Shown here: one piece after another, positions 1 to 44,363 of the stretch
How the letters are laid out: every line of letters starts with the position of its first letter
Position numbering within the stretch: position 1 is the stretch's first letter
Sequence record: MW512570.1
Reading direction: 5' to 3' (one strand)
Source of the DNA: Clostridioides phage CD1801
DNA length: 44,363 nucleotides
The notes under the pieces: model-generated
What the model saw: only the letters and a program-made list of their open reading frames with translations
Databases searched by the model: none
Told to the model about the DNA's origin: nothing
Translations under genes and position numbers: made by a program

Positions 1-1407
1 ATGGATAAAAAATTAATACAGTTAGAAGCTAAGAAGGAACTTGCAAGACGTGAGTTCTTTTATTTTTGCAATTTATTAGCACCAAACTTTTATAAAGAAG
101 ATAGAAAGTATTTAGTTGAAACCTGTAATAAGCTTCAAGATTTTTATTATTCAAATGATGAAGTTTTAATTATAAATATGCCACCTAGACATGGGAAAAG
201 TAGAAGTGCAAGTTTATTCGTAGAATGGATTTTAGGTAAAAATAAAAATGAAAAAATAATGACTGGTAGTTATAATGAGACTCTTTCAACTATGTTTTCA
301 AAGAATGTTAGAAATGCTATTCAAGAGGAAAAAGCTGATATAGACACTATTATTTATAGCGATATATTTCCTAACACAAAAATCAAACACGGTGATGGAG
401 CTATGAATTTATGGTCATTGGAAGGTGGTTATAATAATTATTTGGCGACCTCTCCGAGTGGTACAGCAACAGGCTTTGGATGTTCTCTGATGATTGTAGA
501 TGACTTAATTAAAAATGCAGAGGAAGCTTACAATGAGAATGTTCTTGAAAAACATTGGGATTGGTTTACTAATACTATGCTATCAAGGCTTGAAGAAGGC
601 GGAAAAATAATAATTATAATGACTAGATGGTCGAGCAAAGATTTAGCAGGTAGGGCACTAGAACATTACAAAGAAGAAGGCAAGAAAGTAAGACATATTA
701 ATATGAAAGCATTACAGGAAGATGGCAACATGCTTTGTGAAGAAGTATTATCTCTAAATAGTTATAAATCAAAAGTAAGAGCTATGGGCGAGGATATTGC
801 GAGTGCTAACTATCAACAAGAGCCTATTGACTTAAAAGGATGCTTGTACACTAGATTTAAGACGTATGACAAGCTTCCTGTTGATGAAAAAGGTAATCTA
901 CTATTTACATCTATTAAAGCTTATGTAGATACAGCAGACGAAGGAGCAGATTATTTATGTTCGATTGTGTATGGAGTATATAACAAAGAAGTATATGTAT
1001 TAGACGTTTTATATACAAAAGAGAGTATGGAAACAACAGAATATAAAACAGCTAAGATGTTCTATGAAAATGAAGTTAACAAAGCTGATATAGAAAGTAA
1101 TAGTGGTGGTAGAGCTTTTGCAAGAAATGTACAAAGAATATTGAAAGAAAAGTTTAAAAGTAATAAAACAACAATAAAGTGGTTTCATCAGTCTAAAAAT
1201 AAAAATGCTAGAATTTTATCTAATAGTAGTTGGGTAATGGAACATATATATTTTCCAATTAATTGGAGAGATAAGTGGACAGAGTTTTATAAGGCTATGG
1301 TGAGTTATCAAAGAGAAGGTAAGAACAAACATGATGATGCACCAGACGCTTTGACAGGGGTTGCAGAAAAGGCACTGAAAGGTCAAGGATTATCAGTATT
1401 TAAGTAA
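1..1407 (+). CDS. terL: Phage terminase large subunit.
   Basis: 468-aa ORF with a P-loop-like NMPPRHGKS motif near the N-terminus. It sits immediately downstream of the small terminase (by circular continuity) and upstream of the portal gene. Confidence 0.8.
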   Translation: MDKKLIQLEAKKELARREFFYFCNLLAPNFYKEDRKYLVETCNKLQDFYYSNDEVLIINMPPRHGKSRSASLFVEWILGKNKNEKIMTGSYNETLSTMFSKNVRNAIQEEKADIDTIIYSDIFPNTKIKHGDGAMNLWSLEGGYNNYLATSPSGTATGFGCSLMIVDDLIKNAEEAYNENVLEKHWDWFTNTMLSRLEEGGKIIIIMTRWSSKDLAGRALEHYKEEGKKVRHINMKALQEDGNMLCEEVLSLNSYKSKVRAMGEDIASANYQQEPIDLKGCLYTRFKTYDKLPVDEKGNLLFTSIKAYVDTADEGADYLCSIVYGVYNKEVYVLDVLYTKESMETTEYKTAKMFYENEVNKADIESNSGGRAFARNVQRILKEKFKSNKTTIKWFHQSKNKNARILSNSSWVMEHIYFPINWRDKWTEFYKAMVSYQREGKNKHDDAPDALTGVAEKALKGQGLSVFK

Positions 1408-1435
1408 TAATTTAAGTAATATAGGTGGTGGTGAT

Positions 1436-2335
1436 GTGGAGTTAGAAAAAATAAGAGCAATAATAAGTGCTGATATAGCTAGAAGACAAGAGATATTACA
1501 AGCTAAATCATACTATTATAATGAAAATGATATATTGAAAAAGGGTGTAGTTGTTCAAAATAGAGACGAAAATCCTCTGCGAAATGCTGACAATAGAATC
1601 AGTCATAACTTTCATGAGATATTAGTAGATGAAAAAGCTTCTTATATGTTTACTTATCCAGTTTTATTCGACATTGACAATAACAAGGAATTGAATGAGA
1701 AGGTAACAGATGTTCTAGGGAATGAGTTCACTAGAAAAGCTAAGAATTTAGCAATAGAAGCGTCGAATTGTGGTACTGCGTGGCTTCATTACTGGATAGA
1801 TGAAGAATATAGTGGGGAACAGGTAACTAATCAAACATTTAAATATGGTGTAGTCAATACAGAGGAAATTATTCCTATATATCGAAATGGTATTGAAAGA
1901 GAGCTAGAAGCTGTAATAAGATATTATATTCAGCTAGAGGATGTAAAAGGTCAAATACAAAAGCAGGCATATACTTATGTTGAATTTTGGACAGACAAAA
2001 TATTAGATAAATATAAATTCTTTGGAGTATCATGCTATGGTTCTCAAATCGAGCATATAACAATACTACACAGGTTTAATTCAGTTCCTTTTATTGAATT
2101 TGCTAACAACATAAAAAAACAAAGTGACTTATCAAAATATAAATCAGTGTTGGATTTATACGATAAAATAATGAGTGGGTTTGCAAATGATTTAGAGGAT
2201 ATACAGCAAATAATATACATCTTAGAAAATTATGGTGGAGAGGATACAGCACAATTTTTAAATGAATTAAAGAGATACAAGGCAATAAAAACAGAAACAG
2301 ATAGTGAAGGAGATAGTGGTGGTCTTAAAACTTAA
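1436..2335 (+). CDS. Portal protein (SPP1 gp6-like), 5' part. The reading frame is interrupted by the insertion at ~2326-3097.
   Basis: Portal-like N-terminal sequence directly after terL. A 299-aa ORF is too short for a portal. The portal-like C-terminal part resumes in the ORF at 3096-3458. Confidence 0.65.
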   Translation: MELEKIRAIISADIARRQEILQAKSYYYNENDILKKGVVVQNRDENPLRNADNRISHNFHEILVDEKASYMFTYPVLFDIDNNKELNEKVTDVLGNEFTRKAKNLAIEASNCGTAWLHYWIDEEYSGEQVTNQTFKYGVVNTEEIIPIYRNGIERELEAVIRYYIQLEDVKGQIQKQAYTYVEFWTDKILDKYKFFGVSCYGSQIEHITILHRFNSVPFIEFANNIKKQSDLSKYKSVLDLYDKIMSGFANDLEDIQQIIYILENYGGEDTAQFLNELKRYKAIKTETDSEGDSGGLKT

Positions 2336-3097
2336 ATCACTATACAGAAGCTCGAAAAATAATACTTGAAATCTTGAAAAAACAAATATATGAAAGTGGT
2401 CAAGGGTTGCAACAGGATACTGAAAACTTTGGTAACGCCTCGGGTAAAAATGCCATGCCCCCTATGTTAGAAATAGCATAGTGAAAATCGGGTTAAAATT
2501 GGAAATCTTAATTTTGCGTTAATAGAATTTATCGAAAAACACCAGTTTTAGTGCTATAATATAAATATATTATTCATTAAAGAGGTGTTGAAATTGAAAA
2601 TAGAGGGAACTAGATTTAAATTACATGATAAAGAAATAAGTAGACTAAAAGAATTAAAATTAAATGGTTATAAATTAATATCTAGTATGGGGATATAAAA
2701 ACTATATAGGTTGAGAAACGAGCCTAATACTAACGTTAATGGATACAAAGGTATCTTTGTTAGTAAAAGTCTTAAAGAATAATAATTAGTGTTAATATGT
2801 TGTAATTTATAGATTATTTTGTAAATGAGAGTATTAAAGAAAATTATTTAGTATTTAAGAAACCAACGTGTTTTAACCGTTGGAGTTTCAGAAACGCAAA
2901 AAAAGACAATCAATTACCAATCCTAGTGAGAAATCATAGGAAGGTTTAACGACTAGATAAAGTAAGCTAAGTAATTAAGACCGAAAGGTCTTTTTTATAT
3001 GCAGAAATATCCACGAAATCCGAAGCCTAAACAAGTAAAGTTGTAGGTTATGAGATAGTCTGAACTTATAGGAAACTATAAGAGGTAGAGGATAAAG
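2326..3097 (+). mobile_element. Candidate ORF-less group I self-splicing intron interrupting the portal gene. Boundaries are approximate.
   Basis: ~770 nt with no long ORF between the two portal reading-frame segments. An R-like P7 5' element GGTTTAACGACTAGAT lies at 2943-2958 and an S-like element GAGATAGTCTGAAC at 3052-3065. A P9-like hairpin with a GAAA loop lies at 3064-3084. A U at 2325 and G at 3097 give an intron length of 1 mod 3 that keeps the exons in frame. The alternative pairs 2332 with 3107 and 2332 with 3119 do the same. Confidence 0.5.
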
Positions 3098-3458
3098 AGC
3101 CTTTACGATAACAATTAAGGTGGCACTTAAATTTTTTTATAGAAAGCTAGAATTAAAGTCTGGATTACTTGAAACCGAGTTTAGAACCTCTTTTGATAAG
3201 CTGATTAAGGCTATACTATATTTTTTAGGAATTACAGACTATAAAAAGATACAACAAACATATACACGCAATATGATGTCAAATGATTTGGAGGATGCAG
3301 ATATAGCAACTAAGTCCGTTGGTATAATACCAATTAAAATTATTTTAAGGCACCATCCTTGGGTTGATGATGTTGAAGAAGCTGAAAGACTTTATTTAGA
3401 AGAAAAGAAAATACAAGCTTCAAAAGTATCTGATGATTATAATAACTTTGCTGAATAG
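3096..3458 (+). CDS. Portal protein, 3' part (exon 2).
   Basis: The frame is open from 3096 after an in-frame TAA at 3093. The ORF track starts it at a GTG at 3120. The C-terminal portal-like acidic tail precedes the gp7-like gene. Confidence 0.55.
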   Translation, partial: RAFTITIKVALKFFYRKLELKSGLLETEFRTSFDKLIKAILYFLGITDYKKIQQTYTRNMMSNDLEDADIATKSVGIIPIKIILRHHPWVDDVEEAERLYLEEKKIQASKVSDDYNNFAE

Positions 3459-3470
3459 AGGTGAAGTTAT

Positions 3471-4511
3471 TTGAATAATAATATTGAGTACTGGGAAGAA
3501 AGAGAAAAGCAAAGATTAAATGCAAGATTGAAAGATGAAAAAGAGGTATTAAAAGAACTAGATAAACAATATAAAATCGCAATGAAAAATATAGAGAAAG
3601 AAATTGCTAATTTATTTTATAAATATGCTAAACAGAATAAACTAACATATGCAGAAACACAAAAAAATTTAACTAACAATGAGTTTAAGGTATGGCGTAT
3701 GGATATTAAGCAATATATTAAGTTAATAGAACAAACAAATGATGAAAGATTACTATTAGAACTTAATACATTAGCTATGAAGAGTAGAATAAATAGATTA
3801 GAAGAATTATTCTATCAAATATCTAAAGAGATATATAATACATTTGACATTCAAAATAATAGAGTAGAAAAGTTATTAGAGGAATCTGTGAAAGATAGTT
3901 ACTATAAAAGTATATATGAAACTCAAAAGTTTGTAGGAGTTGGAACTAGCTTTAGTAAGCTTGATAAAGAAACTCTAAAGGACATAATTACATATCCTTG
4001 GAGTGGCAAAAATTTTTCTCAAAGGATATGGAAAAACAGAGATTTATTAAGTGAAGTTATCAAGGAAGAAATTACTCAAATGGTTATAAGAGGAGAAAGT
4101 TTGAAAAAGATTGCTAATAGAGTATCGGAAAAAATGGATTCTAGTTATGAAAATGCAATAAGATTAGTACAAACGGAACATTCTCATTTTATGTCAGAAG
4201 CTGATAAAAAAGCATATGAAAGTCAAGGAGTAGATAAATATCAATTCTTAGCAACGTTACAGGATAATACTTGTAAAAGATGTAGAAATTTAGATATGAA
4301 AGTATATTTAGTTAAAGAAGCTAAAGAAGGAGAAAATTATCCTCCGATACATCCAAGATGTCGCTGTACAACTATCCCTTATTTTAAACACGAAAAAGGA
4401 GAAACGAGAACAGCACGACTGCCAAAAGGTAAAACCTATGAAGTTTCAGCAAACTTGACTTATAATGAATGGTACAAGGAACATGTAATAAAAAATATAG
4501 AAGTTGTATAG
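3471..4511 (+). CDS. Head morphogenesis protein (SPP1 gp7 / Mu F family).
   Basis: The C-terminal motif CKRCRNL...HPRCRCT is typical of gp7/F-like minor head proteins. It follows the portal gene. Confidence 0.7.
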   Translation: MNNNIEYWEEREKQRLNARLKDEKEVLKELDKQYKIAMKNIEKEIANLFYKYAKQNKLTYAETQKNLTNNEFKVWRMDIKQYIKLIEQTNDERLLLELNTLAMKSRINRLEELFYQISKEIYNTFDIQNNRVEKLLEESVKDSYYKSIYETQKFVGVGTSFSKLDKETLKDIITYPWSGKNFSQRIWKNRDLLSEVIKEEITQMVIRGESLKKIANRVSEKMDSSYENAIRLVQTEHSHFMSEADKKAYESQGVDKYQFLATLQDNTCKRCRNLDMKVYLVKEAKEGENYPPIHPRCRCTTIPYFKHEKGETRTARLPKGKTYEVSANLTYNEWYKEHVIKNIEVV

Positions 4512-4578
4512 GGAGCACTTGTTAAGTTTAAATAGTAAGTGCTTTTATTGTGTAAAAATTTAAGGAGGAATAAATAAT

Positions 4579-5136
4579 ATGGCTAAGTTTAAAAAGAAAG
4601 CAGTTGAAGTGGAAGCATTTAGATTAGGTTATGACACTCTACCAAAATGGTTTATTGAGAATGATAGAGTTTGTAATTTTATACAAGAAAAATGTATTAA
4701 TGGACATGTAAGTTGTGATTTAGAAACATTAGAAGGTACTATGAGAGCTAACAAAGGTGATTACATTATACAAGGTGTAAAAGGAGAAATATATCCATGT
4801 AAAGCAGATATATTTGAAATGACATATCAAAAAGTTGAATATACTGCAACTATTGAAAATTTAACAAACTATGCTGAAAATTTAGAACAAAAGCATAGAT
4901 ATATTGATAAAGAAAAGGTTAAGAAAAATAACTTAGAACTTTCAGCTAAGATAAAGTTAGATACAACAGACTTTGAGGAAAATATAAAAAGTGCTACAAA
5001 AGAAATTGAAACACTCAATGAAGTAGTAGATAGATTAGAGAAAAAATTAAATAGAATATTTGCAAAAGAAAATAAAGTTGATATAGATAGTATTGTAAAA
5101 CAATTAGAGGAACGTCTAAGAGAAAGTATTGAATAA
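4579..5136 (+). CDS. Hypothetical coiled-coil protein.
   Basis: ORF with an upstream SD (AAGGAGG). Confidence 0.4.
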   Translation: MAKFKKKAVEVEAFRLGYDTLPKWFIENDRVCNFIQEKCINGHVSCDLETLEGTMRANKGDYIIQGVKGEIYPCKADIFEMTYQKVEYTATIENLTNYAENLEQKHRYIDKEKVKKNNLELSAKIKLDTTDFEENIKSATKEIETLNEVVDRLEKKLNRIFAKENKVDIDSIVKQLEERLRESIE

Positions 5137-5139
5137 GTT

Positions 5140-5427
5140 TTGAGGGATGGAAATATGTTTAAAAAGAAATATATTAAAAAGCCAAGCAAAATAAGTGTTA
5201 GAAATATTATGGCATTTATTATTACAGTTGTTGGTATAGCTTTAGGTGTTTTTATAGGTATCAACATAATCATGGCTCATGTTTTAGGTATAGCTAACAT
5301 GGTAGATAATAATACTTTTACATGTGTTAGATTAGTTTATGGCTTAGCAGGAGTTATAAGTGGGTATTTGATAGGAAAAGCAATATACCTTATAGCTTCG
5401 CTAATAAGCCATATTATTTATGAATAA
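5140..5427 (+). CDS. Small membrane protein (two predicted TM helices).
   Basis: Two hydrophobic segments in the translation. Confidence 0.4.
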   Translation: MRDGNMFKKKYIKKPSKISVRNIMAFIITVVGIALGVFIGINIIMAHVLGIANMVDNNTFTCVRLVYGLAGVISGYLIGKAIYLIASLISHIIYE

Positions 5428-5477
5428 TTTGTTCAAAGATTTTTTATTTTGTAAGAAATGAAAGGAGGGTTGTATTA

Positions 5478-5708
5478 TTGAAAGAGTATGTAATTTGGTT
5501 TAAGAGTGGAAATTGTGTATCTGGAATAACAAACGAAGATGTTACTGATAAGTTAATGAAAGATTTTATGGAAGCTGACTCAGATTGTAGGTATTTGAAA
5601 GGATATTTAGATGAAGATGGAACAACAATAATAGATTTATCACAAATAGAAGCTATATCAATAAATAATTGTAGTGAGAATAATAATATTGGTTTTAGTA
5701 AGTCCTAG
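5478..5708 (+). CDS. Hypothetical protein.
   Basis: ORF with an SD (AAGGAGGG) 7 nt upstream of a TTG start. Confidence 0.35.
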   Translation: MKEYVIWFKSGNCVSGITNEDVTDKLMKDFMEADSDCRYLKGYLDEDGTTIIDLSQIEAISINNCSENNNIGFSKS

Positions 5709-5828
5709 ATAGGGCTTTTTTATTTTGCTCTTTTTAAAAAAGTTGTAGAGCATAAAGAACAAAGAAACTCTCACAGTTGGAGGGCAACTATAAAAATCTA
5801 TAGAGAAATAAGAAGGGATGATGAGGAA

Positions 5829-6425
5829 ATGGAATGGTTAAGAAAAATATTAGAAGGAATCAAAATCGAAGAAAATAAGATTGATGTTGAGGAAATATTA
5901 AAAAGCGTTAATACTGAATTTCCCAAACATGCAGTACCTAAAGAAACTTTTAATAAAGTGAATGAGCAATTAAAAGAAGCAGATAAGACTATAAAAAGTT
6001 TTAATAGTAAAATGACACAAGAAGATGTAGAAAAGCTTAAAACAGAGCATCAAACAGAAATTAAAAAGATAGAAGAGAATCATAAGCTAGAAGTTGAGAA
6101 AATACAAAACGAAAGTTTGAAAACAAGGAAATTAAGTGCTGTTGAGAAAGCTTTATTAACTAACAAAGCTAAACACACTGACTTACTAACAAATAAGTTT
6201 GACTTAGAAAAAATAACTATAGGTGAAGATGGCAAGATAGTAGGGATAGAGGAACAATTAAAAGGGTTACAAGAAAGCTACAAAGATTTGTTTGAAAGTA
6301 GTACAACTGAAACTACTACTCAAACAAATACACCTTTTTATAAATATATACCAGGTGGCAGTGGAGAAACAAATGAAACTGCAAATATGGAAACTGTAGT
6401 GAATGAAATACTAGGAGTTAAATAA
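5829..6425 (+). CDS. Putative scaffolding protein.
   Basis: Acidic, coiled-coil-rich, and placed immediately before the major capsid gene. Confidence 0.5.
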   Translation: MEWLRKILEGIKIEENKIDVEEILKSVNTEFPKHAVPKETFNKVNEQLKEADKTIKSFNSKMTQEDVEKLKTEHQTEIKKIEENHKLEVEKIQNESLKTRKLSAVEKALLTNKAKHTDLLTNKFDLEKITIGEDGKIVGIEEQLKGLQESYKDLFESSTTETTTQTNTPFYKYIPGGSGETNETANMETVVNEILGVK

Positions 6426-6448
6426 TATAATTAAGAGAGGATGATTAG

Positions 6449-7387
6449 ATGGCTAATACACTAGCGTACGGACAAGTTTTACAACAAGGATTGGATAAAC
6501 AAGCAACACAAGAATTATTAACTGGTTGGATGGATTCTAATGCTAAACAAATAAAATATGAAGGAGGAAAAGAAGTAAAAATAGGTAAGCTTTCTACAGA
6601 TGGTTTAGGAGATTATTCAAGAGGTTCAGCTAATGCTTATGTTGGTGGAGATGTTAAATTTGAATATGAAACTAAAACAATGACTCAAGATAGAGGGAGA
6701 AAATTCACATTAGATGCTATGGATGTAGATGAAACAAATTTCTTAGTAACAGCAACGACTGTCATGGGAGAATTTCAAAGGTTAAAAGTCATACCAGAGA
6801 TAGATGCTTATAGATTAAGTCGTCTAGCTACTATTGCTATAGGTATAAAAGGAGACACTAATGTTGAGTATAGTTACTCAGTAAATTCAAGTACAATAAT
6901 AAATAAGATAAAAACAGGTATAAAAATAATTAGAGAAAATGGATACAATGGACCTTTAGTTTGTCATTTAACTTATGACAGTATGTTTGCAATAGAAGAA
7001 AAAGTCTTAGAAAAATTAACAGCTGTTACTTTTGCACAAGGTGGTATACAAACACAAGTACCATCAATTGATGGTTGTGCTCTTATAAAAACACCTCAAA
7101 ACAGAATGTATTCATCTATTTTACTTAATGATGGTACTACTTCTAATCAAACAGCAGGAGGATATTTAAAAGGTACAAAAGCACTAGATACCAACTTTAT
7201 AATAGCACCAGTGGATGTACCTCTTGCAATAACAAAACAAGATAAAATGAGAATATTTGACCCAGAAACAAACCAAACAGCAAATGCTTGGTCTATGGAC
7301 TATAGAAGATATCATGATTTATGGGTTACTGATAATAAAGCTAACTCTGTATATGCTAATTTTAAAGATGCTAAACCTGTGGGTTAG
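6449..7387 (+). CDS. Major capsid protein.
   Basis: 312-aa ORF placed after the scaffold gene with a strong SD (AGAGAGGATG). Confidence 0.6.
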   Translation: MANTLAYGQVLQQGLDKQATQELLTGWMDSNAKQIKYEGGKEVKIGKLSTDGLGDYSRGSANAYVGGDVKFEYETKTMTQDRGRKFTLDAMDVDETNFLVTATTVMGEFQRLKVIPEIDAYRLSRLATIAIGIKGDTNVEYSYSVNSSTIINKIKTGIKIIRENGYNGPLVCHLTYDSMFAIEEKVLEKLTAVTFAQGGIQTQVPSIDGCALIKTPQNRMYSSILLNDGTTSNQTAGGYLKGTKALDTNFIIAPVDVPLAITKQDKMRIFDPETNQTANAWSMDYRRYHDLWVTDNKANSVYANFKDAKPVG

Positions 7388-7399
7388 GAAGTGATTTAA

Positions 7400-7621
7400 A
7401 TGTTTATATTAATTAAAGAAAATATAGAACGTAGAGTAGAAGATTCTATCTTAAAAGATAAACTAATACAAGATGGATTTAAGTTACTAGAAGATAAGAA
7501 AAATATTGATATAGAAAATTCAACTCTTGAAGAACTGAAAAGCTTAGCAAAAGAGAATGACATAGAAGGTTATTCAAAGCTGAAAAAAGATGAATTAATA
7601 GAGAAATTAAATAATATTTAG
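7400..7621 (+). CDS. Small Rho_N-domain-like protein.
   Basis: The C-terminal ELKSLAKENDIEGYSKLKKDELIEKL resembles the Rho N-terminal domain motif that is common in small capsid-module proteins. Confidence 0.45.
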   Translation: MFILIKENIERRVEDSILKDKLIQDGFKLLEDKKNIDIENSTLEELKSLAKENDIEGYSKLKKDELIEKLNNI

Positions 7622-7649
7622 TTTCTCTATTTCAGTTCGAGGTGATTAA

Positions 7650-8000
7650 ATGCTAGATAATATAAAATTAATTCTAAATTTAAAAGATGATACTTATGAT
7701 AATTTAATAGAGCTGTACATTAAAAAATACACTACTCTAGTTCTTGCATACTGCAATATAGAAACACTTAATTCTGCTCTTGAAAATATTATAGAAGATA
7801 AAGTTATTGTAAAATTAAAAGAAACTATATTAAGTTCAAGTGATACTAGTGAGAATAACAAAATTAGTTCAATTTCTCGTGGTGGTTATTCTGTAACTTT
7901 TAATGTTGCAACAGCTAAAACAACAGATGAGTTGATGGAAATAAAACTATCTCAAAAGGATAAGAATATTTTAAATAATTTTAGAAAAGTGAAGTGGTAA
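7650..8000 (+). CDS. Head-tail connector (gp6-like).
   Basis: Position and size. The N-terminus resembles Phage_connect_1 proteins. Confidence 0.5.
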   Translation: MLDNIKLILNLKDDTYDNLIELYIKKYTTLVLAYCNIETLNSALENIIEDKVIVKLKETILSSSDTSENNKISSISRGGYSVTFNVATAKTTDELMEIKLSQKDKNILNNFRKVKW

Positions 8001-8001
8001 T

Positions 8002-8352
8002 ATGACAGAGGCAGATATATTAGCATTGACTTACTTTTGCAAAATGACAATAAGAAGATGTGTAAGTATTAAAAATGAAGATACAGGAGTTACATATTTT
8101 AACGAGAATGTTGTAATTGCAGAAGATGTGCCTTGTGGTTTGAATGGAAATATACCTAATGTCATAGATACAGATATAACAAATTCTATTTCAGTTTTTG
8201 AATTATATTGTAGACCCGAAATAGATTTGCAGGTTGGAGATATACTCGATATAACTTTAGAAAATGGGAATGTAGAAACTTTTATTGCATCTAAACCATT
8301 TCCTTATTCAAGCCACTTACAAGTCAATTTGACCCTAAAGGAAAGATATTAA
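8002..8352 (+). CDS. Head closure / head-tail adaptor protein.
   Basis: Gene order only. Confidence 0.4.
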   Translation: MTEADILALTYFCKMTIRRCVSIKNEDTGVTYFNENVVIAEDVPCGLNGNIPNVIDTDITNSISVFELYCRPEIDLQVGDILDITLENGNVETFIASKPFPYSSHLQVNLTLKERY

Positions 8353-8763
8353 ATGATAGAGTTTAATAGTCTAGACACATTAATAAGAGATTTAGAAAGA
8401 GAAGGAAGGGAAATGTCAAAGAACTTAAGAAGGGCTAAGAATAATATAGGTAATAAACTTCTTAGAAAAGTAAAACCTAAAACACCAGTTGCCAAAATAG
8501 ATGGAGGAACAGCTAGAAAGAGTTGGAAATATAAAGAGCTTAATCTATTTGATGGCGTAGTATCAAACAATGTCGAGTATATTCATCATCTAGAATATGG
8601 TCATAGAACTAGGCAAGGAACAGGAACTAGCGAAAACTATAGACCTAAGCCTAACGGAATTAGTTTTGTACCAGGTGTATTTATGTTGGCAAGAAGCGTT
8701 GATGAAATGAGCAGTATAATTGATGATGAATTAAATCAAATAATAATAGATTTTTGGAATTAG
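8353..8763 (+). CDS. HK97 gp10-like tail component.
   Basis: Size and position. The N-terminal LDTLIRDLER stretch resembles the gp10 family. Confidence 0.45.
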   Translation: MIEFNSLDTLIRDLEREGREMSKNLRRAKNNIGNKLLRKVKPKTPVAKIDGGTARKSWKYKELNLFDGVVSNNVEYIHHLEYGHRTRQGTGTSENYRPKPNGISFVPGVFMLARSVDEMSSIIDDELNQIIIDFWN

Positions 8764-8773
8764 AGGTGATGCG

Positions 8774-9226
8774 TTGTTAAGTTATAAAGATATACTATAC
8801 TCGTTTACTAAAGAATTAGGTAATAATTTTAATGAAGATATATTTGTAGAAGGATATAACATACAAGACAATAAAAAGTCTTGTTTTTTTGTGCAGATAT
8901 TGCCAGAAGTGGCACAGACAGCGACTAAAAAGACTGACATAAAAAGCTTTTTAGTTGATATAAAATATTTGCCTGACTGGAAAAAGAAAAAAACAGATTT
9001 ATTTGATATTCTAAATAAATTAGAGAACATATTCACTAGAAATATAAAAGTAAAAGATAGATATTTAACTTTCAGTAAGAAAAATGGAAGTATAGAAAAA
9101 GATGAAATAGGAAACTATGTTCAATTTCTTATATCTATAAATTATCATGAACAAATTTATTTTGAAGAAGAAAAACACGAATTAATGGAAGAATTAAATA
9201 TGAGATTTAAAGGAAGGAGTGATTAA
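8774..9226 (+). CDS. Tail completion / terminator protein.
   Basis: Position immediately upstream of the sheath gene. Confidence 0.35.
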   Translation: MLSYKDILYSFTKELGNNFNEDIFVEGYNIQDNKKSCFFVQILPEVAQTATKKTDIKSFLVDIKYLPDWKKKKTDLFDILNKLENIFTRNIKVKDRYLTFSKKNGSIEKDEIGNYVQFLISINYHEQIYFEEEKHELMEELNMRFKGRSD

Positions 9227-10297
9227 ATGGCTGGATTAGTTAATATAAATATAGAATTTAAAGAACTGGCTACAAGCTTTATACAACGCTCAAAAGCTGG
9301 AATAGTAGCGATTATATTAAAAGATACAACAAAGATGTATAAAGAGCTGACAAGCGAAGACGATATACCAATTTCATTGAGTGCTGATAATAAAAAATAT
9401 ATTAAATATGGCTTTGTAGGGGCTACCGACAACGAGAAGGTATTAAGACCAAGCAAAGTTATTATAAGTACTTTCACAGAGGATGGAAAGGTTGAGGATA
9501 TACTAGAAGAATTAGAATCTGTAGAGTTTAATTATCTTTGTATGCCAGAAGCTATAGAAGCAGAAAAAACAAAAATTGTAACTTGGATTAAGAAGATAAG
9601 AGAGGAAGAAAGTACAGAAGCTAAAGCGGTACTAGCAAACATTAAAGCTGATAATGAAGCAATCATCAACTTTACTGAAAATGTAGTAGTTGATGGCGAA
9701 GAAATAACAGCAGAAAAATACACAACACGTGTTGCTTCTCTTATAGCATCTACTCCAAACACACAATCAATTACTTATGCACCTTTGGATGAAGTTGAGT
9801 CTATTGTAAAAATAGATAAAGCTAGTGCAGATGCTAAAGTTCAAGCAGGAGAATTAATTTTAAGAAGATTATCAGGCAAGATTAGAATTGCTAGGGGAAT
9901 AAATTCTCTTACAACTTTAACAGCAGAAAAAGGAGAAATATTTCAAAAAATCAAGCTTGTTGATACAAAAGATTTAATAAGTAAAGATATAAAAAACATT
10001 TATGTAGAAAAGTATTTGCGTAAATGTCCAAATACTTATGACAACAAATGTTTATTTATAGTTGCTGTACAATCTTATTTAACTGAATTGGCAAAACAAG
10101 AGTTAATTGACTCTAATTTCACTGTTGAAATTGATTTAGAGAAGCAAAAGGAGTATTTAGAAGGTAAAAAAATAGATGTTAGTAAAATGAAAGAGAATGA
10201 AATAAAAGAAGCTAATACTGGCTCAAATGGATTTTACTTAATAAATCTAAAGTTGGTTGATGCAATGGAAGATATAAACATAAGAGTTCAAATGTAG
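9227..10297 (+). CDS. Tail sheath protein.
   Basis: 356-aa ORF directly before an XkdM-like tube gene, the usual myovirus order. Confidence 0.6.
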   Translation: MAGLVNINIEFKELATSFIQRSKAGIVAIILKDTTKMYKELTSEDDIPISLSADNKKYIKYGFVGATDNEKVLRPSKVIISTFTEDGKVEDILEELESVEFNYLCMPEAIEAEKTKIVTWIKKIREEESTEAKAVLANIKADNEAIINFTENVVVDGEEITAEKYTTRVASLIASTPNTQSITYAPLDEVESIVKIDKASADAKVQAGELILRRLSGKIRIARGINSLTTLTAEKGEIFQKIKLVDTKDLISKDIKNIYVEKYLRKCPNTYDNKCLFIVAVQSYLTELAKQELIDSNFTVEIDLEKQKEYLEGKKIDVSKMKENEIKEANTGSNGFYLINLKLVDAMEDINIRVQM

Positions 10298-10311
10298 AAA
10301 GAGGTGAGAAT

Positions 10312-10743
10312 ATGGCTACAAGTTTTGAAAGTAAAAATGTAATAAATGGAACATTCGGAGAATGTTGGTTAAATGAGGTACAAATAGCAGAGTGTAAAGC
10401 ATTGAAAGCTGAAATAAAACTAGATAAAGCTGAAATAGTTAGACCTAGAAAAATGATAAAAGGTCAAAAAGTGATAGGTGCTAGTGCGGAAGGCTCTATA
10501 ACTCTATATCATGTAGATTCAAATATGTTAAAGTATATAACCCAAATTATAAAAGAAGGTAGAGAGCCTAAATTTACTATTATAAGTAAATTAGCTGACC
10601 CTGATGCTAAAGGAGTGGAAAGAATTTCTTTAACAGGGGTTTCTTTTGATGGGTTGTCAATTATAGATTGGGAAAATGGTAAAGAGGGAGAAATTGAAGC
10701 ATCATTCACTTTTGAAGATTTTGAGATATTAGATGCAGCATAA
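10312..10743 (+). CDS. Tail tube protein (XkdM-like).
   Basis: 143 aa. Sits between the sheath and chaperone genes. Confidence 0.6.
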   Translation: MATSFESKNVINGTFGECWLNEVQIAECKALKAEIKLDKAEIVRPRKMIKGQKVIGASAEGSITLYHVDSNMLKYITQIIKEGREPKFTIISKLADPDAKGVERISLTGVSFDGLSIIDWENGKEGEIEASFTFEDFEILDAA

Positions 10744-10774
10744 AAAATAATTAATAATAAAAAGGAGAATTAAT

Positions 10775-11245
10775 ATGAGTGAAAATAAATTAGAAAAAGA
10801 AATAGTAGATAAAAAAGAAGCAACAGAAGTAAAAAATATAGTAGAATTATTGCTTAAAATGGATGCAGGTAAAATTAAAATGCCAAGCATGACATATAAA
10901 ATATTTTGTAAAAAAGTAGGTATAGAGTTGCCTTTTGAATGTACAGCATTAGAACCGGAAACTTTTGACGAATTACAGTCAAGTGGATTAAAAATAGAAA
11001 ATGGTTCTTTAAAGGATTTGGATAATTTTAAAATGAAAACAAATATTATATTAGCTTCTTGCAAAACATTTAAAGACAAAGAATTATTGAAGCATTTTAA
11101 ATCTCCAACACCAAGAGAGCTGTTAAGAAAAATGTTATTAGCAGGGGAAATAAATGATTTATATAACAAAATATGCGAGTTAAATGGGTATAGCGAATCC
11201 AACTCTGAAAAGGATAAGAGAATAGAAGAAAAAATAAAAAACTAA
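10775..11245 (+). CDS. Tail assembly chaperone (XkdN/G-like).
   Basis: Position between the tube and tape-measure genes. Ends with the slippery run A_AAA_AAC just before its stop. Confidence 0.55.
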   Translation: MSENKLEKEIVDKKEATEVKNIVELLLKMDAGKIKMPSMTYKIFCKKVGIELPFECTALEPETFDELQSSGLKIENGSLKDLDNFKMKTNIILASCKTFKDKELLKHFKSPTPRELLRKMLLAGEINDLYNKICELNGYSESNSEKDKRIEEKIKN

Positions 11246-11418
11246 TAAAAACAGATGGTGAAGTTAATTTAATGTATCTAATGTTTAGATATAAAGGAAT
11301 AATGCCATCTGTTTTTTATAAGTTTAAACATGGAGAAAAACGCATAGTTAAAGCTTTTATGTATCAAGAAATGGATGAAAGAATAGAAGAAATAAAGAGT
11401 TTTGGAAAGGGGCTGTAG
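11236..11418 (+). CDS. -1 frame extension of the tail chaperone, making a GT/XkdO-like frameshift product.
   Basis: The heptamer A AAA AAC at 11236-11242 is in X_XXY_YYZ register with the chaperone frame. The -1 frame is open from there to the TAG at 11416-11418, three bases before the tape-measure ATG at 11422. Confidence 0.45.
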   Translation, partial: KKLIKTDGEVNLMYLMFRYKGIMPSVFYKFKHGEKRIVKAFMYQEMDERIEEIKSFGKGL

Positions 11419-11421
11419 AGT

Positions 11422-14256
11422 ATGTCAGCAGGTAGTAGAGCTTTAGAAGCTGTAATAAGAATGCGAGATGAAGCTAGTAGAACTTTAAGACAAGTTAGAG
11501 ATGCTACTAGAGCTCTTCAAAACCAAACAAATTCTACATCGCAAGCACAAGAAAGATTACAAGAACAATTTAGAAAGGTCAGTAATGCTGCTAAAATAGC
11601 AGGAGCAGGGATTGTGACTGGGATAGGTGCAGGACTTGTTTCTGCATCTAAGGCAGGGGCAGAATTTGAAACTGCAATGACAAAAACAAGCACTATGTTT
11701 GGAGACACTAAAGTAGATACAGAAAATTTGAATAATAAAGTATTAGAGTTATCCAAGAATACAGGAATTGCAGCATCTTCTATAGGAGAAAGTTTATACA
11801 ACGCTCTATCTTCGGGTATTCCTGTCACAAAAGATATGGGGTCAGCAATGGACTTTATGACTAAAAATGCTAAATTGTCTAAAGCAGGATTTACAGATAT
11901 AGACACAGCTTTAACAGCAACTGCAAAAGTGTTAAATGCCTATAAAATGGATGTATCAGAAACAGATAGAGTACACAAAGTTATGATGCAGACACAAAAT
12001 AAAGGTATCACTACAGTTGGAGAATTAGGAGCAACATTAGCACAAGTAACCCCAACTGCATCTGCAATGAGTTTCAGTTTTGAACAGGTAGGAGCATCAC
12101 TTGCTAACATGACAGCACAAGGGACACCTACAGCACAAGCCACGACACAATTAAATAGTTTGCTTGCTGAACTTGGAAAGACTGGCACAGTAGCAAATAA
12201 ATCTTTATTAAGTGCTACAAAAGGAACTAAATATGCAGGGAAATCTTTTAAAGAACTAATGCAAGCAGGAGTACCACTTAATGAAATTTTAAACCTCATG
12301 GATGGAAGTGCTAAAAAAAATAAAAAAAGTTTAATAGATATGTTTGGTAGTATTGAAGCAGGGAAAGCTGCACTTGCACTTTCTGGTCAAAATTCAGAGC
12401 AATATACTAATAATTTAAAAGCTATGTCTACACAAGCTGATGTTGTTTCAAGTGCATATGCAAAGATGTCTAATACATTAGAATCTAAAGTGGGGATACT
12501 AAAAGAAAGTTTTAAAAATCTGGGTATAGAGATATATAGTAAACTAAAAGAACCTCTTAAAAATGCAGCTGAAACAGGGATACAATGTTTAAGTGACTTA
12601 GATAAACAGTTTTCAAGTGGGTCACTTAAAGCAGGTATTTCGCAAATTGCACAATCTTTTGGAGATTTAACATCTACAATTATAAAAGTTGCAACAAAGG
12701 CATTGCCAACTATGATTAAGAGTCTTAGTTGGGTTCTGAAAAATGGACCTACTATTGCAAGTGTACTTGTGAGCATTAAAGTTGCTTCTATTATGACTAG
12801 TGCAGTTAAAAGTATTGTTGCACTAAAAAAAGCTTGGATTGCAGCCAAATTGGCAGTACGGGTATATATGGTTGGTATGGCAGAAGCTGGTACAGTGTTA
12901 AGTGGATTTCAGATTTTGGTAGGAGTTTTAACTAAAAATATGACTATAGCTCAAGCTAGGACAATGCTATTAGCAAAAGCAAGTGCATTATTAGGAGGTC
13001 CTATTGGTATTGCTATAGTAGCTATAACTGCTTTGGTAGCAGGGCTTGTAGTTTTATGGAACACAAATAAAGGTTTCAGAGATTTTGTTATAAATGCTTG
13101 GAATAATATAAAAGAAACAACAACAAAGGTTTGGGGTGGCATATGTAATTTTTTTACACAAACTATTCCACAAGCTTGGAATGATTTATGTACCAGTTTT
13201 TCAAATGCAGTGCAATGGTTTGGAGAAATGTGGAATAATATAAAACAAGCATTTATAAATGGCTGGAATGCTATTGTAGCTTTCTTTACTCAAACAATTC
13301 CAACATGGATAAATAATATTGGAGTGTGGTTTGGACAATTACCTGCAAAAATTGGTTATGGGCTAGGTTTTGCATTAGGTAAAATAATATCTTGGGGCAT
13401 TAGTGTATGGACCTACTTAGTTACAAATGTTCCGATTTGGATAAACAATGTTGTTACATTTTTTGCGCAGCTTCCTAATAAAATTTGGGTTTGGTTAGTA
13501 AGTACAGTTCAAAAAATAGGTCAATGGGGTATCGCAATGTTAACTTCTGCTCAAATATACACTTCAATGATTATAAATAATATAGTAACATTCTTTACTA
13601 CTTTACCTGGAAGGATTTGGACTTGGCTTACAAATACAGTTCAAAAAGTTGTTACTTGGGGAAGCCAAATGGCAACAAAGGGTAAAGAAGGAGCTAAAAA
13701 ATTAATAAATACAGTAGTGGATACATTAAAATCTTTACCTAAAAAGGTGATGGATATAGGAAAAAACATTGTCAAAGGACTCTGGAATGGTATCACAGGA
13801 GCTGGTGGCTGGTTAAAAGGGAAAGTAAATGACTTTGCAAAAGGCGTAATAGATGGATTTAAAAATGGATTTGGAGTACATTCCCCTTCTTGGAAATTAA
13901 GAGATTTAGTAGGTAGATTCCTTCCTTTAGGAATTTGGGAAGGTATAAAAGTAGAATTGCCAAGTTTGAAGAGTAATATTGACAATGTAGTTAGTAATTT
14001 AACTCAAAGAATGTACAAACCACAAGAAATCGAAGAAAGCGACTATACAAGAAAGTACAAAGAAGCTATAGCACAAAGAACTGAACAAAATACTATTAAT
14101 AAAACTGATAGTAAAACTACAAATAATAAAGAAGATAATAATATTACTATAAACATAAATTTAGGCGGTGTTACAGTTAAAGAAGAAGCTGACATAAATA
14201 AATTAACAAAAATGTTAGTAAGAGAAATAAAATTAGGAATAGCTGGTGGTGTTTAG
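11422..14256 (+). CDS. Tail tape measure protein.
   Basis: 944 aa. Ala/Gly-rich N-terminal helical region and W-rich repeats of type WxxxxxxFxxxxxxIW in the middle. Sits after the chaperone genes. Confidence 0.85.
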   Translation: MSAGSRALEAVIRMRDEASRTLRQVRDATRALQNQTNSTSQAQERLQEQFRKVSNAAKIAGAGIVTGIGAGLVSASKAGAEFETAMTKTSTMFGDTKVDTENLNNKVLELSKNTGIAASSIGESLYNALSSGIPVTKDMGSAMDFMTKNAKLSKAGFTDIDTALTATAKVLNAYKMDVSETDRVHKVMMQTQNKGITTVGELGATLAQVTPTASAMSFSFEQVGASLANMTAQGTPTAQATTQLNSLLAELGKTGTVANKSLLSATKGTKYAGKSFKELMQAGVPLNEILNLMDGSAKKNKKSLIDMFGSIEAGKAALALSGQNSEQYTNNLKAMSTQADVVSSAYAKMSNTLESKVGILKESFKNLGIEIYSKLKEPLKNAAETGIQCLSDLDKQFSSGSLKAGISQIAQSFGDLTSTIIKVATKALPTMIKSLSWVLKNGPTIASVLVSIKVASIMTSAVKSIVALKKAWIAAKLAVRVYMVGMAEAGTVLSGFQILVGVLTKNMTIAQARTMLLAKASALLGGPIGIAIVAITALVAGLVVLWNTNKGFRDFVINAWNNIKETTTKVWGGICNFFTQTIPQAWNDLCTSFSNAVQWFGEMWNNIKQAFINGWNAIVAFFTQTIPTWINNIGVWFGQLPAKIGYGLGFALGKIISWGISVWTYLVTNVPIWINNVVTFFAQLPNKIWVWLVSTVQKIGQWGIAMLTSAQIYTSMIINNIVTFFTTLPGRIWTWLTNTVQKVVTWGSQMATKGKEGAKKLINTVVDTLKSLPKKVMDIGKNIVKGLWNGITGAGGWLKGKVNDFAKGVIDGFKNGFGVHSPSWKLRDLVGRFLPLGIWEGIKVELPSLKSNIDNVVSNLTQRMYKPQEIEESDYTRKYKEAIAQRTEQNTINKTDSKTTNNKEDNNITININLGGVTVKEEADINKLTKMLVREIKLGIAGGV

Positions 14257-14286
14257 AAACATGTACCCCTAAATTGCAGCAATATA

Positions 14287-14295
14287 TGCTATAAT
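14287..14295 (+). promoter_or_regulatory. Extended -10 promoter (TGCTATAAT) for the moron gene 14327-15079.
   Basis: TGnTATAAT at a suitable spacing upstream of the SD and ATG. Confidence 0.4.
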
Positions 14296-14326
14296 CGTAG
14301 TATATATTAGTTTTAGGGGGATAAAT

Positions 14327-15079
14327 ATGGGATTATTTAGTAGAAAAGAAAAAATAGTAAAAGAACCATGTATAATTTGTGGAGCGGATACAGATGCTTT
14401 AAAAGTTTTAGATGGGTACTTGTGCAAAAATTGTCTCGAAAAATGTAGAGTTGAGATAGTTGCATCAGGTAAGCCAATAAAAAAATTGACTAAAAATGAT
14501 ATTTTAGAATGTATGGAAAATAGTAAAGATGAAGAAGGAAACTTCAGTAATAGCGAAATGGTAATGTTAGAATATATAGGTGGTCATCCACTTTTAAATA
14601 AAGAAGAGTTTCTATTTGTTGTAGTTAAAGATAATAAAATATTATTTAAAAAATCTGGAAAAAAATCAAATGATAAAATGATTGATGTTTTTGAAGTTTC
14701 TTATTCAGAAATAAAAAGTGTTTCTATTGAAAAAGAAGAGGAAGTTATTAGAAGATATACAGCAACTAGAATAGCTTTGTTTGGGCCATTTGCTCTTGCT
14801 ATGAAAAAAAAGACAGTAGATAAAAAGGAATACTTAATAGTAGAATGTAAAGATTTTATATTATCTTTTAAGAAAAATGACAATGTATGTGCAACTATTT
14901 ATAAAAAATTAGTTGAATATAGAAAAAACAATAAAGTTGAAGATGCTAATAATATAGCTGATAAAAATAATGTTATTGACCCACTAGAGAAAATAAAAAC
15001 ATTAAAAGAGTTATTAGACATGGGAGCAATAACAGAAGAAGAATTTAATGCTAAGAAAAAAGAATTATTAAACTTATAA
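14327..15079 (+). CDS. Moron: Zn-ribbon plus SHOCT-domain protein.
   Basis: N-terminal CIICGAD...CKNCLEKC. C-terminal LKELLDMGAITEEEFNAKKKELL matches the SHOCT motif. Has its own promoter and terminator, inserted between the tape-measure and tail genes. Confidence 0.5.
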   Translation: MGLFSRKEKIVKEPCIICGADTDALKVLDGYLCKNCLEKCRVEIVASGKPIKKLTKNDILECMENSKDEEGNFSNSEMVMLEYIGGHPLLNKEEFLFVVVKDNKILFKKSGKKSNDKMIDVFEVSYSEIKSVSIEKEEEVIRRYTATRIALFGPFALAMKKKTVDKKEYLIVECKDFILSFKKNDNVCATIYKKLVEYRKNNKVEDANNIADKNNVIDPLEKIKTLKELLDMGAITEEEFNAKKKELLNL

Positions 15080-15099
15080 CATTAGAATAATAATCAAAT

Positions 15100-15140
15100 A
15101 AAACATATAAAGCACTTGGATATTACATTGTTTCAAGTGC
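15100..15140 (+). terminator. Rho-independent terminator.
   Basis: Stem AAGCACTTG...CAAGTGCTT followed by a T-rich tract. Confidence 0.5.
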
Positions 15141-15174
15141 TTTATATGTTAAAAAATGATATAATATAAGTACA

Positions 15175-15334
15175 GAATTATATTAACAATGTGGTATGTA
15201 AAGAACAGTGTTGTAACAGCAGTTAAAATTTTCATTTTTATGTTTTATATTAACCAAGTGGTATATAAATACATTGTAGGTGGGTGATGAAACACCACAC
15301 ACATTGTTTTATATTAACTATGTGGGCTCAAAAC
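15175..15334 (+). CRISPR. Mini-CRISPR array of 3 repeats and 2 spacers, with C. difficile type I-B-like repeats. No cas genes are present.
   Basis: Repeats at 15175-15203, 15242-15270 and 15306-15334 approximate GTTTTATATTAACTAAGTGGTATGTAAAT. The terminal repeat is degenerate at its 3' end. The spacers are 38 nt and 35 nt. An AT-rich leader with TATAAT lies upstream. The repeats are more divergent from each other than in a typical array. Confidence 0.55.
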
Positions 15335-15349
15335 TAAATAAACAAAGGA

Positions 15350-15380
15350 AGCACTTACTTTTTGGTAGGTGCTTTTTATT
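15350..15380 (+). terminator. Rho-independent terminator after the array.
   Basis: Stem AGCACTTAC/GTAGGTGCT (one G-U pair) followed by TTTTTATT. Confidence 0.45.
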
Positions 15381-15540
15381 GAAAAAATAGAAAATAAAAT
15401 AAAAAGTACGATATAGGAAAAATATGTAAGAATTATATGTTATAATAATTGTAGCAAGAAGATGTAATCTACAATTTATAGAGTGGAGTTCATGTATCAA
15501 AAAATTATCCTCCCAACGCTAAGAAGGGAGGTGAATATAC

Positions 15541-15690
15541 GTGGATAATTTTTTACAAGGTGTACTAGCAAGTTTAGTTGCCAGTTTAATAGTTTACTTA
15601 ACTAGTAAATTATTTAAAAAAGTAAAAAGCCACTCCGGCCAGAGTGACTTTAGTTTTGAACTAAAGATTAAGTTCAAAAAGAAACACTAA
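15541..15690 (+). CDS. Type I toxin-antitoxin toxin-like small membrane peptide (49 aa).
   Basis: GTG start 7 nt after GGAGGTG. N-terminal hydrophobic helix GVLASLVASLIVYL and a Lys-rich C-terminus. Paralogous to the peptide at 28735-28878. The promoter ATGTTATAAT and the flanking inverted repeats are conserved between the two loci. Too short to appear in the ORF track. Confidence 0.6.
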   Translation: MDNFLQGVLASLVASLIVYLTSKLFKKVKSHSGQSDFSFELKIKFKKKH

Positions 15691-15822
15691 TTTACGAACT
15701 CCACTCTAGTCTTAAATAGATTGTAGTTCTTCTTGCTTTTATTATACCACAAATTAGAAAAAATATGCAAAGTACTTGTTTTAATAGCAAGTACTTTTTT
15801 GTGTGAAAAAGAAGGTGATTGA

Positions 15823-16014
15823 ATGAATAAAGATACAGAATTTATTGCTTGTTCAATGAGGTTAAAAATTTTGATACAAGCAAAAGAAAATTTAATTGAA
15901 GATATACATGAGTATTCAAACCACGAAGAAGATATTTCTAGGTACGAAAATTTGGATAAAGCTTTTGAAAAAACTATAATTGATGAAGCTAAGTTTTTAA
16001 TATCTTTAGAATAG
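15823..16014 (+). CDS. Hypothetical small protein.
   Basis: ORF with an SD (GAAGGTGATTGAATG). Confidence 0.35.
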   Translation: MNKDTEFIACSMRLKILIQAKENLIEDIHEYSNHEEDISRYENLDKAFEKTIIDEAKFLISLE

Positions 16015-16031
16015 ATATAGAGGTGATGTAG

Positions 16032-16667
16032 TTGGAAATGTGGATTAGACAAGCAAATGACACCTTCAGATTCCCTGTTTTTCCTTCAAGTTTTGAGATA
16101 AACAGTAAAGCAATAGTAAATACCTCAAATGTATTAAAATTAGGGGAAATTGCAGTGTTTGGAGGTGTAGGCTTAAGAACTACAGAAATATCTAGTTTCT
16201 TCCCCAGAAATGAAGCCAGTTACTGTGATTATACAGGCTTCCCATCACCATATGACTGTGTAAATAAAATTCAAAGATGGATGAATGAGGGTTTTATATT
16301 AAGATTTACAATTACAGAAACAAATATAAATTTTGAATGTATTATAACAGATTTTCAATATGAAGAAAAAGATTGCACAGGGGATGTGTATTTTACATTA
16401 AGTCTAAAAGAATATAGAAGGATACAAATATCTAAAGTAAGCATTAATAATGATGAAAAGTTATCTTCTGTAAAAGATGTGCCACTGACAAAAGGATTTG
16501 ATACTAAGCAAAAAACACATAAGGTAGGTAAAGGTGACAGCCTTTGGAGTTTGGCAAAAAAATATTATGGTAATGGGGATTTGTGGAAGAAGATTTATGA
16601 TGCAAATAAAAAATTAATTAAAAATCCAGATATTATAAAAGATGGTTGGGTTCTAGTAATTCCTTAA
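16032..16667 (+). CDS. XkdP-like LysM-domain tail protein.
   Basis: C-terminal LysM motif HKVGKGDSLWSLAKKYYGNGDLWKKIYDANK. Confidence 0.7.
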   Translation: MEMWIRQANDTFRFPVFPSSFEINSKAIVNTSNVLKLGEIAVFGGVGLRTTEISSFFPRNEASYCDYTGFPSPYDCVNKIQRWMNEGFILRFTITETNINFECIITDFQYEEKDCTGDVYFTLSLKEYRRIQISKVSINNDEKLSSVKDVPLTKGFDTKQKTHKVGKGDSLWSLAKKYYGNGDLWKKIYDANKKLIKNPDIIKDGWVLVIP

Positions 16668-16681
16668 GCGAGGTGATAGAG

Positions 16682-16954
16682 TTGCAGAAAGTAAGAATAA
16701 TACCAGAAAACTATGGTCTAACGAAAGAAGATTTAACAGAAAAAGACTTATATTGTATGGCAAAACATATTCAAATAAACGTTATAAAGAGATGTTTTAG
16801 AGAAGAACATGATATATTAGACCCTTGCCAAACTTGCAAGTATGAAAGAGAGTGTTTTAAAAGTGGATATGGTTATGCACACTGGGACACATTCATAAAA
16901 TTATCAAAAATTACAGGAGTAAGAATGTGTCCAGGTGCAGGTTTTGTAGATTAA
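16682..16954 (+). CDS. Small Cys-containing protein, paralog A.
   Basis: In-frame TTG start after GAGGTGA. The ORF track starts it at 16646, which overlaps xkdP. Shares EKDLYC...I/AKHIQI...C..C...W DTF.KLSK with the next ORF. Confidence 0.4.
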   Translation: MQKVRIIPENYGLTKEDLTEKDLYCMAKHIQINVIKRCFREEHDILDPCQTCKYERECFKSGYGYAHWDTFIKLSKITGVRMCPGAGFVD

Positions 16955-16974
16955 ATTGTAAAAGAGGTGTTATT

Positions 16975-17217
16975 ATGCAAGATGAAATAAAACTTACAGA
17001 AAAAGATTTATATTGCATAGGCAAGTTTATACAAATTGGAGCTATAAAAAGTTTCATGCATAACGAAAAGGACTTAGATTTCCCTTGTACAGATTGTAAA
17101 CACTTAGATAAATGTTTTGGAGATAATAGAGAATCAGATTTTTGGGATACTTTTTTAAAGTTAAGTAAATTGACTGATTTAAAATTATCTCCATTTAAAG
17201 GTTTTAACATAAATTAA
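16975..17217 (+). CDS. Small Cys-containing protein, paralog B.
   Basis: ATG start after AAAGAGGTG. The ORF track starts it at 16927. A tandem duplicate of the preceding gene. Confidence 0.4.
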   Translation: MQDEIKLTEKDLYCIGKFIQIGAIKSFMHNEKDLDFPCTDCKHLDKCFGDNRESDFWDTFLKLSKLTDLKLSPFKGFNIN

Positions 17218-17475
17218 TCACTTATAAATCGAAAAGACAAGAAGGTGATTTAGATTAATAATATAAAATTACAGGTCCATATAAAGAATGGAGCTATATA
17301 CAACATAACAGATATAGTAGAAAAAGTAACTTGGTCAGGTGATTATAAGTCACCTTCCAGAACATTAGAATTTTCTATAGTCCAGTCAGCTTCTGATGTT
17401 AACTTTCAGCAAATTAATATACCTATAGCTAGTACAGTTTGTTTTTATGTAGATGAGAAAGAAATCTATCGAGGA

Positions 17476-18996
17476 ATGATAATTAATAGGTCTAAAGATT
17501 CTAGCAACAATAGTATTAGTTTTGTATCTAAGGATATGGGGTTTTTACTTACTCAAAGTGAAGTATCATATAACTTTAAAGATAAGTTAGTTGAAGAAAT
17601 TGCAAAGCAAGTTTTTAATGACAATAAGCTTTCGATTGGAAACATACCTAAAACTAATGTTAAATATACTAAGATGTTTATTGGCGTAACTGGCTATGAT
17701 ACTATAATGAGTGCATATACAGAAGCTAGTAAAACAACTAAAAAAAAGTATATGATAGAAGCTAATATAGATAAATTTAATGTTATTGAAAAAGGTACGG
17801 TTACACTAAATGTCATGTTTGAAGAAGGGTCTAATCTTATTAACACGAGCTTTTCAGAGAGCATGGAGAATGTAAAAAACAAGGTATTAGTAGTAGACCA
17901 GTATGGGAATAAAATAAGTGAAAAGATAGACGATAAAATTTTTAAAGATGTTGGAGTAATAATGCAAAAGGTTATACAGCAACAAGAAAATAGTACTGTA
18001 GATATTGAAAGTGAGTTCAAGGGAATAGAACAGACTTGCAATTTAAAAGGTTATGGTGATGTAAGTTGTGTGACTGGCAGAGGTGTAAAGGTTAAAGACA
18101 ACTATACAGGTCTTGTAGGACTATTTTATATAGACACAGATAAACATAATTGGGACAGTAGCGGAAATTATGAGATAGATTTAGATTTAAATTTTCAAAA
18201 TATCATGGATGAAAAGACAGCAGGACAAGACGAGCAAAAAGAAGAAAGTTCTGATTTGAATGGAGAAGGTACGCTAAATGGAAGAGAAGTAAAAGCAGAA
18301 TTTACAGCTTATTATCCGTCTAATAACCCTATGGAGGGTGGTTATTATCAAGCTATGGATGGTAAAAGACTTGTACCTTCAAACAATACTTGTGCTGCAC
18401 CTAGTAAACTTAAATTTAAAACAAAAATTCAAGCAAAATGTCCTGGAACTAAAATTGATGGTAAAACTTATACAGTAACAGACAGAGGAGGAGCGATTGG
18501 CTTAAAAAATGGAGTGTATAGAATAGATATATTAATGTCTAGTGAAAAAGAATGTAATGATTTTGGAAGAAGAAAAGGAACAATAATAATTGGAGATGGC
18601 ACAGGCTATACAAATGCAACAGGAAAAGCTAAAGAATTGATAAGTATAGCAAAAAGCAAGCTAGGCTGTAAGTATGTTTGGGGAGCTACTGGTCCAAATA
18701 CTTTTGATTGTAGTGGATTCACTCAATGGTGTTACAAAAAGATAGGTATAAACATTCCTAGAGTATCAAGAGGCCAAGGAAAAGCAGGTAAAGCAGTAAG
18801 TAAAGGAAGTTTACAACCAGGAGATTTAGTTTTCTTTTCTAGCAAAGGAGCAAATGGAACAATAGACCATGTTGGTATGTTTATTGGAAATGGAGAATTT
18901 ATTCATTCTCCGCATACTGGTGATGTTGTAAAAATAAGTAAGTTAAGTGGTAGCTATTACACTAAAAATTATGTAACAGCTAGAAGATATTTATAA
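17476..18996 (+). CDS. XkdQ-like tail protein with 3D and NlpC/P60 endopeptidase domains (tail-associated lysin).
   Basis: C-terminal CSGFTQWCYKKIG...H...GDVV matches the NlpC/P60 Cys-His signature. YPSNNPMEGGYYQAMDG is 3D-domain-like. The frame is also open for 74 codons upstream, from 17254, with no ATG, GTG or TTG. Confidence 0.6.
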   Translation: MIINRSKDSSNNSISFVSKDMGFLLTQSEVSYNFKDKLVEEIAKQVFNDNKLSIGNIPKTNVKYTKMFIGVTGYDTIMSAYTEASKTTKKKYMIEANIDKFNVIEKGTVTLNVMFEEGSNLINTSFSESMENVKNKVLVVDQYGNKISEKIDDKIFKDVGVIMQKVIQQQENSTVDIESEFKGIEQTCNLKGYGDVSCVTGRGVKVKDNYTGLVGLFYIDTDKHNWDSSGNYEIDLDLNFQNIMDEKTAGQDEQKEESSDLNGEGTLNGREVKAEFTAYYPSNNPMEGGYYQAMDGKRLVPSNNTCAAPSKLKFKTKIQAKCPGTKIDGKTYTVTDRGGAIGLKNGVYRIDILMSSEKECNDFGRRKGTIIIGDGTGYTNATGKAKELISIAKSKLGCKYVWGATGPNTFDCSGFTQWCYKKIGINIPRVSRGQGKAGKAVSKGSLQPGDLVFFSSKGANGTIDHVGMFIGNGEFIHSPHTGDVVKISKLSGSYYTKNYVTARRYL

Positions 18997-19011
18997 AAAG
19001 GTGGTGATATA

Positions 19012-19338
19012 GTGTCTGATCCAATAAATGAATTTATAGGAATAATAAGAGAGGAAGGAAAACATTACAATGAACCTTCTTTTTTTGTTGGAAAAATTAA
19101 AAGCAAATTACCAGATTTAAAAATAGAGATAAATAACATCGTATTAGAAAAAGAAGATATTTTGATAGATAGTTGGATGCTTGATAGACAGATAGAATCA
19201 TTTGATACAGAAACAAATCAAGAACATCAACATGAAGTAAAAAATCCATTTATAGATACTTTTGAATCTGGAGACATAGTAATAATGTTCAAAATAGGTG
19301 ATAAATTTGCTGTTGTAAGTAAGTTGGTGAGTTTATAA
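19012..19338 (+). CDS. XkdR-like baseplate-module protein.
   Basis: Size and order after the XkdQ-like gene. Confidence 0.45.
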   Translation: MSDPINEFIGIIREEGKHYNEPSFFVGKIKSKLPDLKIEINNIVLEKEDILIDSWMLDRQIESFDTETNQEHQHEVKNPFIDTFESGDIVIMFKIGDKFAVVSKLVSL

Positions 19339-19766
19339 TGAGTACAATATTTCCTTTTATAGGTGTCCCAGAAGATTATATCTTGCCTAAAACGGAAGAA
19401 TTGCCAATCTTTCGTGAAGTGGCCTGGGATTTTGAAAAAGATGAACCTATTTTAGAAAATGGAGATTTTAAGATTATTGAAGGCAATGAAGCTATCAAAA
19501 TTTGGGTGTATAAATGCATCAAAACAAATAGATATGAGCATGAAATTTATAGCTGGGGCTATGGAACTGAATTATCTGAACTTATTGGACAGAAATATAG
19601 TAAAGGACTTACAGAAAGTGAAGCTAGTAGATATATAAAAGAGGCTTTATTAGTTAATCAATATATATTAGATGTCAATATCAAGGATACAAAATTTACA
19701 GATGATTTATTAAGTGTAAATATAGAAATTTCGACGATTTATGGGGAGGTAGAAGTTAATGTATAG
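19338..19766 (+). CDS. XkdS-like baseplate protein.
   Basis: Size and order. Start overlaps the previous stop. Confidence 0.45.
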   Translation: MSTIFPFIGVPEDYILPKTEELPIFREVAWDFEKDEPILENGDFKIIEGNEAIKIWVYKCIKTNRYEHEIYSWGYGTELSELIGQKYSKGLTESEASRYIKEALLVNQYILDVNIKDTKFTDDLLSVNIEISTIYGEVEVNV

Positions 19767-20808
19767 TAGTCAAACTTATGATGTCATTAAAAATAGAACT
19801 CTATCAAATATAGATTTAGATATCTATAAGGGTGAGGGTTCTTTTTTAAGTGATATGGTATCTCCAATCAGTACAGAACTCGCAAAATTCTATATAGAAC
19901 TTTCATATCTTCATAAAAAAGCTTTTATTGAAGATAATTTTGATGATTTTCTTGATAAACGGGTAAATGAATTTGGAGTATACAGAAAACTAGGAACAGA
20001 AGCTACAGGAGAAGTGGTATTCGAGGGAAAAGCTGGAACAGTTATACCAAATGGAACAATTATATCTTACAATGAGTTATTATTCGTAGTAATTAAAGAT
20101 ATAGTAATTAGTTCGGAAATCGAACAAAATACAAGCCCCGTACAGGCTTTAGAAATTGGAATTAGATATAATATACCTGCAAGTACTGAATTTAAGCTAC
20201 AAGACGAAATAAACGGTATAAGTAAAATATATAATAATTTAGACTTTAAAGGTGGTACAGAAATAGAAACAGACGAAGAATTAAAAGAGAGATTCTATAA
20301 AATCCAAAGAAATCAAGCTACAAGTGGAAATAAAGCTCACTATGAAGAATGGGCTTTAGAAGTTGAAGGAGTATATAACGCTAAAATCTATCCGAGATGG
20401 GATGGTCCAGGGACGGTAAAGGTATTAATATTTGGAGAAAATAATCAAGCTGTTGACACAGAAGTAATTGAAAGATGCAAAGAACATATTGAGGAAGAAA
20501 TGCCAATAGGTCCTGCATTAACAGTTCTAACTCCAACTATTTTAGATATAAATATAAGTGCATCTATAAAACTAGAAGCAGGTTATACACTAGATTTTGT
20601 AAAAGAAAGCTTCTTAGAAAGCATTAATAGTTACTTAATAAATGTTAATAAAGAAATAATTTATACTAAAGTAAGTGCAATACTTGCAAGTACAGAAGGT
20701 TTACATGACTTTAGTAATTTATTATTAAATAATAAAGCTGGAAATATAGTATTTGAAGAAGACAAAGTACCAAGTGTAACTACTCTAAATTTTAGTGAGG
20801 TGGTTTAA
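19759..20808 (+). CDS. Baseplate J-like protein (XkdT).
   Basis: 349 aa with a Baseplate_J-like N-terminal region. Conserved order. Confidence 0.65.
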   Translation: MYSSQTYDVIKNRTLSNIDLDIYKGEGSFLSDMVSPISTELAKFYIELSYLHKKAFIEDNFDDFLDKRVNEFGVYRKLGTEATGEVVFEGKAGTVIPNGTIISYNELLFVVIKDIVISSEIEQNTSPVQALEIGIRYNIPASTEFKLQDEINGISKIYNNLDFKGGTEIETDEELKERFYKIQRNQATSGNKAHYEEWALEVEGVYNAKIYPRWDGPGTVKVLIFGENNQAVDTEVIERCKEHIEEEMPIGPALTVLTPTILDINISASIKLEAGYTLDFVKESFLESINSYLINVNKEIIYTKVSAILASTEGLHDFSNLLLNNKAGNIVFEEDKVPSVTTLNFSEVV

Positions 20809-21426
20809 TTGAAATTAATTGATAAACTACCTTCTTTTTACAACAATGATGTAACCAGAAAAATACAAGAAGCTTATGACATAGAGCTAGAAACACTTAG
20901 AGAAACATATGACGATACCTTTGATCAATTTTTTGTTGACACAGCAACGTGGGGGCTTGATTATTGGGAAAATATTTTATCTATTAAAAATAGATTTGAT
21001 TTAAGTATAGAAGATAGAAGAAGTAATATAAAAGCAAAAATGAGAGGTAAGGGCACAACTACAATAGAAGTTATAAAAGCTATATCAGAAGCTTATACAA
21101 AGACTAATGTTGATGTAGAAGTATTTAGTAATCTATTTAGTTTTACACTTAGTTTTATAACAAATGATTGTAGTTATAACACTATTTTAGAATTAGATAA
21201 GAAAATAGAAGAAATAAAACCATGTCATCTTGAACACAAATTTGAAATGATTTTATTTAATCAAAATAACATGTTTACAGGTTCTACAATGAATACAGGT
21301 GAAACAGTTACTATATATCCTTACAGTCCAACTGATATAACTTCTTTTGGAGAATTGACTATAACTACAGGTAATGACAGAAGTATGGAAAAAGTAACAT
21401 TATATCCTAGACAGGAGGTGGTATAG
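20809..21426 (+). CDS. XkdU/YmfQ-like tail protein (DUF2313).
   Basis: TTG start. The motif WGLDYWENIL is typical of the family. Confidence 0.5.
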   Translation: MKLIDKLPSFYNNDVTRKIQEAYDIELETLRETYDDTFDQFFVDTATWGLDYWENILSIKNRFDLSIEDRRSNIKAKMRGKGTTTIEVIKAISEAYTKTNVDVEVFSNLFSFTLSFITNDCSYNTILELDKKIEEIKPCHLEHKFEMILFNQNNMFTGSTMNTGETVTIYPYSPTDITSFGELTITTGNDRSMEKVTLYPRQEVV

Positions 21427-21427
21427 G

Positions 21428-22210
21428 TTGGCAGAACAAAAATATTATACACTTTTGACAACGATAGGAAAGGCATCTATTGCAAATGCGACAGCTTTAG
21501 GCAATAAAGTAGATTTAGTTAAATTACAGCTTGGTGACGGAGCAGGGGCAGAATATAATCCAACGGAAGAACAAACTTCTCTAAAAAACGTAGTTTGGGA
21601 AGGTTCTATAAATAATGTAAAGATAGACGAAGAAAATCCAAACTGGATAGTAATAGAAACTGTAATCCCAGGTAGTGTGGGTGGCTTTATGATAAGAGAA
21701 GTAGGGATATTTGATTCAAAAGAACAACTAATTGCAGTATCTAAATATCCAGAAACGTACAAACCAACTGCTGACTCGGGGAGTGTAAAAGACTTAGTTA
21801 TAAAAATTATTTTAGTAGTTTCTAATACTTCAAGTGTAAATTTGAAAGTAGACCCAACAGTAATTTTAGCAACTTTAAAAGACATACAAGACTTAGACAC
21901 TAAAATTGATACAACTAAAACAGAATTAACAAGCAACATAGAAACTGCTAAAACAGAGCTGAACACTAGAATAGGGGATACAACACAACTTACTACAACA
22001 GATAAAACAAATATAGTTAGTGCATTAAATGAGGTAAAAAGTAGTGTAGATAGCATAGAAACAACAGCAGAGAAAACAAGTATAAAAGATGCAGATAATT
22101 TATTTGAAAGTGGCAATGTAGAGGGAGCATTAAAAGAAGTGATGCAAGAAGTAAAAGGTAATAGAAGTAGTATTATATCAACAGTAAATAATAATTTGAT
22201 ACCAATGTAG
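21428..22210 (+). CDS. Tail fibre / tail-collar fibre protein.
   Basis: The N-terminal conserved region (YYTLLTTIGKASIANA...GGFMIREVGIFD) is typical of the phage tail-collar fibre N-domain. Confidence 0.5.
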   Translation: MAEQKYYTLLTTIGKASIANATALGNKVDLVKLQLGDGAGAEYNPTEEQTSLKNVVWEGSINNVKIDEENPNWIVIETVIPGSVGGFMIREVGIFDSKEQLIAVSKYPETYKPTADSGSVKDLVIKIILVVSNTSSVNLKVDPTVILATLKDIQDLDTKIDTTKTELTSNIETAKTELNTRIGDTTQLTTTDKTNIVSALNEVKSSVDSIETTAEKTSIKDADNLFESGNVEGALKEVMQEVKGNRSSIISTVNNNLIPM

Positions 22211-22226
22211 AAAGAGAGGTGAGGAT

Positions 22227-23717
22227 ATGAGACATTATGAAAGAACAACAGAAATGAAAAAGAGAAGAGGAACATATTCTGAAACTGATTTGTATGCATA
22301 TCAACAGGCGTTTAGTTATACTATCGAACCAGACTGGAATTATGTAGGTACCTTTGAACGAAGCAAAATAAAAAATATTTCTATAAATCAAAACACAAAT
22401 ATATTCTTAACCACAAATAATATATATAAAATTCGCTATTCTGATAATAGTAAAACAACTGTAACAGATTTAGAAATGAAACAAATACTTGATATTACAT
22501 TTATAAAAGACCCTGTAATCAATTTAACCTTAAGTGATATTAGCAAGGGTTGTACTATAGATTACAGTATTACAGATAATGAACCTACTCAAAAATTCAT
22601 AGTAACAGAAAAATTAAATAATACTGTTATAGCAACAAAACTCAATTCTATTGGTGGCAACTATAGCATTGTACTTACAGATGAACAGATATTGCCACTA
22701 CAAGTAAACTCGCAAAATAATATCACTATAGAAATTAGTACAGAACAAGGCGGATTAGTTGTAAGTAAGACAGCAACATTTACAAGAATAAATAATAAAC
22801 CAACTGTTTTAGTTAGTTCATATAATTCTAATTCTGCAAAATTTACAGCATCTGATTTAGATAATAATTTAAGTAAAATTGAGTGGTATTTAGATGATGT
22901 ATTAAAAGAAACAATAACAACAGATTTAACAGCAGAGAAAACAATAAACTATGAACTTACAGACAATGCAATACACACATTAAAAATAGTTGCTACAGAT
23001 GCAGAAAATGCAACAGTTGAGAAAGTTTTAAGTATAAGTAAAGAAATAATGCCACTGCAAACAGACGCTAGTTTAAGCGATATATCAACTAAGTTGATAG
23101 AGATTGGAGAAGGGTTTAAGAATGGGAAAACAAGTATTATAAATACTTTAGCATTAAAGAACATAGAAGCAAGTTTGAATAACACACTTGTTGAGTTATC
23201 AGAGAAAATAAAAACAAGTTTTGATAGTTCAGATGCTAGTGTGCAAGATTTGATGAATCAGTTAACACAAGCTAATAATACTATATCACAGTTAAATTCT
23301 AAGTATAAATATGCCAGTGGTACTATTGATGTTGTTAAAAATAGTTCTTTAATGGCTAATTTATATGGAGAGTCCTTTGGTAGACAACCTGGTACTTGGC
23401 TTAAGATTGATAATTTAGGTTTTATTCCTAATATTTTTGTTGCTGAATGTCAATATGTTACTTCTAATAATTATTTTTTTAAACATATTGTTATTGCTAC
23501 TTGTAATATAAATTGGCTTTGGGAAAAAAAAGATTTTTCGGCTAGAATTGTATTTACTAAAGAAAAAAAATCTAATCAAGATTTTAGTGGAAGTGGAATT
23601 ATTTATTCAAATAATGAGCGTGATGTATATATAAATAATAAAGGCATTAATGTTCCTGCAAGCAGTCCCAATGCTTCTGACTACTTACATTCTTGGCATG
23701 CTATAAAATTTATTTAA
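22227..23717 (+). CDS. Tail fibre / receptor-binding protein (variable).
   Basis: 496 aa. Sits after the collar fibre gene. Confidence 0.45.
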   Translation: MRHYERTTEMKKRRGTYSETDLYAYQQAFSYTIEPDWNYVGTFERSKIKNISINQNTNIFLTTNNIYKIRYSDNSKTTVTDLEMKQILDITFIKDPVINLTLSDISKGCTIDYSITDNEPTQKFIVTEKLNNTVIATKLNSIGGNYSIVLTDEQILPLQVNSQNNITIEISTEQGGLVVSKTATFTRINNKPTVLVSSYNSNSAKFTASDLDNNLSKIEWYLDDVLKETITTDLTAEKTINYELTDNAIHTLKIVATDAENATVEKVLSISKEIMPLQTDASLSDISTKLIEIGEGFKNGKTSIINTLALKNIEASLNNTLVELSEKIKTSFDSSDASVQDLMNQLTQANNTISQLNSKYKYASGTIDVVKNSSLMANLYGESFGRQPGTWLKIDNLGFIPNIFVAECQYVTSNNYFFKHIVIATCNINWLWEKKDFSARIVFTKEKKSNQDFSGSGIIYSNNERDVYINNKGINVPASSPNASDYLHSWHAIKFI

Positions 23718-23733
23718 TAAATGAGGTGATAAA

Positions 23734-24027
23734 ATGAATAGAGCAAATAGAATTATATGTGACCAAACAGGAAAAATATTACTCCAAACAGGAGAAGCAA
23801 CAGGGGATATATTAGAGCATGATGAAATAACTGAATTACATTTTGTTGATATTCCGTATGGAAGTGTAGATTATACTAAAAGCAGAATTGTAGGCATAAA
23901 TATAGAAACAAAAGAGCCAATTTTAGAAGAAATGCCAGTATATCTAACAGAAGAAGAAAAGAGAATACAAGAGTTAGAAAATCAATTACTAATTGCAGAA
24001 AATGAAAAGGTAGGAGGAATTTTATAA
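23734..24027 (+). CDS. Hypothetical protein (possible fibre assembly/chaperone).
   Basis: Position only. Confidence 0.3.
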   Translation: MNRANRIICDQTGKILLQTGEATGDILEHDEITELHFVDIPYGSVDYTKSRIVGINIETKEPILEEMPVYLTEEEKRIQELENQLLIAENEKVGGIL

Positions 24028-24209
24028 TGAATATAAATAATGTTGTAGTAAGAATATTGGCAGAGAGAATATTAAACAAAGGATTGAACCCTTTGAAAAA
24101 TCGAGAATTTGAATTAGACGATGTGACTAACACAGAGCACAGAAAAGCAGTAGAGGATTATATAATAGAACATAGTGGAGTAGTAGAAGGAACAGAACCT
24201 ACAAAATAG
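24027..24209 (+). CDS. XkdX-like small protein.
   Basis: Size and position before the lysis genes. Confidence 0.3.
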   Translation: MNINNVVVRILAERILNKGLNPLKNREFELDDVTNTEHRKAVEDYIIEHSGVVEGTEPTK

Positions 24210-24243
24210 GTTCTTTTTTAATACAAAGCATTAGGAGGCTTAC

Positions 24244-24474
24244 ATGAATGAAGAACTTTTAGAAGCAGATTTAAAAAGACATGAAACAAGAATAAATAAG
24301 CATGGAGAAGAAATAGACGAATTAAAGATAGCAAATATAGAGTCTAAAGCAGAGTTAAAAGCACTATGTGAGAACTTAAACTCACTTACAAGTATGTTAA
24401 AGTGGTTGATTGGAACAATGATTACAACCTTGGTAGGGTTCTTTATATTTGCAATACAAAAAGGAATATTTTAA
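24244..24474 (+). CDS. XhlA-like haemolysin/lysis accessory protein.
   Basis: N-terminal coiled coil and a single C-terminal TM segment (LIGTMITTLVGFFIFAI). Sits before the holin gene. Confidence 0.5.
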   Translation: MNEELLEADLKRHETRINKHGEEIDELKIANIESKAELKALCENLNSLTSMLKWLIGTMITTLVGFFIFAIQKGIF

Positions 24475-24489
24475 TCAGGAGGATAAAAA

Positions 24490-24747
24490 ATGGATAATTT
24501 GATAAGTTTTATACCAGAGCAATTACTTTTATTGGTAGTTGCTCTTAATGTATTAGGATTTGGATTTAAGAAATACAAACAGTTAGATAATAAATACATT
24601 CCAATTATATTGCTTGTGCTAGGAATAGTATTTTCAATATGGATGCTAGGATTTAACCCTTCATCAATTTTACAAGGTATTTTATGTTGGGGAGTAGCCA
24701 TAGGAGCAAATCAAGTTTACAAACAACTAAAGGAGGAAAATAAATAA
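24490..24747 (+). CDS. Holin.
   Basis: 85 aa with 2-3 TM helices and a charged C-terminus. Lies immediately upstream of the endolysin, and its stop overlaps the endolysin start. Confidence 0.6.
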   Translation: MDNLISFIPEQLLLLVVALNVLGFGFKKYKQLDNKYIPIILLVLGIVFSIWMLGFNPSSILQGILCWGVAIGANQVYKQLKEENK

Positions 24748-25544
24748 TGAAAATAGCAATAGTACCAGGACACACTTTAAGTGGAAAAGGAACAGGAGCA
24801 GTAGGTTATATAGATGAAGGAAAAGAAAATAGAATTTTAACTGATTTAATTGTTAAATGGTTGAAACAAGGTGGAGCTACTGTATATACTGGAAAGGTAG
24901 ATAAGTCCAATAACTATTTAGCAGAGCAATGTCAAATAGCCAATAAGCAAAATGTAGACTTAGCAGTACAAATCCACTTTAATGCGAACAGTACAACCCT
25001 AAATCCAATGGGTACAGAAACAATATATAAAACTAACAATGGCAAAGTATATGCTGAAAGAGTTAATGATAAATTAGCAACAGTATTTAAAAACAGAGGT
25101 GCAAAATCAGACGTAAGAGGACTTTACTGGCTTAGTCATACAAAAGCTCCAGCAATATTAATAGAAGTGTGCTTCGTAGATAGCAAAGCAGATACAGATT
25201 ATTATATCAGACATAAAGACATAGTTGCTAAATTAATAGCAGAAGGTATATTAAATAAAAATATAAATAATGAGGGAGTTAAACAGATGTACAAACATAC
25301 AATAGTTTATGATGGAGAAGTTGACAAAATCCCTGCAACTGTGGTTGGTTGGGGTTATAATGATGGGAAAATACTGATATGTGATATAAAAGATTACGTA
25401 CCAGGTCAGACGCAAAATCTTTATGTTGTAGGCGGTGGAGCATGTGAGAAGATAGGTTCTATTACTAAAGAAAATTATACTATGATAAAAGGTAATGATA
25501 GATTTGATACCCTTTATAAGGCATTAGATTTTATTAAGAAATAA
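24747..25544 (+). CDS. Endolysin, N-acetylmuramoyl-L-alanine amidase (Amidase_3, CD27L-like).
   Basis: N-terminal MKIAIVPGHT...GAVGY. The region TVFKNRGAKSD...AILIEVCFVDSKAD...IAKLIAEGILNKNIN closely matches the C. difficile phage endolysin CD27L. Confidence 0.85.
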   Translation: MKIAIVPGHTLSGKGTGAVGYIDEGKENRILTDLIVKWLKQGGATVYTGKVDKSNNYLAEQCQIANKQNVDLAVQIHFNANSTTLNPMGTETIYKTNNGKVYAERVNDKLATVFKNRGAKSDVRGLYWLSHTKAPAILIEVCFVDSKADTDYYIRHKDIVAKLIAEGILNKNINNEGVKQMYKHTIVYDGEVDKIPATVVGWGYNDGKILICDIKDYVPGQTQNLYVVGGGACEKIGSITKENYTMIKGNDRFDTLYKALDFIKK

Positions 25545-25548
25545 GTTT

Positions 25549-25596
25549 GCAGAGAGTGGTAACTATTTCATCAGTTACCACTCTCTATTTTTTTAT
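25549..25596 (+). terminator. Rho-independent terminator of the late operon.
   Basis: 14-bp perfect stem AGAGAGTGGTAACT...AGTTACCACTCTCT followed by TTTTTTT. Confidence 0.7.
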
Positions 25597-25780
25597 CCTT
25601 TTTGTTATATTCTCTTTCAAGTGCTGTTTTTTTAAAAACCCATGTCGTTCCGAATTTTTTACAGTCTACACCTTCCACAAATTTTCCATTTCTTATATTA
25701 AGTCTTAACGTACTTTCACCTTTTTTATAAAGTTCACAAGCATCTTTTATAGAGATTAGTTCCTCAAATACATCTTTCAT
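25571..25780 (-). CDS. Small HTH DNA-binding protein (excisionase/MerR-like HTH_17). Candidate regulator of the downstream island.
   Basis: ISIKDACELYKKGESTLRLNIRNGKF...GTTWVFKKTALEREY resembles excisionase-type HTH. Its 3' end is encoded inside the terminator hairpin. Confidence 0.5.
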   Translation of the reverse strand: MKDVFEELISIKDACELYKKGESTLRLNIRNGKFVEGVDCKKFGTTWVFKKTALEREYNKKDKKIESGN

Positions 25781-25837
25781 TTTAACAACTCCTTTTATTT
25801 ATATTATAATCGCAAAAGTTTAAAAAGACAAGAAAAA

Positions 25838-25892
25838 AATAAACGTTTATGTTTAAAAAACTATTGACTTAATAAACGTAAGCGTTTATAAT
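25838..25892 (+). promoter_or_regulatory. Sigma-A-like promoter (TTGACT, 17 nt, TATAAT) with palindromic operator-like sites.
   Basis: TTGACT at 25864-25869 and TATAAT at 25887-25892. The palindrome TAAACG-TAAG-CGTTTA lies in the spacer. The perfect 12-bp palindrome ATAAACGTTTAT lies at 25838-25849. Confidence 0.55.
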
Positions 25893-25928
25893 ATGATTAA
25901 AGAAAGATAAACAAAGGGGGATTTAAAA

Positions 25929-26228
25929 ATGAAAAAAATAACTAAGAAAGAAATTAAAAAGTACGTTAGAGAAGCGGTTAATAACAATTTTAACTGGGAA
26001 ATAAATAAATGTGGGTTTTACATTAAAAATAATGAAATAGAATTTTTTATTTCTTACAAGGGTCAAGGAATAGATGAAAATGTATATAATGATACTTATG
26101 AAGAAATAATTTACATTGAGGATATTATAGAAGAATACAGAAGAAAAGAATACAATTTAGAAGATGTAGATTCTATTGTATATGACAATGTAAATGATAT
26201 GATTAATTGTTATAATGAAGAAAAGTAA
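25929..26228 (+). CDS. Small protein with an acidic C-terminal half (99 aa).
   Basis: ORF with the SD AAAGGGGG. The C-terminus is rich in D and E. Confidence 0.45.
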   Translation: MKKITKKEIKKYVREAVNNNFNWEINKCGFYIKNNEIEFFISYKGQGIDENVYNDTYEEIIYIEDIIEEYRRKEYNLEDVDSIVYDNVNDMINCYNEEK

Positions 26229-26952
26229 TAAAAATAAATACAGTGAGTTTAATCAAATTCACTGTATTTATTTTTACAATAGTAGAATAATATTATTAGT
26301 TCAGGATGTGATAGGCTTGAAAATTGGAGATAAATTCGAAAACCTTACAATACTAGACATAGAACAAAAAAACAGTAGGAAATACTGTCTATGTAAATGT
26401 AAAAATTGTGGCAATGAAAAGTGGATAAGAGCAGATAGTTTAAAAAGAATTAAAGGGTGTGGATGTTTGCAAAAAGAAACACAGTTTAAGCAAAATGATT
26501 TGACAAATAAAAAGTTTGGAAGATTAACAGCACTAAAAAACACTAATAAAAAAGCTAAAAGTGGTCACTATATTTGGATTTGTAAGTGCTCTTGTGGAAA
26601 TGAGATTAAGACAACAGAAAACAATTTAACTACTGGCAGAACTAAATCATGTGGATGTTTGAAAAAGGAATCTAATATAAAAAATGCAAAGATAGCATTA
26701 AAAGTACATAAAGAAAAAAACATTATTGATGATACAAATCTATCTATTATAAAAAAGACAGAAGCATATCCTAATTCAAAAACTAAAATTAGAGGAGTTT
26801 CTTGGAATAAAGAAAAAAGAAAATACTGCGCACAGATAGAATTTAAGAAAACACATTATAATTTAGGATACTATGACAACATAAGAGAAGCAGAAGAAGC
26901 ATACAAAAAAGCCAAAGAAAAATTCTTAAAAGAAATAAACGGAAAAGTTTAA
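26215..26952 (+). CDS. AP2-domain DNA-binding protein with duplicated Cys-rich (Zn-binding) repeats.
   Basis: Two repeats of C.C.C..CGNE...GCGCL.KE, plus a C-terminal AP2-like segment GVSWNKEKRKYCAQIEF...YNLGYYDNIREAEEAY. The true start may be internal. Confidence 0.45.
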   Translation: MKKSNKNKYSEFNQIHCIYFYNSRIILLVQDVIGLKIGDKFENLTILDIEQKNSRKYCLCKCKNCGNEKWIRADSLKRIKGCGCLQKETQFKQNDLTNKKFGRLTALKNTNKKAKSGHYIWICKCSCGNEIKTTENNLTTGRTKSCGCLKKESNIKNAKIALKVHKEKNIIDDTNLSIIKKTEAYPNSKTKIRGVSWNKEKRKYCAQIEFKKTHYNLGYYDNIREAEEAYKKAKEKFLKEINGKV

Positions 26953-26959
26953 AAAACCA

Positions 26960-26988
26960 TTGACTTAATAAACGCAAACGTTTATAAT
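26960..26988 (+). promoter_or_regulatory. Second copy of the same promoter-operator cassette.
   Basis: TTGACTTAATAAACGCAAACGTTTATAAT is near-identical to 25864-25892 over ~60 bp. The palindrome TAAACG-CAAA-CGTTTA lies between -35 and -10. Confidence 0.55.
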
Positions 26989-27028
26989 ATAATTAAAGAA
27001 AGAGATAATCAAGAGGAGGATATAAAAA

Positions 27029-27499
27029 ATGAATAAACAAAAAGCTAGAAGATTTTTAAGAGTTATAGATATGAATATAGATAAAATAGAGGAAGAAGCT
27101 ATAAAAGCTTTTAAAGAAAGTTGTTTAATCAAAGAGACTAATAATATAAAAATTTATATCGATATACAAGGAAAAGTTGAAGCGATAGCAGTTCAAACTT
27201 GGGCTAAACTTTTAGATGATGACAAAGAAATTAATATTTTCACATTAAATCAAACACCAACTCATTTAAACGATATGCTTGGAGAAATTTGTTACGTAAA
27301 CGATTATGAAGAATTTGAAAATTGGTGTGAAAATGAGTGGGAAAATTTGGATTGGGATAGTTATAAAAAATTCAATAAAGAAAATTTCGAAGAAATTGCT
27401 GAAAGAAATATAGATGATTGCGCATCAGTTTTTTTAGAAGAATTACGAGAAGGCATTGAAAGTTGTAAACAAGAATTACAAAATGCAGTTGAAAATTAA
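27029..27499 (+). CDS. Acidic 156-aa protein. Candidate DNA-mimic or anti-defence protein.
   Basis: Strongly acidic, with D/E/W-rich segments such as ENWCENEWENLDWD. Driven by the duplicated operator-controlled promoter. Confidence 0.4.
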   Translation: MNKQKARRFLRVIDMNIDKIEEEAIKAFKESCLIKETNNIKIYIDIQGKVEAIAVQTWAKLLDDDKEINIFTLNQTPTHLNDMLGEICYVNDYEEFENWCENEWENLDWDSYKKFNKENFEEIAERNIDDCASVFLEELREGIESCKQELQNAVEN

Positions 27500-27535
27500 G
27501 TAGAAGAGTATTATTATTAATGTATATAGTATCGC

Positions 27536-27705
27536 TTTTAAGATTAACTACGAGGGATTTAAAATATTTTTTAATTTATTTAGAAATAATATTGTAATAA
27601 GAATTTTAAGATTAACTATGAGGGATTTAAATGTCAATTTAATTTATATAGAAATAATTTAATGGCAATTTTTTAGATTAACTATTTGGAAATAAAAACA
27701 GTGTA
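27536..27705 (+). repeat. Three tandem ~68-bp units with a 29-nt CRISPR-repeat-like core plus a 38-39-nt spacer-like segment.
   Basis: Cores TTTTAAGATTAACTACGAGGGATTTAAAA at 27536-27564, 27604-27632 and 27671 onward. Each is ~72-76% identical to the C. difficile I-B repeat, including the ATTAACTA core and TTTAAAT tail. The spacer-like parts are themselves similar to each other. The third unit is truncated at the terminator. Confidence 0.6.
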
Positions 27706-27728
27706 TTTAATAAATACACTGTTTTTTA
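27696..27728. terminator. Bidirectional rho-independent terminator between convergent genes.
   Basis: Perfect palindrome ACAGTGTATTTAATAAATACACTGT flanked by AAAA and TTTTTT. Confidence 0.7.
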
Positions 27729-27739
27729 ATGCTAAAGAT

Positions 27740-28048
27740 TTAGTCATTATGATAACTTAATCCTTCGATTATAAATCCTACATTCGTCGTCATTTCTGCT
27801 TCATCACTTTGTAATATTCCTTCCGTAAATTCGCTATCGCTTGATAATGTTATTTTTTTCCTTGCCACCATTTCTAAAATTGTTTGAAATAGTTTGATTT
27901 TCATATTCTTATCAAGTCCAGCGTATTGCAAATAGTTTGCCACCTCCTGCGAAAACTTATTTAATTCAGATTTAGTCATTTTTTTAGATAATTCTTTTCC
28001 AATGCTTAAATAAACTTTTTTAGATTGTTCAACATCCATTTTTTTCAA
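27740..28048 (-). CDS. Hypothetical protein.
   Basis: 102-aa ORF with its own RBS (GGGGTTG). Confidence 0.4.
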   Translation of the reverse strand: MKKMDVEQSKKVYLSIGKELSKKMTKSELNKFSQEVANYLQYAGLDKNMKIKLFQTILEMVARKKITLSSDSEFTEGILQSDEAEMTTNVGFIIEGLSYHND

Positions 28049-28288
28049 CCCCTTTTTAGATTATAATTAAATTATATTTTAAAAATGCTAATACTTCAAA
28101 TATAAATATTTTTGTTTAAGTATATAAAACATCAATAACATTACTCAACACACCTTAAAATTGATTTAAATTCTTTTTCATACACAAAGTTATATGATAT
28201 AATAAAAAAGTAAATATGTAACCCCAACACATCTTTACTAAGTCAAACATTATTATATAGAGCATTCTTCATTATGGAGAGTGCTTTT

Positions 28289-28477
28289 TCATTTCTTTGA
28301 ATAATCATGTTGATTATTTATAATATTTTCATTTAATTTATCTTTATCTATCAAATTTAATGCACAATTAATACAAATGTTAGTTTTCATATGACTTTTC
28401 TTATGAAAAGTAATATACTTATTATCATCTTTATTTATTCCTTTATTACAGTAATCACATAATATAGTCTTAGTCAT
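28289..28477 (-). CDS. Small Zn-ribbon protein.
   Basis: Motifs CDYC...CINC. Confidence 0.35.
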   Translation of the reverse strand: MTKTILCDYCNKGINKDDNKYITFHKKSHMKTNICINCALNLIDKDKLNENIINNQHDYSKK

Positions 28478-28734
28478 ATTTTTATTCCTTTCATTTTATA
28501 TTTTCCATAATTAAGTTTAACATATTTAGTATATACCTATGTATATATATTTAAAACAATGTTTTTTATTGCAATATAGAATATATTGTATAAATAAAAA
28601 AAATGGAGAATAGATATTTGATAATTGTAAAATTATGTTATAATTAAAATGCAAGAATAATCTTGTGGAACTACAATCTAAGAGTGGAGCTTCATTTTCT
28701 ACATTCCATCCCTTAAAAGGAAGGAGGTGGAGAA

Positions 28735-28878
28735 ATGAGCGAATTTTTACTAGGAGTGTTAGCTAGTTTAACAGCTAGCTTTATTACATATATTATTTCC
28801 AGAAAAGTAAAAAGCCACTCTGGCAGGAGTGACTTTGAGCTTGATGTAAAAATCAAGTTTAATAAAAAACGACATTAA
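28735..28878 (+). CDS. Type I toxin-like small membrane peptide (47 aa), paralog of 15541-15690.
   Basis: ATG after GGAGGTGG. Sequence MSEFLLGVLASLTASFITYIISRKVKSHSGRSDFELDVKIKFNKKRH. The promoter and flanking inverted repeats are conserved with the first locus. Confidence 0.6.
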   Translation: MSEFLLGVLASLTASFITYIISRKVKSHSGRSDFELDVKIKFNKKRH

Positions 28879-29428
28879 TATTTAGTTAATGAAACTTCAC
28901 TCTAGGCTAATAGATTGTAGTTTCTTTTTTTGTTTTTGATACGAATTTACATCTTTATTATATCGCATTTTGAGAAAAAATAAAACTATGAATATTAGAA
29001 ATATATTTTATTTTATCTCTAAGTATATATATTATTAGCCACCTAAAAAACTTTCATAAAAACAAAAAGAACAATATCTTTTTGGCAACTGGCTGGCATA
29101 ATTTATAAGAATTTTATAAATCTTAGTCCCTATAGCTTTGCGTCACTAATTTTCTCTAGTTTTGCCGATTTAGTTTTGTTATACAACTAAAATAATACAA
29201 TAGAATTAGTTAATGTTCAACAAGGTTGTTTGAAAATTAAATAAATTTATAGGTATGAATAGTATTTATTCCTAAAAAGGAACAGAGTATTTAAAGGTCA
29301 AGGTAAGTTAGAATAGTATTGTGAACTAACATTTGATTATGCGAAATTCTATGAAACAGGAACCCTGTGACTTTAGTCATGGGAGGTTCAGTGTATATCG
29401 CGTATTTCAATTGTTATAAGTATTTTAT

Positions 29429-29482
29429 TTATTTGGACTAACTAATAATAGCCAAGTGGATACTATATGTTAGTCCAAATAA
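29429..29482. other. Candidate attP core for the serine integrase.
   Basis: Imperfect inverted repeat TTATTTGGACTAAC...(26 nt)...GTTAGTCCAAATAA immediately after the integrase stop codon. Confidence 0.45.
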
Positions 29483-30841
29483 TTATATAAAATTAATAGT
29501 GATGTTTTTGTTATTATCTATTTCTATATAATCTATTATAGATAACCAAAAACGTCTGCGTTCAACCCTGCTTAAATCACTATACATCTCATTAATATCA
29601 ATATCTAAGAATTTTTTTATATGTGATGTATCAATAATTTGACTCTCCTGTTCTTCAGTTATATTATCTAGTTGAGATTGTAATTTTTCATAATCTTTTC
29701 TATAAGTCTCTTTATCAATCAAATCCTCTAAATATAAATCTTTGATTTTATCTAATTTTTTCATGATTTTCTTCTTTTCATCTTTTTTGTTAGATTTCTT
29801 ATTTCGTCTGATTTTTTCATTTTGTGCTTCTAATTTCACCATATGTTTATGTAATTGTGGTTTTAAGTTAGTCAAAAGGTAGTTTTCTATATGTTTTTCA
29901 TTATGAGTTACATTGTGTACACAGTTTTTATTTAGATAGAATGTAGAACATCTATAAGATAAATAAAGTTTTTCTCCAACATTACTAGAATTACCCTTTA
30001 ATGTATAACCACACTCCTTACATTTTAAAAGACCAGAAAAAATATGATAATGTATGTTTTTATTAGGAGTAGTTTTTTTATTTTTTTCTAATATTCTTTG
30101 GATTTGTTTAAATTGTTTTTTTGATATAATAGGTTCACAATAATCTTCAACATAAAATCCTCGTTTATTATAGATTCCTATATAAAGTTCATTTCTTAGT
30201 ATATTCTTTATTTTATTATAACTGTATAATTCGCCATGAAGATTATTAATTGTTTCTATTAAAGTCCTAACAGAACCTGATTTCTCGTATTCGTCAAATA
30301 TAGCTTTAACTATATATTTTTTTTCTTTATCAATAACTAGATGCTTATTTTCTATTTTGTAACCTATGGGAATTGTACCACTTATAACTTCTTTACGTCT
30401 CAATTTATCCTGAAAAACAAATTTTATTCTTTCAGATGTTTGAGCTGCTTCATTTTCTGCTACAGATAGCATAATGTTTATATGTAATCTACCAGCAGCA
30501 GTGCTAGAATCGTAGTTTTCTAAAATGGTTTTCCAATCACACTTATGTTTTTCCAAGGTTTCCATTATTTTATAATAGTTTTTAACGCCACGACTTAGTC
30601 TATCAATTTTAGTCATTAAAACTAGGTCTACTTTATCTTTTTCCACATCTCTTAATAATCGTTGTAAGTTAGGTCTTTTTAAATTAGTTGCAGAGCAACC
30701 TTCATCAATGTATTTACCAACTATGTTAAAATCATTCTCTTTAGAGTACTGTTCTAAAGCCTCTATTTGTGTCCTTATGCTATCTCCATTTAAAGCTTGT
30801 TCTTCTGTACTAACACGTATATAAAGTGCTACTCTTAACAT
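29483..30841 (-). CDS. int: Large serine recombinase (integrase).
   Basis: N-terminal resolvase motif ALYIRVSTEEQ...GDSIRTQ, a recombinase domain and a Cys-rich zinc-ribbon region. 452 aa. Confidence 0.85.
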   Translation of the reverse strand: MLRVALYIRVSTEEQALNGDSIRTQIEALEQYSKENDFNIVGKYIDEGCSATNLKRPNLQRLLRDVEKDKVDLVLMTKIDRLSRGVKNYYKIMETLEKHKCDWKTILENYDSSTAAGRLHINIMLSVAENEAAQTSERIKFVFQDKLRRKEVISGTIPIGYKIENKHLVIDKEKKYIVKAIFDEYEKSGSVRTLIETINNLHGELYSYNKIKNILRNELYIGIYNKRGFYVEDYCEPIISKKQFKQIQRILEKNKKTTPNKNIHYHIFSGLLKCKECGYTLKGNSSNVGEKLYLSYRCSTFYLNKNCVHNVTHNEKHIENYLLTNLKPQLHKHMVKLEAQNEKIRRNKKSNKKDEKKKIMKKLDKIKDLYLEDLIDKETYRKDYEKLQSQLDNITEEQESQIIDTSHIKKFLDIDINEMYSDLSRVERRRFWLSIIDYIEIDNNKNITINFI

Positions 30842-30905
30842 TTTACATTCCCCCTTATTGTATATTTAAGAGGAGCTGAACGGCTCTTAAATATACTATG
30901 AATTG

Positions 30906-31379
30906 TTACAAAAAATTTGCATTCATAATACTAAATCTTGGCTCAAAAAATATCACATAATTATCTAGTGTAGCTGAAAAACCATATTTACTTTTATAAC
31001 ATTCTAAAGCTTCATTTAGAAACTTTTCAGTTACATCAAGGTATTCTGCCATTTCGGTTATAGTCTTACAGCCAGCATTAAAACTATCTATTATACCTTT
31101 AAGACCAATTAACTTGTTGTAAGCCATCAATCTAGCTTTATATTCTTGTTTGCTATTTTCAACTTTATTTAGGTCTAATATATTTCCATATGAAGTATAA
31201 TGATGTCCTAGTTCTTCTGCTAACACACAAGCTTTTTCACTTATATTATTAAGTGTATTTTTATTTAAAGCTATTCTATTATTTTTATATAATCCATGAG
31301 AATTTGAAATTAAAGGAACTTCTCTAACAATAATATTATTATCATCTGCTTCAGAGAGTAACTTTTCATAACTATTCAT
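30906..31379 (-). CDS. ImmA/IrrE-family metallopeptidase.
   Basis: HEXXH motif (AEELGHHY). Adjacent to an XRE repressor. Confidence 0.65.
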   Translation of the reverse strand: MNSYEKLLSEADDNNIIVREVPLISNSHGLYKNNRIALNKNTLNNISEKACVLAEELGHHYTSYGNILDLNKVENSKQEYKARLMAYNKLIGLKGIIDSFNAGCKTITEMAEYLDVTEKFLNEALECYKSKYGFSATLDNYVIFFEPRFSIMNANFL

Positions 31380-31396
31380 AAGTTCACCTACCTATT

Positions 31397-31852
31397 TTAC
31401 CAATTATCCATATCATCTAAATCTTGATATATTTTTTCAATTTCTCCTTCTTCATGTAAATGTTCATTGTGTGCCGCTATTGTGTCTATGTGATTTTTAT
31501 TTACATATTTACCTATTTGAGTAAGTTCATCTACTCTTTTTATTGCTTCATTTTGTCCAATATCGTTTAAGGCATTAAAGCTTGATAAAAGCTTATTTTC
31601 TTTAATTTTAATTTGTTTGCAGTCTTCGTTCCACCCCATTATAAAAGCAGGAGATTCATCTAATGCATGTGCTAAAATTTCTAGCTTATCAAGAGGAATA
31701 TTTTTTATAGCTCCCGTTTCATATCTCTGTAAAGTGGACTTACTTAGTCCAGTCTTGTTAGCTAAATCTTGATAAGACATATTAAGTTCTAATCGTTTAT
31801 TTTTTATTCTATTTGTAATCTCCAACATTTTTAAATCATTTTCAGTATTCAA
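31397..31852 (-). CDS. CI-like XRE-family repressor.
   Basis: HTH MSYQDLANKTGLSKSTLQRYETG. A TTG start after GAGGTGA is more likely than the longer 31993 start. Divergent from a cro-like gene. Confidence 0.65.
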   Translation of the reverse strand: MNTENDLKMLEITNRIKNKRLELNMSYQDLANKTGLSKSTLQRYETGAIKNIPLDKLEILAHALDESPAFIMGWNEDCKQIKIKENKLLSSFNALNDIGQNEAIKRVDELTQIGKYVNKNHIDTIAAHNEHLHEEGEIEKIYQDLDDMDNW

Positions 31853-31894
31853 ATTTATCACCTCTATAAAATATATTATAAAGTATTTTTTCAT

Positions 31895-31972
31895 AAATGC
31901 AACACATATATTGGAAAATATAAAAAAATGTTGCATTTTTGACTTGACAATATAAAATGGATGTATTAATAT
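31895..31972. promoter_or_regulatory. Lysogeny-switch region: operator-like inverted repeat plus a rightward promoter.
   Basis: Perfect 10-bp arms AAATGCAACA at 31895-31904 and TGTTGCATTT at 31929-31938. TTGACTTGACA -35 elements and TAATAT -10 upstream of the cro-like gene. Confidence 0.45.
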
Positions 31973-32005
31973 TGAATTATCCCAAATAAGCAACGAGGTG
32001 ATGGA

Positions 32006-32227
32006 ATGAATATAAGTAAATTAAAAGGAAAAATGGTCGAAAAGAAATACACTCAAAAGAAATTAGCAGAAGAGTTGGGTATGACTGTTCAAGCTTTAAA
32101 TGCAAAATTAAATAATCGTTCACAATTCAAGATTGAAGAAGCAGTTAAGATATCAAATATTTTGCAAATCGAAGAGCCTGGTGAGATTTTTTTTGACAAT
32201 TATATCCCAAAAATGCAACGAAATTAA
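32006..32227 (+). CDS. Cro-like XRE HTH protein.
   Basis: HTH YTQKKLAEELGMTVQALNAKLNN. Divergent from the repressor. Confidence 0.6.
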   Translation: MNISKLKGKMVEKKYTQKKLAEELGMTVQALNAKLNNRSQFKIEEAVKISNILQIEEPGEIFFDNYIPKMQRN

Positions 32228-32274
32228 ATAAGAAAACCTAACAGATAAAAATTAAAACTAGGGAGGTAGAAATT

Positions 32275-33069
32275 ATGAGTAATAATTTACAAGTAATAGA
32301 AAGAAACAACAAAAGAGTTCTAACTACACAGCAACTAGCAGATGTATATGAAACTGACTCAAAGAATATAAGTAACAATTTCAACAATAACAAAGATAGG
32401 TTTATTGAAGGTAAACATTATTTTTTATTACAAGGTGATGATTTAAAGAATTTTAAAGGTATTCATACAGAATATGAAAACCTAAAATTTGCTTCAAAAA
32501 TGTATCTTTGGACTGAAAGAGGAGCAAATAGGCACTGCAAAATATTAGATACTGATAAAGCTTGGGAGCAATTTGACAACTTAGAGGAAACATATTTCAA
32601 GGTTAAACAACAGAAACCAACCTGTATAGAAGATGTATTAATAGAAAGTTTAAAAGAAATGAAAGATTTAAGACTTCAAGTTAATCAAGCTAATAATATT
32701 GCATTAGAAGCAAAGACAGAGGTTAAAACAATAAAAGAGGTTGTTTCATTGAATGCTACAGACTGGAGAAAAGATACACAACAACTAATTGCAAAGATAG
32801 CAAAGAAACAAGGTGGCTTTGAACATATAAATATGCTTAGAAGAGAGAGTTATGAGTTGCTAAACAATAGGTTTGGAGTTGACTTAAACAGAAGATTAAT
32901 CAATAAAAGAAGAAAGATGGCAGAAGAAGGTGTATCTGAATCTAAAAGAGAGAAAGTTAACAATTTAGATGTAATACAAGATGATAAGAAACTCATAGAG
33001 GGGTATGTGGCTATTGTAAAAGATATGGCTTTAAAATACGGAATATCAAGTGATTTAAGTAAGAATTAG
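32275..33069 (+). CDS. Antirepressor (ORF6N/Bro-N-like N-domain).
   Basis: N-terminal RVLTTQQLADVYETDSKNISNNFNNNKDRFIEGKHYF is typical of ORF6N antirepressors. Confidence 0.6.
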   Translation: MSNNLQVIERNNKRVLTTQQLADVYETDSKNISNNFNNNKDRFIEGKHYFLLQGDDLKNFKGIHTEYENLKFASKMYLWTERGANRHCKILDTDKAWEQFDNLEETYFKVKQQKPTCIEDVLIESLKEMKDLRLQVNQANNIALEAKTEVKTIKEVVSLNATDWRKDTQQLIAKIAKKQGGFEHINMLRRESYELLNNRFGVDLNRRLINKRRKMAEEGVSESKREKVNNLDVIQDDKKLIEGYVAIVKDMALKYGISSDLSKN

Positions 33070-33134
33070 GTTAAATAAAATTAGCACTTTGAAAACTAAA
33101 TACGGAATATTTTGAAAATAGAGGGGTGATTTAA

Positions 33135-33323
33135 ATGGGTAAAAAAAGTGAATACACAGTAACAACAGTTGGTGAACCAAATTTAGATGCATTAGGCGAA
33201 ACTTTAGCTAAAATTCTTACAGAGAAATTTGGGGTACTAATAACTCATACATACATTGAGAACTATTATGTTGATAAAGAGAGAGGGGGTGATGTAGATG
33301 GAGCTATTGAAAGTGAACTTTAA
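33135..33323 (+). CDS. Hypothetical small protein.
   Basis: ORF with an SD. Confidence 0.3.
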   Translation: MGKKSEYTVTTVGEPNLDALGETLAKILTEKFGVLITHTYIENYYVDKERGGDVDGAIESEL

Positions 33324-33525
33324 TCTAGAGAAATTAAAAATAGGAAATGTAGTGAGTGTAAGTTCTAAGAGGTTTGGGTTCAATATTAATTGTATTGTAG
33401 TAGTAGCAACTGAGGAGGAACTAAATTTAGCTTATTATAGCAAAGATAAGGGATGTATTGAGTATCAAGCATTGATACCAGAGGATATTAGATATGGTGA
33501 TTATATTCTTGAAAGATTAGGTTAG
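33298..33525 (+). CDS. Hypothetical small protein.
   Basis: ORF that overlaps the previous gene. Confidence 0.3.
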   Translation: MELLKVNFNLEKLKIGNVVSVSSKRFGFNINCIVVVATEEELNLAYYSKDKGCIEYQALIPEDIRYGDYILERLG

Positions 33526-33536
33526 GAGGAAATAAA

Positions 33537-33605
33537 ATGGCAGCTTTAATAATAGTAGGTTTATTTGCAATATGTTTAGTAGGATTAGTTCAAAATAGAG
33601 ATTAA
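33537..33605 (+). CDS. 22-aa hydrophobic peptide (MAALIIVGLFAICLVGLVQNRD).
   Basis: Strong SD TTAGGAGGAAATAAAATG. Single TM-like segment. Not in the ORF track because of its size. Confidence 0.3.
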   Translation: MAALIIVGLFAICLVGLVQNRD

Positions 33606-33624
33606 TTAAAAAGGGGGTTTAATT

Positions 33625-33942
33625 ATGGAAAGTTTAAAAATAGTAAAACAATATGTTGAAGGACAGTTAAATTTATCTAGTTTAGAAATAGACAAAAATA
33701 AGGAGACTTATGAGATTCTCAAAAATAAATCTAGCAGAGATATGTTAGATGACATTAATTTAAATGATGCATTAAGAGAAGTAACAGTAAACGAAAGATT
33801 AAAAATATTTGCTGAGTCATTACTAGAGTTGTTAGATACACAAATCAAAATAAAAGAGAGTGAAGAAAGTGAGGACTATAAAAGACTTTGTATGTACTTA
33901 GACGAATTTGGAAGAGATATACCTATAGATGTTCAGATATAA
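33625..33942 (+). CDS. Hypothetical protein.
   Basis: ORF with the SD AAAAGGGGG. Confidence 0.35.
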   Translation: MESLKIVKQYVEGQLNLSSLEIDKNKETYEILKNKSSRDMLDDINLNDALREVTVNERLKIFAESLLELLDTQIKIKESEESEDYKRLCMYLDEFGRDIPIDVQI

Positions 33943-34022
33943 GAAAAGAGCCATTGCGACTGGCTCAATTCAAAAACAAAAAATAAAGTTATTAACATGT
34001 ATTATAGCATAAGGGGGAAGAA

Positions 34023-34298
34023 ATGAAAAGTAGAAATGAGATAATTAAGGATTTAGAAGATAGATTATTTTTATTAAGATTTACAACAGTAGATGAAGTA
34101 GATTGGGATATAAAATTTGGACAAATATCAGCATTAGAATTTTGTATAGATAAACATAGAAAAGGATGTACGTTAGAACAATTCAAAGAACATTTAGACA
34201 AATACAAATTACAAGGGAACTGTGGTGATTATATAGATGGCTTTGTATCAGTTTTAAGAAGAAATATAAAAGAGATGGAGGGGTTAGAAAATGAATAA
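34023..34298 (+). CDS. Hypothetical protein.
   Basis: ORF with the SD AGGGGGAAG. Confidence 0.35.
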   Translation: MKSRNEIIKDLEDRLFLLRFTTVDEVDWDIKFGQISALEFCIDKHRKGCTLEQFKEHLDKYKLQGNCGDYIDGFVSVLRRNIKEMEGLENE

Positions 34299-35193
34299 CA
34301 AAGCTTTAGAATTAGCAACATGTACTTTAGAATCGGGTCAAATACTTGATTACATGACAGTAAAGAATTACTTAGTAAGTGGAAATGGAAATGTAACAGA
34401 CCAAGAAGTACTAATGTTTATAGAATTATGTAAGGCTCAAAAATTAAATCCATTTATAAAAGAAGCATATTTAATAAAGTTTGGTAATTCACCAGCAAAT
34501 ATAGTAGTTGGTAAAGATGTATTTGTAAAAAGAGCAAATAAAAATCCTAACTTTGAAGGTATGAAAGCAGGAATAGTAACTGTAAATAAAAACGGAGAAG
34601 TATTTGAAAGAGAGGGCAGTTTAAAGCTACCACAAGAGGAACTAATTGGTGGATGGTGTGAAGTATCAGTTAGAGGAATGAAGTTTCCTATAAAGTCTGT
34701 AGTGTCTTTAGAAGAGTATTCAAAGAGCCAAGCCCTTTGGAAACAAATGCCTTGTGTCATGATAAGAAAATGTGCTATTGTTACAGCTTTAAGAGAAGCA
34801 TTCCCAGAAGATTTACAAGGATTATATGATAGTGCAGAAATAAAGACTGTACCCGATAAATTACCTCAGAAACCTATTGAAATAGGAAAGGCAAGTCCAT
34901 CGCAAAAACAAGGAATACTTAAACTAGCATCAATGAAAGGTTTGTATGATTATGAGAATAAAAAAGATACATCAAAGTTAGAGAAATTTTGTGAAAGTAA
35001 TGGATTTGATTTAAAAGAACTAAAATTTGAGGAAGTAGATGAATTAATTGAATTACTAAGTGAATATGAACCAAAAGATGATTTTATAGATGCTGAGTTT
35101 GAAGAGGTGAAAGAGGATGAAGTAGAAATAAAAGAAGAAGCTGAAAATATAGATGGTCAAGTTAGTATGGAAGATAATATGAATTTTGAATAA
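34291..35193 (+). CDS. RecT/Bet-like single-strand annealing protein.
   Basis: The central region LNPFIKEAYLIKFG...IVVGKDV resembles the RecT family. Acidic C-terminal tail. Placed in the early region. Confidence 0.45.
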   Translation: MNNKALELATCTLESGQILDYMTVKNYLVSGNGNVTDQEVLMFIELCKAQKLNPFIKEAYLIKFGNSPANIVVGKDVFVKRANKNPNFEGMKAGIVTVNKNGEVFEREGSLKLPQEELIGGWCEVSVRGMKFPIKSVVSLEEYSKSQALWKQMPCVMIRKCAIVTALREAFPEDLQGLYDSAEIKTVPDKLPQKPIEIGKASPSQKQGILKLASMKGLYDYENKKDTSKLEKFCESNGFDLKELKFEEVDELIELLSEYEPKDDFIDAEFEEVKEDEVEIKEEAENIDGQVSMEDNMNFE

Positions 35194-35205
35194 GTAGGTG
35201 ATAGA

Positions 35206-36075
35206 GTGGCAGTTTTCAGACAGATATATACAAGCTTTTGGACTGACCCAAAAGTGCAGGAAGAATTTTCAGTGGAAGATAAAACATTCTTTATGTATTT
35301 ACTTACTAATTCTCATTCAACTCAAATAGGGATATATCAAATAACTAAAAAGCAAATTGCATTTGAGATAGGATGGACTTTAGAAGTAGCTAATGCAGTT
35401 ATGGATAGATTTATCAATCATCATAAGAATATCAAATACAATACAGAAACTAGGGAAATCGCTATAAAGAATTGGGGAAAATATAACTTAACTAAAGGTG
35501 GTAAACCAATTATAGATTTACTTAATAAAGAGCTCAAAGAAGTTAAAGATATTGAGTTAATAAAATATGTAATTCCATCAATAGAAAAATCAGATATAAG
35601 AAAAATATTTGAGGATTATTACGAAATGGCTAAAAATGGGGATTCTTACGATACGTCGACGATACGTGAACGAGTCGTACCACGATACGGGGACAATAAC
35701 AATAAGAATAACAATAAGAATAACAATAAGAATAACAACAACAATAAGGATGATTCGGTGGTTGTGGATAAAATTAAAACATATTTTGATTTAGAATCTA
35801 AGGACCTAGAAAAAATTGTTGATGTATTCATACATACAGAAAAAGGAATTGATTATTTAGAGGAAAAACTAAGGTTGGTTAAAAATACAGATAATGTAAA
35901 AAGTGTTACAGGTTATCTTATAAAAGCATTAGAAGAAGATTATAAGCCTATACCGAGCAGAAAAAATAAGACTAAGTTTCATAATTTTAACGAGACATTT
36001 ACTAAGTATACGTCTGATGAACTAGACGAGATTATTAAAAAGAGTCAGAAAGAGAAGTTTGGAGTAGGGAGTTAA
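35206..36075 (+). CDS. Phage replisome organiser (N-terminal domain family).
   Basis: N-terminal RQIYTSFWTDPKV matches the replisome-organiser N-domain signature. Confidence 0.6.
   Translation: MAVFRQIYTSFWTDPKVQEEFSVEDKTFFMYLLTNSHSTQIGIYQITKKQIAFEIGWTLEVANAVMDRFINHHKNIKYNTETREIAIKNWGKYNLTKGGKPIIDLLNKELKEVKDIELIKYVIPSIEKSDIRKIFEDYYEMAKNGDSYDTSTIRERVVPRYGDNNNKNNNKNNNKNNNNNKDDSVVVDKIKTYFDLESKDLEKIVDVFIHTEKGIDYLEEKLRLVKNTDNVKSVTGYLIKALEEDYKPIPSRKNKTKFHNFNETFTKYTSDELDEIIKKSQKEKFGVGS
35690..35750 (+). repeat. Tandem 12-bp repeat (AATAACAATAAG, ~4 copies) encoding an NNNK linker.
   Basis: Direct repeats inside the replisome-organiser ORF. They generate spurious ORFs on both strands. Confidence 0.7.
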
Positions 36076-36119
36076 TATAACTATTAACTTCCTAGAAGTT
36101 AATATTGGAGGGATAAAAG

Positions 36120-36518
36120 ATGGAGTTAAAATTTAGAGAATGGAATAAAAATGGTAAAGAAATGTATAGTTATGATGAAATGGTGTGCTATTCTAAAAAT
36201 TTGCTTAGAGAGTGGGTTTATAGTGGTGTTTATTTACCAACAAGCAATGAAAATTTTGAGGTTATGATATATACAGGTTTGAAAGATTGTATTAAAAAAG
36301 AAATCTATGAGGGTGATATTGTTTCATACATCTTATCATTTGAAGAATTTATAGGAGAGGTAAAATTTGAAGAAGGTTTCTTTGTAATAGATAATGAAGT
36401 GCTAGGAGAATGCGTTGGGTTATTTCATGAAATTGCAGTGGTTAAAGTTATTGGCAATATATATGAAAATCCTGAGATGTTAGAAAAGATAAGAAAGTCT
36501 AAAGTGTTGGAGGGATAA
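36120..36518 (+). CDS. YopX-family protein.
   Basis: C-terminal GNIYENPEMLE is typical of YopX. Confidence 0.55.
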   Translation: MELKFREWNKNGKEMYSYDEMVCYSKNLLREWVYSGVYLPTSNENFEVMIYTGLKDCIKKEIYEGDIVSYILSFEEFIGEVKFEEGFFVIDNEVLGECVGLFHEIAVVKVIGNIYENPEMLEKIRKSKVLEG

Positions 36519-36519
36519 A

Positions 36520-36741
36520 ATGAGATTTGAGATAGGTAAAACTTATAAGTTTGATAGAGAGAAATTTATAGCATGCAATGGTATAGAACACTATAAAAGA
36601 TGTGAAGAACTTTGGATTGAAGATGTTGAAGGTGTTGAATTTACTGTTGAAAAAACTTTTGATGATGGCTATGTTTGTCATCCAAATGAATTTCAGTTTA
36701 ATTTTGGTGTAATTTCGGAATGGTGTGTTGAAGTTAAATAA
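36520..36741 (+). CDS. Hypothetical protein.
   Basis: ORF. Confidence 0.3.
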   Translation: MRFEIGKTYKFDREKFIACNGIEHYKRCEELWIEDVEGVEFTVEKTFDDGYVCHPNEFQFNFGVISEWCVEVK

Positions 36742-36758
36742 GGTAGGGGGTATTAGAG

Positions 36759-37016
36759 ATGATAATAATTAGAAGTCAAGATAAAACAGATTTAGTGAAA
36801 GCTGATTGGATAAATGTTGATAAAGAATATGTATATGCCGTGTTTGGAGAAATAAACAACTTTAAGGAAATAGGAAAATATGAGGATGAAAAAAGAGCTA
36901 TGCAGGTATTAGATAATATACAAAGATTTATTGAAGGTGGGACTAGAACGGACTCTATAGACAGTTATAAGGTTAGAAGTTATAGAAATAGAATATTTCA
37001 AATGCCAATTAAATAA
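36759..37016 (+). CDS. Hypothetical protein.
   Basis: ORF with the SD GGTAGGGGG. Confidence 0.3.
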   Translation: MIIIRSQDKTDLVKADWINVDKEYVYAVFGEINNFKEIGKYEDEKRAMQVLDNIQRFIEGGTRTDSIDSYKVRSYRNRIFQMPIK

Positions 37017-37029
37017 AGGGGGAAAGAAC

Positions 37030-37383
37030 ATGGCTAAAATTTGGATGGACGCAGGAGAATTGTTAGAAAAAACTATTGATATAGAAGATATGTTTGGATG
37101 TAATCTAAGTAAAATGAGAAATAAAAGTAAACAAAAAGGTTTAGTTGGTAGAACAAATTCTAAAGGTCAAGGAAGAAAAAGTAAGAAAGTAGAGTGTACT
37201 AACATTATTACTGGAGAGAGTAAAATATTTGTCAGTGCTGTCGAAGCAAGTAAATATTTATATTTTACAGAACTTCATATTACTCGTCTAGCAAGAACAG
37301 GAAAGACTACTAAAAATGGTTGGAAAGTTAGATATATTCAAGAGGTGTCAGATGGTATTAGCAAATGTGGAACAAGTAATTAA
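37030..37383 (+). CDS. Hypothetical, possibly DNA-binding.
   Basis: Basic; the C-terminal region is HTH-like. Confidence 0.3.
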   Translation: MAKIWMDAGELLEKTIDIEDMFGCNLSKMRNKSKQKGLVGRTNSKGQGRKSKKVECTNIITGESKIFVSAVEASKYLYFTELHITRLARTGKTTKNGWKVRYIQEVSDGISKCGTSN

Positions 37384-37487
37384 GTTAGTTGAAAAGATAT
37401 TAAATAAGAAAAAGTGTTCTGTTAATAAAGCTATTGATATAGCTATAAAAATATTAAGTAAATATGAGTGCGAGGGGATGATTAGAA

Positions 37488-37667
37488 ATGAGTTTAATTA
37501 AGTATAGAGGTTATGATTTTGAGAATGAGAAGTGGATTTATTCAAATACGATAAAGTGGAGTGATGCAGAGTGTAGTTGTTGCATTTATGCAAATAAAGA
37601 TGATTGTTATCCAACTAGTTGTGTTACAGGATGCGAAAAGTGGCTTGACATGGAGGTAGAGCTATAA
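37488..37667 (+). CDS. Small Cys-rich protein (59 aa).
   Basis: ATG at 37488. Motifs CSCC...C...CVTGC. Below the ORF-track size cutoff. Confidence 0.3.
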   Translation: MSLIKYRGYDFENEKWIYSNTIKWSDAECSCCIYANKDDCYPTSCVTGCEKWLDMEVEL

Positions 37668-37833
37668 AAATTTGAAGTGATGAAATAAGCAAAGAAATAG
37701 AAAGATTAAAAGAATTTTTATATACAGAAAATATCTAATTAAAACAGTTTAGAGAGTTGCAAAATGTCTTTTAGTATAAATTATCATTGAGATGTTTTGT
37801 GACTCTCAAAAATGAAAATAAGGAGTATTTAAA

Positions 37834-38073
37834 ATGAAAAAATATAAAATTAAGTTTGAGGAAAAAGTGACTTTAGAACATGAAGTTATAGTTGAAATTC
37901 CAAACGAAATAAATATAAATGATATTTGTAACTGTATAGAGAATAAATGTCAAAGAGTATATGATATAGCAGATTATATAAGAGAATTTAATGGGAGACA
38001 AATAGATTTTACAGAAGATACTTGTGGAGAGACTGAAATGGTAGTTGAATCATTTAGAAAATGCAAGGAGTGA
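37834..38073 (+). CDS. Hypothetical protein.
   Basis: ORF with the SD AAGGAG. Confidence 0.35.
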   Translation: MKKYKIKFEEKVTLEHEVIVEIPNEININDICNCIENKCQRVYDIADYIREFNGRQIDFTEDTCGETEMVVESFRKCKE

Positions 38074-38245
38074 GCATATGACTAATAAAGAAATGTGCAA
38101 GTTAAAAAATCTTGATGAAAGAGAAGTGTATAAGGAATTTGGGAAAGAGATTTGTGGTAGTTGCAAGAATAATAAGGGAGATTGTGAAAGTAAAAATTGT
38201 AGTGAAGCATGTAAAAATTGGCTAGAGAAGGTGTGTAAATCTTGA
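38045..38245 (+). CDS. Small Cys-rich protein.
   Basis: Motifs CGSCKNNKGDCESKNCSEACKNW. Confidence 0.3.
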   Translation: MNHLENARSEHMTNKEMCKLKNLDEREVYKEFGKEICGSCKNNKGDCESKNCSEACKNWLEKVCKS

Positions 38246-38595
38246 CTGAACTAGGAGAGCTTCTTAGAGAAATAAGAGAAGAAGAAGGCGAATACATATC
38301 TGATATGGCTAAAAGATTAAATATTAGTTGTGAGGATATATATGCAATTAACAGAGGTAAAAGAGAATTAAGTAAAAATGAAATTAACAATGTTGTAAAA
38401 AAATATGAGCTAGAGGGAGAACATCTATATTTGCTTAAAAATATTACACATAAAGATAAGTTATTTGATATAGCATGCAATGAATGCGGAAGTAAAAATG
38501 TAGCTATAGGAATGTTTGATGTAGCAAATGACATCATAGAATTTAGATGCAGAAACTGCAATATGATAGATGTAGTAAGTGTAGATTTCTATTGA
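38242..38595 (+). CDS. HTH plus Zn-ribbon protein.
   Basis: N-terminal HTH-like region and a C-terminal CNECG...CRNCN. Confidence 0.35.
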   Translation: MTELGELLREIREEEGEYISDMAKRLNISCEDIYAINRGKRELSKNEINNVVKKYELEGEHLYLLKNITHKDKLFDIACNECGSKNVAIGMFDVANDIIEFRCRNCNMIDVVSVDFY

Positions 38596-38689
38596 GAAGA
38601 TTTAAATAATTTAAATAGTCAAAGTGAAGTTTATAAATGAAACTAGAATGTTATAGACTTACTTTGACTTATAAAAAGGAGTGTATTAA

Positions 38690-39031
38690 ATGGCTAATAT
38701 ATATTGCGAAAATTATAATTGCGAAAATTACTTTGAAGATATGTGTATGCTTGAAAGAATTGAAATTAATAACCTGAAAGTGTGTGAAAGTTACATTGAA
38801 GGTAAAAATGAGCTATATAAATTAGAAAACGGATATACTATACATCCTAAAGATTTGAAAATGGTGAAAAGTAAAGATTATTCTGTTGAAGTTACTCATA
38901 TTCCAACTGGTATTACAGTAAAATGCCGTTCTACAAATAGTATTTTAAAAAATAAAAATAAGTGTTTGGAAGTTCTAGAAGAAGAATTAATAAAAATAAA
39001 CTCTCACTTAGAGCTAGAAGATTTACGCTAA
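38690..39031 (+). CDS. Hypothetical Cys-containing protein.
   Basis: ORF with an SD. Confidence 0.3.
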   Translation: MANIYCENYNCENYFEDMCMLERIEINNLKVCESYIEGKNELYKLENGYTIHPKDLKMVKSKDYSVEVTHIPTGITVKCRSTNSILKNKNKCLEVLEEELIKINSHLELEDLR

Positions 39032-39046
39032 ATAGGAAGTGATTTT

Positions 39047-39166
39047 ATGAAACGAAGAAGATGCAGTTGGTGTGGCAAGTTATTTTATCTTAAGGAAAAA
39101 TCTAAGGATGTTTATTGTTGTAAGAAATGTGAGAGAAAAGCTAAGAAGGTGAAAAATGAAAATTAA
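39047..39166 (+). CDS. 39-aa Zn-ribbon peptide.
   Basis: Motifs CSWCG...CCKKC. Overlaps the rusA start. Not in the ORF track. Confidence 0.3.
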   Translation: MKRRRCSWCGKLFYLKEKSKDVYCCKKCERKAKKVKNEN

Positions 39167-39599
39167 TTTTGTAATAGATGGAGAACCAAAGGCGAAGGCA
39201 CGTCCTAGAATGAGTACGGCAAATGGTAAGGCTTATACACCTGACCAAACTGTACTCTATGAAAATTGGATTAGACTCATGTACAACTCTACAGTAAAGC
39301 ATTTCTTTGAGGGTAATGTGAAAATGACAGTTATTTGTTACTTTGACATTACTAAAAAAGATAGAGAAGCACTAAAGAAAAATAAGGTAAATACTAAAGC
39401 GTATAAGGATGCTATAGGCAAGGTAGAAGGGTTAATAAGACCAAACAAGAAACCCGATTTAGACAATATAATCAAGTCTGTAGCTGACAGCTTGAATGGT
39501 ATAGCTTATAAAGATGATTCTCAAATAGTAGAAGTAGTGAGTAAGAAATATTACAGTGATAGACCAAGAGTTGAAGTTGAATTGGAGGATATTATTTAA
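39156..39599 (+). CDS. rusA: RusA-family Holliday junction resolvase.
   Basis: KAKARPR...DLDNIIKSVADSLNGIAYKDDSQI is typical of RusA. Confidence 0.7.
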   Translation: MKINFVIDGEPKAKARPRMSTANGKAYTPDQTVLYENWIRLMYNSTVKHFFEGNVKMTVICYFDITKKDREALKKNKVNTKAYKDAIGKVEGLIRPNKKPDLDNIIKSVADSLNGIAYKDDSQIVEVVSKKYYSDRPRVEVELEDII

Positions 39600-39700
39600 C
39601 TAACAAAAAAATCCGTTCGTTAGAGTATAGACTTAGTTTTTCATAAAAATGTGAAAAAGTTAAATAAAGAATATATCAAATGATAAAGGAGAGATAGGTT

Positions 39701-40555
39701 ATGAATGAAAATATAAATAAAGAAATAACAGTACTTGGAACTTTAGAAATCGAGGGAATGAAATTTCATAACATTGAGGGTGGATTTGGAGAACATAAGA
39801 AAGCAATGCTAGTAAAAGATATAGCTGAGATACATAATAGAGAACTTAAACATATAAATGAGCTAATTAATAATAATATAAAGAGATTTAAAACAAATAT
39901 AGATATTATAGATTTAAAAGTGAGTCGTTCTGAACGACTAGGTGATTTAAAGGCTAATCCTTCAAAAGGATTAGGTTGCGAGGATGTTGGGTATAGTAAA
40001 CAATCTTTTAATCAGTCAAGAAATGTTTACTTGTTATCTGAAAGAGGTTATTCAAAACTACTTAAAATATTGGAGGATGATATAGCTTGGGAACAATACG
40101 AGAAAATAGTTGATGGATATTTCTCTATGAGAAAAGAATTAAATAATCCTCTTTTAAGTGCATCAAAGGAGTTACAGGCTATATTTATGCTAGATAAGAA
40201 ACAAGAAGTCTTAGAAACTAAAATAGAGAATGTTAATGAGAAGTTAGAGAACTTTATGGATGATGCACCATTATTCAATATCGAGTGTGAGTGTATTGTT
40301 AAAGAGGTTAAGAGAGTAGCAACAAAATCACTTGGTGGACATGGAAGTAAGGCTTATAAAAATAAATCTTTAAGAGGTAAAGTTTATAGTGATATATACC
40401 ATCAGATTAAACGAGAATTTGGAGTAGATAGTTATAAGGCTATAAAGCGTTGTCAATTAGATAAAGTATTAGAGATTGTAAATAGTTATAAGTTACCTAT
40501 AGTGTTTGAAGAAGAAATAAGACTTTTGAATAGTCAATTATCAATTGTGAGTTAA
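39701..40555 (+). CDS. Antirepressor-like regulatory protein (ORF6C-type C-terminal domain).
   Basis: The C-terminal region KSLRGKVYSDIYHQIKREFGVDSYKAIKRCQLDKVLEIV resembles the ORF6C domain. Confidence 0.4.
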   Translation: MNENINKEITVLGTLEIEGMKFHNIEGGFGEHKKAMLVKDIAEIHNRELKHINELINNNIKRFKTNIDIIDLKVSRSERLGDLKANPSKGLGCEDVGYSKQSFNQSRNVYLLSERGYSKLLKILEDDIAWEQYEKIVDGYFSMRKELNNPLLSASKELQAIFMLDKKQEVLETKIENVNEKLENFMDDAPLFNIECECIVKEVKRVATKSLGGHGSKAYKNKSLRGKVYSDIYHQIKREFGVDSYKAIKRCQLDKVLEIVNSYKLPIVFEEEIRLLNSQLSIVS

Positions 40556-40697
40556 GACAGGAATAGATTTTTCTCCTTTAAAGGGGAAAACCTGCAATAG
40601 TTAATTAAAAGAGAAAAGGAGTGCTTTCACACTCCACTTGTCAAAAATATAAAACTTTTATCCAAGATTATTATAACATAAACAGGAGTGTGGAAGT

Positions 40698-41186
40698 ATG
40701 GATAATAATATTAATAAAAAAGAACTATTTAAAAAAGTAGAAGGTAGACTACATCATTATAAATTTTTAAGTGCAGAAATTAAAAATCTTGAATTAGATA
40801 TAGAAAGTAGAGAAAATGAAATATTTGGTTGTAAGGCTATCGGGTATGGTGAAAAAGTAAGTCCAACATATGCTTTTAATTCAACTGTTGAGAATGAGAT
40901 TATAAAAAAAGAAAGAGATATTGCTAGATTAAAAAAACTGAAAAAAGATAAAGAAATAGAAAAGAAGAAAATAGAAAATGCACTTACATGCTTAGATATA
41001 AGAGAAGAACATTTTTTTAAACTGTTTTATAATAGCAGAATGAAAAATAGTATGGTTTATATATCCTTAGAAATGAACTCAGATAGGAAAACATGTAGAT
41101 GTGTAAGGGAAAGATTAGTGTATAAAGTTATGGATATGCTTTATCCAAGAATTAAGGAAAATGAACTCCCATTATTTAAAAATTAG
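40698..41186 (+). CDS. ArpU/RinA-family late transcriptional activator.
   Basis: Size, basic charge and placement immediately upstream of the packaging genes. Confidence 0.5.
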   Translation: MDNNINKKELFKKVEGRLHHYKFLSAEIKNLELDIESRENEIFGCKAIGYGEKVSPTYAFNSTVENEIIKKERDIARLKKLKKDKEIEKKKIENALTCLDIREEHFFKLFYNSRMKNSMVYISLEMNSDRKTCRCVRERLVYKVMDMLYPRIKENELPLFKN

Positions 41187-41710
41187 AAAATTCCCCAGTT
41201 TTTCCCCAGAAATTCCCACTTTATTCCCTACTTTCTCCCCGTTTTGATTAAAAAAGCATGAGATAATAGTATTGTGGAAATAAAGATTTCCCTCTCAAAA
41301 CTTAATATTTGACTAGGGTTAAGGGATTGCCCTAGTCACTATGAACAGACTAGGCAGGGCATGAGGATGCTGTTAGTTCAATTCTAACTATGTTCAAAGG
41401 TAAATGACTTAACATACCACTAAAAAACAGAGAAATTGAGGGCGAAATTTTATATTTTGTATCTTAATTCAGAAGTCTAAAAACCGAGTGGGGCTTGGTA
41501 ACCTCACTCACCATGCAAGTGTTGGTACATTATTCTAAGTTCGATTCTTAGAACTTGCTCCCTTAATAATATGTATCTCCCATTAAAAAGGCTTAGATTA
41601 ATTTCTAGGTCTTTTTTTATACAATTTTAATCCCTCATATTGAGGGGGCGAAAATAAGGGTATTCAAATTGAACACCTTTTATACAATAAATTAAAAGGA
41701 GAATGATATT

Positions 41711-41899
41711 ATGGAGATTAAGAAAAACACACAAGATGTAGTATCAGAAAGAAAAAATTCCCTAGATTCTGAATTCAAGATACCTGCAAGTGGTGTATGT
41801 TATATGGTTGAGTTCATACAAGAATCTAGGAAAATTATAAAAGAATTAGATAAACATTTTGAAAGTTGTTTAGATGTTTTATCTAAGGCAAGACTTTAG
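41711..41899 (+). CDS. Hypothetical small protein.
   Basis: SD AAAAGGAG. Its 3' end overlaps the convergent ORF by 21 bp. Confidence 0.35.
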   Translation: MEIKKNTQDVVSERKNSLDSEFKIPASGVCYMVEFIQESRKIIKELDKHFESCLDVLSKARL

Positions 41900-42196
41900 A
41901 TATTTTGAATATGCTGTGTCAAGCATAGTTTGCCAATTTGGAAAATCAGTATTTTCAACTATAAAAGAATCAAATTCATTATCAGGAATAGCTAAAAAGT
42001 CTTCTTCTGAATTGACTATGTAACCTCCAAATGTAAGTAGTTCATCAAAAGAATCAAAATTAGTGTGTTGGTTCATAAATTTCTTGTTGAGAATTATTGT
42101 GCGAATTTTATCAAATTCAGATTTTGAATTTTGTTCTATTTTCTCAATTTTCTTTTGAAATCGTTTTAAATTTTTGATGTCAACATTTTTACTCAT
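41879..42196 (-). CDS. Hypothetical 105-aa protein.
   Basis: Strong SD (AAGGAGGTG) on the minus strand. Divergent from the 42323 gene. Confidence 0.45.
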   Translation of the reverse strand: MSKNVDIKNLKRFQKKIEKIEQNSKSEFDKIRTIILNKKFMNQHTNFDSFDELLTFGGYIVNSEEDFLAIPDNEFDSFIVENTDFPNWQTMLDTAYSKYLKSCLR

Positions 42197-42322
42197 AATA
42201 ACACCTCCTTTCAGTAAAATTTTAGCATAATAACACAGCTTATTCTTCGATTGTCGAACGATTGCTGGAGGATATTATGTTTTAGTGTAGAAATTTATAT
42301 TTTGAAAGGAGAGGGAGCATTT

Positions 42323-43246
42323 ATGAATATAAGGGAAATAATGAATATTTTAAAACTGGAAAGGTCTGAAGTTAGATTATATTTCACTATGAAGAGGGGG
42401 ATAAATTACATAAGTTATTCTCCAACAATTGAAGATGGATTACAAGATTACTTGAAAAACTTAGTGTGCGAATATTTATTGAGATTTGAGGATATTGAGC
42501 AGGTTATGTTTAGTCCAATTGGATATAAAGATGAAACTATTGAAACTTGTGACATAGAATATATAGGATGTTATGAAAAAGTTATAGAAAGTTATAGAGA
42601 AGAAAATTTATCTAGAGATAATATTGAAAATAACATAATAAATAAATTGAATTTTTACTGTTTGAATATAAAATTTGAAGAAAATAATCAAGAAAAAGAA
42701 ATAAATTTTTTTAGAAGAGTAACGAAATTTAAAAAATTATCAAGTAAAGGTTTTATGGGTTTTATAAAAAATAATAGGTTTAAAAAATTAGATTCTAATT
42801 TATTAGGATTAGATGGTTTTATAGATATAGCTATATATGGTCAGGATGTTTTAATTTTTAATCATATTTCATTAGAGAGGATTTTCTCTATAGCAGATCA
42901 ATATTTAGAAAAGGCTCAAAATACTATAGATATAATAAGAGACATTAACAGGATAGATAACTTTGAACAATTTGAAGAAGATTGTTTAAATGATAGAAGA
43001 ATTACAAGAACTTTGACTAAAATGTTAAGTGAAGAGGCACGACTAGAAAATTGCTTTGATAATTTTGCTAATGTCGTTAATGCAATTGACTTATTCCAAT
43101 TAGATATAAATATAGATAGAAATGGAGAAAGAGATAAAGTGATTTATGAAAATAAAGAACAATTAATGGACATAATAAGATTAGTAAGAGATTCTTATTA
43201 TAAGAGTATAATCCATGATAGAAAAGGAATTGATGATAGTATATAA
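42323..43246 (+). CDS. Unknown soluble protein (~307 aa). First gene of a candidate two-gene accessory/defence module.
   Basis: ATG after GAAAGGAGAGGG. The ORF track extends it to 42251. No recognisable phage-core function. Flanked by the late activator and terS. Confidence 0.45.
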   Translation: MNIREIMNILKLERSEVRLYFTMKRGINYISYSPTIEDGLQDYLKNLVCEYLLRFEDIEQVMFSPIGYKDETIETCDIEYIGCYEKVIESYREENLSRDNIENNIINKLNFYCLNIKFEENNQEKEINFFRRVTKFKKLSSKGFMGFIKNNRFKKLDSNLLGLDGFIDIAIYGQDVLIFNHISLERIFSIADQYLEKAQNTIDIIRDINRIDNFEQFEEDCLNDRRITRTLTKMLSEEARLENCFDNFANVVNAIDLFQLDINIDRNGERDKVIYENKEQLMDIIRLVRDSYYKSIIHDRKGIDDSI

Positions 43247-43268
43247 TTAAATAAAAGGAGGTGGTTGC

Positions 43269-43853
43269 ATGAATAGGTTGAACTATTTAAACATGAGAAT
43301 TAAAATGTTTATATCATCATACTTGCCTTTATACTTAATATTACTTACTATATATTCTGATAAAATTAATAGTTTTGATAAGATTAAGTTAATAATAAGA
43401 TTTGAAGATAAAATAGTTTCTTTATTTATAATAGCGGTATTTATCCTTGTAATCATCTCGTTTAGAACTTTAATTGATTTAAGAAGGACAAAAGGAAATG
43501 AAAATCATAAATTTGAGTTTTTTAATAAGACAGAGGATACAATAATTAGCTATATGATGACTTATATTGTTCCAATTTTATCTACAGATTTTCTTAGTAC
43601 AAAAACAATGACAATAAATTTAATTTTATATTCTTTAATCGGTTTAATGTATATTAAATTGAATCTTATATATTTAAATCCTTTGTGGTTATTGTTTGGA
43701 TATTCAGTTTACAAATCTGATAATGAAGTTGTCATCATAACCAATATACCTTATGGTAGATTAAAGACTCTAAGGAATACAAATCTAAAATCATCATATT
43801 TAGGTAATGATATTTATTTGATACAAAGAAGTGAAAATGACAATATAAACTAA
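43269..43853 (+). CDS. 4-TM membrane protein (194 aa), partner of 42323-43246.
   Basis: SD AAAGGAGGTGG. About four hydrophobic helices followed by a ~50-aa soluble C-terminal tail. The pair has its own terminator. Confidence 0.45.
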   Translation: MNRLNYLNMRIKMFISSYLPLYLILLTIYSDKINSFDKIKLIIRFEDKIVSLFIIAVFILVIISFRTLIDLRRTKGNENHKFEFFNKTEDTIISYMMTYIVPILSTDFLSTKTMTINLILYSLIGLMYIKLNLIYLNPLWLLFGYSVYKSDNEVVIITNIPYGRLKTLRNTNLKSSYLGNDIYLIQRSENDNIN

Positions 43854-43860
43854 CAAAAAC

Positions 43861-43892
43861 AGGACTCTAACCAGAGTTCTTTTTTATTCCCA
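43861..43892 (+). terminator. Rho-independent terminator.
   Basis: Stem AGGACTCT/AGAGTTCT with loop AACC, followed by TTTTTTATT. Confidence 0.5.
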
Positions 43893-43918
43893 AAACAAAC
43901 AAATAAAGAGGTGGTGAT

Positions 43919-44363
43919 ATGGCTAAATATGAATATTGGATAACAGAAGAAGGACTAATTAAGATTGAAGGATGGGCAAGAGATGGGCTTACAGATGAAC
44001 AGATAGCACTCAATATTGGAATAAATGTCAAAACACTATATGACTGGAAAAAGAAGTATAGTAATATTTGTAATGCCTTAAAAAAGGGAAAAGAAGTAAT
44101 TGATAGACAGGTTGAAAATGCTTTACTAAAAAGAGCATTAGGTTATGAATATGATGAGATAACATATGAAGAAGGTCAAGAAACTAAAAGAGTAACTAAA
44201 CAAGTAATGCCAGATGTTACGGCACAGATATTCTGGTTGAAAAATAGAAAACCAGTTGAATGGAGGGATAAACAAATAGTAGAATCAACTAATGAAATTA
44301 CAATAAATAATCCATTTAAAGAACTATCTACAGAAGAATTAAAAAGGTTGGCAAAATTAGATG
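43919..44363 (+). CDS. terS: Terminase small subunit, 3'-truncated by the window edge.
   Basis: SD AGAGGTGGTG. N-terminal HTH-like region (LTDEQIALNIGINVKTLYDWKKKY). Continues into terL if the record is circular. Confidence 0.6.
   Translation, partial: MAKYEYWITEEGLIKIEGWARDGLTDEQIALNIGINVKTLYDWKKKYSNICNALKKGKEVIDRQVENALLKRALGYEYDEITYEEGQETKRVTKQVMPDVTAQIFWLKNRKPVEWRDKQIVESTNEITINNPFKELSTEELKRLAKLD

Follow-up and report, generated by a model that had tools for sequence, protein, structure and literature searches.

A group I intron of a known phage family with a decayed nested insertion sequence in the portal gene of Clostridioides phage CD1801

The interrupted portal gene

The 44,363-nt sequence of Clostridioides phage CD1801 (MW512570.1), called the window here, contains an interrupted SPP1-type portal gene (PF05133). 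The window is a phiCD119/phiCDHM19-like Clostridioides phage or prophage, and all features described below lie on the + strand. Portal exon 1 (SPP1 Gp6-like) occupies positions 1436 to 2445, as placed by Pfam, by alignment to phiCDHM19 and by three public relatives (L004 to L006). Exon 2 (VALKFFYRKLELK... to the stop codon) occupies 3120 to 3458, as placed by PF05133 and by identity to phiCDHM19. Between them lies a 674-nt, IA-like group I intron (2446 to 3119), called from its insertion relative to phiCDHM19, splicing in L004, Rfam, covariation and the MFE fold. PF05133 matches exon 1 at 1436 to 2332 (E=7e-70) and at 2329 to 2475 (E=1e-4) and matches exon 2 over profile positions 311 to 414 (E=3e-24). 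Nucleotide identity to the phiCDHM19 portal is about 90% for exon 1 up to 2438, and exon 2 is 94% identical. Because the phiCDHM19 portal has no intron, its alignment sets the insertion exactly at 2446 to 3119. The intron is thus bounded by U2445|A2446 and G3119|G3120, and its terminal base, G3119, is the omega-G. Exon 1 ends ...UCG GGU, with U2445 as the final exon base.

Removal of the intron from L004 in silico gave a 451-aa portal that aligns without gaps to the uninterrupted phiCDHM19 portal, with 431 of 451 residues (95.6%) identical. Excision ending at G3119 therefore restores the frame and leaves the two portals collinear. The predicted junction of the ligated exons, with 674 nt removed, reads ...GCCUCGGGU|GUGGCACUU, with the core UCGGGU|GUGGCA, and joining at this point would restore the conserved portal motif NFGNASG|VALKF. 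Neither an SD nor an ATG context precedes exon 2, which could offer only the GTG from the junction codon. Its exact 112-aa product was found in 121 blocks of public assemblies, each behind the same 674-nt gap. In this widespread C. difficile prophage family the portal is called as two ORFs (350 and 112 aa), and recognition of the intron restores one 451-aa portal.

The original prediction had the portal reading frame stop after 299 aa and resume about 760 nt later. There is indeed such a stop, TAA at 2333 to 2335, and the frame does resume, at 3120 and not directly after 3097. The stop does not mark a 5' splice site, however, but a private lesion at 2333 to 2342, in which 10 nt (TAAATCACTA) stand in place of the 17 nt of the relatives (ATGCAAATAGAGATACC), a net change of -7 nt that creates the TAA and shifts the frame of exon 1. 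This is the sole difference from L004 to L006: the window is identical to all three from 1307 to 3599 except at 2332 to 2342, and in each of them the exon 1 region is a single 350-aa ORF with no interruption. Lesion-free alleles are found, for example, in strains with assemblies GCA_900164685 and GCA_901009055. Because of the lesion, exon 1 spans two frames in the window, and 2329 to 2445 is portal coding sequence in another frame (NLNHYTEARKIILEILKKQIYESGQGLQQDTENFGNASG; PF05133 profile positions 275 to 311). We rejected a programmed -1 frameshift at 2327 to 2335, where there is no slippery heptamer and where the relatives simply lack the lesion. Together with its flanks, the replacement matches window positions 29571 to 29586 exactly over 16 nt, and a search of 153 billion gene positions returned no record of the 299-aa truncated product. 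On these comparisons, the stop at 2333 stems from the lesion and has no link to the intron. The lesion cuts the portal at 299 aa whatever the splicing, and the window copy is, as sequenced, a pseudogene. The prophage is therefore probably defective, unless the lesion is no real mutation but an artefact of assembly or sequencing.

Ribozyme fold and guide sequence

Group I introns are recognised by a P3-P8 core, a P3/P7 pseudoknot and R/S elements that form the guanosine-binding P7. The last base of their 5' exon is a U that pairs in P1, as a U·G wobble, with an internal guide sequence, and P10 pairs exon 2 with adjacent guide bases. We found the fold in two halves. The 5' half (2462 to 2519) was identified from covariation (helices 1 to 4), the MFE fold and homology to Streptococcus thermophilus, S. 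suis and IMG/VR introns. It holds the P2 hairpin with its GAAA loop (2462-2469/2474-2481) and the 5' strands of P3 (CGGGUU, 2489-2494), P4 (AAUUGG, 2497-2502) and P5 (UCUU..UUUUGCGU, 2506-2519). The 3' half (2894 to 3119), identified from homology, per-helix covariation and the Rfam alignment, begins with the 3' strands of P5 (ACGCAAAA..AAGA, 2894-2906) and P4 (UCAAUU, 2910-2915), followed by P6/P6a with a GAAA loop (2917-2944) and the 5' strand of P7 (GACUA, 2951-2955). After these come P7.1 (AAGACC-GAAA-GGUCUU, 2977-2992), the 3' strand of P3 (AAUCCG, 3017-3022), P8 (3024-3049), the 3' strand of P7 (UAGUC, 3056-3060), P9 with a GAAA loop (3065-3082) and P9.1 (GUAGAGG/CCUUUAC, 3085-3106). Thus, P3, P4, P6/P6a, P7 and P8 are present in canonical order, and the additional P7.1 region that separates P7 from the P3 3' strand is an IA-like trait. 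Both P7 strands, which lie inside GGTTTAACGACTAGAT (2943-2958) and GAGATAGTCTGAAC (3052-3065), and the P9-like GAAA hairpin had been correctly recognised in the original prediction.

Folding of the region for P1, P10 and the splice sites, which had been proposed as a check, located both helices and gave U2445 and G3119. The P1/P10 table places the internal guide sequence, UGCCAU|GCCC, at 2451 to 2460. In P1, GCCC (2457-2460) pairs with GGGU of exon 1 (2442-2445), including the U·G pair. In P10, UGCCAU (2451-2456) pairs with GUGGCA of exon 2 (3120-3125), so that P1 and P10 are contiguous on one guide. P10 follows the differing exon 2 sequences in 7 of 11 related introns; the variants among the relatives are GUAG/CUAU, GAACA/UGUUU, AGCUAU/AUAGUU, CAAUG/UAUUG, UUGUG/CACAA and GGAUGG/CCAUUU.

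We measured covariation over 67 pairs in an alignment of 11 related phage introns with their P5 inserts trimmed, which replaced a 6-intron MAFFT alignment that was ragged at its ends. Pairing was found in 88.8% of cells versus 70.9% after shuffling (slid controls, 30 to 50%), and 44 pairs had double-sided changes. The covariation score was 0.487 versus 0.159, and none of 500 shuffles scored as high. P7 and the short base of P6 (CC/GG) are invariant in this alignment and therefore uninformative for covariation, and the base of P5 is only 57% paired in it. The MFE fold of the insert-trimmed intron recovers the helices (z=-4.6). Every helix, P1 and P10 among them, is intact in the window copy, and the exon bases that flank the intron match the guide sequence.

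An Rfam search of the whole window at gathering threshold returned no intron match and only a c-di-GMP-I riboswitch. In E-value mode on 1 kb, RF00028 matched 2825 to 3082 over the full model (1 to 253) with 23.6 bits (E=0.0014), below the gathering score of 50 bits, which is a detection threshold and not a structural criterion. The 373-nt P5 insert and the IA-type extra helices fall outside this model. Rfam at E<=0.1 returned no match for the phiCD211 and S. thermophilus loci either, but with filters too strict for 11 kb this negative carries no information. The absence of an Rfam hit, which had been named as a possible refutation, is therefore ambiguous: there is no match at gathering score, but there is a full-length match below it.

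Could the sequence not splice at all? It might encode two portal polypeptides, or be a dead pseudogene in a decaying prophage with the ribozyme as an inactive fossil. The lesion at 2333, which truncates the window portal regardless of splicing, the loss of the endonuclease from an intron that carries junk and the lack of an Rfam match at threshold would all fit. However, the split with intact exons is identical over 2.3 kb in the 121 public assembly blocks, with no frameshift. Every helix is also preserved, with adjacent exon bases tuned to the guide, and exon 2 lacks a start context apart from the junction GTG. We therefore consider the absence of splicing very improbable. Comparison establishes the fold and the exact splice junction, and from these we infer catalysis. 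The proposal of a group I intron in the portal gene was borne out by the insertion relative to phiCDHM19, by splicing in silico and by covariation. We are confident that such an intron genuinely interrupts the gene, a judgement made on the whole explanation, including the history of P5 and the lesion.

With the portal intron as the preferred reading, the guide UGCCAU|GCCC in the late transcript would line up exon 1 (GGGU) with exon 2 (GUGGCA). The P3-P9 core would bind guanosine, and two transesterifications would join ...UCG GGU to GUG GCA....

Contents and history of the P5 insert

The P5 loop holds a 373-nt insert at the position where relatives carry homing-endonuclease genes, which encode GIY-YIG or other endonucleases of 233 to 242 aa. 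The window has no intact endonuclease; its longest ORF inside the intron is 37 aa. What remains, in the terminal loop at 2520 to 2611, is recognisable from a promoter scan and from comparison with L055 and L016 as the remnant of an endonuclease expression cassette. It consists of GTTAATAGAATT, a TG-extended -10 promoter, an SD (AGAGGTG, 2580-2586), the starts GTG 2585 and TTG 2594, and (M)KLKI. The internal promoter-like sequence of the original prediction is this extended -10, TGCTATAAT, which lies with its TG inside a scan match at 2532 to 2560 (10/12). In L055, the shared sequences GTTAATAGAATT and TGTTATAAT and an SD precede a GIY-YIG gene, and in L016, GTGCTATAAT and an SD precede a 242-aa ORF at the corresponding place; both endonuclease genes are intact. 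The S. thermophilus intron endonuclease begins MNLKIY, to be compared with (M)KLKI here. The promoter, SD and start codon in the P5 loop are probably what is left of a homing-endonuclease cassette. A weak similarity, 39 nt long, also links the left 90 nt of the insert to the 3' part of the L016 endonuclease coding sequence, so the origin of these 90 nt is not unique.

The 37-aa ORF (2585 to 2698), found in the ORF list and by tblastn, is a chimeric relic in which the start region of the lost endonuclease is joined to the last ~28 codons of tnpB (FKLHDKEISRLKELKLNGYKLISSMGI*); Pfam returned no match on it. Thus, the short ORF at 2585/2594 to 2698 does owe its SD and start to an endonuclease cassette, as had been suggested, but its last 28 codons are tnpB. 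The first reading of the element as lacking a transposase part was also half right: there is no tnpA, but the 3' end of tnpB and about 190 nt through the right end are present.

These belong to an IS200/IS605-family relic at 2612 to 2891, identified by its identity to phiCD211, phage c-st and contig L128 and by a consensus fold. In it, the 3' end of tnpB runs to 2698 and is followed by a structured 3' region, a right-end hairpin (CCAACG/CGTTGG, 2863-2868/2878-2883) and a terminal TCAG (2888-2891). Identity is 85.5% to the 3' end of the phiCD211 IS, 76% to the ISCbt OrfB of c-st and 84% to L128, and residues 455 to 479 of phiCD211 TnpB are 92% identical at 2621 to 2695 (tblastn). The phiCD211 ORF gave an NCBIfam guided_TnpB match over its full length (E=1.4e-14) and neighbours a Y1_Tnp gene; in Pfam it matched only HTH_OrfB_IS605, below threshold, and a PDB sequence search gave no match. 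By C-terminus the closest TnpB is P0003 (ending ...ILHDKEISRLKELKLNGYKLISSMGI) on L128, a complete TnpA+TnpB element that is only 84% identical; that contig stops at the right end of the IS, and hence the flank beyond is not visible. The consensus fold of the relic 3' region has 72 pairs, 20 of them with compensatory changes among 3 sequences, and the right-end hairpin with TCAG also has compensatory changes relative to phiCD211, c-st and L128. The structured region sits where IS200/IS605 elements encode the guide-RNA scaffold and is putatively of omega-RNA type. A complete element of this kind would have both end hairpins with tnpA and/or tnpB between them. We found neither a left-end hairpin (AAAGCCNACTCCTT..GGNGTNGGATG) nor tnpA anywhere in the window, and the tnpB body is missing. 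The relic, the last ~280 nt of a roughly 2.1-kb element, is thus a fragment and not a complete IS.

These remains suggest the following history. The intron belongs to a phage family in whose mobile members the P5 terminal loop houses an endonuclease gene, of GIY-YIG or another type, with its own promoter. An IS200/IS605 (TnpA/TnpB) element would then have entered the 3' edge of this loop, where its right end adjoins the P5 3' strand. A later deletion would have taken the endonuclease body, the IS left end, tnpA and nearly all of tnpB, leaving the promoter, SD and start joined to the final 28 codons of tnpB and, after these, the scaffold of omega-RNA type and the right end. After loss of the endonuclease, the intron would now be immobile and purely a splicing element. 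The order, IS insertion and then deletion, is deduced from a single end state, and no full-length intermediate turned up in searches of phages, plasmids, viral contigs, species-representative genomes (one genome per species) or JGI metagenomes. The intron+IS junction pattern had no match in viral contigs, BLAST against phages and plasmids gave no record covering at least 80% of the intron+IS chimera, and the exact junction had one unrelated chance match (L127) in JGI metagenomes. Among sequenced phages in INPHARED none carries the whole element, and the IS sequence is absent from 28 family members found by their P3-P4 motif. The element records how a TnpB-type IS invaded and destroyed the homing-endonuclease cassette of an intron, which bears on the origins of IStron-like chimeras; it is itself a dead end, not a new system that works.

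It is possible, though we think it unlikely, that the nested IS fragment is active, with a structurally intact omega-RNA-type scaffold, all of whose helices are kept and whose would-be guide is the P5/P4 3' strand (AAACGCAAAAAAAGACAAUC). If so, the portal pre-mRNA could be bound or processed by a related TnpB supplied in trans by resident IS605 or IStron copies or by a phiCD211-type phage in the same cell. This would throttle the splicing of an essential late gene or lead to cleavage of IS-free intron alleles. This would be an IStron-like conflict between intron and guide RNA with the IS in P5 and not after P9, and a second, independent route to intron-transposon chimeras.

We also asked whether the element is a miniature, ORF-less IStron that moves as one unit after deletion of its transposase genes, like ORF-less BcISt1 or truncated CdISt1. 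It does combine the 3' end of a tnpB with a scaffold of omega-RNA type and an IS605 right end that closes with TCAG, and C. difficile carries IS605-type IStrons, of which ORF-less variants are known (PMC4227781; bioRxiv 10.1101/2023.11.20.567912). Group A IStrons encode a Y1 transposase (ORF A), TnpB (ORF B) or both, in some cases truncated, and are inserted downstream of TTGAT, ATTAT or TTTAT; their 3' terminus, like that of IS605 elements, is TCAG (PMC4227781). In the window, however, the relic lies inside P5 and the ribozyme core comes after it, so that 228 nt separate its right end (2891) from the downstream 3' splice site. On its 5' side the intron is flanked by CCUCGGGU (UCGGGU at the site), which is none of these targets, and it ends AAUUAAG, with TCAG only at the internal relic. 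Only the last ~28 codons of ORF B are present and there is no ORF A; truncation is accepted in the IStron family, but the P5 architecture is not. Moreover, the ribozyme is homologous to endonuclease-type phage introns without any IS, and the element occupies one fixed site in a conserved portal motif with no second copy in the window. An IStron of this kind is extremely unlikely.

Finally, the boundaries first proposed, an ORF-less intron at 2326 to 3097 with splice sites U2325/G3097 and the small ORF as a degenerate homing endonuclease, are barely credible: the portal ORF does stop at 2333, the core motifs do lie within this interval and these U/G nucleotides do keep the frame arithmetically into VALKFF, but the stop is missing from the relatives, 2329 to 2445 encodes conserved portal sequence present in phiCDHM19 and PF05133, 39 conserved residues would be lost and 7 foreign ones (AFTITIK) gained, the covarying P9.1 would be severed at 3097, and these exon ends have no pairing guide, whereas UGCCAU|GCCC pairs perfectly with 2442-2445 and 3120-3125. 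The phiCDHM19 alignment, P1/P10 and splicing of L004 all place the intron at 2446 to 3119 instead.

Relation to known introns and insertion sequences

Both halves of the portal intron are homologous to S. thermophilus terL, S. suis portal, JCL1032 tape-measure and IMG/VR introns, and the family is spread among Firmicutes phages, where it interrupts terL, portal and tape-measure genes. A single ribozyme lineage has thus come to occupy several sites, some of them only 2 nt or 9 codons apart, with the guide tracking the exons. The 3' half is 75 to 77% identical to the S. thermophilus phage terL introns, 94% to L079 and 90% to L016.

The terL introns of S. thermophilus Brussowvirus phages (CHPC1109, NC_071062; phage 2972) carry a GIY-YIG/NUMOD endonuclease. 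They share about 76% identity with the window intron over the 3' 220 nt and the P3/P4/P5 5' motif GGGUUAAAAUUGGAA, and in them too the mobility gene occupies the P5 terminal loop, preceded by an internal promoter and an SD. They differ in lying in terL, in encoding an intact endonuclease of 236 aa in place of the 373-nt relic of the window and in lacking the P2 hairpin and a convincing P10.

Closer in position are the portal introns of S. suis phage phiJH1301-1 (KX077891), whose portal is annotated as two CDS, of the Bacillota MAG JAEZVF010000031 (L016) and of IMG/VR contig L079, which are ORF-less or bear an endonuclease. They belong to the same intron family and interrupt the same conserved portal motif, NF.GN.SG|VA. 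The L016 intron occupies the exact window site (UCGGGU|...|GUAGCG) with 90% identity, and its 242-aa ORF has no Pfam match. The L079 intron (94% identical over the 3' half) lies 9 codons upstream of the window site and the S. suis intron 2 nt downstream. Unlike the window intron, none of the three contains IS-derived sequence. The tape-measure introns of Lactobacillus delbrueckii phage JCL1032 (EU409559, where the CDS is annotated as a join), C. perfringens and L. salivarius share the core with the window (P6a, P7, P9, P9.1 and the GAAA loops) and supply most of the compensatory changes in P3 and P4. They differ in host gene, guide sequences and P3/P4 sequences.

On the side of the insertion sequence, phiCD211/phiCDIF1296T carries an IS200/IS605 element with a TnpA fragment and a 479-aa TnpB-family protein, and C. 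botulinum phage c-st carries ISCbt-type copies. Window positions 2612 to 2891 correspond to these (85% and 76%) from the tnpB 3' end through the structured RNA to the right end, with compensatory changes that keep the helices.

IStrons (CdISt1 of C. difficile, BcISt1, CboIStron) are chimeras of a group I intron with an IS200/IS605 or IS607 element, and degenerate copies with truncated ORFs are common among them. Like them, the window element combines a group I ribozyme with IS605-family tnpB, omega-RNA and right-end sequence; the sequence flanking the IS guide belongs to the intron, and folding of guide RNA and intron could in principle compete. In IStrons, however, the IS follows P9 on the 3' side, the ends of the transposon double as splice sites, and the elements transpose to TTGAT-type targets and are multicopy, whereas the window has an IS relic in the P5 loop, with no left end, in a single copy at a homing-type site and in a phage endonuclease-intron lineage. 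The element thus adds one member, with a decayed IS nested inside it, to a known family of phage introns and is not a canonical IStron.

Two interruptions of the portal gene

The terminase large-subunit gene (1-1407) opens the window and is followed by an SPP1 Gp6-type portal gene, which is read in three pieces: 299 aa at 1436-2335, ending in TAA at 2333-2335; a second piece in a different frame at 2329-2445 (NLNHYTEARKIILEILKKQIYESGQGLQQDTENFGNASG; PF05133 profile positions 275-311); and a third in the third frame at 3120-3458 (VALKFFYRKLELK...; profile positions 311-414). We found that the gene is broken by two separate things, not one. Alignment to the uninterrupted portal of phage phiCDHM19 runs to 2438 and picks up again at 3120, and the seven leftover bases of this intronless allele (GCA AGT GGT/GTA GCA) set the junction at UCG GGU2445 / G3120UG GCA. 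The true insertion is 2446-3119, 674 nt, preceded by U and with G as its last base. In-silico excision from L004, a public relative without the lesion described below, yielded a 451-aa protein that aligns gap-free with the 451-aa phiCDHM19 portal (431 identities). Insertion alignment, fold and covariation thus bear out the original prediction that a group I intron interrupts the portal gene. However, the splice sites it proposed, U2325/G3097, keep the frame but lose 39 conserved residues, gain seven foreign ones and cut through a covarying helix. The 112-aa exon-2 product has exact matches in 121 blocks of public assemblies, and the contigs read among these have a 350-aa portal ORF upstream that continues into the intron.

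The stop after 299 aa, previously taken for the intron edge, has a different origin. The window is identical to the lesion-free relatives L004-L006 over 1307-3599 with the sole exception of 2332-2342, where these relatives and phiCDHM19 read ACT-ATGCAAATAGAGATACC-TACAG and the window reads ACT-TAAATCACTA-TACAG, a net loss of 7 nt that creates the stop codon at 2333. The stop is a private lesion of the window copy. The 299-aa truncated product had no exact record in the public assemblies searched. The new bases and their flanks (CTTAAATCACTATACA, 2331-2346, plus strand) are an exact 16-nt copy of 29571-29586 (plus strand), within the large serine recombinase gene 27 kb away. The lesion thus resembles a templated micro-conversion or, alternatively, a chimeric assembly. 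It also generates a 7-bp inverted repeat (ATAGTGA 2301-2307 / TCACTAT 2337-2343). Programmed frameshifting at the stop was rejected, as a slippery site is absent. As sequenced, the window portal is a pseudogene regardless of the intron.

The recombinase itself (29483-30841, minus strand; 452 aa; Resolvase, Recombinase and Zn_ribbon_recom) occurs exact and unchanged in 2160 blocks of public assemblies, where its gene has a solute-binding-protein gene of the host as its neighbor. The window places it mid-genome, after about 29 kb that start with the terminase and portal genes, and thus seems to follow phage (circular) order, not that of a prophage. A full-length c-di-GMP-I riboswitch aptamer (29081-29176, minus strand; RF01051, 69.1 bits, E=1.3e-11) sits just 3' of the integrase gene.

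Fold and family of the intron

At the gathering score, Rfam gave no intron match. A 1-kb search in E-value mode aligned RF00028 over the whole model at 2825-3082 with 23.6 bits (E=0.0014), so that the proposed Rfam check returned a full-length but sub-threshold alignment. The fold check located P1 (GGGU/GCCC) and P10 (GUGGCA/UGCCAU) adjacent on a single guide sequence, in keeping with boundaries at 2446-3119. The remaining helices are P2 (GAAA loop), P3 (CGGGUU/AAUCCG), P4 (AAUUGG/UCAAUU), P5 (UCUU-UUUUGCGU/ACGCAAAA-AAGA), P6/P6a (GAAA loop), P7 (GACUA/UAGUC), P7.1 between P7 and P3' (2977-2992; AAGACC-GAAA-GGUCUU), P8 (AGCCUAAAC/GUUGUAGGUU), P9 (GAAA loop) and P9.1 (GUAGAGG/CCUUUAC). An unconstrained minimum-free-energy fold of the insert-trimmed intron recovered the same helices (z=-4.6). 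In an alignment of 11 introns with P5 inserts trimmed (67 pairs), 88.8% of cells were paired, compared with 70.9% when shuffled and 30-50% with the partner slid; 44 pairs changed on both sides, compared with 23, and the covariation score was 0.487, compared with 0.159 (0/500 shuffles as high). Double changes were seen in P2, P3, P4, P6a, P7.1, P8, P9 and P9.1; P7 and the P6 base CC/GG are invariant and hence uninformative, and the trimmed base of P5 has little support. P10 follows the exon at other sites (GUAG/CUAU, GAACA/UGUUU, AGCUAU/AUAGUU, CAAUG/UAUUG, UUGUG/CACAA and GGAUGG/CCAUUU), and the intron-adjacent exon bases of the window depart from the intronless allele exactly so as to perfect P1 and P10. 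Every structural group I feature tested was present, and only the Rfam score fell short; on this comparative evidence, 2446-3119 folds as a group I intron. The intron probably belongs to subgroup IA, of which additional structure between P7 and P3', as seen here, is the hallmark. The P7.1 hairpin and the U-run to about 3000 (UUUUUUAU) also score as an intrinsic terminator, downstream of the endonuclease cassette and within the portal pre-mRNA; the hairpin covaries in relatives.

In BLAST, terL introns of S. thermophilus phages matched the 3' 220 nt at 75-77% identity. Introns of the phiJH1301-1 portal gene (S. suis) and of tape-measure genes from L. delbrueckii JCL1032, L. salivarius and C. 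perfringens matched more weakly, and many Bacillus, Staphylococcus, Listeria and Clostridioides phages match the best-conserved 50-90 nt at the intron's 3' end. Relatives likewise have the 5' part GGGUUAAAAUUGGAA, and a motif scan with it found 28 more family members. The closest were the ORF-less intron of L079 (94% identity), an intron at the same portal site in L016, a Bacillota contig (90%), and that of L055 (88%). The window intron is a member of the group I introns found in Firmicutes phages and would work like them. Within portal genes, introns of the family lie at the same site in L016, 2 nt further downstream in the S. suis phage (1506-1803) and 9 codons upstream in L079, each after GGGU/GGAU matching the guide sequence, which hints that site choice follows the guide and not only an endonuclease. 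Five IMG/VR contigs (L047, L068, L097, L050 and L082) have two tandem introns of this family in tape-measure genes; one copy in L068 encloses a 319-aa ORF.

Contents of the P5 loop

The P5 terminal loop of the S. thermophilus introns contains a gene for a 236-aa GIY-YIG/NUMOD endonuclease; at this position, GIY-YIG-type genes occur in L055 and L057, and a 242-aa ORF lacking Pfam matches occurs in L016. Each of these genes has an extended -10 promoter and an SD upstream. The window has 373 nt in place of the gene (about 2520-2893). Its left part, 2520-2611, retains GTTAATAGAATT, common to L055, a TG-extended -10 (scan match 2532-2560), an SD and a start codon followed by KLKI (compare MNLKIY in the S. 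thermophilus endonuclease), and is probably the stump of an endonuclease cassette.

The right part, 2612-2891, shares 85.5% identity with the 3' terminus of an IS200/IS605-family element found in phiCD211, phiCDIF1296T and AR1086-1, 84% with a complete TnpA+TnpB element from a Logan contig (L128) and 76% with ISCbt-type copies of C. botulinum phage c-st. ORF B of phiCD211 matches the whole NCBIfam guided_TnpB profile (E=1.4e-14, below the curated cut-off), belongs to a cluster that NCBI names RNA-guided endonuclease TnpB family protein and neighbors a Y1 transposase fragment. Only the last about 28 codons of tnpB are left in the window (92% identity to phiCD211 over 25 aa), equal to the C-terminus of the closest TnpB, P0003, save one deleted residue. 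About 190 nt beyond these codons are also kept and close with TCAG at 2891 after a right-end hairpin; a left end, tnpA and the body of tnpB were all absent from the window. The earlier statement that the element has no transposase part therefore holds for tnpA but not for the tnpB 3' end and IS right end. Similarly, the small ORF proposed as a degenerate homing-endonuclease remnant takes its promoter, SD and start from the endonuclease but its C-terminus from TnpB; the 37-aa ORF (2585-2698) is thus a chimera.

The IS 3' region folds with 72 pairs, 20 of them with compensatory changes among three sequences, and all helices are intact in the window. IS200/IS605 elements encode the omega-RNA scaffold at such a 3' position (bioRxiv 10.1101/2023.11.20.567912), and by location the region may correspond to it. 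It is improbable that this scaffold still interacts in trans with a resident TnpB and modulates portal splicing; the nested relic is inactive by every test available, an evolutionary snapshot.

The IS right end directly abuts the P5 3' strand, in which the endonuclease stop codon of the relatives falls. In the simplest history, the IS would have inserted at the endonuclease gene's 3' edge, and a single deletion would then have run from the first codons of that gene to tnpB codon -28. No intermediate was found in phage, plasmid, viral-contig and JGI metagenome searches or among the 28 motif-scan members. A 28/29-nt match to the IS right end/P5 junction (TTTCAGAAACGCAAAAAAAGACAA; L127, JGI metagenome Ga0126343_10029675, 2861-2882) has unrelated surroundings and was judged chance.

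Comparison with IStrons

Phage structural genes are well known to contain group I introns. The present intron is common in public C. difficile-type assemblies; the whole element had no INPHARED phage record and no description in the literature searched, and the intron appears undescribed so far.

Like IStrons, the window element joins a ribozyme with IS605 sequence. In IStrons, however, the IS follows P9 and the transposon ends are the splice sites (PMC4227781; bioRxiv 10.1101/2023.11.20.567912), with insertion downstream of TTGAT-type motifs and a 3' end of TCAG (PMC4227781). The left ends of related full-length IS copies follow GATTAC in phiCD211 (L002 1190-1215, GGGATTAC/AGAATAGTGCGG) and L128 (145-175, CTGATTAC/GTGCGG), pointing to a TTAC-type target motif for this IS subgroup, unlike CdiIStrons with their TTGAT. 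IStron identity was rejected on IS position, splice-site ends, target motif and 3' end. In contrast to IStrons, the window relic is nested in P5. The element around it is flanked by UCGGGU...UUAAG, occurs once, within a conserved motif and at a site of homing type, and is no longer either a complete IS or a mobile intron.

What the first reader, a model, noticed from the sequence alone, without database searches (positions are those of the whole stretch)
15420..15760. Type I toxin-like peptide locus adjacent to a phage-borne CRISPR mini-array.
A 49-aa peptide, not in the ORF track, has a strong SD, a hydrophobic N-helix and a Lys-rich tail. It sits right after a 3-repeat array of C. difficile I-B-like repeats. 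Co-localisation of type I TA modules with prophage CRISPR arrays has been described for C. difficile, and this fits that pattern. The toxin CDS is flanked by inverted repeats: TAGAGTGGAGTTCATG upstream is the reverse complement of GAACTCCACTCTAG downstream. This implies either a convergent antisense antitoxin RNA or hok-like 5'-3' fold-back of the toxin mRNA.
Basis: partly seen in the sequence, partly recalled or inferred. Interest (0 to 1): 0.6.

Follow-up and report, generated by a model that had tools for sequence, protein, structure and literature searches.

The report
Known C. difficile phage toxin-antitoxin module
This is an ordinary member of the already described Clostridioides difficile prophage type I toxin-antitoxin family (a small membrane toxin held in check by an antisense RNA), sitting beside a decayed three-repeat CRISPR remnant in a phiCD119/phiCDHM19-type phage.

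Summary
ORF 15541..15690 (+, GTG start, 49 aa) scores 90 bits against NCBIfam NF047374 CD_typeI_toxin, whose cut-off is 60. The window is 99-99.9% identical here to phages phiCDHM19 and phiCD119, whose records leave the stretch unannotated.

Aligning 42 distinct homologous loci shows conservation of:
- the toxin promoter;
- an anti-SD/SD hairpin;
- a convergent antisense promoter (-10 at 15746..15741, minus strand);
- the antisense terminator (15651..15626), which lies inside the toxin's KVKSHS...SDF codons.

This matches the geometry mapped experimentally for RCd9/RCd10-CD2907.1/CD0956.2 (Maikova 2018).

It exists because the toxin and antitoxin promoters and 5' ends are inverted copies of each other.

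The three CRISPR repeats are a leaderless, degenerate tail of an array that has 15 or more repeats in relatives.

The kind is already known. The family-wide fold-back is a small, untested addition. No transcripts or toxicity were tested here.

The parts
15175..15334 (+). Degenerate three-repeat, two-spacer CRISPR remnant. Repeats: 15175-15203, 15242-15270, 15306-15334. Spacers: 15204-15241 and 15271-15305. It has no canonical leader.
   Evidence: Relatives carry up to 15 or more repeats that end at the same offset (-233/-235) from the toxin start codon, preceded by a leader ending TTATTTTGGG. That leader is absent here. Spacer 2 matches 30/32 nt in the antirepressor gene of the large siphophages LIBA6276, LIBA2945 and AR1086-1, with 5' flank ACA.
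15350..15380 (+). Hairpin plus T-run after the last repeat (AGCACTTAC...GTAGGTGCTTTTTATT). It probably terminates array transcription ahead of the toxin promoter.
   Evidence: Read from the sequence. The terminator scan did not flag it. A similar sequence recurs at 15786-15802 (family D4).
15438..15446 (+). Toxin promoter, extended -10 box TGTTATAAT. The -35 box is poor.
   Evidence: TATAAT is conserved upstream of AGCAAGAAGA in the homologs whose aligned stretch reaches that far. The published 5' UTRs of 83-88 nt (PMC5961336) place the transcription start at 15453-15458.
15453..15737 (+). Predicted toxin mRNA, about 285 nt, running from AGCAAGAAGA to TCTTCTTGCT. Read-through could reach the terminator at 15769-15803.
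   Evidence: In strain 630 the toxin mRNA 3' end maps to the antitoxin transcription start position (Table 1 of PMC5961336). The equivalent span is 281-306 nt in homologs, against 298 and 306 nt published.
15453..15491 (+). 5' arm of the predicted 5'-3' fold-back (GCAAGAAGA, CUACAAUUU, AUAGAGUGGAGUUC).
15696..15737 (+). 3' arm of the fold-back. On the minus strand the same bases encode the first 40 or so nt of the antitoxin RNA.
15509..15531 (+). Anti-SD CCUCCC (15509-15514) paired with the SD GGGAGG (15526-15531).
   Evidence: P(unpaired) of the SD is 0.04 or less in every context folded. The pairing is kept in 34 of 42 homologs by sequence identity, with no covariation. Ribosome-binding-site sequestration is reported for the family in PMC5961336.
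15541..15690 (+). Toxin CDS, 49 aa, GTG start: MDNFLQGVLASLVASLIVYLTSKLFKKVKSHSGQSDFSFELKIKFKKKH.
15741..15770 (-). Antitoxin promoter on the minus strand: -35 TTGCAT (15770..15765), an 18-nt spacer, and extended -10 TGGTATAAT (15749..15741).
   Evidence: TTATTATA(C/T)CA is invariant or nearly so in 42 homologs.
15616..15737 (-). Predicted antitoxin RNA (RCd9/RCd10 homolog), about 120 nt. It is antisense to the last 75 nt of the toxin CDS and the whole 3' UTR.
   Evidence: The published short form is 134 nt for a locus with a longer CDS and 3' UTR.
15613..15651 (-). Antitoxin intrinsic terminator: stem 15651..15626, then a U-tract. It is encoded inside the toxin codons for KKVKSHS...SDF.
   Evidence: 11-bp stem, 4 GC pairs; kept in 33 of 33 homologs, with one compensatory GC/AU pair in 13 sequences and one-sided changes that read as U.G wobbles on the minus strand.
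15769..15803 (+). Plus-strand terminator-like hairpin and T-run that closes the cassette before the next gene (15823..).

Best explanation
The locus is a type I toxin-antitoxin module of the C. difficile prophage family (the CD2907.1/CD0956.2-RCd9/RCd10 type), carried in the tail-gene region of a phiCD119/phiCDHM19-type phage.

Predicted transcripts (coordinates by homology):
- An extended -10 promoter (15438-15446) gives a toxin mRNA of about 285 nt starting near 15453. It has an 88-nt 5' UTR in which CCUCCC pairs with the Shine-Dalgarno sequence.
- The mRNA encodes a 49-aa protein with one transmembrane helix and a Lys-rich tail.
- A convergent promoter (-10 at 15746..15741, minus strand) gives an antisense RNA of about 120 nt. 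It ends at a terminator (15651..15626) that lies inside the toxin coding sequence.
- The antisense RNA is fully complementary to the 3' 120 nt or so of the toxin mRNA and, as shown for RCd9/RCd10, should neutralise it.

Predicted fold-back:
- The two promoters and 5' ends are inverted copies of each other. The toxin mRNA's first 39 or so nt are therefore complementary to its last 42 or so nt, and the mRNA is predicted to close into a 32-bp panhandle.
- I infer that the panhandle shields both ends and keeps the mRNA stable but poorly translated.
- I also infer that the antitoxin, whose 5' end copies the toxin's 5' end, takes over the 3' arm. This would free the toxin 5' end for RNase J/Y attack and create an RNase III substrate.

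Likely biological role: prophage maintenance by killing or arresting cells that lose the phage, as shown for phiCD630-1.

The neighbouring three CRISPR repeats are the leaderless, mutated distal end of an array that is long in relatives.

Shown here: family membership, conservation of all RNA elements, and the predicted folds. Inferred only: transcripts, toxicity, rescue and the fold-back mechanism.
For: - Family membership: NF047374 gives 90 bits against a cut-off of 60. Homologs are named as type I TA toxins. The toxin is 94% identical to a strain 630 protein, Q18BT8.
- Source: the window is 99-99.9% identical to phiCDHM19 and phiCD119 over this stretch.
- Conserved RNA elements: the toxin 5' end, the anti-SD/SD pair, the antisense -10 box and the antisense terminator are conserved in 42 distinct loci whose toxin sequences diverge to about 56% identity.
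- Antisense terminator: it has a compensatory GC/AU pair. Its U.G wobbles pair only on the minus strand.
- Fold-back: MFE -88.6 kcal/mol, z = -7.8. Across 42 loci 96.2% of cells are paired, against 37-49% when partners are slid. Three pairs show compensatory changes. On the toxin strand there are 71 G.U cells against 15 A.C cells.
- Effect of blocking the 3' region: blocking the 3' 122 nt raises P(unpaired) of the first 9 nt from 0.03 to 0.60 and buries the start codon, 0.24 to 0.004.
- Published experiments on homologs: convergent transcripts of 298 nt and 134/283 nt, with the toxin 3' end at the antitoxin start position; toxicity and rescue; RNase III cleavage of the duplex; stabilisation of the toxin mRNA on RNase J/Y depletion (PMC5961336). 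[quoted passage not shown]
- A second module in the same window shows the same design.
Against: - No transcript, toxicity or rescue data exist for this phage's copy.
- The start codon is GTG, while all 39 aligned loci of other lineages use ATG (L003, the same lineage as the window, also has GTG). This copy could be attenuated.
- The scanning tool flagged neither promoter. Both rest on extended -10 boxes and on homology.
- Support for the fold-back is mostly sequence conservation. The compensatory changes sit in one clade, so they amount to one or two events. The G.U excess comes mainly from two alignment columns. An inverted DNA duplication of promoter regions would give the same pattern without any RNA-level selection.
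- The SD hairpin shows no covariation.
- Published 3' ends in strain 630 may reflect processing rather than termination. The real 3' end here could be the terminator at about 15803.
Confidence: 0.85

Rival explanations
1. The module is a decaying, non-functional relic. The weak GTG start and the adjacent eroded CRISPR remnant would indicate a locus drifting to inactivity, with the inverted repeat merely left over from an old promoter duplication.
For: - GTG is unique to this lineage among 42 aligned loci.
- All three repeats are mutated and the leader is missing.
- Relatives do show decay: a frameshifted 35-aa toxin in L031, the 35- and 46-aa variants P0012 and P0013 with divergent C-termini, and a single remaining repeat in L001.
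- Maikova 2018 reports R20291 loci with mutated toxins where only the antitoxin is detected.
Against: - The ORF is intact and scores well above the family cut-off.
- This exact protein occurs on 725 public contigs.
- The SD, anti-SD, both -10 boxes and the antisense terminator all match the family consensus.
- GTG is a usable bacterial start codon.
Confidence: 0.1
2. The inverted repeat acts at the DNA or promoter level rather than as an RNA fold-back. The shared AGCAAGAAGA...TAGAGTGGAGTTC sequence downstream of both -10 boxes would be a common initial transcribed region or a protein-binding site that co-regulates toxin and antitoxin, for example through the SigA/SigB dual promoters reported for the family. 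The 5'-3' complementarity would then be a by-product.
For: - Both arms begin right after the two -10 boxes and are 72% identical overall.
- Most helix columns are invariant, so conservation of sequence explains most of the pairing.
- Maikova 2018 notes conserved sequences and SigA and SigB elements at both promoters.
Against: - Where the arms differ, the changes preserve pairing on the toxin strand (71 G.U against 15 A.C cells).
- The divergent clade (L019-L024, L034) changes both arms together at three pairs.
- In strain 630 the toxin mRNA 3' end maps exactly to the end of the repeat, so both arms are present in one RNA.
- The two explanations do not exclude each other.
Confidence: 0.25
3. 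The small ORF is a phage membrane protein with another role, such as a holin-like or superinfection-exclusion peptide. It would be expressed in the lytic cycle and not controlled by an antisense RNA.
For: - It lies in the late (tail) gene region, between a SHOCT-domain protein and a Dit-like/LysM tail protein.
- Type I toxins resemble holins in architecture (review PMC6563280).
Against: - It has its own promoter, and terminator-like hairpins lie on both sides (15350-15380, read from the sequence; 15769-15803; promoter).
- The convergent promoter and an in-CDS antisense terminator are conserved, with minus-strand-specific wobbles.
- It is an equivalog-level match to a family whose members were shown to be antisense-controlled toxins.
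Confidence: 0.04

Closest known systems
CD2907.1-RCd9 / CD0956.2-RCd10 (and CD2517.1-RCd8) type I TA modules of C. difficile 630, next to CRISPR arrays in prophages phiCD630-1 and phiCD630-2 (Maikova et al. 2018, PMC5961336)
   Same: - Same toxin family (NF047374).
- Same layout: long 5' UTR with a sequestered SD; convergent antisense RNA with its own extended -10 promoter; the antisense terminator inside the toxin CDS; toxin and antitoxin start regions as inverted copies.
- Prophage location, on the same strand as a CRISPR array and next to it.
   Different: - 49 aa instead of 50-53.
- GTG start.
- Shorter 3' UTR, so the predicted RNAs are about 285 and 120 nt against 298 and 134 nt.
- The adjacent array is reduced to three mutated repeats without a leader.
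- Nothing has been tested experimentally for this copy.
CD0977.1-RCd11 / CD2889-RCd12 (Peltier et al. 2020, PMC7699646)
   Same: A second module in this window (toxin 28735..28878, 47 aa) matches this 47-aa class. Its exact sequence carries a UniRef name with representative Q183X5_CLOD6, a strain 630 protein. This supports the published picture of several type I TA modules per prophage acting in prophage maintenance.
   Different: It is a paralogous module about 13 kb away, not the finding itself. Equating it with CD0977.1 rests on length and strain name only.
bsrG/SR4 and txpA/RatA of Bacillus subtilis prophages and the skin element
   Same: Convergent transcripts that overlap at their 3' ends and a prophage location. 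For SR4, antitoxin binding at the 3' end both promotes decay and tightens sequestration of the ribosome-binding site at a distance. predicts a similar effect here (start codon P(unpaired) 0.24 to 0.004).
   Different: There is no detectable sequence relationship: Pfam gives no hit and the published comparison finds no homology. The terminal panhandle is not a described feature of those systems, to my knowledge.
hok/sok (plasmid R1) and aapA1/IsoA1 (Helicobacter pylori)
   Same: A stable toxin mRNA is kept inert by a long-distance 5'-3' interaction and a sequestered SD.
   Different: In those systems the antisense RNA targets the 5' region, and 3' trimming activates translation. hok also needs the overlapping mok reading frame. 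Here the antisense RNA covers the 3' end, no leader ORF is evident, and the SD is blocked by a local hairpin that does not depend on the fold-back.

Membership tests
C. difficile type I toxin family (NCBIfam NF047374 CD_typeI_toxin; group A of Maikova 2018) | Toxin sequence passes the curated family model | tested here: met
   90 bits against a cut-off of 60, E = 9e-26, covering profile positions 1-50 of 51.
C. difficile type I toxin family (NCBIfam NF047374 CD_typeI_toxin; group A of Maikova 2018) | Protein under 60 aa with a hydrophobic N-terminal helix and a Lys-rich C-terminus | tested here: met
   49 aa. The Kyte-Doolittle 19-residue maximum is 1.8 (residues 4-22). The last 27 residues hold 9 Lys against 2 acidic residues.
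C. difficile type I toxin family (NCBIfam NF047374 CD_typeI_toxin; group A of Maikova 2018) | Convergent antisense gene with its own promoter and terminator overlapping the toxin 3' end (sequence elements) | tested here: met
   Extended -10 box at 15749..15741 and terminator at 15651..15626 on the minus strand, both conserved in homologs. The terminator shows a compensatory pair and strand-specific wobbles.
C. difficile type I toxin family (NCBIfam NF047374 CD_typeI_toxin; group A of Maikova 2018) | The antisense RNA is actually transcribed and overlaps the toxin mRNA | not testable with these tools
   No expression data were available. Shown only for the strain 630 homologs.
C. difficile type I toxin family (NCBIfam NF047374 CD_typeI_toxin; group A of Maikova 2018) | Toxin overexpression arrests growth and the antisense RNA rescues it | not testable with these tools
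   Shown for CD2907.1, CD0956.2, CD2517.1, CD0977.1, CD0904.1 and CD0956.3 (PMC5961336; PMC7699646), not for this copy.
C. difficile type I toxin family (NCBIfam NF047374 CD_typeI_toxin; group A of Maikova 2018) | Ribosome-binding site sequestered in the long 5' UTR | tested here: met
   Predicted CCUCCC:GGGAGG pairing, with P(unpaired) of the SD at 0.04 or less. This is a thermodynamic prediction only, and there is no covariation.
CRISPR-associated TA arrangement (Maikova 2018) | Toxin gene immediately next to a C. difficile I-B CRISPR array | tested here: met
   The last repeat ends 207 nt before the start codon. The same -233/-235 offset recurs in relatives with 5 to 15 or more repeats.
Functional C. 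difficile type I-B CRISPR array | Transcribed leader of about 170-200 nt with a conserved motif directly upstream of repeat 1 (Boudry 2015, PMC4556805) | tested here: not met
   Relatives end their leader with TTATTTTGGG or TTATTTTGAG. The window has ...TGATATAATATAAGTACA, about 24 nt after the hairpin at 15102-15150.
Functional C. difficile type I-B CRISPR array | Repeats matching the consensus closely enough for processing | tested here: inconclusive
   4, 3 and 5 mismatches out of 29. Rfam CRISPR-DR14 scores of 29-37 bits fall below the gathering score of 45. Processing cannot be judged from sequence.
Functional C. difficile type I-B CRISPR array | Spacers matching foreign elements with a CCW PAM | tested here: inconclusive
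   Spacer 2 matches 30/32 nt in three large C. difficile siphophages, but the 5' flank is ACA. Spacer 1 has no match outside phiCD119 and phiCDHM19.
hok/sok-type fold-back regulation | Long-distance 5'-3' pairing in the full-length toxin mRNA | tested here: met
   A 32-bp interrupted helix is predicted, z = -7.8, and kept in 42 loci. It has not been probed experimentally.
hok/sok-type fold-back regulation | Antisense RNA targets the 5' leader or an overlapping leader ORF (mok), and 3' trimming activates translation | tested here: not met
   The predicted antisense RNA covers 15616-15737, the 3' end. Removing the 3' arm in silico does not free the SD (P(unpaired) 0.001). It is therefore not filed as hok/sok.

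The most novel reading that the evidence does not exclude
Across this toxin family the toxin mRNA may be a closed 'panhandle': its 5' and 3' ends pair over about 32 bp because the toxin and antitoxin genes begin with the same sequence in inverted orientation. The antitoxin's 5' end would then mimic the toxin's 5' end and act by strand displacement. By taking the 3' arm it would open the panhandle, expose the toxin 5' end to RNase J/Y, and let the freed 5' arm bury the start codon. I did not find this described in the held texts of the primary papers, where the structure predictions are 'data not shown'.
Probability: 0.35. Interest if true: 0.4.

Novelty: already known. Interest (0 to 1): 0.2.

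Why it matters
It matters little as a discovery. The family, its link to prophage CRISPR arrays and its presence in all sequenced C. difficile phages are already published (PMC5961336, PMC7699646).

There are three modest practical points:
- The deposited phiCD119 and phiCDHM19 records leave this module unannotated. Phage-therapy or prophage-curing work with these phages should expect at least two addiction-type modules in them.
- The adjacent CRISPR repeats are a decayed remnant. This may be why the 2018 phage survey reported CRISPR co-localisation only for phi027.
- The family-wide terminal complementarity offers a concrete, testable explanation for the long half-life of the toxin mRNA and for how a 3'-binding antisense RNA could act on it.

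Tried and rejected
- Rfam, permissive scan of 14500-16500: no family for the antisense RNA, only sub-threshold CRISPR-DR14 hits and chance matches.
- Pfam: no hit for the toxin.
- Genome-contig scan with the single peptide: one locus only, so the strain 630 coordinates of the RACE-mapped ends could not be transferred directly. Transcript ends are therefore inferred from the conserved -10 boxes and published lengths. The equivalent spans in homologs are 281-306 nt and could not be matched one-to-one to CD0956.2 or CD2517.1.
- Supplementary files: none are held for Maikova 2018, and those of Peltier 2020 do not contain the phage toxin sequences. I could not confirm that this exact GTG-start ORF appears in their Figure 6.
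- The promoter scan did not flag either TA promoter; its rule needs a better -35 box.
- Covariation test of the SD hairpin: none found. It is supported by conservation and folding only.
- The idea that loss of the 3' arm frees the SD, as in hok, was rejected. In silico truncation or blocking leaves the SD paired.
- Spacer 1 has no target in the phage collection.

Full report
**What is in the sequence**

The region 15050-15850 lies in the tail-gene block of a phage. Upstream are a tape-measure protein (11422..14256, PF10145) and a SHOCT-domain protein (14327..15079). Downstream is a Dit-like/LysM tail protein (16032..16667). Over 15100-15820 the window is 99.9% identical to Clostridium phage phiCDHM19 and 99.0% identical to phiCD119. 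Neither record annotates anything under the match.

- It has a GTG start and encodes 49 aa: MDNFLQGVLASLVASLIVYLTSKLFKKVKSHSGQSDFSFELKIKFKKKH.
- GGGAGG lies at 15526-15531, 9 nt before the start codon.
- Residues 4-22 form a hydrophobic segment (19-residue Kyte-Doolittle mean 1.8).
- The last 27 residues hold 9 Lys and 2 acidic residues.

Three 29-nt repeats lie at 15175-15203, 15242-15270 and 15306-15334. They have 4, 3 and 5 mismatches to the C. difficile I-B consensus. Rfam CRISPR-DR14 matches all three below its gathering score.

The inverted repeat is 13 nt perfect (15479-15491 / 15696-15708). On its own this is weak evidence: a perfect repeat of that length or longer occurs in 3.5% of shuffles. 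It is, however, one segment of a longer complementarity described below.

**Identity of the peptide**

The peptide scores 90 bits against NCBIfam NF047374.1 'CD_typeI_toxin', an equivalog model with a cut-off of 60. Pfam has no match. Database homologs are all from Clostridioides, and many are named 'type I toxin-antitoxin system toxin'. The exact sequence occurs on 725 public contigs. Its 90% cluster includes the strain 630 protein Q18BT8, which is 94% identical.

**The antisense gene**

I collected one chromosomal locus and 80 viral-contig loci that encode relatives. I aligned 42 distinct versions of the module, with toxins down to about 56% identity. The following are conserved throughout:
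- The toxin 5' end, TAGCAAGAAGATGTAATCTACAATTTATAGAGTGGAGTTCAT, preceded by TATAAT.
- The anti-SD/SD pair, kept in 34 of 42 loci.
- On the other side, GAACT(C/T)CACTCTA...AATAGATTGTAGTTCTTCTTGCTTTTATTATA(C/T)CACA. Read on the minus strand this gives an extended -10 promoter (TGGTATAAT, 15749..15741, with TTGCAT 18 nt upstream) followed by AGCAAGAAGAACTACAATCTATT...TAGAGTGGAGTTC.

The minus strand also carries a terminator: stem 15651..15626 followed by UUUUUACUUUUUU. It is preserved in all 33 sequences tested. One pair switches between GC and AU in 13 sequences. The one-sided changes read as U.G on the minus strand but would be C.A on the plus strand. This points to selection on a minus-strand RNA of about 120 nt (about 15737 to 15616).

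The terminator is built from the toxin codons for KKVKSHS and SDF. This probably explains why those residues are invariant in the protein alignment.

The layout matches what Maikova et al. mapped by 5'/3' RACE and northern blots in strain 630 (PMC5961336):
- a 298-nt toxin mRNA with an 83-nt 5' UTR;
- antitoxin RNAs of 134 and 283 nt;
- a toxin 3' end that coincides with the antitoxin start position.

The window's shorter CDS and 3' UTR account for the shorter predicted RNAs. The A-to-C span is 284 nt here and 281-306 nt in relatives.

**The inverted repeat**

The toxin and antitoxin promoters and initial transcribed regions are inverted copies of each other. As a result, the first 39 or so nt of the toxin mRNA (15453-15491) are complementary to its last 42 or so nt (15696-15737).

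- Folding. Folding 15454-15751 gives three terminal helices totalling 32 bp. The MFE is -88.6 kcal/mol against -52.3 +/- 4.7 for shuffles (z = -7.8).
- Conservation. On the 42-locus alignment 96.2% of cells pair, against 37-49% when the partners are slid by 1-3 columns. Three pairs show double changes, all in the L019-L024/L034 clade.
- Strand bias. Non-Watson-Crick cells are G.U 71 times and A.C 15 times on the toxin strand, and the reverse on the antisense strand.
- Limits. This favours an RNA structure in the toxin mRNA, but it is not strong evidence. Most columns are invariant. The compensatory changes represent one or two events. Two columns supply most of the G.U cells. A promoter duplication maintained at the DNA level would look similar.

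I found no mention of this terminal pairing in the held texts of the 2018 paper, the 2019 review or the 2020 paper. They describe only ribosome-binding-site sequestration and possible loop-loop contacts, with structures 'data not shown'.

**How it most likely works**

Shown for homologs and inferred for this copy:
- The toxin is a membrane peptide whose overproduction stops growth.
- The antisense RNA pairs with the toxin mRNA and prevents this.
- RNase III cleaves the duplex.
- RNase J and RNase Y contribute most to toxin mRNA decay.
- Such modules stabilise phiCD630-1 after excision.

In silico for this sequence:

| State | SD unpaired | First 9 nt unpaired | Start codon unpaired |
|---|---|---|---|
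| Full-length mRNA | 0.04 | 0.03 | 0.24 |
| 3' 122 nt blocked, as if bound by the antitoxin | 0.001 | 0.60 | 0.004 |

My reading is that the panhandle protects the ends of an intrinsically long-lived, poorly translated mRNA. The antitoxin would take the 3' arm, exposing the 5' end to decay and tightening the translational block. This resembles SR4/bsrG more than hok/sok. This step is an inference from thermodynamic prediction.

**The CRISPR repeats**

In relatives with the same geometry, the last, degenerate repeat sits 233-235 nt before the toxin start codon. Those arrays run to 5, 6, 10 or at least 15 repeats. They are preceded by a leader ending TTATTTTGGG or TTATTTTGAG.

The window keeps only the last three positions (-366, -299, -235), and all three are mutated. 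Instead of a leader it has about 24 nt (...TGATATAATATAAGTACA) after the hairpin at 15102-15150. One chromosomal relative (L001) keeps a single repeat. The 'mini-array' is therefore a leaderless remnant.

The extended -10-like TGATATAAT (15157-15165) could still drive a short transcript ending at the hairpin and T-run at 15350-15380. That is untested.

Spacer 2 matches 30 of 32 nt in the antirepressor gene of three roughly 130-kb C. difficile siphophages, with a non-canonical ACA flank. Spacer 1 has no target in the phage collection.

Maikova et al. wrote that among known phages co-localisation with CRISPR was detected only in phi027. Degenerate remnants such as this one may simply have escaped array finders. 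Later surveys do list one small array in phiCDHM19-like prophages.

**Comparison with what is known, and novelty**

The locus passes every sequence-level criterion of the C. difficile type I TA family. It fails none that could be tested. Expression and toxicity could not be tested.

It is not a hok/sok member. The antisense RNA covers the 3' end, there is no leader ORF, and removing the 3' arm does not free the SD.

Peltier et al. 2020 report toxin homologs in all sequenced C. difficile phages, including the phiCD119-like group. I therefore rate the finding as already known. The additions are minor: unannotated coordinates for this phage, the remnant nature of the array, the GTG start, and the family-wide terminal complementarity.

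**Verdict**

Novelty is low and interest is 0.2. The most novel reading still open is the panhandle with strand displacement, at probability about 0.35.

Noticed in passing
window 28636-28960 (+), toxin CDS 28735..28878: A second type I TA module. The 47-aa toxin is MSEFLLGVLASLTASFITYIISRKVKSHSGRSDFELDVKIKFNKKRH (NF047374 82 bits, cut-off 60). Its exact sequence is on 992 public contigs and carries a UniRef name with a strain 630 representative (Q183X5), which fits the 47-aa CD0977.1/CD2889 class. It has the same design: TGTTATAAT promoter, CTACAATCTAAGAGTGGAGCTTC in the 5' UTR, and the inverted copy at 28892-28920. Its predicted mRNA fold has z = -7.9.
   Followed up: partly
window 27538-27700 (+): A second degenerate three-repeat CRISPR-like remnant with a 66-nt period (TTTTAAGATTAACTACGAGGGATTTAAAAT / TTTTAAGATTAACTATGAGGGATTTAAAT / TTTTTAGATTAACTATTTGGAAATAAAAAC). 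A hairpin follows at about 27698-27726. It lies about 1 kb upstream of the second TA module.
   Followed up: no
window 15271-15305 (spacer 2); L083: Spacer 2 matches 30/32 nt inside the 'prophage antirepressor' gene of the large siphophages LIBA6276, LIBA2945 and AR1086-1. The 5' flank is ACA rather than the CCA/CCT PAM. Spacer 1 (15204-15241) matches nothing outside phiCD119 and phiCDHM19.
   Followed up: partly
window 15541-15543: The toxin starts with GTG in this lineage (window, L002, L003), whereas the 39 aligned loci of other lineages start with ATG. This may be an attenuating change.
   Followed up: no
window 15613-15651: Dual coding. The invariant toxin residues KKVKSHS...S-D/G-F/W are encoded by the same bases that form the antisense RNA's terminator stem and U-tract. 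This probably explains why they are invariant.
   Followed up: partly
window 15102-15150: A perfect 17-bp hairpin with a 15-nt loop lies between the SHOCT-protein gene and repeat 1. A T-rich run follows it only on the minus strand, so it may stop leftward (antisense) transcription from entering the tail genes.
   Followed up: no
window 15350-15366 and 15786-15802: The terminator-like sequences on either side of the TA cassette resemble each other (AGCACTTACTTTTTGGT / AGCAAGTACTTTTTTGT, 82%), as if the cassette were bracketed by related terminators.
   Followed up: no
L031 (551-698), L001 (1501-1641), proteins P0012 and P0013: Relatives show decay of the same locus: a frameshifted 35-aa toxin (L031), the 35- and 46-aa variants P0012 and P0013 with divergent C-termini, and a chromosomal copy with only one CRISPR repeat left (L001).
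   Followed up: no
loci L026, L036, L075, L078 and others: Besides 'array then toxin', the family has a second arrangement. The toxin lies about 290-460 nt upstream of the first repeat of a long array on the same strand, so the TA module sits in or just before the CRISPR leader.
   Followed up: no

What the first reader, a model, noticed from the sequence alone, without database searches (positions are those of the whole stretch)
25571..27730. Post-lysis island with operator-controlled duplicated promoters, acidic small proteins and CRISPR-repeat-like RNA units. Candidate anti-CRISPR/anti-defence locus.
Directly after the endolysin terminator lies a minus-strand HTH protein, then two near-identical sigma-A promoters. 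Each promoter has a TAAACG-N4-CGTTTA palindrome between -35 and -10. They drive a 99-aa and a 156-aa protein with strongly acidic halves, separated by an AP2/Cys-repeat DNA-binding protein. The island ends in three tandem units whose 29-nt cores resemble the C. difficile I-B CRISPR repeat. This is the architecture of acr-aca loci (promoter with an inverted-repeat operator that an HTH protein autoregulates). It also matches the reported association of repeat-mimicking RNA anti-CRISPRs with acr loci. The acidic proteins could act as DNA mimics.
Basis: partly seen in the sequence, partly recalled or inferred. Interest (0 to 1): 0.7.

Follow-up and report, generated by a model that had tools for sequence, protein, structure and literature searches.

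The report
AcrIB2 anti-CRISPR locus with pseudo-CRISPR array
This is the already published AcrIB2 anti-CRISPR locus of a Clostridioides difficile temperate phage; what the paper read here does not describe is a small divergent repressor with its own palindromic operators and a conserved, mutated mini CRISPR-like array always fused behind the anti-CRISPR gene, which may be an RNA decoy for the host's CRISPR proteins.

Summary
[quoted passage not shown] So the anti-CRISPR reading is right, but its core is already known.

The TAAACG-N4-CGTTTA palindromes occur only in the two duplicated promoters (4 sites, 0.07 expected). Across relatives they track the divergent 69-aa HTH gene (11/11 loci), not the AP2 gene. 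Loci with a different small regulator carry a different palindrome (8/8).

The three terminal units are CRISPR-derived: 29-nt repeats match natural repeats at 22-24 of 29 positions, with period 66-68 nt, a degenerate last repeat and a terminator. They are not an ordinary array:
- The "spacers" are three conserved paralogous types that match only homologous arrays.
- All pseudo-repeats share T24, where 1202 of 1207 genuine repeats have G.
- The element follows acrIB2 in 28 of 29 IMG/VR loci.
- One unit is better conserved than either flanking gene in five of six comparisons.

I read it as a co-transcribed RNA decoy (Racr-like). This is inferred, not shown. The 99-aa protein remains uncharacterised.

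The parts
25551..25586 (.). Hairpin terminator shared by the endolysin (+) and the convergent HTH69 gene (-)
   Evidence: The scan found 14 pairs, 6 of them G-C, followed by a T-run. The hairpin overlaps the 3' end of the HTH69 ORF.
25571..25780 (-). HTH69: 69-aa basic helix-turn-helix protein, the candidate Aca-like repressor of the locus
   Evidence: Weak Pfam matches: HTH_59 at 7e-5 and HTH_17 at 8e-5, both below the cut-off. phrog_2655 matches at 2e-20. pI is 9.14. The gene co-occurs with the TAAACG-N4-CGTTTA operator in 11/11 loci. It is also present in the ParA-type phage JD032, whose only annotated recombinase is a 167-aa putative integrase/recombinase.
25803..25831 (-). Promoter of HTH69 (TTGTCT-17-TATAAT), an inverted copy of P1 with a degenerate operator (TAAAC..GCGAT)
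   Evidence: Promoter scan. Inverted repeat I1, 38 nt and 76% complementary to P1. Alignment A2.
25840..25855 (.). Upstream operator-like palindrome of P1 (TAAACGTTTATGTTTA), between the divergent -35 boxes
   Evidence: Pattern search, one mismatch. The position is conserved in P2 and in L093.
25864..25892 (+). Promoter P1 (TTGACT-17-TATAAT) with the perfect palindrome TAAACGTAAGCGTTTA at 25873-25888
25929..26228 (+). P99: 99-aa acidic protein of unknown function, a variable cargo slot of the locus
   Evidence: phrog_15595 and phrog_15920, both of unknown function. No Pfam, PADLOC, NCBIfam or PDB relatives. pI 4.59. Other phages carry a 149-aa or a 277-aa gene in this slot.
26229..26276 (+). 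Terminator-like hairpin after P99
   Evidence: Inverted repeat I6: 22-nt arms, 95% complementary, 4-nt loop.
26317..26952 (+). AP2-domain DNA-binding protein with two Cys-rich repeats, resembling a homing-endonuclease DNA-binding module without a nuclease domain; homologue of phiCDHM13 gp27
   Evidence: AP2 at 4.8e-6; phrog_374 at 5e-50 in two stretches. D6 repeat. Proposed as a possible Aca in PMC10732046. It occurs without the palindrome in L079.
26936..26988 (+). Promoter P2 for acrIB2: upstream palindrome at 26936-26951, TTGACT-17-TATAAT at 26960-26988, perfect palindrome TAAACGCAAACGTTTA at 26969-26984
27029..27499 (+). [quoted passage not shown]
   Evidence: 94.9% identity to phiCD38-2 gp27. 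That protein was validated in PMC10732046. Invariant D92/E94/E95. The family is confined to C. difficile. AF2 model pLDDT is 79, with no PDB fold match.
27500..27535 (+). Conserved leader of the pseudo-array, with a -10-like TATAGT ending 5 nt before the first pseudo-repeat; no terminator lies between acrIB2 and the units
   Evidence: The leader is 75-100% identical across loci whose acrIB2 CDS is 78-98% identical.
27536..27565 (+). Pseudo-repeat 1 (TTTTAAGATTAACTACGAGGGATTTAAAAT)
   Evidence: 22/29 to natural repeats. CRISPR-DR14 at 18.2 bits.
27566..27603 (+). Pseudo-spacer type A (38 nt)
   Evidence: Conserved in all related phages. Its only hits in C. difficile phages are at the homologous arrays; hits in other phages are weak and near chance. 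It is paralogous to types B and C.
27604..27632 (+). Pseudo-repeat 2 (TTTTAAGATTAACTATGAGGGATTTAAAT)
   Evidence: 24/29. CRISPR-DR14 at 23.8 bits.
27633..27669 (+). Pseudo-spacer type B (37 nt); in most relatives it carries (TG)nTATAAT ending 5-9 nt before the next repeat, here degraded to TTTAAT
27670..27698 (+). Terminal degenerate pseudo-repeat (TTTTTAGATTAACTATTTGGAAATAAAAA)
   Evidence: 23/29. It has the same design as the terminal repeats of genuine C. difficile arrays.
27694..27732 (.). Bidirectional intrinsic terminator closing the acrIB2-array transcript (+) and the P102 transcript (-)
   Evidence: Perfect 16-nt arms (I18). The hairpin plus U-run appears in the fold.
27740..28048 (-). 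P102: conserved convergent gene of unknown function, always downstream of the pseudo-array
   Evidence: phrog_4021. Present in 29/29 IMG/VR loci that carry the pseudo-repeat. Noted as a conserved unknown gene in PMC10732046.

Best explanation
The island is the AcrIB2 anti-CRISPR locus of a C. difficile temperate phage. I describe it as three layers.

1. Protein effector. The 156-aa acidic protein is AcrIB2. In its phiCD38-2 orthologue it blocks type I-B interference, probably by binding Cas3 as a DNA mimic. This is shown by others for the orthologue and inferred here by 95% identity.

2. Control.
- The divergently transcribed 69-aa HTH protein binds the TAAACG-N4-CGTTTA palindromes, which lie over the -35/-10 spacer and about 33 nt upstream.
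- In this way it represses P1 (driving P99), P2 (driving acrIB2) and more weakly its own promoter, like an Aca repressor.
- This is inferred from operator position and from strict regulator-operator co-variation between phages.

3. RNA arm.
- acrIB2 is transcribed through a 36-nt leader into a pseudo-CRISPR array and stops at a strong terminator.
- The array consists of 29-nt repeats that keep the repeat core. All carry a fixed change at a near-invariant position, G24 to T. By analogy with other type I-B systems, that position would fall in the 8-nt 5' handle.
- The 36-40-nt spacer-like intervals are conserved, were never acquired, and mostly look like copies of the short promoter leader of genuine prophage arrays.
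- The resulting RNAs most likely act as crRNA mimics that occupy Cas6 and/or Cascade subunits without guiding interference. This would be a Racr-like decoy that adds to AcrIB2. It is inferred; transcription, processing and inhibition are untested.

P99 is an exchangeable acidic cargo gene of unknown activity. The AP2 protein is a DNA binder whose target is not the palindrome.
For: AcrIB2 identity:
-, with the experiments in PMC10732046.
- That paper reports that the locus is highly transcribed in phiCD38-2 lysogens.

Operators:
- 4 sites against 0.07 expected, confined to the duplicated promoters.
- HTH69 and the palindrome co-occur in 11/11 loci. This includes L093, where HTH69 directly precedes acrIB2 without AP2 or P99.
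- L079 has AP2 but no HTH69 and no palindrome.
- Loci with the alternative regulator (phiCD38-2 gp24 type) keep the same -35, -10 and 5'UTR skeleton. They carry CAAAG-N6-CTTTG instead, in 8/8 loci.

Pseudo-array:
- Similarity to natural repeats is far above chance and is supported independently by Rfam CRISPR-DR14.
- The period of 66-68 nt, the degenerate terminal repeat and the terminator match genuine arrays.
- 28/29 IMG/VR loci with the pseudo-repeat have acrIB2 immediately upstream; the other locus is truncated.
- Every complete acrIB2 locus examined has 1-4 units; L095 is cut off within the first unit.
- All 19 distinct internal pseudo-repeats have A18, G21 and T24. Of 1207 genuine repeats, 1202 have G24 and none has the combination.
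- Pseudo-spacers in C. difficile phages hit only homologous arrays. No PAM-flanked target was found in the window or in 1.36 Mb of held C. difficile-related sequence.
- In contrast, the window's genuine mini-array has a spacer that hits a coding gene of other phages.
- The R1 plus pseudo-spacer A unit is 94-100% identical between loci whose acrIB2 CDS is 78-98% and P102 CDS 81-96% identical.

Precedent: RacrIC1 lies 11 nt downstream of acrIC5 in one operon, and non-targeting crRNA also reduces interference (PMC10651486).
Against: - No expression, processing or binding data exist for the units.
- Repeat identity is only 76-83%, below the 90% used to call Racr candidates.
- The repeats have no stable predicted hairpin, so Cas6 recognition cannot be judged.
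- T24 could abolish Cas binding altogether rather than poison it.
- A pure decoy does not explain why the spacer-like parts are conserved in three types.
- The ORF alone, cloned under Ptet, gives strong inhibition, so the units are not required for AcrIB2 to act.
- In this window the internal -10 boxes are degraded.
- HTH69 scores best against 'excisionase' families, and the related loci are not independent samples.
Confidence: 0.6

Rival explanations
1. The units are a working crRNA-like gene (CreR/CreA-like, or 'Cracr'). The pseudo-repeats are processed and loaded. The conserved pseudo-spacers guide Cascade by partial complementarity to a host promoter, such as a cas operon or another defence gene, and silence it.
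For: - The psiR-psiS-psiR-terminator architecture and the 36-40-nt spacer length fit crRNA geometry.
- Conservation of the pseudo-spacers in three types across phages is what a fixed target would produce.
- The pseudo-spacers look like promoter DNA, as CreR spacers do.
- Viral Cracr candidates for type I-B are reported in bioRxiv 10.1101/2024.10.29.618823.
Against: - No PAM-flanked seed match was found in the window or in 1.36 Mb of held sequence.
- Types A and B/C are out of register by 1-2 nt at the seed end.
- A one-unit variant (L093) has no pseudo-spacer at all.
- The near-invariant position G24 is mutated.
- The cas promoters themselves could not be retrieved, so the key test is missing.
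Confidence: 0.15
2. The units are an ordinary phage-borne CRISPR mini-array used with host Cas proteins against competing phages. This is how the homologous region of phiCD211 is annotated and described.
For: - The phiCD211 record annotates the homologous 292 bp as CRISPR.
- PMC10732046 describes it as a 4-spacer array targeting known C. difficile phages.
- C. difficile prophages do carry real arrays, including this window at 15175-15334.
Against: - In C. difficile phages the 'spacers' match only the homologous arrays. There they are flanked by repeat sequence, not a CCW PAM; matches in other phages are weak and near chance.
- The spacers are paralogues of each other and identical across unrelated phages, so they were not acquired.
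- The repeats differ from host repeats at a near-invariant position.
- Mini-arrays are defined by host-identical repeats and virus-matching spacers (PMC11656645).
Confidence: 0.05
3. The units are a decaying relic of a CRISPR array that hitch-hikes between acrIB2 and P102, with no function of its own. At most it serves as a 3' UTR and terminator region.
For: - Unit number varies from 1 to 4.
- One locus tolerates a Tn916-like insertion in the array.
- One variant keeps only the terminal unit.
- The internal -10 boxes are degraded in this window.
- Predicted RNA structure is weak.
Against: - The element is retained in every complete acrIB2 locus examined, across the different phage genome types examined.
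- R1 plus pseudo-spacer A is more conserved than both flanking coding genes in 5 of 6 comparisons.
- The derived states A18, G21 and T24 are fixed in all 19 distinct pseudo-repeats, while other positions vary.
Confidence: 0.15
4. The repeats are a cis-acting sensor in the acrIB2 mRNA. Host Cas6 cuts the 3' UTR at the pseudo-repeats and removes the terminator hairpin, so AcrIB2 output changes with Cas6 level.
For: The units lie in the same transcription unit as acrIB2, between the stop codon and the only terminator. Linkage to acrIB2 is strict.
Against: Purely inferential. P102 is equally linked. No such mechanism turned up in the papers read here.
Confidence: 0.05

Closest known systems
AcrIB2 locus of C. 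difficile phages phiCD38-2 / phiCDHM13 (Muzyukina et al. 2023, mSphere, PMC10732046)
   Same: - Same protein: 95% identity to the validated phiCD38-2 AcrIB2.
- Same position after the lysis genes.
- Same AP2 neighbour as in phiCDHM13.
- Same conserved convergent downstream gene.
   Different: - In this window acrIB2 is fused, as in phiCD38-2, but sits in a phiCDHM13/JD032-type locus with AP2, HTH69 and its own second promoter.
- Slot 1 holds a 99-aa gene that was not among those tested.
- The paper does not describe the palindromic operators, the HTH69 or gp24 regulators, or the pseudo-array. It mentions the array only as a 'CRISPR array' in phiCD211.
RNA anti-CRISPRs (Racr), especially RacrIC1 downstream of acrIC5 (Camara-Wilpert et al. 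2023, Nature, PMC10651486)
   Same: A CRISPR-repeat mimic encoded on a phage, immediately downstream of a validated acr gene and probably in the same transcript. The expected mode is competition for Cas proteins.
   Different: - Racrs are solitary repeat units at least 90% identical to host repeats. Here there are 1-4 tandem units only 76-83% identical.
- The units have conserved spacer-like intervals and a fixed change at position 24.
- Subtype I-B has no tested Racr in that paper.
- The motif GGGATTTAAA is absent from its held supplementary lists.
CreR/CreA crRNA-like regulators and viral 'Cracr' RNAs (bioRxiv 10.1101/2024.10.29.618823)
   Same: Degenerate repeat, spacer-like segment and terminator, encoded by a phage. 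Type I-B is among the predicted targets.
   Different: Those RNAs are defined by partial complementarity to a cas or toxin promoter. No target was found here, and the cas promoters could not be examined.
Viral CRISPR mini-arrays for inter-virus competition (PMC11656645), and prophage arrays of C. difficile (PMC4173771, PMC4556805)
   Same: A short array on a phage that uses the host repeat family, with a short leader and a terminal degenerate repeat plus terminator. The window has a genuine one at 15175-15334.
   Different: The repeats are not host-identical. The spacers are not unique and have no protospacers.
Aca repressors of acr operons
   Same: A small HTH protein next to acr genes, with inverted repeats overlapping the acr promoter.
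   Different: - The gene is divergent and upstream, not downstream in the acr operon.
- The fold class is excisionase/MerR-like (HTH_17).
- One regulator would serve two duplicated promoters.
- Binding is untested.

Membership tests
AcrIB2 protein family | Close sequence relationship over the full length to the validated phiCD38-2 AcrIB2, including the conserved acidic patch D92/E94/E95 | tested here: met
   94.9% identity over 156 aa. D92, E94 and E95 are invariant in alignment A1.
AcrIB2 protein family | Inhibits C. difficile type I-B interference | not testable with these tools
   Shown for the phiCD38-2 orthologue only (PMC10732046).
acr-aca operon | HTH regulator gene adjacent to the acr gene(s) | tested here: met
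   HTH69 lies at 25571-25780, divergent from P1. The orientation differs from the classical downstream aca.
acr-aca operon | Inverted-repeat operator overlapping the acr promoter | tested here: met
   Perfect palindromes lie between -35 and -10 of P1 and P2: 4 sites against 0.07 expected. They co-vary with the regulator allele.
acr-aca operon | The regulator binds the operator and represses acr transcription | not testable with these tools
   Needs EMSA or reporter assays.
Racr (RNA anti-CRISPR, solitary repeat unit) | High similarity to the host CRISPR repeat (SRUFinder: at least 90% identity) | tested here: not met
   22-24 of 29 positions, 76-83%.
Racr (RNA anti-CRISPR, solitary repeat unit) | Solitary, not part of a repeat-spacer series | tested here: not met
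   There are three units with period 66-68 nt here. Only the L093 variant has a single unit.
Racr (RNA anti-CRISPR, solitary repeat unit) | Located in an acr gene context, with a promoter upstream | tested here: met
   The units start 36 nt after acrIB2, with P2 upstream and no intervening terminator. 28/29 loci are linked.
Racr (RNA anti-CRISPR, solitary repeat unit) | The RNA binds Cas6/Cas7 and inhibits interference | not testable with these tools
   No data.
Viral CRISPR mini-array | Repeats identical to those of the host system | tested here: not met
   All pseudo-repeats have A18, G21 and T24. Among 1207 genuine repeats, none has the combination and one has T24.
Viral CRISPR mini-array | Unique spacers matching related viruses | tested here: not met
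   The pseudo-spacers are paralogous. In C. difficile phages they match only homologous arrays. The control genuine spacer does match a phage gene.
crRNA-like regulator (CreR/CreA/Cracr) | Degenerate repeat(s), a spacer-like segment and a terminator | tested here: met
crRNA-like regulator (CreR/CreA/Cracr) | Spacer-like segment partially complementary to a PAM-flanked cas or toxin promoter | tested here: inconclusive
   No match in the window or in 1.36 Mb of held sequence. C. difficile cas operon promoters could not be retrieved.

The most novel reading that the evidence does not exclude
The acrIB2 gene always carries an RNA partner: a multi-copy pseudo-crRNA array. Its repeats are mutated at position 24, a near-invariant position expected to lie in the crRNA 5' handle. 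Its spacer-like parts are copies of an array leader promoter, so each repeat can be transcribed on its own. The RNAs would act as dominant-negative crRNA mimics, or as Cascade re-programmers, against the type I-B system. If so, this would be an untested kind of type I-B RNA anti-CRISPR and a new tandem architecture. The 'CRISPR array' annotated in phiCD211-like phages would then be counter-defence rather than defence.
Probability: 0.4. Interest if true: 0.7.

Novelty: new member of a known kind. Interest (0 to 1): 0.5.

Why it matters
[quoted passage not shown] AcrIB2 is described by its authors as the first inhibitor found for it.

If the pseudo-array behind acrIB2 is an RNA inhibitor, the natural locus has two arms, protein and RNA. 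Experiments with the ORF alone would miss the RNA arm.

It would also correct the current description of the homologous region in phiCD211-like phages as an anti-phage CRISPR array. It would extend RNA anti-CRISPRs to diverged, tandem repeat mimics below the 90% identity and solitary-repeat criteria of SRUFinder.

The regulator-operator pairs (HTH69 with TAAACG-N4-CGTTTA; gp24 type with CAAAG-N6-CTTTG) give concrete, testable control elements for acr expression in this pathogen's phages.

The core of the finding, an anti-CRISPR locus, is already published. The added value is therefore moderate.

Tried and rejected
1. Rfam at gathering thresholds finds nothing in the region. Only sub-threshold CRISPR-DR14 hits appear.
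2. TRF does not report the units, because they are too diverged.
3. PADLOC, Pfam and NCBIfam give nothing for P99, P156 or P102, and there are no PDB sequence relatives.
4. The single-sequence AF2 model of P99 has pLDDT 49.8 and is unusable, so no fold search was run.
5. The AcrIB2 model (pLDDT 79) has no significant PDB match. The best hits are superoxide dismutases at TM about 0.3, which is noise, so no link to Ocr, ArdA or known Acr folds was found.
6. ParA-centromere (parS) reading of the tandem units: rejected. The units are present in this window (where an integrase lies about 1.7 kb downstream and no ParA-sized ORF in the 1.4 kb beyond P102) and also in ParA-type phages. They track acrIB2 and P102, not ParA.
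7. Excisionase reading of HTH69: considered, because phrog_2655 is annotated as excisionase. It is weakened by two facts. The gene is present in the ParA-type phage JD032, whose only annotated recombinase is a 167-aa fragment. It also co-varies with promoter palindromes.
8. AP2 as the palindrome binder: rejected, because L079 has AP2 without the palindrome and L093 has the palindrome without AP2.
9. Retrieving C. difficile cas operon promoters failed in three ways:
   - The phiCD211 Cas3-like fragment found no relatives.
   - Array-flanking loci from genome contigs held no cas genes for C. difficile.
   - Two Cas6 protein searches returned no C. difficile member.
10. Small ORF and SD-like reading of the pseudo-repeat (GAGGG-N7-ATG, MSI*): not conserved in type A or C units, so dropped.
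11. Distant AcrIB2-like proteins in metagenomes have other genes downstream and no obvious array. A cross-species test of whether the mimic tracks the host repeat was therefore not possible.

Full report
**Context.** The window is a mosaic temperate phage or prophage of Clostridioides difficile. The 2.3-kb island is 93% identical, over about 80% of its length, to phages JD032, JD033 and phiCDHM11/13/14. Its right-hand third is 96% identical to phiCD38-2, phiCD111 and phiCD146. The island follows the holin and endolysin genes (24747-25544). Downstream lie a conserved minus-strand gene, a type I toxin, a c-di-GMP riboswitch and a serine recombinase.

**Check of the observation.**
- The endolysin terminator (25551-25586) overlaps the 3' end of a 69-aa minus-strand HTH gene.
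- Two TTGACT-17-TATAAT promoters lie in an 86-nt duplication that is 84% identical.
- Each has a perfect TAAACG-N4-CGTTTA between -35 and -10. With one mismatch allowed there are four sites, all in these two blocks, against 0.07 expected.
- P99 and P156 are acidic, with pI 4.6 and 4.4 and C-terminal halves of net charge -12 and -17.
- The gene between them encodes an AP2 domain preceded by two Cys-rich repeats.
- Three units start at 27536, 27604 and 27670. They match natural C. difficile repeat variants at 22, 24 and 23 of 29 positions without gaps.
- A random window of the same composition yields about 0.1 such hits.
- Rfam's CRISPR-DR14 model is the top, sub-threshold hit at exactly these coordinates.
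- I confirmed the canonical repeat GTTTTATATTAACTA(T/A)(G/A)TGG(T/A)ATGTAAAT from 75 IMG/VR loci, where it forms arrays of period about 66 nt.

**The protein core is already known.** P156 is 94.9% identical to phiCD38-2 gp27.
- Muzyukina et al. (mSphere 2023, PMC10732046) named that protein AcrIB2. It restores conjugation of a targeted plasmid, abolishes CRISPR self-targeting, co-purifies with Cas3, and is proposed to be a DNA mimic.
- Their conserved D92/E94/E95 are invariant in my alignment.
- The PHROG split of P156 into residues 1-102 and 103-156 mirrors the split gp28/gp29 of phiCDHM13.
- The AP2 gene is the homologue of phiCDHM13 gp27, which led those authors to the locus.
- The family is confined to C. 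difficile among 5.8 billion proteins. A profile search of 1.8 billion representatives adds only two marginal relatives.
- My AF2 model (pLDDT 79) has no significant PDB neighbour, so no link to Ocr, ArdA or known Acr folds can be claimed.
- P99 is not the 149-aa gp26 that they tested. It occupies a variable slot that holds 99-, 149- or 277-aa genes in different phages. Its structure could not be modelled (pLDDT 49.8) and its function is open.

**Control layer.** The paper read here does not describe regulation of the locus.
- Comparison of 22 related loci gives a clean natural experiment.
- The TAAACG-N4-CGTTTA palindrome is present in all 11 loci that carry the HTH69 gene. This includes L093, where HTH69 directly faces acrIB2 with no AP2 or P99.
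- It is absent from all 11 loci that lack HTH69, including L079, which has AP2.
- Eight of those loci encode a different 70-aa protein (phiCD38-2 gp24 type) at the same divergent position. They keep the same -35, -10 and 5' UTR, but carry CAAAG-N6-CTTTG upstream and an unrelated sequence between the hexamers.
- Regulator and operator are thus exchanged as a pair. This points to HTH69, not AP2, as the palindrome binder.
- HTH69's own promoter is an inverted, degenerate copy of P1, which fits autoregulation.
- HTH69's best family matches are annotated as excisionases. The gene also sits in the ParA-type phage JD032, whose only annotated recombinase is a 167-aa putative integrase/recombinase. I therefore favour a transcriptional role.
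- All of this is inference from sequence. The related loci are close relatives, not independent samples.

**The repeat units are derived from a CRISPR array.** Genuine C. difficile arrays in the fetched loci end with a 3'-degenerate repeat followed by a terminator. One class has a very short leader with TG(G/A)TATAAT ending 8-9 nt before repeat 1. The window itself holds such a genuine 2-spacer array at 15175-15334. The acrIB2-linked element has the same layout:
- a 36-nt conserved leader;
- 29-30-nt repeats;
- 37-38-nt intervals;
- a degenerate last repeat;
- a perfect 16-bp hairpin terminator.

**The units are not an ordinary array.**
- Across 59 loci (19 distinct alleles) there are 1-4 units.
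- The "spacers" fall into three paralogous types (A, B, C) that recur in unrelated phages.
- In the phage database, C. difficile phages match them only at homologous arrays, where they are flanked by repeat sequence rather than a CCW PAM. Hits in phages of other hosts are weak and near chance.
- They have no PAM-flanked match in the window or in 1.36 Mb of held C. difficile-related sequence.
- As a control, spacer 2 of the genuine array hits an antirepressor gene of phiCD211-like phages.

**Signs of constraint.**
- Every one of 29 IMG/VR loci containing ATTAACTANNAGGGATTTAAA has a P102 homologue convergent downstream. 28 have an acrIB2 homologue immediately upstream, and the remaining locus is truncated there.
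- Every complete acrIB2 locus examined has the element. L095 is cut off inside the first unit, and in L103 a Tn916-like insertion interrupts the second pseudo-repeat.
- All 19 distinct internal pseudo-repeats share A18, G21 and T24 and lack G1, while positions 5-7 and 16-17 vary.
- Among 1207 genuine internal repeats of this family, positions 18 and 21 are naturally variable. Position 24 is G in 1202 and T in one, and none has the combination.
- Position 24 is the third base of the last 8 nt of the repeat. From general knowledge of type I-B systems, that is where the crRNA 5' handle lies; this was not tested here.
- The first repeat plus pseudo-spacer A is 94-100% identical between loci whose acrIB2 CDS is 78-98% and P102 CDS 81-96% identical. 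It is better conserved than both flanking genes in five of six comparisons.
- 17 of 18 type B/C pseudo-spacers carry TATAAT or TACAAT ending 5-9 nt before the next repeat, about half of them with an upstream TG. This is the same placement as in genuine short leaders. In this window those boxes are partly degraded.

**Mechanism.** The best-supported reading is a three-part counter-defence locus.
- It comprises AcrIB2, a divergent Aca-like repressor acting on duplicated operator-bearing promoters, and a co-transcribed pseudo-crRNA array acting as a decoy for Cas6 or Cascade.
- The closest precedent is RacrIC1, which lies 11 nt downstream of acrIC5 in one operon. Both parts inhibit independently, and even a non-targeting crRNA lowers interference (PMC10651486).
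- The element fails two formal Racr criteria: at least 90% identity and being solitary.
- SRUFinder, as described in the paper, discards matches below 90% identity and clustered repeats. The motif is absent from the held supplementary lists.

**Rivals.**
- A CreR- or Cracr-like guide RNA with a host promoter target is attractive, because the pseudo-spacers are conserved and promoter-like. I could not obtain the C. difficile cas promoters, and no target was seen.
- A relic array is contradicted by the conservation pattern.
- A Cas6-sensing 3' UTR is pure speculation.

**Limits on the RNA part.** The repeats have no stable predicted fold, there are no expression data for the units, and the ORF alone, cloned under Ptet, gives strong inhibition. 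The RNA part remains a hypothesis at roughly 40%.

**Verdict.** The central discovery, an anti-I-B CRISPR locus with an acidic DNA-mimic-like protein, was published in 2023. The parts not described in the papers read here are the regulator-operator pairs and the universal, constrained pseudo-array behind acrIB2. These are new members of known kinds (Aca-type control; Racr or crRNA-mimic), and they can be tested directly in an existing experimental system.

Noticed in passing
window 15108-15378 (+): A genuine 2-spacer CRISPR mini-array. It has a leader hairpin, TGATATAAT 9 nt before repeat 1, and repeats at 15175, 15242 and 15306 (24-27 of 29 to canonical). The terminal repeat is degenerate and followed by a terminator. 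The same array sits in phiCD119 and phiCDHM19. Spacer 2 (15271-15305) matches an antirepressor gene of phiCD211-like phages at 30/32.
   Followed up: partly
window 28735-29176: A c-di-GMP-I riboswitch at 29081-29176 on the minus strand (69 bits) points antisense towards a 47-aa type I toxin ORF at 28735-28878 (+). That ORF matches NCBIfam NF047374 CD_typeI_toxin at 82 bits against a cut-off of 60. The antitoxin RNA may be under c-di-GMP control.
   Followed up: partly
window 27740-28048 (-): P102 (phrog_4021, no known domain) is convergent on the pseudo-array terminator and is present in 29/29 loci that carry the pseudo-repeat. Its identity varies independently of acrIB2. Its function is unknown, and it is as tightly linked to the array as acrIB2 is.
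   Followed up: partly
L103 2088-3940: A Tn916-like element (tyrosine integrase plus Xis) is inserted inside the second pseudo-repeat of an acrIB2-linked pseudo-array in one C. difficile genome.
   Followed up: no
L002 1189-1530 (phiCD38-2), L079 1968-2300: An alternative 70-aa divergent regulator (gp24 type, weak DUF6471 match) is paired with a CAAAG-N6-CTTTG palindrome upstream of an otherwise homologous promoter. It is present in 8/8 loci that lack HTH69.
   Followed up: yes
L137 1116-1607; L138 430-1017: Two marginal full-length relatives of AcrIB2 appear in metagenome contigs (E 8e-6 and 1.5e-4). One lies directly after a RadC-like gene, a context typical of anti-restriction regions of conjugative elements. 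No CRISPR-like units were looked for there.
   Followed up: no
L001 4158-4307 (phiCD211): The 49-aa ORF annotated as 'helicase', described in the literature as a Cas3 C-terminal fragment, sits next to the pseudo-array and P102. It found no relative in 185,579 species genomes by pattern search plus tblastn.
   Followed up: partly
L139-L160: The exact C. difficile repeat pattern also forms large arrays in Hathewaya limosa, Clostridium baratii, C. bornimense, Caloranaerobacter and several MAGs. Hathewaya limosa and C. baratii have adjacent cas-like ORFs. The repeat family is therefore shared widely among Clostridia.
   Followed up: no

Follow-up and report, generated by a model that had tools for sequence, protein, structure and literature searches.

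Introduction

The repeat mimic RacrIC1 (Camara-Wilpert et al. 2023) lies 11 nt 3' of an AcrIC5 homologue and is carried with it on one bicistronic RNA, and racr candidates in general are enriched within 1 kb of acr genes (PMC10651486). RacrIF1 and the solitary repeat units (SRUs) have been suggested to draw Cas6 and Cas7 off into aberrant complexes. SRUfinder drops repeats clustered within 100 bp (PMC10651486), and a tandem pseudo-array falls outside the published SRU catalogue; in the SRU supplementary files examined, we found no C. difficile or Clostridium phage entries. Phages also carry viral Cracr arrays, degenerate repeat/pseudo-spacer units that sometimes form arrays and sometimes stand beside Acrs or Racrs; these mimic CreR/CreA, and their spacers match a host cas or creT promoter beside a PAM (10.1101/2024.10.29.618823). 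Finally, genuine CRISPR arrays are borne by C. difficile prophages (Hargreaves 2014, Boudry 2015), and the array of phiCD211 / phiCDIF1296T (Garneau 2018) is read, as relayed in PMC10732046 and PMC6127314, as an ordinary four-spacer array that targets known C. difficile phages in inter-phage warfare.

The element described here lies in a temperate C. difficile phage; the stretch of DNA that we analysed (the window) is 44,363 nt long. As with RacrIC1, the repeat mimic is located a few nucleotides 3' of an acr gene, on the same strand and with no terminator between the two (the gap is 36 nt here), and the host of the prophage carries the matching CRISPR subtype, in this case C. difficile type I-B. 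It differs from RacrIC1 in its subtype, in having two to four units in tandem at CRISPR-like spacing where RacrIC1 has a solitary one, in its promoter-like inter-repeat segments, in three fixed departures from the host repeat, and in being known from sequence alone. With RacrIF1 and the SRUs it has in common that an intergenic repeat look-alike, remote from cas genes, has a promoter directly upstream (predicted here) and a defined 3' end. We give an even chance to the reading that the element is a tandem, promoter-interleaved type I-B RNA anti-CRISPR, that is, a Racr-like decoy (candidate 'RacrIB') co-expressed with AcrIB2.

Anatomy of the array

Repeat finding returned three 29-nt copies on the + strand, 100, 93 and 76% identical to copy 1 and spaced by 68 and 66 nt, which bears out the CRISPR-like geometry that the first-pass annotation had given to the cores. 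Pseudo-repeat 1 (27536..27564, TTTTAAGATTAACTACGAGGGATTTAAAA) and pseudo-repeat 2 (27604..27632, TTTTAAGATTAACTATGAGGGATTTAAAT) were each located by repeat finding, a degenerate-pattern scan, alignment and Rfam; the degenerate core pattern matches exactly three places in the 44-kb window, with 0.17 expected from shuffles. The terminal pseudo-repeat (27670..27698, +) is degenerate in its 3' half (…GGAAATAAAAA) and overlaps by 5 nt the stem of a bidirectional intrinsic terminator (27694..27726, both strands). Repeat finding and folding show the terminator as a perfect 16-bp hairpin (arms 27694-27709 and 27711-27726, 16 nt each) with an A-run before and a T-run after, so the array does adjoin a bidirectional terminator, as had been proposed. 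A segment of 38-39 nt had been annotated after each of the three cores. Two such segments are present, pseudo-spacer 1 (type A, 27565..27603, +, 39 nt, 8% G+C) and pseudo-spacer 2 (type B, 27633..27669, +, 37 nt, 16% G+C), both defined by BLAST and cross-phage typing; the third core is terminal and no spacer follows it, and the array thus has only two 'spacers'. In genuine C. difficile arrays, the repeats measure 29 nt and the spacers 34-40 nt (mode 37), and the spacing of the pseudo-array conforms to this, the period being 65-69 nt throughout the variants. Between the acr stop codon and pseudo-repeat 1 there is a conserved 36-nt leader (27500..27535, +), which has no terminator and gives no hairpin on folding.

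The acrIB2 locus

The gene that ends at the leader (27029..27499, +) encodes a 156-aa AcrIB2 homologue, which is 95% identical to phiCD38-2 gp27 and matches phrog_4337 over its full length. To our knowledge, AcrIB2 is the only anti-CRISPR validated against the C. difficile type I-B system. In phiCD38-2 it has been described without a gp number, as the last gene of a + strand cluster with opposite-strand genes next (PMC10732046), and we infer that gp27 is the validated AcrIB2 because it ends the + strand cluster and is followed by opposite-strand genes in just this way. The same study reports strong transcription of acrIB2 and the genes upstream of it in phiCD38-2 lysogens, and finds that AcrIB2 alone, expressed from a plasmid, blocks interference (PMC10732046), an activity for which the array is therefore not required. 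Upstream, a + strand gene (26215..26952) encodes an AP2-domain / HNH-like protein (Pfam AP2, E 6e-6, below the gathering score; PHROG 'HNH endonuclease' families), the counterpart of the putative Aca gene in the phiCDHM13 acr locus, the architecture of which follows PMC10732046. On the far side of the array, 14 nt from the terminator, is the stop codon of a convergent conserved gene (27740..28048, -; 99-102 aa, phrog_4021), which holds this place beside every pseudo-array.

Among the neighbouring genes of the array in the window, we detected no cas genes. A canonical-repeat scan of genome contigs yielded 21 loci; nine of these are from C. difficile, and the ten ORFs that we checked in the nine include no cas gene; tblastn for cas genes found none in any C. 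difficile locus among those searched. With the phiCD211 Cas3-HD fragment as the query, the search matched the fragment itself only, and the Hathewaya Cas7 query gave 120 matches, none of them from C. difficile.

Pseudo-repeats and genuine repeats

The first-pass annotation had put the cores at ~72-76% identity to the C. difficile I-B repeat, and ungapped alignment to the three commonest genuine repeats agrees well with this (21-23 of 29 positions, 72-79%). At that level of identity, and with three fixed changes, the pseudo-repeats are not the identical or near-identical host repeats that mark a genuine I-B array. All three cores match the Rfam family CRISPR-DR14 over its full length with 18-24 bits, the gathering score being 45, and at the gathering threshold Rfam reports nothing in the array region; the genuine mini-array in the same window scores 29-37 bits.

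We compared 16 distinct non-terminal pseudo-repeats with 42 distinct (610 total) genuine internal repeats. The positions that are near-invariant in the genuine repeats are kept in all 16, fixed changes at 18 and 24 aside, and the pseudo-repeats vary mainly at positions 1, 7, 16, 17 and 29, which are also variable in genuine repeats. A18, G21 and T24 are fixed in the 16 pseudo-repeats, across siphovirus, myovirus and large phiCD211-type genomes, and not even two of the three are found together in any of the 610 genuine repeats. These positions bracket the proposed site of the Cas6 cut that gives rise to the 8-nt tag (PMC4556805). The changes at 18 and 24 strike positions that are nearly invariant in genuine repeats, and could abolish recognition instead of tuning it. 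Folding offers no structural argument, since the folds of both genuine repeats and pseudo-repeats are weak and do not surpass those of shuffled sequences. A hairpin in the terminal repeat of the window was considered as an RNA structure and rejected, as it is not conserved in other variants.

Distribution and conservation

The pseudo-array recurs in related phages, among them phiCD38-2, phiCD111, phiCD146, phiCDHM11/13/14, JD032 and phiCD211. In the whole distribution set, which comprises 15 distinct haplotypes of the array in GenBank phages and IMG/VR and a further 3 contigs from a search of 241 million metagenome records, every pseudo-array found sits between an AcrIB2 homologue (50-100% amino acid identity) and the convergent 102-aa gene, and nowhere else. 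The array stays ~95% conserved where the Acr protein is down to 50% identity. The number of units ranges from one to four, with two to four tandem units in nearly all loci. The one-unit variant (L018), a solitary repeat unit and terminator downstream of acr, is a true SRU, which most other pseudo-arrays are not; its single unit is a hybrid without the 3' handle, so that at least one lineage can do without handle-bearing units. All named members of the AcrIB2 family are from C. difficile, with no homologue from another species to compare with its own host repeat.

The conservation of the array bears on the possibility that it is a non-functional relic, in which the promoter and first-repeat module of a prophage mini-array was duplicated and now persists between selected genes, overlapping their shared terminator. 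Such a history would accommodate the varying number of units, their free recombination into hybrid pseudo-spacers, the degraded look of the internal promoters in the window, the absence of the array from one diverged acr branch (LIBA6276), and the activity of AcrIB2 without the array in plasmid assays (PMC10732046). However, the diversity values of the leader (0.047), pseudo-repeat 1 (0.063), the terminal repeat (0.078) and the terminator (0.037) stand against 0.177 and 0.175 for the third codon positions of the genes on either side, so that the non-coding array is 2-4 times less diverse than the synonymous sites of both neighbours, although over such short segments recombination or gene conversion among units could partly contribute. 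The 13-nt spacer just past the terminator, unlike the array, has a diversity of 0.145. Random decay should, moreover, strike the invariant repeat positions; instead these are intact, and the same three changes have become fixed in 16 distinct variants. Because diversity is low and a fixed three-base signature is seen in place of random decay, we regard a decayed array, one of the options of the first-pass annotation, as unlikely.

Pseudo-spacers and their targets

The two pseudo-spacers have a global identity of 69%, a value higher than in 99% of the 366 pairs of adjacent genuine spacers compared (mean 52%), yet just ~1.5 sd above composition-matched shuffles, the segments being 84-92% A+T. 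Given this extreme composition, we rejected global identity as proof of duplication and replaced it by an in-register test and cross-phage typing. In register, the two agree at 20 of their first 26 positions (P about 5e-5). Across phages the pseudo-spacers fall into three conserved AT-rich types, A, B and C, which occur in fixed order in the 15 haplotypes; the haplotypes differ by unit loss, duplication or recombination only, without the spacer turnover of genuine arrays. Their G+C content is 8-16%, against 31±8% in genuine spacers. Pseudo-spacer 1 recurs in 24 C. difficile phage records, always at the orthologous place and either unchanged or with 95-97% identity, and BLAST of pseudo-spacers 1 and 2 gave no significant match outside orthologous arrays and no protospacers. 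The original argument, that segments ~70% similar to one another point to duplication, is insufficient on global identity alone; its conclusion is upheld by the in-register match, the fixed order of the three conserved types and the lack of outside protospacers. We propose that the pseudo-spacers are copies of a promoter/leader module and not acquired DNA, which would account for their mutual similarity.

The pseudo-spacers could instead act as guides, in the manner of Cracr RNAs. The units would then be processed to crRNA-like RNAs, the spacer would pair in part with a host promoter (cas operon, CRISPR leader or toxin gene), and Cascade would bind without cutting and so repress it. The geometry of a crRNA is complete, in that an 8-nt handle look-alike (ATTTAAAT) is followed by 37-39 nt and then by the next repeat; the seed-side 5' ends of the pseudo-spacers are strongly conserved within type (GTCAATTT, ATCAATTT and TATTTTTT), and degenerate repeat/spacer arrays in such a role are known for I-E, I-F and V-A (10.1101/2024.10.29.618823). 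Against this, CCW-PAM-flanked matches to the first 14 nt of each pseudo-spacer type (up to 2 mismatches) did not exceed shuffled controls in a 1.27-Mb set of sequences from C. difficile phages, prophages and the flanks of CRISPR arrays, which contains ~112 genuine arrays with leaders but no cas operon promoters. Whereas the spacers of Cracr arrays match a host promoter, those of the pseudo-array have no such target in the sequence searched and are themselves promoter-like, and their conserved core is more simply explained as a promoter at leader-like spacing. We therefore consider a guide function improbable.

Promoter-like features and neighbouring genes

In nearly all variants, the type B and C pseudo-spacers contain TATAAT or TACAAT, often TG-extended, and this -10-like box is located 12-17 nt before the ATTAAC anchor of the next pseudo-repeat. 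The leaders of genuine prophage arrays have TGnTATAAT at a comparable distance, 15-16 nt. Most variants have consensus -10 boxes, often TG-extended, at leader-like spacing, and those of the window are weak: the type B pseudo-spacer reads TGATATAAT in most other phages and has a weakened box, AATTTAAT, in the window, where the internal -10 boxes are degraded to TGTAAT and TTTAAT. A consensus scan places a promoter-like TTGACT-17-TATAAT (11/12; 26960..26988, +) just 5' of the acrIB2 homologue, and the promoter scan gives a second, TTGAAA-17-TATTAT (27489-27517, +), which spans the start of the leader; matches of this kind are common in the AT-rich window, with 19 found and 10.5±4 in shuffles.

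These boxes are also what would be expected of a DNA-level element, in which the 29-mers bind a phage protein (the AP2-domain or the 102-aa protein), or convergent transcription from a cluster of promoters regulates acr or the downstream gene, the likeness to CRISPR being ancestral and not functional. The repeats are direct, regularly spaced and beside regulator-like genes, and the array is tightly linked to the 102-aa gene. Yet the array is kept in phiCD38-2-type loci, from which the AP2 gene is missing, and we rejected the 102-aa protein as a DNA-binding regulator: it has no Pfam or PADLOC match and no DNA-binding domain or fold, and its predicted five-helix bundle (single-sequence model, pLDDT 73) finds nothing in the PDB by Foldseek with E below 1. 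Cmr5/Csm2-like Foldseek rows for this protein (TM 0.43-0.49) are too weak to count as evidence. Known Aca operators are reported within acr promoters (10.64898/2026.07.27.740549) and not 3' of the gene as here. Finally, the conserved and free positions of the pseudo-repeats coincide with those of genuine CRISPR repeats, which is unexpected if another protein reads the DNA, and we judge that the element is probably not of this kind.

Discussion

The window also contains a genuine CRISPR mini-array of the prophage-borne type (15175-15334), which, like the acrIB2 neighbour and the promoter-like spacers, was absent from the first-pass annotation. As a control, its spacer 2 matches the antirepressor gene of phiCD211-like phages at 28/30 positions. 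The features of an inter-virus mini-array are found in 15175-15334 and not in the pseudo-array. Genuine prophage arrays and the pseudo-array share the CRISPR-DR14 family, the period of 29 + ~37 nt and the orientation, and also a compact TGnTATAAT leader directly before the first repeat and, at the other end, a degenerate last repeat and a terminator; the genuine arrays differ in their unrelated spacers of ~31% G+C, which turn over and match other phages, in repeats that lack A18, G21 and T24, and in having no linkage to acrIB2. The 'CRISPR array' of phiCD211 / phiCDIF1296T is the same element, with four units beside an acrIB2-like gene, and, contrary to the reading of Garneau 2018, it is a conserved pseudo-array present in many phages and has no true protospacers. 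It is very unlikely that the element is a genuine mini-array for inter-phage competition, as its geometry and orientation, the GenBank label rpt_family=CRISPR in phiCD211 and statements in PMC10732046 and PMC6127314 would have it, for its 'targets' are the orthologous arrays of related phages, flanked by a repeat end (…AAAT or …AAAA) and not by a CCW PAM, its spacers are mutually similar, G+C-poor and of the same three types in all phages, its three fixed positions differ from every genuine repeat, and the real mini-array of the window behaves otherwise on each count.

A decoy is the best supported of the three options first put forward (decayed array, decoy or regulatory repeat), because the array adjoins an AcrIB2 homologue in every locus found and because the invariant positions of the repeat are kept. 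For such a decoy we infer transcription of the array, binding and processing by Cas6, and inhibition of CRISPR, as follows. The array would be transcribed on the + strand by read-through from the acrIB2 promoter, since no terminator separates gene and array; in most related phages, transcription would start in addition at the compact leader-type promoter within each 'spacer', and all array transcripts would end at the hairpin 27694-27726. The RNAs would offer two to four repeat look-alikes to the host Cas6 and then to Cas5 and Cas7, and these proteins could be sequestered or built into non-targeting or defective complexes. Interference would in this way be lowered alongside AcrIB2, which is thought to act on Cas3.

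More tentatively, and with somewhat less than an even chance in our estimate, the element may be the first type I-B RNA anti-CRISPR and may have a new architecture, a tandem decoy that promotes itself, every 'spacer' serving as a leader-type promoter for the look-alike that follows. The three substitutions would make of each look-alike a poor substrate or a poisoned crRNA that traps Cas6 and Cascade subunits, and the array would form a second layer beside AcrIB2 in most sequenced phiCD38-2-, phiCDHM13- and phiCD211-type C. difficile phages. If this is true, the concept of RNA anti-CRISPRs would be widened to take in subtype I-B as well as tandem, promoter-interleaved arrays. The published SRU pipeline discards the tandem form by design, and elements of this kind may therefore be more numerous elsewhere than has been counted. 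CRISPR finders report the element as an array, with the result that two dozen phage records look like targets of its 'spacers' when they simply contain the element themselves, and this contaminates the spacer-protospacer networks of C. difficile. The three fixed substitutions are, in addition, a ready-made mutational probe of recognition by C. difficile Cas6 and Cascade.

Phages of C. difficile are under development as therapeutics, and the type I-B CRISPR system of the host is a main barrier that they face. If the decoy reading is correct, an RNA partner encoded behind acrIB2 would give these phages a two-layer counter-defence, and could explain the partial protection in lysogens and infections that has not been fully attributed.

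Structure of the pseudo-array

The first-pass annotation described a tandem array of CRISPR geometry at 27536-27705, and a repeat search confirms it with refinements: three 29-nt copies (27536-27564, 27604-27632 and 27670-27698) are spaced 68 and 66 nt apart, and scanning the window with a degenerate core pattern gives these three sites and no others, where 0.17 would be expected. The three cores stand, but the 38-39-nt segment assigned to each does not: there are only two spacer-like segments, of 39 and 37 nt, and the third core is a terminal repeat, degenerate at its 3' end and fused to a terminator. The reported bidirectional terminator is a perfect 16-nt inverted repeat (27694-27709/27711-27726, repeat search) that also serves the conserved convergent 102-aa gene (phrog_4021) downstream. 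The period is CRISPR-like, since our reference set of 112 genuine C. difficile arrays from IMG/VR has 29-nt repeats and 34-40-nt spacers (mode 37). Resemblance to the I-B repeat also holds: all three cores match the commonest genuine C. difficile repeats at 21-23 of 29 positions, and each aligns to the whole of Rfam CRISPR-DR14 at 18-24 bits, compared with 29-37 bits for the repeats of a genuine mini-array in the same window. The ~70% similarity noted between segments is recovered by global alignment (69%), above 99% of adjacent genuine spacer pairs; because A+T makes up 84-92% of both, this value is only ~1.5 sd over shuffles of matched composition. Compared in register, the segments agree at 20 of their first 26 positions (P ~5e-5).

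We set 16 distinct non-terminal pseudo-repeats against genuine internal repeats, 610 in total and 42 of them distinct. The pseudo-repeats retain all essentially invariant genuine positions (2-4, 6, 8-15, 19-20, 22-23 and 25-28) and vary mainly at 1, 7, 16, 17 and 29, which are also variable in genuine repeats. Three substitutions are fixed, T18A, (T/A)21G and G24T, and even two of them together occur in none of the genuine set (0/42 distinct, 610 total). The proposed Cas6 cut leaves an 8-nt 5' tag (Boudry et al. 2015, PMC4556805) and would hence fall between repeat positions 21 and 22; the three-base signature thus lies on both sides of this proposed cut and changes tag base 3. The 3' half is lost from terminal pseudo-repeats, as is often the case for the last repeat of a genuine array.

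The pseudo-spacers fall into types A, B and C in invariable order, with occasional hybrids that show recombination between units, and their G+C is 8-16% against 31±8% in 372 genuine spacers. The genuine prophage-type leader is compact (a terminator, then TG(G/A)TATAAT, then a first repeat with degenerate 5' end), with 15-16 nt from the end of the -10 box to the ATTAAC anchor. Nearly all variants of types B and C contain TATAAT or TACAAT, often TG-extended, 12-17 nt ahead of the ATTAAC of the next pseudo-repeat. Each unit has the appearance of a copied 'leader promoter plus first repeat', which would explain why the pseudo-spacers are mutually similar and conserved. The boxes of the window, TGTAAT in the first segment and TTTAAT in the second, are weaker, so transcription would lean more on the acr promoter and on a promoter-like leader site, TTGAAA-17-TATTAT at 27489-27517, found by consensus scan; the scan gave 19 sites against 10.5±4 by chance, which are consensus matches in AT-rich DNA and not evidence of activity.

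The genuine mini-array (15175-15334, plus strand) has a leader from ~15100 with the box TGATATAAT at 15157-15165, three repeats (15175-15203, 15242-15270 and 15306-15334), two dissimilar spacers and a terminator at ~15351-15378. phiCD119 and phiCDHM19 carry the same array with these spacers, and spacer 2 also agrees at 28 of 30 positions with an antirepressor gene found in phiCD211-like phages, so the array appears to be one for inter-phage competition. With this mini-array as control, BLAST searches of 50,697 phage records with the two spacer-like segments of the pseudo-array gave significant matches in orthologous C. difficile phage arrays only, flanked by the repeat end and not by a CCW PAM. 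One passage of the AcrIB2 paper states that the phiCD211 array 'targets known C. difficile phages' (PMC10732046); matches between copies of one element probably account for this.

Genomic context and conservation

The acr gene (27029-27499, plus strand) stops 36 nt short of the first core and is 95% identical to phiCD38-2 gp27. AcrIB2 of phiCD38-2 was validated by Muzyukina et al. 2023 (PMC10732046), who describe it as a fused homologue of phiCDHM13 gp28-gp29 and as the gene that closes the rightward cluster after lysis, with two unknown genes upstream and opposite-strand genes directly downstream. We infer that gp27 is AcrIB2, as the phiCD38-2 record fits this description, which gives no gp number for that phage. 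The window carries a 99-aa gene and an AP2-domain/HNH-like gene upstream, in agreement with the phiCDHM13 acr locus described there (PMC10732046). A strong promoter-like site, TTGACT-17-TATAAT by consensus scan, precedes the acr gene, and folding of the interval between gene and array revealed no terminator.

Every named member of the AcrIB2 family comes from C. difficile, as do all 30 GenBank phage records matched by region 27000-28100, 28 of them with at least 80% query coverage and 83-93% identity (phiCD38-2, phiCD111, phiCD146, phiCDHM11/13/14, JD032/033, phiCD506, phiCD481-1 and the large phiCD211/phiCDIF1296T group are included). A 53-kb IMG/VR contig is identical to the window across the locus. 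A minus-strand lysogeny module, comprising a large serine recombinase (29483-30841), an IrrE/M78-type metalloprotease (30906-31379) and an HTH repressor (31397-31993), confirms the window as a temperate phage or prophage.

Conservation in related phages, which the first-pass annotation had suggested checking, is borne out: the IMG/VR loci that encode AcrIB2 or match the pseudo-repeat yielded 15 distinct array haplotypes of 2-4 units, along with a one-unit form. All pseudo-arrays found have the 102-aa gene on one side and, on the other, an AcrIB2 homologue with 50-100% aa identity; none occurs in ~100 further C. difficile loci that contain CRISPRs, and just three contigs among 241 million metagenome records have the pattern, all three with both neighbours. 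The one-unit form (UViG_2541047382_000004, 1930-2030) fuses the leader to a single terminal-type pseudo-repeat and terminator, and is a true solitary repeat unit (SRU) preceded by an AcrIB2 homologue of 86% identity. In two further contigs, L020 (4001-4469) and L151 (604-1072), the homologue aligns as two parts, so the gene may be split or frameshifted in the manner of phiCDHM13 gp28/gp29; L151 has an intact four-unit pseudo-array, and L020 stops before the array position. Phage LIBA6276 has a diverged acr-like gene (L148, 1517-2160; 74% nt identity over ~500 nt, different 3' end) with neither pseudo-array nor convergent gene downstream, so the array-acr linkage is not universal across the whole family.

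Over 21 haplotypes with full flanks, nucleotide diversity is 0.047 in the 36-nt leader, 0.063 in pseudo-repeat 1, 0.078 in the terminal pseudo-repeat and 0.037 in the terminator; it is 0.165, 0.142 and 0.177 at codon positions 1, 2 and 3 of the acr gene, 0.116, 0.061 and 0.175 at those of the convergent gene, and 0.145 in the 13-nt gap past the terminator. Type A pseudo-spacers give 0.038, counting distinct variants only. Array diversity is thus 2-4 times below neighbouring synonymous sites, and the array stays ~95% identical even where Acr proteins have diverged to 50%. This is suggestive of purifying selection but no proof, because recombination and gene conversion could contribute.

The array's constant companion (27740-28048, minus strand) encodes a conserved 99-102-aa protein predicted to form a five-helix bundle (pLDDT 73); structural matches of the model, including Cmr5/Csm2 small-subunit folds (TM 0.43-0.49), were all non-significant (E >1). 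Just beyond this gene in phiCD211 (L001, 4158-4307) lies a 49-aa ORF annotated as Cas3-HD/helicase. It matches only itself in a 5.8-billion-protein database and has no homologue in the window (compared with 28050-28300), which makes the phiCD211 'cas3 gene' doubtful. Type I toxins of C. difficile have been reported beside CRISPR arrays. Two paralogous plus-strand ORFs of 49 and 47 aa (15541-15690, after the genuine mini-array, and 28735-28878, ~1 kb past the pseudo-array) are 56% identical, each with a hydrophobic N-terminus and lysine-rich C-terminus, and resemble such toxins. A c-di-GMP-I riboswitch aptamer (29081-29176, minus strand; Rfam RF01051, 69 bits, E 1e-11) lies between the serine integrase gene and this toxin-like region.

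Discussion

We suggest that the element is most likely a tandem RNA anti-CRISPR (Racr) with promoter-like spacers. An RNA-level mimic of the host repeat, expressed together with AcrIB2, would compete with host pre-crRNA and crRNA for Cas6 and Cascade subunits; we infer that the array could be transcribed, bind Cas6 and inhibit, and regard this decoy mechanism as an evenly balanced proposition. The closest precedent, RacrIC1, shares a bicistronic RNA with an AcrIC5 homologue and follows it after 11 nt, compared with 36 nt here, and both its product and that of the acr gene inhibit type I-C (PMC10651486). Candidates of this kind are enriched within 1 kb of acr genes, and the published SRU search drops repeats clustered within 100 bp (PMC10651486). 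The supplementary files examined for the SRU catalogue contain no C. difficile phage; in the literature searched, AcrIB2 is mentioned in its discovery paper alone, and RNA anti-CRISPRs are nowhere linked to C. difficile phages.

The decayed array that the first-pass annotation listed among its options, a neutral relic, would agree with the copy-number variation but is at odds with the conservation and the fixed three-base signature, and we think it unlikely. A crRNA-like regulatory guide RNA (Cracr) requires a PAM-flanked target (10.1101/2024.10.29.618823), and 1.27 Mb of C. difficile phage, prophage and CRISPR-flank sequence contains none above shuffled controls, which weakens this reading; we consider it rather unlikely. 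It is also hard to favour an operator or promoter cluster acting as DNA: phiCD38-2-type loci keep the array though they lack the AP2 gene, the 102-aa protein has no DNA-binding signal, and the constrained positions follow the CRISPR-repeat pattern. A genuine inter-phage mini-array is very improbable, failing on repeats, spacers and targets.

The RNA anti-CRISPR reading concerns an element that is a conserved pseudo-CRISPR, tied to the sole anti-CRISPR validated against this C. difficile type I-B system, and whose phiCD211 copy is presently annotated as an ordinary CRISPR array.

Follow-up and report, generated by a model that had tools for sequence, protein, structure and literature searches.

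A predicted Kiwa pair in the gap between the late regulator and terS of Clostridioides phage CD1801

The two genes at 42323-43853 of Clostridioides phage CD1801 very probably constitute a complete and intact Kiwa system of the Firmicutes type, in which kwaB is followed by kwaA. In this phiCD119-like C. difficile prophage the pair, together with a candidate promoter and a terminator, forms an exchangeable cassette that occupies a variable slot, with the late regulator on one side and terS on the other. This call is made because independent routes agree, namely PADLOC, Pfam, a sequence match to solved KwaA and comparison of AlphaFold models by Foldseek. Positions refer to the window, i.e. the whole analyzed stretch of 44,363 nucleotides (MW512570.1).

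Layout of the gap and expression signals

According to the ORF list and phrog matches, the gap between the late regulator and terS is 2732 bp long (Table 1), and on rechecking their coordinates all of the ORFs described in the initial annotation were present. The same annotation considered the gap a ~2.7 kb accessory insert of non-structural genes. Its length is correct, but the two-gene cassette takes up only 1.6 kb of it, and 524 bp between the late regulator and orf62 (41187-41710) are a conserved non-coding unit.

Table 1. Features of the gap between the late regulator and terS in CD1801 (window positions)
Feature	Coordinates	Strand	Remarks
Late regulator (phrog_36)	40698-41186		
Conserved tRNA-like non-coding unit	41256-41625		
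orf62, 62 aa	41711-41899	+	phrog_4010, E 4.5e-45, full length
orf105, 105 aa	41879-42196	-	Left flank of cargo slot
Sigma-70-like promoter candidate	42251-42278	+	TTGTCG, 16 nt, TATTAT; consensus scan only
Exchangeable Kiwa cassette	42277-43875	+	blastn break-points against phiC2 and phiCD119; both junctions aligned
kwaB, 307 aa	42323-43246	+	ATG start at 42323
kwaA, 194 aa	43269-43853	+	
Candidate intrinsic terminator closing kwaB-kwaA	43861-43890	+	Terminator scan
terS (phrog_309, E 2e-67)	from 43919		

The genes orf62 and orf105 are convergent and overlap by 21 nt, while orf105 and kwaB are divergent and have one intergenic region in common. On the same strand, kwaA follows kwaB after 22 nt. 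The pair has its own ribosome binding sites, as previously noted: GGAGAGGGAG is situated 5 nt upstream of the kwaB ATG and AGGAGG 7 nt upstream of the kwaA start. The mechanically defined ORF of kwaB opens at a TTG (42251) and would encode 331 aa, but the conserved M1 is the start in all homologues. Behind kwaA the terminator candidate consists of a hairpin (43861-43880, 8-bp stem and 4-nt loop) and a T-run, so the two adjoining genes share a single terminator, which is in accordance with the one-operon organization of Kiwa.

The sequence of the promoter candidate as far as the -10 box is common to phiC2, whose cargo behind it differs, which suggests that the candidate is part of the slot's conserved left flank. 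Promoter-like sites in the scan were no more frequent than in shuffled sequence. Since this promoter is defined by consensus only, with no excess over shuffled sequence, expression of Kiwa in the lysogen remains putative. The motifs TTCCCC and ATTCCC were also observed; they are not enriched over the whole window and only their local phased cluster is notable.

Assignment of the two proteins to KwaB and KwaA

The 307-aa protein matches the PADLOC model PDLC00231 in full length (E 4.3e-122, residues 1-307 against profile positions 1-305 of 305) and six further KwaB models (seven in all), as well as Pfam PF16162 KwaB (DUF4868) with residues 109-297 (163.4 bits, cutoff 26.3). Only KwaB models were matched in the PADLOC scan at E <= 1, and likewise in Pfam. 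No match was obtained by phmmer against PDB sequences, while a 26-sequence profile scored solved KwaB (E 0.09) no better than the plasmid regulator AcaB (E 0.06); as these sequence searches failed, fold comparison was needed to settle the identity of KwaB. In its AlphaFold model (pLDDT 85.7) residues 1-178 form beta/alpha elements and the remaining C-terminal part is helical, thus both domains of KwaB are represented, the N-terminal alpha/beta Rossmann-like one and the C-terminal DUF4868. Significant Foldseek matches in PDB were exclusively KwaB structures (9nyu, 9mrx and 9mtn, E 4e-10 to 2e-8, prob 1.00). The alignments are full length, with superposition at TM ~0.5, therefore the orientation of domains or structural detail differs from solved KwaB. 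Many basic residues are invariant in the DUF4868 part of this KwaB clade, including R131, K135, R186, R226, K278 and R286. The 307-aa product is accordingly a predicted cytosolic DNA-binding component of Kiwa, as judged from its profile matches and model.

The 194-aa protein is a full-length match to the PADLOC model PDLC00208 (E 8.1e-66, residues 6-191 against profile positions 2-189 of 190) and matches 12 further KwaA models. Using phmmer against PDB, solved KwaA was found (9mrg, E 8.8e-6), and the precomputed Pfam match given for this protein in the protein collection is PF28043, labelled KwaA; our local Pfam copy, which has no KwaA model, gave no match. In the AlphaFold model (pLDDT 81.2) long helices span residues 3-33, 48-73, 89-103 and 111-131, and beta strands residues 78-81, 146-149, 155-158, 172-179 and 182-185. 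Only KwaA chains were significant in Foldseek, the best being 9mrx_A (TM 0.66, E 2.4e-7). The four transmembrane helices proposed in the initial annotation are consistent with the four long helices of the model, but a Kyte-Doolittle scan strongly supports only two of them, as it contains only two strongly hydrophobic windows. KwaA of Kiwa is characterized by a size of ~190-200 aa, four transmembrane helices and a beta-barrel on the cytoplasmic side that is formed by ICL1 and the C-terminus; length and model of the 194-aa protein agree with this. Furthermore, R73, N77 and E78 in the ICL1 loop align to the KwaB-contacting residues K75, Q79 and D80 of E. coli KwaA and are conservative replacements. 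The 194-aa product is thus the predicted membrane component of Kiwa, having four helices and beta strands in the cytoplasm.

An accessory anti-phage defence pair had been suspected here, with a Kiwa-like KwaA-type protein and soluble partner as the first-named family. This is borne out, since strong matches to DUF4868/KwaB and KwaA show both proteins to be full-length family members. The order kwaB then kwaA, with gaps of 20-75 nt, was also found in 16/16 relatives fetched from Clostridia and Bacilli. Other suggested families were not supported: neither protein of the pair matched CD-NTase, Pycsar or Abi families in PADLOC, whose database contains CBASS and Pycsar models, and no CD-NTase or Pycsar cyclase domain was detected in the 307-aa protein by PADLOC or Pfam. 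Abi models of PADLOC matched none of the four proteins (62, 105, 307 and 194 aa). The layout had also been likened to abortive infection; besides the absence of Abi matches, cells with Kiwa reportedly stay viable, hence the system is not abortive infection.

Neighbouring genes, slot cargo and the cassette in other prophages

It could be argued that orf62 and orf105, the latter included in the module by the initial annotation, regulate or assist Kiwa in a four-gene module, for example as a control protein or an anti-Kiwa self-immunity factor. In accordance with this, the order orf62, orf105, kwaB, kwaA was present in 8/8 C. difficile places with identical KwaA, and orf105 shares its intergenic region with kwaB. 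However, the association dissociates both ways. Without Kiwa, orf105 is present in phiC2, phiMMP01, phiMMP03 and 11 IMG/VR loci, with orf62 having the same distribution, and neither gene was found in any of the 16 non-difficile Kiwa loci. Distant homologues of orf105 are scattered among unrelated phages of Bacillus, Geobacillus, Pseudoalteromonas and Pseudomonas, and neither of the two proteins has an HTH or defence-family match in PADLOC or Pfam; that of orf105 has no PADLOC or Pfam family at all. We therefore regard a four-gene module as very unlikely; orf105 and orf62 are neighbours of Kiwa and not its components. The protein of orf105 was also considered as a truncated larger protein, as it matches positions 273-380 of the 395-position phrog_2211, which was rejected because the alignments to homologues elsewhere extend over about the same length.

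The cargo behind orf105 varies. At the same slot in phiC2 the Kiwa cassette is replaced by 296 bp with the 75-aa gene phiC2p85, which ends in a different hairpin but continues into the T-run and terS leader found in CD1801. Cargo of sibling prophages includes RosmerTA, a bacterial NACHT protein and many unknown genes; for ten other slot-cargo proteins PADLOC gave no matches and Pfam identified only the NACHT protein. In the literature covered, we found no specific report of C. difficile prophages with a defence hotspot.

The protein collection has identical KwaA on 539 contigs, and all eight inspected places were at the same position in C. difficile prophages with at least four terminase types. 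The cassette recurs at this position ahead of terS in two described phages, as ORF77/ORF78 in phiCD119 (98% nucleotide identity) and as gp87/gp88 in phiCDHM19 (~97%), KwaB being 100% identical in both. Upstream of it, both phages additionally have 1165 bp with gp74 and an acetyltransferase, where CD1801 has 77 bp (41601-41677). In their records the pair is labelled only 'DUF4868 domain-containing' or 'hypothetical'. The deposited kwaA of phiCD119 contains two compensating frameshifts, which may mean either that the system is dispensable or that the old record contains errors.

These frameshifts could also indicate that Kiwa is inert or decaying cargo, Kiwa by descent with its function lost in the present phage, and its minority status as cargo (0/49 IMG/VR loci found via the conserved upstream element) points in the same direction. 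On the other hand, both frames are intact in CD1801, KwaA is 100% identical across the 539 contigs, and ribosome binding sites, terminator and family-invariant residues are all retained, which makes loss of function highly improbable. The idea of a not yet described pair for defence or abortive infection, similar to Kiwa in layout only, deserves almost no credence: the low identity to the structurally characterized E. coli proteins (only 14-20%) and the missing phmmer match of KwaB in PDB would favour it, but it is refuted by homology, i.e. very strong full-length matches of both proteins to Kiwa models, folds that match exclusively KwaA and KwaB, CD-NTase, Pycsar and Abi models without a match, and names already given, since NCBI lists the closest C. 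difficile KwaB that has a name (80% identity) as 'Kiwa anti-phage protein KwaB-like' and KwaA is the label of PF28043. The system is thus not undescribed as initially proposed, because Kiwa is a described system and the cassette was already present in phiCD119 and phiCDHM19; no specific report of Kiwa from C. difficile or from its phages was found in the literature covered. The Kiwa pair is real but ordinary and already known, and the understanding of Kiwa is unchanged by it.

The gain in annotation is modest: ORF77/78 of phiCD119, gp87/88 of phiCDHM19 and many copies in C. difficile prophages become KwaB and KwaA, and there is an explanation for the truncated annotation of gp78. Practically useful for C. 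difficile phage therapy and typing is that a common prophage family carries a predicted entry-sensing defence. With Kiwa, RosmerTA or the NACHT protein in the slot, lysogens may therefore resist therapeutic phages.

More intriguing than the Kiwa pair is the tRNA-like unit. This upstream anchor of the slot, ~370 nt long and nearly invariant, comprises two tRNA-like acceptor/T-arm minihelices and a terminator of its own; no RNA gene was found in this region by ARAGORN (default settings) or Rfam (E <= 1 over 40500-44363). The unit might serve as a processing signal, act as a tRNA decoy or anchor the recombination by which cassettes are swapped. A wider proposal, which we find speculative and rather improbable, is that the slot between regulator and terS is a dedicated exchange site for defence cargo, the non-coding unit a new class of phage RNA, and Kiwa an entry-triggered superinfection exclusion that spares the prophage.

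Comparison with known Kiwa systems

Kiwa has been known since 2018 and its structure was solved in 2025 (PMC11785009). As reported for E. coli systems, it confers protection from phage as well as conjugation and needs both genes; its presence on prophages is already documented (197-198 of ~1,260 dereplicated loci). The mechanism that we infer for CD1801 is carried over from E. coli Kiwa (PMC11785009). By analogy, KwaA tetramers in the membrane would hold KwaB dimers in a supercomplex, and a phage that attaches or ejects its DNA would distort the membrane, which would be sensed via KwaA. Prophage-borne Kiwa would in this way exclude superinfecting phages and leave its own induction unharmed, because the trigger would be entry from outside. 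C. difficile is a Gram-positive anaerobe that is not known to have RecBCD, in place of which it has AddAB. Owing to this envelope and AddAB, the trigger and the interplay with a Gam-like inhibitor may differ from those of E. coli Kiwa, and the Gam/RecBCD interplay may be irrelevant in this host.

The order of genes is kwaB then kwaA in CD1801, while in E. coli it is reportedly kwaA then kwaB. CD1801 resembles E. coli Kiwa (O55:H7 RM12579, ECOR8/12/49; 9mrg, 9mrr, 9mrx, 9mtn, 9nyu; PMC11785009), in which KwaA (~195 aa) has four helices and a beta domain in the cytoplasm and KwaB (~310 aa) combines an alpha/beta N-domain with DUF4868; in both the genes are adjoining and co-directional, the folds match, and carriage on prophages, as in CD1801, is frequent for Kiwa. 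The Kiwa of S. thermophilus 90730 (St90730_688/689; PMC11514479), also from Firmicutes, is listed as kwaB, kwaA just as in CD1801, and confers 4-5 log protection against lactococcal phages in Lactococcus (PMC11514479). This system is chromosomal and located in a CRISPR-associated defence island, whereas the Kiwa of CD1801 is phage-borne.

Layout and family of the gene pair

Between the late regulator and terS, the small terminase subunit gene, there are 2732 bp in which the ORF calls returned all four ORFs that the initial annotation had described: kwaB and kwaA and their neighbors orf62 and orf105. Its approximately 2.7-kb gap with ribosome binding sites and a terminator was likewise seen, as Shine-Dalgarno sequences precede both kwaB and kwaA and a hairpin closes the pair. 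The mechanical ORF of kwaB has 331 aa and begins at TTG 42251, unlike the conserved methionine which is the start in all KwaB homologues. The GC minimum (0.22-0.25) falls over the pair, the large terminase opens the window, and the phiCD418 gene under the late-regulator match is annotated as a RinA transcriptional activator.

Features of the window and cargo stretches of related (pro)phage loci
Feature	Coordinates	Strand	Remarks
Portal gene (SPP1_portal), split	ORFs 1436-2335 and 3120-3458		784 bp without ORF between (2336-3119)
c-di-GMP-I riboswitch aptamer RF01051	29081-29176	-	69.1 bits, E 1e-11; lysogeny-side region
Late regulator	40698-41186		phrog_36 'transcriptional regulator'; upstream of pair
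Five TTCCC(C)-type repeats	41190-41240 (approximate)		~11-bp spacing; directly after regulator stop codon, just 5' of conserved unit
Conserved non-coding unit	~41256-41625, core 41343-41558	+	within 524-bp non-coding stretch after late regulator
Two tRNA-like acceptor/T-arm minihelices	41357-41396; ~41514-41559		canonical T-loops UUCAAUU and UUCGAUU
8-bp hairpin	41486-41509		invariant
Intrinsic terminator	41589-41613		ends unit
Cargo slot	41601-43918		between tRNA-like unit and terS
orf62	41711-41899	+	ORF call, 62 aa
orf105	41879-42196	-	ORF call, 105 aa; convergent with orf62, 21-nt overlap
Promoter-like element	42251-42278		TTGTCG, 16 nt, TATTAT; consensus match
kwaB	ATG 42323 to 43246	+	ORF call, 307 aa
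kwaA	43269-43853	+	ORF call, 194 aa; 22 nt 3' of kwaB
Terminator-like hairpin, then T-run	hairpin 43861-43880		terminator scan; closes kwaB-kwaA
Additional ATTCCC	43886-43891		immediately 5' of terS
terS	from 43919		phrog_309, E 2e-67; downstream of pair
Cargo, locus L021	4175-5996
Cargo, locus L059			ORFs of 309 and 691 aa
Cargo, locus L002	4253-4548

The initial annotation had named first, among possible families, a Kiwa-like KwaA-type protein with a soluble partner, and the HMM search it proposed, run with PADLOC and Pfam, recovered exactly these families over the full length of both proteins. The 307-aa protein matched the PADLOC KwaB model PDLC00231 over its whole length (E 4.3e-122), six other KwaB models and Pfam PF16162, 'Kiwa protein KwaB-like' (163 bits, cutoff 26.3). 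The 194-aa protein matched the KwaA model PDLC00208 likewise over its whole length (E 8.1e-66) and twelve other KwaA models, its sole additional PADLOC match being a marginal one to PDC-M39A (E 0.0017). The local Pfam copy holds no KwaA model; in the precomputed annotation of a large protein collection PF28043, labeled KwaA by the contig look-up, is assigned to every KwaA homologue. KwaA also matched the solved KwaA chain 9mrg by sequence (E 8.8e-6). A single-sequence KwaB search of the PDB gave no match and a 26-sequence KwaB profile reached KwaB there at E 0.09 only, therefore both proteins were modeled. The AlphaFold model of KwaB (pLDDT 85.7) has six PDB fold matches with E <= 0.001, all of them KwaB chains (9nyu, 9mrx, 9mtn) with full-length alignments (E 4e-10 to 2e-8, prob 1.00). 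The KwaA model (pLDDT 81.2) has seven at the same threshold, all KwaA chains (best TM 0.66), and consists of four long helices followed by beta strands, in agreement with the published E. coli KwaA, which has four TM helices and a beta-barrel from ICL1 and the C-terminus (PMC11785009). From these sequence and fold matches it follows that the pair has every defining feature of Kiwa that can be tested on sequence.

As a separate observation, the KwaB clade profile (positions 128-212) reached the IncC plasmid transcription regulator AcaB (6n8b) at E 0.057, next to E 0.086 for solved KwaB, which hints at a possible distant kinship between DUF4868 and AcaB-type DNA-binding domains.

The cargo slot before terS

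Similarity to phiC2 covers the intergenic region between the divergent genes as far as the -10-like box, ends at 42276/42277 and returns at 43875/43876 within the terminator, continuing through the T-run and the terS leader. Where the window has the 1.6-kb Kiwa cassette, phiC2 has 296 bp with a 75-aa gene (phiC2p85), and its hairpin is unlike that of the window, yet runs into an identical T-run. The flanks thus contribute a promoter-like element and, on the 3' side, a shared junction, and the cargo between them is exchanged. A promoter scan gave no excess over shuffled sequence, the candidate being a consensus match only.

The region leading up to terS varies strongly among 39 (pro)phage sequences with the conserved upstream element, in which it is occupied by an acetyltransferase together with gp74, by orf62 together with orf105, by phiC2p85 or by many unrelated ORFs. 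Kiwa is present in eight of the 39, namely the window, phiCD119 and six loci fetched because of their identical KwaA, and in none of 49 loci found independently via the upstream element. The Kiwa block precedes at least four different terminase types. The slots of two related loci, L021 and L022, additionally hold RosmerTA (RmrT E 4e-15; RmrA E 1e-124), and that of L059 a 691-aa bacterial NACHT protein (SNaCT5 E 3e-33); the remaining slot cargo proteins tested had no PADLOC match. The slot is a cargo hotspot of C. difficile (pro)phages and fits the usual picture of a prophage defense hotspot. L021 and L022 are two Kiwa prophages on the single chromosome of one C. difficile genome (GCA_019880625.1); they differ in terminases and head genes, and each has the identical orf62-orf105-kwaB-kwaA block with RosmerTA before it. 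Several cargo pairs have no assigned family, e.g. 461 aa with 244 aa (L044) and 233 aa with 268 aa (L033), and are candidates for new defense genes.

Neither orf62 nor orf105 is part of the Kiwa module, with which the initial annotation had listed the 105-aa gene. Both occur without Kiwa in phiC2 (phiC2p84), phiMMP01, phiMMP03 and eleven IMG/VR loci, homologues of either are present in 0 of 16 Kiwa loci of other genera, and neither protein matched any defense family in PADLOC. Distant homologues of the 105-aa protein are found in unrelated phages of Geobacillus, Bacillus (SPbeta-like), Pseudoalteromonas, Pseudomonas, Staphylococcus and Streptococcus.

The pair is real, but the system is known, the phage lineage that carries it had been sequenced before and databases recognize it, so that 'undescribed', for which it had been the best candidate, does not apply. 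phiCD119 shares 98.3% identity with window 41678-44160, phiCDHM19 matches the window at 96.6%, and KwaB is 100% identical in both. RefSeq lists phiCD119 ORF77 as 'DUF4868 domain-containing protein' and ORF78 (gp78) as a 99-aa hypothetical, the latter because the phiCD119 record (L001, NC_007917, 5247-5831) has one +1 and one -1 indel in kwaA, separated by about 65 nt; these compensating frameshifts place stops in the second helix, and the window kwaA is intact. The indels could be attributed either to an old sequencing error or to a real pseudogene. The identical 194-aa KwaA occurs in 539 contigs (873 index blocks), within C. difficile chromosomes in all eight places inspected. NCBI already uses the name 'Kiwa anti-phage protein KwaB-like domain-containing protein' for the closest named KwaB of C. 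difficile, which is 80% identical. After dereplication, roughly half of the Kiwa loci are reported to lie on mobile elements, among them ~197 prophages (PMC11785009). Our search of the open-access literature found no paper specifically on Kiwa in C. difficile phages.

The conserved non-coding unit and other features

Directly 3' of the late regulator, and always 5' of the variable slot and terS, lies a unit whose core shows almost no variation across 34 distinct C. difficile (pro)phage sequences; its flanks are far more variable. The unit has no Rfam family. Its first minihelix carries G3.U70 and A73 and scored 17.3 bits (E 0.62) with the Rfam tRNA model, below the GA threshold of 29. ARAGORN found no tRNA in the unit at default settings, and only at a lowered threshold (-ps80) an 80-nt degenerate tRNA-Met(CAT) over the second minihelix. 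The + strand folds better than shuffles (z = -3.0), and the stem of the closing terminator varies among phages with compensatory changes (double changes in 3 of 12 pairs). According to RNAalifold, 41354-41358 may in addition pair over a long range with 41554-41558; the near-constant sequence leaves little covariation. The repeat hexamers 5' of the unit are not enriched across the window, and as a phased cluster they could form an operator for an activator or an array bound by the terminase (pac).

Sibling prophages have an unbroken portal of ~450 aa, and the insert in the window's portal gene has a sub-threshold Rfam group I intron match (2825-3082, +, 23.6 bits, E 0.0014, gathering score 50). 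The large terminase has 797-799 aa in three siblings (L020 9096-11489, L024 9093-11489, L026 9093-11492) and 468 aa in the window (ORF 1-1407), which suggests that their terL may contain an intein or other in-frame insertion. c-di-GMP-I riboswitches, one of which lies in the window, are known in phiCD119-like phages.

Comparison with known Kiwa systems

In the window kwaB stands before kwaA; for the E. coli type system the order given is kwaA, kwaB. The window order is no peculiarity of this locus: kwaA lies 20-75 nt 3' of kwaB in all 16 relatives taken from one-genome-per-species contigs, which include Eubacteriaceae, Desulfotomaculum, Ruminococcus, Bacillus, Peribacillus, Priestia, Paenibacillus, Peptoanaerobacter, Tissierella and Virgibacillus. 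The system of S. thermophilus 90730, which gave 4-5 log protection against lactococcal phages, is also listed as 'Kiwa (kwaB, kwaA)' (PMC11514479).

For the window pair itself the analysis shows the family, the fold, the organization as an operon and the mobility, and the steps of its mechanism are taken from E. coli work. The characterized E. coli proteins are 14-20% identical to those of the window, whose host differs in its Gram-positive envelope and is not known to have RecBCD. By analogy with E. coli Kiwa (PMC11785009), KwaA tetramers and KwaB dimers would form a membrane supercomplex, which would be activated through membrane distortion at sites of phage attachment or DNA ejection. DUF4868 of KwaB would then bind DNA non-specifically, stalling phage replication and thereby late transcription; since the cell would survive, this would not be abortive infection, and KwaB would be inhibited by Gam-type DNA mimics. 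Such an entry-triggered defense would probably suit a prophage, since its induction inside the cell would leave Kiwa untriggered. In the window KwaA, R73, N77 and E78 align to K75, Q79 and D80 of the E. coli interface, and invariant arginines and lysines are kept in the DUF4868 part throughout the KwaB clade; both features support transfer of the E. coli mechanism to the window pair.
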